From Promethearchaeota archaeon (GTDB taxonomy: Archaea; Asgardarchaeota; Lokiarchaeia; Sigyniarchaeales; SOKP01): 11,572 nucleotides of DNA. Under the pieces are notes generated by a model. The model saw only the letters and a list, made by a program, of their open reading frames with translations. It was not told the origin of the DNA and ran no database searches. How positions within the stretch are numbered: position 1 is the first letter of the stretch; every line of letters starts with the position of its first letter. Location: the NCBI GenBank assembly GCA_048941015.1, contig JBHLNZ010000089.1, positions 1 through 11,572 on the forward strand, written 5' to 3'. The position numbers were made by a program, and so were the translations under genes. Shown here piece after piece: positions 1 through 11,572 of the stretch.

Positions 1-2
1 CT

Positions 3-323
3 AACGAGTCTCTAAAAGAATTAACTAAATATACTGGAACCACTTTTCTACTCCAAAAAGTATTTGCTGAGAGTATTATCCAACGTGAAATGGAAATGTT
101 TAGTGATATTCAAATGGAAAATCAAGAATTTCATAAAGTACTGGAACTATTCGAAAAATTAGTTACAAGTTATAAAAATATTATTAAAAGCAAAAATAAA
201 CGAGAATTTTTTAAAATATTTACCGAAGGATTAGAATATTCTAAAGAAGATAACCACTTTAAAGATTCATATAAATATTTCTATGAATTCATGAAAACTT
301 TAAAAAGTAAAAATAAAAATTGA
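3..323 (+). CDS. tyrA: Prephenate/arogenate dehydrogenase, C-terminal dimerisation domain (5'-partial; gene begins upstream of the window)
   Basis: The frame of ORF 90..323 is open back to base 3 (NESLKELTKYTGTTFLLQKVFAESIIQREMEMFSDIQMENQEF...). The pattern 'T.F.L......I......F.DIQ..N' followed by helical '...K..EFFKIF' resembles the TyrA PDH C-terminal domain. The Rossmann domain is outside the window. Confidence 0.65.
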   Translation, partial: NESLKELTKYTGTTFLLQKVFAESIIQREMEMFSDIQMENQEFHKVLELFEKLVTSYKNIIKSKNKREFFKIFTEGLEYSKEDNHFKDSYKYFYEFMKTLKSKNKN

Positions 324-333
324 AGATTTCAGA

Positions 334-711
334 TTATTCAATCATTGAACCACAGAAAGGGCAAAATTTAAGTCCCGATCTTTGATCTAGTTGAGCTCCA
401 CAATTGAAACAATATTTAGATCGGATAACATCAGCTTTTTGTTCTTTTTCAATTACTAGAGCAGTTCCAGCTTCATATGTTGGATTATTAGTTTGATAAT
501 TTGAACTCACTTCTTTTTCAACTAATTTTGGGCTACAGATCGAATTACAATGAACACATCTTATAGGATCTTTTCCATAATAAATAACAAGATAAATAAT
601 TAATCCTATTCCTCCTGTAAAAATCAATAATATTATTGCTAAGCACACATCTATATCTTCACGAGTGGTTAATACATTTGAATTACACTTAGGGCAATAC
701 ATTGTTGACAT
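334..711 (-). CDS. LITAF-like zinc-ribbon membrane protein with C-terminal zinc ribbon (paralog 1)
   Basis: CPKC, then a ~22-aa hydrophobic segment (LAIILLIFTGGIGLIIYLVIYY), then CVHC, a polar linker, and CFNC..CPFC. ATG start. Clear paralog of 1179..1550. Confidence 0.8.
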   Translation of the reverse strand: MSTMYCPKCNSNVLTTREDIDVCLAIILLIFTGGIGLIIYLVIYYGKDPIRCVHCNSICSPKLVEKEVSSNYQTNNPTYEAGTALVIEKEQKADVIRSKYCFNCGAQLDQRSGLKFCPFCGSMIE

Positions 712-896
712 CTTTCTAACCTTTTCTATTGTATTTCAATAATTAATTTTGTATTTTAATTAAAGAATATTTCAATAAATACTAAAATGATCTCGAGTCC
801 ATTTTTTAATTAATCCTTTATATCAAGGTAGATACTATAAAGGTCAGATTTAATAATTTACTAAAACCCCTCTTAAAAATCGTGAGCTTATTAAGG

Positions 897-1163
897 TTGT
901 TTTTAGATAAAACATTATATTAAACTTGTTCTGAGGCTTCAAAAACGGAAAATTTAGAATGTTTTCAAGTATATGGTCAAGGTGATAATGGAAACTTGAA
1001 TTTATTAGTTGATAAAATATGGCTAGAAAATAATCGAATCTACTTTAGAGTATTAGAAATGATTTCTAATGAAAAAAGTAGTTTGATAAAAGAAAGAGGT
1101 TCTAATATATATTCAATCCACGAACAAGAAATCTTTACTATTCGATGCAGACTTTATTTTTAA
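897..1163 (+). pseudogene. Small hypothetical ORF (~88 codons) interrupted by an in-frame TAA at 921-923; missing from the ORF track
   Basis: TTG at 897 gives (M)FLDKTLY*TCSEASKTENLECFQVYGQGDNGNLNLLVDKIWLENNRIYFRVLEMISNEKSSLIKERGSNIYSIHEQEIFTIRCRLYF* (stop 1161-1163). There are 79 consecutive sense codons (924-1160) in very AT-rich DNA, and the ORF fills the gap, ending 15 bp from the convergent gene. Confidence 0.55.
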
Positions 1164-1178
1164 TATAATTCAAATCGT

Positions 1179-1550
1179 TTAGATGTGAGTCCCACAGTAA
1201 GGACAATATTTAGCATCTTCACTAAGTAGTCGTTCCCCACAAAAACTACAAAACTTTGGGACATTTCCACTTACTTTTTCAATTTTTTCATTAGTATATG
1301 AATTATATGCATTTTGAGTTTGTGATTCATATTTTCTCTGCGAAATTCGATCATCAAAAGGATAAACTTTAGCATTACAATGGATGCAATGATCTTTTGG
1401 TTTACTGTAATATACTATTAAATAGATAAAAAAACCTATTCCTGTAAAAAAAAATAATACAATAGCTAATATACTGTTAAATTTTTCACGTGATAACAAT
1501 ACTCTTTGTTGACAATTATTGCAATATCCAGTGGGATTTTTAATAGCCAT
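1179..1550 (-). CDS. LITAF-like zinc-ribbon membrane protein with C-terminal zinc ribbon (paralog 2)
   Basis: CNNC, hydrophobic segment (LAIVLFFFTGIGFFIYLIVYY), HCIHC, linker, CSFC..CPYC. Aligns along its length with 334..711. Confidence 0.8.
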   Translation of the reverse strand: MAIKNPTGYCNNCQQRVLLSREKFNSILAIVLFFFTGIGFFIYLIVYYSKPKDHCIHCNAKVYPFDDRISQRKYESQTQNAYNSYTNEKIEKVSGNVPKFCSFCGERLLSEDAKYCPYCGTHI

Positions 1551-1709
1551 ATTTTAAGAAATTATTCTTTTTATTCAAAAATCTTTGTTAAATATTATGA
1601 GTTCTTTAATATAACATTATTCAATAAAATTATTTATTACGAAAAAATAATTTTCAATAATTTACCATGAAAATGTTAATGATATAATTAATAACTAAAA
1701 TGAACTAAA

Positions 1710-2327
1710 TTGAATCAAAAAGGTTTTTTCATTGTTTTAGATGGAATAGATGGGTCTGGAACAACAACTCATAGCCAACTACTAACTGGATTTTTAGAAT
1801 CAAAAGGTTTAAAAGTTTATTTAACCCAGGAACCATCTAATAACGATATTGGATTGCTTCTAAGGAAATTTTTAAAAGATAATAAAATACCTGCTTCTAC
1901 AGATGCTCTAATGTTTGCCGCTGATAGAGATTTACATTATAGAATTGAAATCAAAAAAAAGTTAGACGAAGGTTATATTGTTATTTCTGATAGATACATT
2001 GAGTCTTCAATAATTTACCAATCAGTTCAATCAGATGAAATCTCAATCGACTGGGTGAAAAATATAAATAAATTCGCTGGGATGCCTGATACCACTATAA
2101 TTTTAGATATAGAACCACAGATCTCATTATCAAGAAAAAATCAACCAAATCGAGAGAAGTTTGAAAATACAGATTTCTTAGAAAAAGTAAGAAATACATA
2201 TCTTAAAAGAGCAAAAGAATTGAATTACTTTGTTGTAAATACAAATGATATTATTGAATTAGCTCAAGAAAAAATTCAGAATTTTGTAAAATCTAAATTA
2301 AAAGAGAAAGGTTTTAAATTCAAATAA
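1710..2327 (+). CDS. tmk: Thymidylate kinase (dTMP kinase)
   Basis: FIVLDGIDGSGTTT P-loop (Thr where the canonical GxDGxGKT has Lys), TQEP, LMFAADR, ISDRY..SS..YQ, PD..I.LD and KFE motifs. TTG start. Confidence 0.92.
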   Translation: MNQKGFFIVLDGIDGSGTTTHSQLLTGFLESKGLKVYLTQEPSNNDIGLLLRKFLKDNKIPASTDALMFAADRDLHYRIEIKKKLDEGYIVISDRYIESSIIYQSVQSDEISIDWVKNINKFAGMPDTTIILDIEPQISLSRKNQPNREKFENTDFLEKVRNTYLKRAKELNYFVVNTNDIIELAQEKIQNFVKSKLKEKGFKFK

Positions 2328-2381
2328 TAAAGCATAAATTAAAATTTTAAATAACACAATCAGATTAAGAACTTTTAAAAG

Positions 2382-3686
2382 TTGAAGTATTCTAACATAA
2401 ATCAAAATCTATCTACGATGGATAATATTTTTAAGAAAGATAGAATTGAAAATTACGTATATGTTTTTAGCTTTCCTCGTTTGGCGGGCACAGAAGGAGA
2501 GAAAAAAGCAGTAGAACTTACTGTTAATACCTTTAAAAAAATAGGATTTAATGATAGTCAAATTATAACAAGAAATTTTGAATTCTCAGATTTTTATACA
2601 ACCACTTTAGTTAAGCTAATAATGATGTTAAACCTTATTTTTAACCTTACTTTGATTTTATTTGCTTATATTCATATTCTCTTAACCATTGTAATTATTG
2701 CATTTATGGTCATTCTTGTAGCTTTAATATTTAGGGGTTTAAAACACCCTGAAACTCCGGGTTTTTGGGGGGAATATTTCGGTGATACTTTTACAGCCAC
2801 AAATGTTTTTATAAAGTTACCTGCTAAAAATCTACCTGAAAAAAAAGCTGGGAATATTGTTATTTCTGCTCATCTCGACTCTAAATCTCAAAGCTTTAAT
2901 ACTTTTTGGAGAATTTTATTCTATAGAATTTGGTTATATAGTGGAATTTTATTAGGAGTATTTTATATAATGTATTTAGTAATAACATTATCAAGGTTAG
3001 AATTTGATTTTCGAATAACTCTTTATGGCGCTTGGCTAACTATAATTGCTATTTCTGTTTCTAATCTTTTATTAATGTTTCTCGATACTCACAATAAATC
3101 GCCTGGAGCTTTAGATAATGCCTCAGGAATGGCAATCGTATTTGAATTAAGTAATTATTTCTTAAAAAATCCATTAGAAAATTTCAATTTATGGATATGT
3201 CAGTTTTCGGCAGAAGAATTAGGTACTATGGGTTCAAGGATTTTTGTGAATGATTATGAAAATGAATTTAAAAAAGGAAATATATTTCAAATAAATTTAG
3301 ATATGGTTTCATGTGCCGGTGAAAAGAATAATAGAATTGAGTATTTCAAATCATATGGAGTTCTTATTAGGAAAGAATGTGCTCCTCTATTAAGTAAATA
3401 TATTAATATAGCTGCAGAAGAAAATAATATAGAGATAAGAGGATTTCATCTAAGCCCGGGAGCTCACACCGACACAGTTCCTTTTCATTTAAGGGGTTTT
3501 GATGCCATTGATATAACAACTAAAGCATCAGCAAAATATACTCATACTAAATATGATACTGCTGAAAAAGTCGATCCAAACGTTATAGTTGATACTTGTA
3601 AAGTCATTTATAGTACGATAAAAATGATTGATGCTGATTATGAAAAATTATGCAATAATGAAGAATTGGTATGTGAGGTAGAATGA
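2382..3686 (+). CDS. M28-family Zn metallopeptidase with about four inserted transmembrane helices
   Basis: FPRLAGTEGE, SAHLDS (H164), GALDNASG (D245), FSAEELG (E278/E279), INLDMV (D307), YTHTKYDT (H388). Two long hydrophobic insertions. The true start may be the ATG at 2418 rather than the TTG at 2382. Confidence 0.88.
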   Translation: MKYSNINQNLSTMDNIFKKDRIENYVYVFSFPRLAGTEGEKKAVELTVNTFKKIGFNDSQIITRNFEFSDFYTTTLVKLIMMLNLIFNLTLILFAYIHILLTIVIIAFMVILVALIFRGLKHPETPGFWGEYFGDTFTATNVFIKLPAKNLPEKKAGNIVISAHLDSKSQSFNTFWRILFYRIWLYSGILLGVFYIMYLVITLSRLEFDFRITLYGAWLTIIAISVSNLLLMFLDTHNKSPGALDNASGMAIVFELSNYFLKNPLENFNLWICQFSAEELGTMGSRIFVNDYENEFKKGNIFQINLDMVSCAGEKNNRIEYFKSYGVLIRKECAPLLSKYINIAAEENNIEIRGFHLSPGAHTDTVPFHLRGFDAIDITTKASAKYTHTKYDTAEKVDPNVIVDTCKVIYSTIKMIDADYEKLCNNEELVCEVE

Positions 3687-4945
3687 ATCAAACTATAGCT
3701 GAGAAAATTTTTTTGGAACATACTAAAGAGCAAAAAATATCACCAGGTCAGTTTATTGAAGCAACTATAGATCTGATAATGGTTCATGAACAGTTAGGAG
3801 GGCGAATTCATAAGGAATATGAAAAACTTGAATTAAATAACGTTTGGGACCCAAATAAAATTTTTTTTATACTTGATCATTGGGTACCCGCCCCTACAGT
3901 ATCTGCTGCTCAAATGCATCAAGATTGTAGAAATTTTGCTAAAAAATACAAATTCATTCATAATATGGGTATGAATAAAGGAATTTGCCATCAGGTTTTG
4001 CCAGAAATGGGCTTTGCAAGGCCAGGGATGTTAATTGTTGGATCTGATAGTCATACAACTACCTATGGAGCATTTAATTGTCTTTCAACAGGTATTGGAG
4101 CCACTGATGTTTCAGTTGTCTTTGCCACAGGAAAGTTATGGTTTAAGATTCCAGAATCTTATAAAGTTAATTTAATTGGTAATTTAAAAAAAGGTGTAAT
4201 GTCAAAAGATTTTATATTGAAATTTATCGGGGATATTTCCACTAAAGGAGCAATCTATAAATCTCTAGAATTCCATGGAAAAGGAGCACTAAATTTATCA
4301 ATTGATTCAAGAATGACAATTGCTAACATGGTTGTAGAAGCCGGAGCAAAATTTGGAATTTTTTTACCAGATGATAAATTAAAAGCATGGCTCGATCAGC
4401 GAACTCAAGAACCTTATAAATTTATTTCTCCTGATAAGGATGCAGAATATGAACAACATTTTGAATATAATTTATCAGAAATTAGTCCTACTGTAGCAAA
4501 ACCATCTAATCCAGGAAATATTTCTCCTATTGAAGATGTTTTAGGTTTTCCGATTGATCAAGCTTTTCTTGGCAGTTGTACTAATGGTAGAATGGAGGAT
4601 CTCAGAATTGCAGCAAAGATATTAAAAGGTAAAAAGATAAATCATAATATTAGACTAATTATTATTCCAGCCTCGACAGAAATTTACTTAAAAGCTCTTA
4701 ATGAAGGATTAATTGAAATTTTTTTAAAAGCAGGAGCGATTGTAGGAAATTCTACATGTGGACCTTGTATTGGAGGACATTTAGGGCTTTTAGGTGAAAA
4801 TGAGATTTGTATTAGTAGTTCCAATAGAAATTTTGTTGGAAGGATGGGAGCTCCTTCATCGCAAATTTTCCTTGCTTCGCCAGCAACTGTAGCAATTTCT
4901 GCATTAAATGGAAAAATATCTGATCCAAGAGAGGTGCTTTCTTAA
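3683..4945 (+). CDS. leuC: 3-isopropylmalate dehydratase / homoaconitase family large subunit (LeuC/HacA/DmdA)
   Basis: DHWVP, GICHQV, GSDSHTTTYGA, GSCTNGR, CGPCIG (three [4Fe-4S] Cys), SSNRNFVGRMG, LASPA. ATGA overlap with the upstream gene. Substrate specificity (LeuC vs HacA) is not resolved. Confidence 0.92.
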   Translation: MNQTIAEKIFLEHTKEQKISPGQFIEATIDLIMVHEQLGGRIHKEYEKLELNNVWDPNKIFFILDHWVPAPTVSAAQMHQDCRNFAKKYKFIHNMGMNKGICHQVLPEMGFARPGMLIVGSDSHTTTYGAFNCLSTGIGATDVSVVFATGKLWFKIPESYKVNLIGNLKKGVMSKDFILKFIGDISTKGAIYKSLEFHGKGALNLSIDSRMTIANMVVEAGAKFGIFLPDDKLKAWLDQRTQEPYKFISPDKDAEYEQHFEYNLSEISPTVAKPSNPGNISPIEDVLGFPIDQAFLGSCTNGRMEDLRIAAKILKGKKINHNIRLIIIPASTEIYLKALNEGLIEIFLKAGAIVGNSTCGPCIGGHLGLLGENEICISSSNRNFVGRMGAPSSQIFLASPATVAISALNGKISDPREVLS

Positions 4946-5442
4946 TGAAAGAAATTAAAGGTCATATTTTTATTTTAGGTGATGATATTAACACTGATGA
5001 TATAATTCCCAGTCATACCTTAACACTTAGAGATCCTGAAGAAATGTCAAAATATACGCTTCAATTTGTTGCTCCCGAATTTGCAAAGAATTTAAATAAA
5101 TACAAAATTATCATTGCAGGTGAAAATTTTGGAACAGGAAGTTCACGAGAGGAGGCTGTGAATGTTTTTCAAATCCTTGGAATTAAAGCAATTATTGCAA
5201 AATCGTTCGCAAGAATCTACTTTAGAAATTTAATTAACCTTGGTATTCCCGCTATTAAATTAAAATGGAAGGAAGACCATTTCAGTAAAGGAGACTTTAT
5301 ACAAATTAACTTATCTCAAGCTTTTATTTATAATCAGACTAAAAATCTCAAATTCGAATTCGAACAATTACCAAATTTTCTAAAAGAAATATTAAATCAA
5401 GGAGGAATTATAAATAAATTAATAATTGATTTAAAAAAGTAA
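4945..5442 (+). CDS. leuD: 3-isopropylmalate dehydratase / homoaconitase family small subunit (LeuD/HacB/DmdB)
   Basis: GDDINTDDIIP, AGENFGTGSSREEA, IAKSFARIYFRNLINLG, GG near the C-terminus. TAATG overlap with the large subunit gene. Confidence 0.92.
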   Translation: MKEIKGHIFILGDDINTDDIIPSHTLTLRDPEEMSKYTLQFVAPEFAKNLNKYKIIIAGENFGTGSSREEAVNVFQILGIKAIIAKSFARIYFRNLINLGIPAIKLKWKEDHFSKGDFIQINLSQAFIYNQTKNLKFEFEQLPNFLKEILNQGGIINKLIIDLKK

Positions 5443-5444
5443 AC

Positions 5445-5978
5445 TTACATCAAAGCTTTTAATTCTTCTTGGATTTTTTCGATCCTTTTTTTTGATTTGA
5501 TGAGAAGATCTGTTTTTCCATACTTTGAAAACCATTTTTCAAATCTCTGTTCAATACTAACTTCATAAGTCCCCGCCATATGTTTATCAGCGAGACAGAT
5601 TATTTTCTCTTCTAATGAAATGGGCAAATAATTTTTTTCTGGTAATCCAACCTTAATTGCATCTTCTTTATCAAGCCCCCCTAATATATGTGTTTCACAG
5701 ATTCTTACGAGATTATTAGAAAAACCACGTTCTTTTAATATCTTTCCACCAATTAAAGCGTGTTCAAAACCATGAGTTTTTGCTCTTCCTATATCATGCA
5801 ATATTGCGCCAATTTCAATTAAATCCTTATTTACATTAACTTTTGTTATTTTTTCTGCAATCTCAAGTGCCTTTTCAGCAACTTTAAGTGAATGACGGCG
5901 AACATGATAAGGAACCTTAACGCGTTTAAGTAAATCAAAAGCAAATTCTCTATTTGGCAAAGTTTCTTCTTTATCCAT
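5445..5978 (-). CDS. HD-superfamily (HDIG) metal-dependent phosphohydrolase, archaeal TIGR00295-like
   Basis: HS..V, GAILHDIGR, HG..H...G..IL, ICETH, EEKIICLADK motifs. Confidence 0.85.
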   Translation of the reverse strand: MDKEETLPNREFAFDLLKRVKVPYHVRRHSLKVAEKALEIAEKITKVNVNKDLIEIGAILHDIGRAKTHGFEHALIGGKILKERGFSNNLVRICETHILGGLDKEDAIKVGLPEKNYLPISLEEKIICLADKHMAGTYEVSIEQRFEKWFSKYGKTDLLIKSKKRIEKIQEELKALM

Positions 5979-6084
5979 TATTTTTTATAAGTTAATAATT
6001 AACTTTAAGGTTTAGTTATTCAAAAACTCCAAAAACAATTCATTAGAATTAAGATGATTTTATAATTTAAAAAAGAATGATCTC

Positions 6085-6573
6085 TTAGTACACTTCTTCA
6101 TATGGACCACTAATTAAACCTCCAATTGTTCCCCCAATAATAGCTCCTATGATAGCACTTAATATACCCCCTACTGTAGAAACTAATTGAACACCTTGGA
6201 ATAGTGCCATTAAATCTTCTCCTGAAATAACGCTCAATAATATCCAAATTAGTAAATCAATGACTATAATTAACAAGCTAGCTATAAAACCTCTTTTTAA
6301 TCCTTTAGATATGGTACCACTTAAATATCCTATAAAAATAGTGGCTAAAATTTGTGCTGAAAAAAAATCATAAACAGTAGGTGTACCTGTAAAAAAAGAA
6401 ATAATATCGAATTCGAAATTTGCCCCAATCAATATTGTGATTATTCTTAATATATTAGTACTGCCAAAAAGCTGTAACTGTTCAATAATATACGACATAT
6501 TAAAAAAAAATGCAGTAAAAAAGCTAAAAAGAATTCCTACAAAAATACTAATTAATAACCGATAAGAGACCAT
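6085..6573 (-). CDS. Multi-pass membrane protein of unknown function
   Basis: Four to five hydrophobic segments and a Gly-zipper C-terminus (GGILSAIIGAIIGGTIGGLISG). ATG start, 162 aa. Confidence 0.75.
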   Translation of the reverse strand: MVSYRLLISIFVGILFSFFTAFFFNMSYIIEQLQLFGSTNILRIITILIGANFEFDIISFFTGTPTVYDFFSAQILATIFIGYLSGTISKGLKRGFIASLLIIVIDLLIWILLSVISGEDLMALFQGVQLVSTVGGILSAIIGAIIGGTIGGLISGPYEEVY

Positions 6574-6782
6574 TGTTCAAACCAAATTGAGACAAATTAT
6601 TTTTGTATAATTATATTGGCTAGAATATAACATTAATTAAAATTTATATGCTATTTTAATTCTTTAGTTAGATAAGAGTTAGAGGATTTCTTTTAATAAA
6701 ATATTAAAATTATGATGTTTTATTTAATATATTTAGAATATTTAATTTAATCTTGTTATACTTGAATAATTAGGTTAAGAAA

Positions 6783-7601
6783 TTGGCAAAAAAAAAGAAA
6801 AAAGCTGAAGAATCAAAAAAGATTGAAGAAGAAGATAAAAGTGAAGATATAGAAATTGATTTTGATAAAGATTTTATAGAGGATTTTGAAGAAGATTTAG
6901 ACTTAGAAGAAGAACTAGATTTATTGGATACTAATAATTTAGGTGCTGAAACTGAGATAGCAGAAACAATAATCGATAAAGATGAAGAACAAAAACAACT
7001 TTATTTGAGTTGTGGAATTCATATTGGCACCAAATTATTATCTGGAGATGCAAGAAGATTTATCTATAGACAAACTAATTATGGTTTATATGTTATCGAC
7101 TTAACTAAAACTGATGAACGGTTAAAAATAGCTGCGAAATTTTTAAGTAAATATGTTGAAGAAGGGAGTGATCGAGTTATTGTCTCTTCTGTTAGAAGAT
7201 ATGGAAAAGAACCAGTCAAGATGTTTTGTAAAGTTTTAGGATGCCGCGCAATCACTGACAGATTTATCCCTGGATCTCTAACTAATCCCCTCATAGATGA
7301 TTATATTAAAGATGCCTCCATTGTCGTTATTGTTGATCCTCATGCTGATAAGGTTATTTTAAGGGAAGCAAAATTAGCACGCATTCCTGTTATCTCTTTA
7401 TTCGACACTGATGACACTCTCGATGGAATTGACCTTGCTGTACCGGCGAATAATAGAGGTAAAAAAGCATTAGGGCTAGCATTTTTTCTTTTAGCAAGAC
7501 AAATTATGTTTGAATTAGGAAAAATTTCAAGTGAAGATGAATTTCCTTATACTCTTGAAGAATTCACCTCAAAAATAGTACCTGTCTACCGTCAGGAATA
7601 A
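6783..7601 (+). CDS. rps2: 30S ribosomal protein uS2 (archaeal type) with ~70-aa acidic N-terminal extension
   Basis: YLSCGIHIGTK, GLYVIDL.KTDERL..AAKFL, RFIPGSLTNP, DP..D....EA....IPVI...DTD, PANNRG motifs of archaeal/eukaryotic uS2. TTG start. Confidence 0.95.
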   Translation: MAKKKKKAEESKKIEEEDKSEDIEIDFDKDFIEDFEEDLDLEEELDLLDTNNLGAETEIAETIIDKDEEQKQLYLSCGIHIGTKLLSGDARRFIYRQTNYGLYVIDLTKTDERLKIAAKFLSKYVEEGSDRVIVSSVRRYGKEPVKMFCKVLGCRAITDRFIPGSLTNPLIDDYIKDASIVVIVDPHADKVILREAKLARIPVISLFDTDDTLDGIDLAVPANNRGKKALGLAFFLLARQIMFELGKISSEDEFPYTLEEFTSKIVPVYRQE

Positions 7602-7688
7602 TTTTTCTTCGATTATTTATTATTTATTACTCTTTTCGTTTCTTCTCTTTTTCATTCTTTTTGGTGTGTTTTTTCTCCTTTTATTCTA
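7602..7688 (+). terminator. Pyrimidine/oligo-T tract downstream of rps2; putative archaeal-type intrinsic terminator region
   Basis: Begins directly after the stop: tttttcttc...tcttttcgtttcttctctttttcattctttttggtgtgttttttctcctttt, with several T4-T6 runs on the sense strand. Archaeal termination occurs at oligo-U tracts. Confidence 0.45.
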
Positions 7689-7758
7689 TGAATGACAAAT
7701 TTTTAATCAATATTCAATTTTCTTTAATTAAGAAAGTCATAAAAAAGTTTAAAAAACT

Positions 7759-8535
7759 ATGAAAAAAATTATAGCTTTTGCCGGAAAAGGAGGAGTGGGT
7801 AAAACTACTAGTCTTGCGCTTCTTCTAAAATATATTATTGACAATAAAAAGGCTAAGGATATATTAGTAATTGATTCTGACCCTGATGCTAATGTAGCAG
7901 ATGTAATAGGAGAAGAAGTAAGTTTTTGCGATACGATTGGCGGAAAAATGAAAGTATTAAAAGATAAAATTCAGAGTTTGAAATTATCACCCAACACTCC
8001 CAAAAGTCAGTTGATTGAATCTGATGTATATAATTGTCTTATTGAAAAGGATGAATTTGACCTTTTGGAAATGGGTCGCCAAGAAGGTGAAGGTTGTTAT
8101 TGTTTTATAAATGATGTCCTTAAAAAAGTAATTGATACCTTATCGAAAAACTATGATATTACGTTATTAGATTCCCCGGCAGGATTAGAACATTTTTCTC
8201 GAAAAACAGGAAGAGACGTCACCGATCTGGTTATAGTTACGGATCCAAGTAAAATGGGCATCCATACCATGAAACGCATTTTAGAAATATCAAAAGAAGT
8301 AGAGTTAAAGTTTGAAAATATTTGGATACTTGGGAATCGATTTCCAGAAAATTTAAGATCCATTTTAGAAAATGAAGTTGCTAACCTACACGAAAACAAC
8401 GTAAAATTACTAGGTTTTATCTCCAACAATGATAAAATTAGTGAAATAAATTTATCGGGGGGAAATTTATTAAATTTAGCTGGAGATAACACGTCATATC
8501 AAGAAGCAAAACAATTATTTGCAAAAATTATTTAA
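7759..8535 (+). CDS. cooC: CooC/AcsF-type nickel-insertion ATPase (MinD/ParA family; CODH/ACS maturation factor)
   Basis: Deviant Walker A GKGGVGKT, IDSDPD.N, LLEMG, GEGCYC (Ni-binding CxC), D..AGLEH.SR, DP, GN motifs. Confidence 0.88.
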   Translation: MKKIIAFAGKGGVGKTTSLALLLKYIIDNKKAKDILVIDSDPDANVADVIGEEVSFCDTIGGKMKVLKDKIQSLKLSPNTPKSQLIESDVYNCLIEKDEFDLLEMGRQEGEGCYCFINDVLKKVIDTLSKNYDITLLDSPAGLEHFSRKTGRDVTDLVIVTDPSKMGIHTMKRILEISKEVELKFENIWILGNRFPENLRSILENEVANLHENNVKLLGFISNNDKISEINLSGGNLLNLAGDNTSYQEAKQLFAKII

Positions 8536-9193
8536 AAAATTCATTAACTTTTTTATTCCGAAAACGCTTTTCTACACCATTACGCATTCCGGGTAACTTA
8601 AAACAGCTTTCAGGAATCATTCTTTTAAAAAATGACTGATTTTCTCGTTCCAAAATAAATTGTGAATTATATAACGTCTCAAAGATTTCTTTACCAGAAA
8701 ATTGAATGTCTTCAAAGTATGGAATAATAGGACGATTTTTACTAATTTTTTCAACAACCTTCTTTAGGGGTGAATCAACCTCATAAATGTTCCCTTCTTC
8801 ATTAATTATCGCAGTTTTATGGACATATTCATTATATAAACATATAATACAACTAGGCCATCTTTCATGAAAGTATTTCAAAACAAGGTCCATAACTCGA
8901 TGCTTAAGTAATACTACTCCAAAAAGCACTCCACGATTATTTATTTCTGTTCGTGTAAATTGTTTTGCCCGATATGCTTCGGTAAATACCTCACGCATCA
9001 TCTTATTAAATTTCTTTGCTAAAGGTGATCCAGAATTACGCAGTACAACCTCTGGCAATTTATTAATTTGTTGAGAAAGAATTGGAGAAAAATTCACGTG
9101 GCGAGGTAAATTTGTTTTTAATTCTTTTCGTGAATACCCTTTTGCTCTTCCAATCACTTCTAATGGATCCTTTTCACATTTTTTTTTATTCAA
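8528..9193 (-). CDS. DUF4130 / TIGR03915-like putative DNA metabolism protein (partner of the radical SAM)
   Basis: V..EAYRAKQF.R, H.V......YF.ERW, LYNSQFI.ER.N......MIP.....LP match the DUF4130 pattern as recalled. The TTG start overlaps the radical SAM stop (TTGA), matching the usual gene order. Confidence 0.75.
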   Translation of the reverse strand: MNKKKCEKDPLEVIGRAKGYSRKELKTNLPRHVNFSPILSQQINKLPEVVLRNSGSPLAKKFNKMMREVFTEAYRAKQFTRTEINNRGVLFGVVLLKHRVMDLVLKYFHERWPSCIICLYNEYVHKTAIINEEGNIYEVDSPLKKVVEKISKNRPIIPYFEDIQFSGKEIFETLYNSQFILERENQSFFKRMIPESCFKLPGMRNGVEKRFRNKKVNEFFK

Positions 9194-10515
9194 GGGATTC
9201 CTCTTTGAGTTATTTTATTATTATATTTAAAAAAATCTTGAATAGTTTTCTGACTTTTTCCATTTATTATCAAGTAAGGATCTGCCCTTTTAAGTACAAC
9301 TCCAACAGATTTCAAATCTTTACGATTTTTAAATTTATATTTTTTACTTCGCAAATTTATAATTCGTTTAGCTGAAATAGGACCTATTCCTGGGACCCTT
9401 AATAACTCATGATAACTTGCTTCATTTATATCTAATGGTCCACGGTCTTTAAAGTAATTTCTAGCAAAATGGATTTTGGGGTCTCCTTCAGGTAAATTTC
9501 CCTTTTCATTTAAAACCTCTTTTAAATCTTCTAACTTATAATGATAAATTCTTAACAACCAATCACTTTGGTATAGACGATGCTCTCTTGCGAGAGATGT
9601 CGCTTTTTTACCTGCTAACGGAGTGCCTTCTATCGGGATAAATGAAGAAAAGTAGGCACGTCTCAAATCTATTTCTTTATAACCCCAATCTATTCTTTTT
9701 AATAAGTCAAAATCAGTTTCTTCATCTACAGCTCCTATAACAAATTGAGTTGTTTGTCCCCCATTAAGAATCGGTGCCCCATCCCATCTAAATTTTTTAT
9801 AACCATCTTCTCTTCGATCTTTGATCATTTTTTCTTGATAATTATATTTATAGTCTTGTTTTAAGTCTTTCATGAGTTTAAGAGTCTTTTCATTATGTTT
9901 TATACGAATTTCTTTTAACCAGCGCTGTCGTTTCACAATATCGTTATAAAAATCCTTTTGTTCAGCAATTTCGGCTAAAAATTCTTTAGTTGATGCTTCT
10001 GAATTTATCGAGATACGATCTGAGAGACCTATTGCTTCTTTTAAAAGATATTGACTTGTCCCTGGTAAACATTTAAAATGCACATAACCACGAAAATTAT
10101 ATTTAAACCTTAAAAGATGAATTGCTTCTAACATCTCCTCAGTTGTTTGATCAGCACTACCACAGACACCTGAAGAAATGAATACACCTTCCACAACATT
10201 CATAGAATACAGCTTCATAAACGTACGTGCATATTCTTCAGGTGTAAAGCTCATCTTATGTTTACAACTATGAGAAAAGCAATACTTACAATTATAAATA
10301 CATTTATTGGTGTATAGAGTTTTAAATAGGCTCATACATCGCCCATCAGGAGTATAACTGTGGCAAATTCCTGCATTAGCCGTTGCCCCGATCCATCTGT
10401 TTGAATCTCCAAAAAGTTTTGGGTACTTGTTAGTACGACTAGAAGCAGTACTAGCACAAATATCAAATTTAGAATTTTCTCCGAGAATCCGTATCTTTTC
10501 TAAGATTGATGGCAT
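9190..10515 (-). CDS. Putative DNA modification/repair radical SAM protein with C-terminal helix-hairpin-helix (TIGR03916-like)
   Basis: KFDICAS, GICHSYTPDGRC.SL.K.L.TN, CIYNCKYC (CxxxCxxC), EGVFISSG, GYVHFK..PG, DRISIN.E, GQTTQFVIGA, RRAYFSSF.P, REHRLYQSDWLLR.Y, DPK, DINEASYHELLRVPGIG..SAKRI (HhH). Confidence 0.92.
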   Translation of the reverse strand: MPSILEKIRILGENSKFDICASTASSRTNKYPKLFGDSNRWIGATANAGICHSYTPDGRCMSLFKTLYTNKCIYNCKYCFSHSCKHKMSFTPEEYARTFMKLYSMNVVEGVFISSGVCGSADQTTEEMLEAIHLLRFKYNFRGYVHFKCLPGTSQYLLKEAIGLSDRISINSEASTKEFLAEIAEQKDFYNDIVKRQRWLKEIRIKHNEKTLKLMKDLKQDYKYNYQEKMIKDRREDGYKKFRWDGAPILNGGQTTQFVIGAVDEETDFDLLKRIDWGYKEIDLRRAYFSSFIPIEGTPLAGKKATSLAREHRLYQSDWLLRIYHYKLEDLKEVLNEKGNLPEGDPKIHFARNYFKDRGPLDINEASYHELLRVPGIGPISAKRIINLRSKKYKFKNRKDLKSVGVVLKRADPYLIINGKSQKTIQDFFKYNNKITQRGIP

Positions 10516-10697
10516 AAGATCATTTATTTAAAAGAATACTAACTTTCAATAGAAGATATATTTCTTTATCTTGATAATTACCTTATAAATAAGAAGGGCA
10601 TAACGAATTTTCAAAGTAATTAATTTTTTTATATGAAATTTTTGAAGTTCATCTTATTATAATAAAAATTTAATTTCTAATGTTTATTCTCATAATT

Positions 10698-11572
10698 ATG
10701 CCAAAATATACTGGAGGAGAAATAATAACTAAATACCTTATTAAAGAAGGTGTAAAATATGTCATAGGCATACCTGGTCATGGAAATTTACCATTAGTGG
10801 ATGCATTTTTTAAAGATAAGGATAAAATTGAGTTGATCCAACCAAAGCAAGAGATGAGTGCTGTACACCTTGCAGTAGGTTATTACAGAGTCACACAAAA
10901 ACCTTTAGTTGTTTTTACTTCAATTGGTCCAGGTGCAATTAACACTGCTATTGGTGTTGCAGACGCTTATGTTGATTCAATGCCTGTATTAGTTATTACT
11001 GGAGATACACATGTACATATGAGAGGAAAGGGTGTTTTACAGGAAATAGAAAGAAGTAAAGACTCAGCTATGCCCAAAATTCTTGAGCCTATTGTAAAAC
11101 GCAGTTTCGAATTAGATACAATATCTCAAGTACCAACTGTTATTCAAAGAGCTTTTAATTTAATGGTAACTGGAAGAAGAGGTCCTGTACATATCGATCT
11201 CCCCATGGATGTGCAAGCAGAAGCGATTAACATAGAAATTCCTGAACCACTTGAAAGAAGAGCAATGGGGAGAATTATGGGAGATCCTGAGCAGATTAAA
11301 AAAGCGGTATCTTTTTTAAGAGATGCGAAGAGACCGGTTTTATTTTTAGGAGGTGGGGTTGTCACTGCTAGCGCTTTTGAGGAGGTTAAGATTTTGGCAG
11401 AAAAACTCGGAGCAGCGGTGGTAACTACAATGATGGCAAAAGATGCATTTCCAAATGATCATGAATTATTTTGTTGGGCAGCAGGGAGTAAAGGTACTAC
11501 AGTTGGTTTAAAAATGGCATCAGAAGCCGATGTTCTTCTCGCGGTTGGTTGTCGATTTGCTGATGAAACAGC
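10698..11572 (+). CDS. Thiamine-diphosphate-dependent enzyme, acetolactate synthase large-subunit superfamily, IolD-like (3'-partial)
   Basis: Not in the ORF track because it runs off the window. ATG 10698 gives MPKYTGGEIITKYLIKEGVKYVIGIPGHGNLPLVDAF...KQEMSAVHLAVGYYRVT...TSIGPGAIN...AYVDSMPVLVITGD...VLQEIE...GRRGPVHIDLPMDVQAE...AKRPVLFLGGG...ADVLLAVGCRFADET, open to the end of the window. Confidence 0.88.
   Translation, partial: MPKYTGGEIITKYLIKEGVKYVIGIPGHGNLPLVDAFFKDKDKIELIQPKQEMSAVHLAVGYYRVTQKPLVVFTSIGPGAINTAIGVADAYVDSMPVLVITGDTHVHMRGKGVLQEIERSKDSAMPKILEPIVKRSFELDTISQVPTVIQRAFNLMVTGRRGPVHIDLPMDVQAEAINIEIPEPLERRAMGRIMGDPEQIKKAVSFLRDAKRPVLFLGGGVVTASAFEEVKILAEKLGAAVVTTMMAKDAFPNDHELFCWAAGSKGTTVGLKMASEADVLLAVGCRFADET

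Follow-up and report, generated by a model that had tools for sequence, protein, structure and literature searches.

Gene pairs that encode a radical SAM protein with a helix-hairpin-helix domain (rSAM-HhH) and a DUF4130 protein occur widely and are under SOS control in bacteria; their biochemistry is uncharacterised. LexA regulates the bacterial COG1573-COG4277 operon (PMC8565304). A preprint predicts that a bacterial DUF4130-rSAM pair forms a heterodimer containing a narrow channel; it sets this complex beside MiaB and RlmN, two RNA-modifying rSAM enzymes, and favours single-stranded nucleic acid, with the type of nucleic acid left undecided (bioRxiv 10.64898/2026.08.19.745780). The UdgX papers that we examined do not mention an rSAM partner.

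Two other systems are relevant for comparison. NucS/EndoMS, a repair enzyme of Archaea and some Bacteria, works with PCNA in archaeal hosts and with the beta clamp in Actinobacteria (PMC6159515, PMC6159521). In each domain its activity depends on the resident sliding clamp (PMC6159515, PMC6159521, PMC8228993), and it provides a precedent for host-specific clamp motifs. It differs from the pair described here in its unrelated fold, nuclease chemistry, single subunit, and experimentally demonstrated clamp binding. Spore photoproduct lyase (SplB, COG1533) resembles the role proposed below in that it is a radical SAM enzyme of direct DNA repair that is SOS-regulated in some bacteria. To our knowledge, SplB is the only well-understood model of rSAM chemistry on DNA, and it has no HhH domain, DUF4130 partner, or clamp motif. 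The pair showed no match to the SPL family at E <= 0.01 in Pfam or NCBIfam, and the fold matches listed for the rSAM protein do not include SPL.

An rSAM-HhH/DUF4130 gene pair in an Asgard archaeon

The window (the entire 11,572-nucleotide stretch of Asgard DNA that was analysed) contains two co-oriented, adjoining genes for an rSAM-HhH protein and a DUF4130 protein, a layout that is found in archaeal as well as bacterial loci (Table 1). The plus-strand sequence at 9190-9193 is tcaa, that is, TTGA on the coding strand, where the two genes overlap by 4 bp. The coupled arrangement described in the sequence-only reading is thus confirmed by the gene coordinates, and the overlap suggests translational coupling. 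One ortholog on record starts with MNKKKCEKDPLEV. No conserved flanking genes were found around the pair, and a relative with 82% identity has wholly different flanks, so that gene context offers no hint of function.

Table 1 Features of the rSAM-HhH/DUF4130 locus (positions in the window)
Feature	Position	Strand	Basis
rSAM/HhH protein, COG4277/TIGR03916-like, 441 aa	9190..10515	-	Radical_SAM 68-207, HHH_3 360-404, TIGR03916 profile
DUF4130 protein, 221 aa, TTG start	8528..9193	-	PF13566 at residues 47-197
TTGA overlap: rSAM stop TGA and DUF4130 start TTG	9190..9193	-	gene calls
N-terminal cysteines C20, C51, C60, candidate auxiliary cluster ligands	10336..10458	-	conservation
CxxxCxxC [4Fe-4S]/SAM motif, C72/C76/C79, in CIYNCKYC	10279..10302	-	protein sequence
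Charged insertion of ~45 aa, residues ~205-250, found only in this Asgard clade	9766..9903	-	split homolog matches
Helix-hairpin-helix DNA-binding domain, residues 360-404	9304..9438	-	HHH_3 E 1.9e-13
PIP-box-type motif QKTIQDFF, residues 422-429, 12 residues ahead of the C-terminus	9229..9252	-	sequence, ortholog conservation
PIP-like tail NKKVNEFFK, residues 213-221, immediately before the stop	8531..8557	-	sequence, ortholog conservation

The rSAM protein scores 340.0 bits (E 2e-101) against TIGR03916, 3.5 bits below the curated NCBIfam cut-off of 343.5, and its same-genus orthologs reach 345-370 bits; the tree nests it within the archaeal clade of the family. The score just below the cut-off goes with the 45-aa insertion that splits the profile match: homologs align in two stretches (1-~205 and ~250-428) separated by a gap, and AlphaFold2 (AF2) models the insertion as helices 189-217 and 224-232. 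The Pfam Radical_SAM match is at 33.6 bits against a threshold of 29.5. The cluster motif, the extra N-terminal cysteines, and the HhH domain noted from the sequence are all borne out by the domain match and by homolog conservation. C72, C76, and C79 are invariant in 67/67 aligned homologs, as is the VPGIGP of the HhH domain in the homolog alignments. Among the same 67 homologs, C20 is conserved in 56, C51 in 40, and C60 in 50, and all three are retained in 26/26 close Asgard orthologs. These cysteines are candidate auxiliary cluster ligands, and the loop between them (28-45) is modelled as disordered (pLDDT <50). The model of the whole protein has a pLDDT of 88 and a pTM of 0.87, and a Foldseek search of the PDB with it retrieved generic radical SAM folds (HydE, PFL-AE, viperin, BioB; TM about 0.37-0.40), among which no substrate clue was found.

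The partner matches PF13566 (DUF4130) with 44.4 bits, against a Pfam gathering score of 27. The equivalog cut-off of TIGR03915 (112.25 bits) is not reached: the score is 33.7 bits, over profile positions 98-234 of 243, and the N-terminal third of the bacterial TIGR03915 proteins is absent. By these profile scores, the protein is best filed as a DUF4130 protein and not as a TIGR03915 equivalog. Its residues ~1-156 align with the linker and DHHA1 part of RecJ/GAN/Cdc45 and with AlaRS C-Ala at Z 6.0-6.9 (7ykv_A, rmsd 6.7, 130 aligned; 8q6o_J, rmsd 3.7, 132 aligned), below 8 and hence in the range where a shared arrangement is possible. The likeness agrees with that described in the preprint on the bacterial pair (bioRxiv 10.64898/2026.08.19.745780). 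The DUF4130 protein has neither the DHH catalytic domain nor the catalytic residues.

The archaeal pair has in common with the SOS-regulated bacterial COG1573-COG4277 operon (TIGR03914/TIGR03915/TIGR03916) the rSAM-HhH architecture, the invariant CxxxCxxC, the DUF4130 gene directly downstream, and a short clamp-type peptide after the HhH domain. Among the named control genomes, Caulobacter vibrioides and Bacteroides thetaiotaomicron gave matches to both family models. The archaeal pair differs in that the rSAM tail is of the PIP type and not QLxLF, the rSAM carries the insertion, and the DUF4130 protein is N-terminally shorter, bears a PIP-like tail of its own, and lacks a UDG domain; furthermore, archaea are not known to have LexA.

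PIP-type tails on both proteins

Both terminal motifs named in the sequence-only reading are present. In the rSAM protein, QKTIQDFF is a canonical fit to the PIP-box pattern that we applied, Qxx[LIMV]xx[FYW][FYW or aliphatic]. The shorter form Qxx[LIM]xx[FY] is retained by 121/121 close Asgard orthologs, many of which terminate exactly there, and by 10/12 rSAM proteins of other Asgard families; in the close orthologs, position 8 of the motif varies between F, I, T, M, and V. The archaeal rSAM proteins that depart from the canonical tail include those of Methanobacterium (QATLEF or QSTLV) and of Asgard family f8 (QLKLDEVY), along with one Nanoarchaeia sequence. Bacterial homologs often share a Q at the same alignment position (..NG+xQG..), so part of the rSAM motif may be structural.

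In the DUF4130 tail, N takes the place of the Q of the PIP pattern (NKKVNEFF), as it does in RNase HII of the same genome (NKKITEFF). The full-length Asgard DUF4130 orthologs listed (118 of 120) all end in ..RN[KR]x[IL]x[DE][FY][LFI], and conservation among the close orthologs extends beyond the length of a PIP box, over GVEKRFRNKKINDYL. When archaeal phyla are compared, what is retained shrinks to the core L-x-[DE]-[FY]-x, and the linker varies in both length and sequence. An h-x-x-aromatic motif (h, hydrophobic) lies within the last 25 aa of 34/38 other archaeal DUF4130 partners (12.2 expected from shuffles), compared with 0/5 bacterial ones. The tail sits past the end of the TIGR03915 profile and, by this comparison, is an archaeal addition rather than a swap.

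In the AF2 models, both tails lie outside the folded cores, in low-confidence termini that pack on neither protein's own core. Along residues 421-441 of the rSAM protein, pLDDT declines from 73 to 37, and a short helix is modelled at 426-432. In the DUF4130 model (pLDDT 82.8), the last 20 residues fall to 63-51, and the aromatic pair is placed in a short helix.

Tail type follows the domain of life

We classified 80 named GTDB loci, with 42 archaeal and 38 bacterial rSAM proteins, by the spacing from the Q of the tail to the hydrophobic residue. PIP-like rSAM tails were found in 35/42 archaeal loci, the PIP class without Q being loose (h-x-x-aromatic occurs in 25/42 shuffled archaeal tails). 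Among the bacterial rSAM proteins, 29/38 carry a Qxx[LMF][FW] tail (QLSLF type; 1.3 expected from shuffles), and 8 more have near variants, such as QLPLL or QMCFL. The QLxLF-like beta-clamp motifs that the sequence-only reading ascribed to many bacterial TIGR03916 proteins are, therefore, confirmed. The PIP motifs are conserved in archaeal orthologs from Asgard, Halobacteriota, Thermoplasmatota, and DPANN, and are absent from the bacterial homologs, in which the rSAM tail is of the QLxLF type and none of the five DUF4130 partners carries a clamp motif. Across ten clusters at 50% identity, every named member conforms to the split into tail types A (Woesearchaeota, Diapherotrites, Micrarchaeota, Methanosalsum) and B (Selenomonadales, Peptococcaceae, Armatimonadota, Anaerolineales, CPR3). 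The one bacterial exception (L034) comes from a 'Sulfurovum' MAG, on a contig of 6.7 kb: it has an archaeal-type tail on an rSAM that falls within the archaeal clade, and its neighbours (tyrosine recombinase, PHO4, UPF0047) are compatible with misbinning or transfer.

A tree built without the tails has a single branch that parts archaea from bacteria (support 94, unstarred), so the correlation of motif and domain may rest on one ancient event; selection on tail type can be argued only from the persistence of each type within its clade. Accordingly, the earlier proposal that the archaeal copy had switched to PCNA motifs stands as to the difference in tail type between the domains, but not as to the direction of change, nor for the DUF4130 tail, which appears added and not swapped.

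PCNA and its clients in the host genome

The host genome encodes one PCNA (L001:1066-1872, minus strand). Several of its clients end in tails of the same kind as those of the pair, namely FEN1 (..QVSLDSFFKK), PolD DP2 (..QQKLSDFF), RNase HII (..NKKITEFFN), the Y-family polymerase (..QTSLIKFVKA), and Nre (..QRTIDNYL), all of which, unlike the rSAM pair, are known replication or repair factors. As a check on chance occurrence, we scanned the 2525 host ORFs with a length of 150 aa or more. The strict PIP pattern occurs in the last 20 residues of 22 (0.9%), and 35 (1.4%) have the [QN] variant within their 12 C-terminal residues, several of the motif-bearing ORFs being true replication or repair proteins. 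Given this background, chance is unlikely to have placed two such tails in a single operon (about 1e-4 if independent). The same genome also encodes an alpha/beta hydrolase family with VNxxIxxFL C-termini that are surely structural. In the literature searched, we found no radical SAM enzyme among the described PCNA clients and no report of clamp-docking tails on the TIGR03916/DUF4130 pair.

The prediction of a tail in complex with the host PCNA that the sequence-only reading had proposed was run with DUF4130 residues 188-221. It scored 0.49 (runs 0.49, 0.53, 0.42; best control 0.03), with a partner pLDDT of at least 48 and contacts agreeing in at least 73%. This passes a mark that is reached by 58/80 solved complexes and 2/110 mismatched pairs, but in the weak band: the passes at scores <=0.60 comprise no more than 7 of the 80 solved complexes, together with both mismatches. 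Solved PIP-PCNA complexes exist, so the pass may reflect likeness alone, and PCNA binding by the DUF4130 tail is only weakly supported by this model.

A probable clamp-tethered radical SAM enzyme and the alternatives

The overall interpretation offered in the sequence-only reading is supported. We estimate at roughly two in three the probability that the pair is a clamp-tethered, two-subunit radical SAM enzyme with DNA as its substrate, docked to PCNA by PIP-type tails. The stand-alone, translationally coupled two-gene operon would encode an rSAM subunit that holds a [4Fe-4S] cluster and SAM at CxxxCxxC and binds DNA via the helix-hairpin-helix, and a DUF4130 subunit whose DHHA1-like (RecJ/Cdc45-type) core binds nucleotides or single strands and which most likely heterodimerises with the rSAM and helps to hold the substrate strand. 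The flexible PIP-box-type peptide at the end of each subunit would dock the enzyme to the homotrimeric PCNA, perhaps with both subunits on one trimer, for radical chemistry (repair or modification of base or sugar lesions) on DNA at sites of replication or repair synthesis. In the bacterial counterpart, which is SOS-regulated and usually coupled to a family-4-like UDG, the rSAM would be tethered to the beta clamp via QLxLF. The domain-matched clamp peptide would indicate the workplace of the enzyme, clamp-loaded DNA at replication or repair synthesis, and, if this is true, radical chemistry joins the 'tool-belt' of the clamp. With the odds somewhat against it, we tentatively extend the proposal to COG4277/DUF4130 as a whole. 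It would be the first radical SAM client of the sliding clamp, processing lesions at the fork or during repair synthesis in hosts that range from Bacteria, where it would be SOS-induced and use the beta clamp, to Asgard archaea, with both subunits on one PCNA trimer. In this Asgard family, it would act without UDG and possibly replace part of base-excision repair.

The tails might instead serve other ends, such as subunit contact, DNA binding by the basic RFRNKK, or attachment to a different hub, with the PIP likeness arising by coincidence in a genome that is AT-rich and abounds in F, Y, I, N, and K. The long conserved stretch in close DUF4130 orthologs would fit such a role, but only the short core persists across archaeal phyla and the linker varies; the bacterial partners, moreover, have no tail and yet are predicted to form a heterodimer. 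The loose pattern is common by chance and recurs at the ends of the hydrolases of this genome, the Q of the rSAM motif is common to bacteria, and the complex prediction is weak. Yet bacterial rSAM proteins carry as their tail a textbook pentapeptide for the beta clamp, found far above expectation, AF2 packs neither archaeal tail on its own core, and the PCNA clients of the host bear the same tails. On balance, we consider a function of the tails away from the clamp unlikely.

Alternatively, one tail alone could be the working PCNA anchor, the other being a relic or having a different role, so that the complex would fill one clamp site and not two. Position 8 of the rSAM motif drifts and, in this protein, 12 further residues follow the motif, but a non-aromatic last position is frequent in archaeal PIP boxes; the DUF4130 tail lacks the Q, but so does that of the host RNase HII. 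Although the complex prediction covered the DUF4130 tail only, both tails are conserved over deep archaeal divergence, and we consider a single anchor decidedly improbable. Modification of RNA (rRNA or tRNA) or of a nucleotide, in the manner of RlmN, Cfr, or MiaB, with the HhH and DHHA1-like parts recognising RNA, seems very improbable. The preprint comparison with MiaB and RlmN leaves the type of nucleic acid undecided, DHHA1 domains occur in the tRNA-binding AlaRS C-Ala, and the rSAM fold search is generic. Domain-matched clamp-binding motifs, however, make sense on DNA only, and the bacterial operons are controlled by LexA and show linkage or fusion to domains of the uracil-DNA glycosylase family.

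Apparent independence from uracil-DNA glycosylases

The host genome (95% complete) yielded no UDG-superfamily gene by TIGR03914 or PF03167, nor did 38/40 relatives from the family, the other 2/40 giving a weak match. The sequence-only reading had left two options, a module that runs without UDG or one that uses it in trans. The lack of any UDG-superfamily match in the genome favours the former and makes the latter unlikely here, so the module would appear to work without a glycosylase. The apparent absence of UDG-superfamily genes in this Asgard family suggests a module that is independent of glycosylase, which would narrow the hypotheses on its substrate. An anti-correlation of UDG and rSAM genes across Asgard families was considered and dropped, as families f5, f8, and f16 carry both and kin are not independent. 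The linkage to the UDG family, from which TIGR03916 takes its name (rSAM_link_UDG), is not universal.

The radical SAM-DUF4130 gene pair

The gene for the radical SAM/helix-hairpin-helix protein (rSAM) and that for its DUF4130 partner occupy positions 8528-10515 of the window, both on the minus strand, with the rSAM stop codon and the DUF4130 start codon overlapping in TTGA (plus-strand tcaa, 9190-9193). The rSAM contains the core motif CIYNCKYC (C72, C76, C79), three more N-terminal cysteines (C20, C51, C60), an HHH_3 helix-hairpin-helix domain (residues 360-404), and QKTIQDFF at residues 422-429, 12 residues before the C-terminus; the DUF4130 protein ends in NKKVNEFFK. Gene coupling, cysteines, DNA-binding domain and both tails had been described in the sequence-only reading, and sequence and domain searches bore out every detail. 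The rSAM scores 340.0 bits against TIGR03916 (NCBIfam), 3.5 bits below the curated cut-off, and its partner passes Pfam DUF4130 (44.4 vs 27) and aligns with TIGR03915, the bacterial model, over the C-terminal two thirds alone (33.7 vs 112.25).

Both proteins have their nearest homologs among the Asgard archaea. The host genome (3.59 Mb, 95% complete), in which the window is contig C36, encodes one PCNA. The pair has unremarkable neighbours, namely genes for thymidylate kinase, an M28 peptidase, aconitase-family subunits, an HD protein, ribosomal protein uS2, a MinD/ParA-type ATPase and a TPP enzyme; no conserved neighbours were found in one relative at 82% identity, and the pair is a self-contained cassette. 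The 3' ends of the DUF4130 gene and the convergent ATPase gene overlap by 8 bp (8528-8535).

Features of the window and host proteins with PIP-like tails (G000, host genome; C, its contigs; L, loci)
Feature	Location	Strand	Remark
rSAM gene, 441 aa	9190-10515	-	upstream gene of pair
DUF4130 gene, 221 aa	8528-9193	-	downstream gene of pair; TTG start
MinD/ParA-type ATPase gene	7759-8535	+	
FEN1			..QVSLDSFFKK
PolD large subunit			..QQKLSDFF
RNase HII			..NKKITEFFN
Y-family polymerase			..QTSLIKFVKA
Nre			..QRTIDNYL
RadB/Rad51-like protein, L090	G000:C106:12609-13373	+	..NTTLDYWI
DUF72 protein, L083	G000:C10:2090-2959	+	..NQTGLDQFLK
DUF72 protein, L085	G000:C138:6433-7305	-	..QQRKLTDFFI
Deoxynucleoside/thymidylate-kinase-like protein, L086	G000:C83:2142-2630	-	..TQMSLFKFLK
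2-hydroxyglutaryl-CoA dehydratase component (not a DNA protein)			..QTRIEAFLEMI

Conservation of the tails

The PIP-type (PCNA-docking) motifs singled out by the sequence-only reading are conserved in archaeal orthologs. Q-x-x-[LIM]-x-x-[FY] directly follows the HhH domain in 121/121 close Asgard rSAM sequences and is the exact C-terminal end of many 429-433-aa forms, and ..RFRN[KR]x[IL]x[DE][FY][LFI] ends all full-length DUF4130 orthologs listed (118/120, the remaining two being C-terminally truncated). Twelve rSAMs of other Asgard families (~390 aa) lack the 45-aa insertion of the window protein; 10 of them carry a PIP-like motif, and their DUF4130 partners have ends such as ..SLDAFF, ..KLDEFFE and ..TLDSFL. 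The same two-protein pattern was found at named loci of Methanotrichaceae, Methanosarcinales, Thermoplasmatota, Halobacteria, Methanofastidiosa, Altiarchaeales and DPANN, with tails such as ..TTLEMWQA and ..QASLKRWF (rSAM) or ..TTLEDFLGEG, ..KTLDEYL and ..KLSEFF (DUF4130). Beyond the window's clade, 34 of 38 archaeal DUF4130 partners have h-x-x-aromatic within the last 25 residues (12.2 for shuffled tails).

Among 150 cluster representatives, the rSAM tails are of two kinds, PIP-like or Q[LM]x[LMF][FW], the beta-clamp pentapeptide (QLSLF, QLPLW, QLTLF). In ten clusters that were sampled, all named members follow one rule: PIP-like tails are archaeal and QLxLF tails bacterial. In a set of 80 named genomes, a PIP-like tail is present on 35 of the 42 archaeal rSAMs, and Qxx[LMF][FW] ends 29 of 38 bacterial ones (shuffles predict 1.3), with near variants in 8 more, which confirms the beta-clamp tails that the earlier reading ascribed to many bacterial homologs. 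No clamp-type motif was present in any of five complete bacterial DUF4130 partners, which end ..IPKKYWDWLEEGRLL.., and the DUF4130 tail, lying past the end of the bacterial TIGR03915 family profile, is an archaeal addition. Natural rSAM-DUF4130 fusions also occur (P0281, P0325 and P0329; 666-729 aa), two of them with QLSFF or QLSLF in the linker.

The sole bacterial rSAM with an archaeal-type motif (QARLSKWL) lies next to a tyrosine recombinase on a 6.7-kb contig (L034) of a MAG labelled Sulfurovum; because this protein groups within the archaeal clade, the contig is either misbinned or recently transferred. Exceptions to the PIP-like tail among archaea are the rSAMs of Methanobacterium (QATLEF, QSVLNF or QSTLV) and Asgard family f8 (QLKLDEVY...). 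The rSAM occurs alone in Methanobacteriaceae (L043, L048, L052, L054, L056, L081), f8 (L125, L129) and Anaerolineales (L036), and searches of five genomes of such lineages detected no DUF4130 gene at all. In these rSAM-only archaea the tails are shortened or degenerate; Chloroflexota retain the beta-clamp motif.

Does this partition reflect repeated switching? A FastTree phylogeny of 110 rSAMs, computed after removal of the tails, has a single branch (support 94, not starred) dividing 42 bacterial sequences from the 67 archaeal ones and the Sulfurovum contig, so a single ancient event, in either direction, could suffice, and the pattern does not represent many independent switches. The motif type follows the domain of life, as proposed, but the direction implied by an archaeal copy that "switched" to PCNA is not given by the tree. 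What argues for tail function is the persistence of each motif within its clade: the motifs are kept although clade members are only ~35-40% identical and tail length and other residues vary.

PIP-like tails in the host proteome

A scan of all 2525 host ORFs of at least 150 aa for [QN]xx[LIMV]xx[FYW][FYWLIMV] among the C-terminal 12 residues identified 35 with such tails, 10 of which, listed in the table, were compared against Pfam. The motif marks the known PCNA clients of the host, and RNase HII shares the N-for-Q form with DUF4130. The two DUF72 proteins, with canonical PIP-type tails, are candidate clients. False positives include an alpha/beta hydrolase family ending VNxxIxxFL.

Structure and complex predictions

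The rSAM model (pLDDT 88, pTM 0.87) is folded to about residue 421; beyond this point confidence drops from 73 to 37, and QDFFKYN lies in a short helix (426-432). The insertion specific to this clade lengthens a long helix (189-217, then 224-232). In the DUF4130 model (pLDDT 82.8), residues 21-160 form a confidently predicted core and the C-terminal region is weaker; pLDDT is ~51-63 over the final ten residues, where 216-220 form a short helix. Since the folded cores end before the tails and confidence is low there, both tails are predicted to be free in the monomers, as is usual for short linear motifs. The best alignments of the DUF4130 core are with the linker and DHHA1 part of RecJ2, Cdc45, GAN, PAP phosphatase and AlaRS C-Ala; their Z of 6.0-6.9 is under the level for trusting a shared arrangement; a DHHA1-like core agrees with a recent preprint on the bacterial pair (bioRxiv 10.64898/2026.08.19.745780). 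The rSAM core matched generic radical SAM folds only; spore photoproduct lyase was not among the matches.

Complex prediction for DUF4130 residues 188-221 with the host PCNA (23 relatives aligned) scored 0.49 (runs 0.49, 0.53, 0.42), the highest of three controls reaching 0.03; the verdict was 'weak support', with partner pLDDT of at least 48 and contact agreement of at least 73%. The mark is reached by 58/80 solved complexes and 2/110 mismatched pairs, but at scores up to 0.60 by only 7/80 solved complexes and by both mismatches. As many PIP-PCNA complexes have been solved, the pass may show likeness only.

Proposed role and the uracil-DNA glycosylase question

We suggest, with a probability of about two in three, that the pair is a radical SAM enzyme directed at DNA and probably heterodimeric, which would be recruited to the sliding clamp and work on the DNA at sites of replication or repair synthesis. 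Recruitment would proceed via PIP-type tails on both subunits in archaea, where both seem likely to be real PCNA anchors, and via the beta-clamp motif on the rSAM subunit in bacteria. The chemistry could be direct lesion reversal, processing of abasic or cross-linked sites, or modification. The repair enzyme NucS/EndoMS, which relies on PCNA in its archaeal hosts and on the beta clamp in Actinobacteria (PMC6159515, PMC6159521), offers a precedent. The literature searched contained no mention of clamp motifs on the rSAM/DUF4130 family.

Profile searches of the host genome yielded no match to TIGR03914 or PF03167, the latter detecting uracil-DNA glycosylases (UDGs) in 13/14 control genomes. The TIGR03916 family is named for its linkage to a family-4-like UDG, and in bacteria a COG1573-COG4277 operon is under LexA control (PMC8565304; PMC3765255). 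In the window's own family, a weak PF03167 match is found in only 2/40 genomes vs rSAM in 31/40, so the module here needs no UDG-superfamily partner, as had been allowed for. PF03167 matches occur in 131/201 sampled Asgard genomes; UDG accompanies rSAM in families f5, f8 and f16 and occurs without it in f7 and f12. An anti-correlation is not claimed, given how few the families are and that they are related.

Other features of the window and host

The uS2 protein (6783-7601, plus strand) has a ~70-aa N-terminal extension, lysine-rich and then strongly acidic, and its Pfam match is restricted to the later part. Two paralogous proteins of ~125 aa (334-711 and 1179-1550, minus strand) combine an N-terminal CxxC pair, a membrane helix and a C-terminal double zinc ribbon. 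PCNA of the host genus (L001:1066-1872, minus strand) has a conserved acidic C-terminal tail (..EDEDDMDEF); the ends of distant relatives differ.
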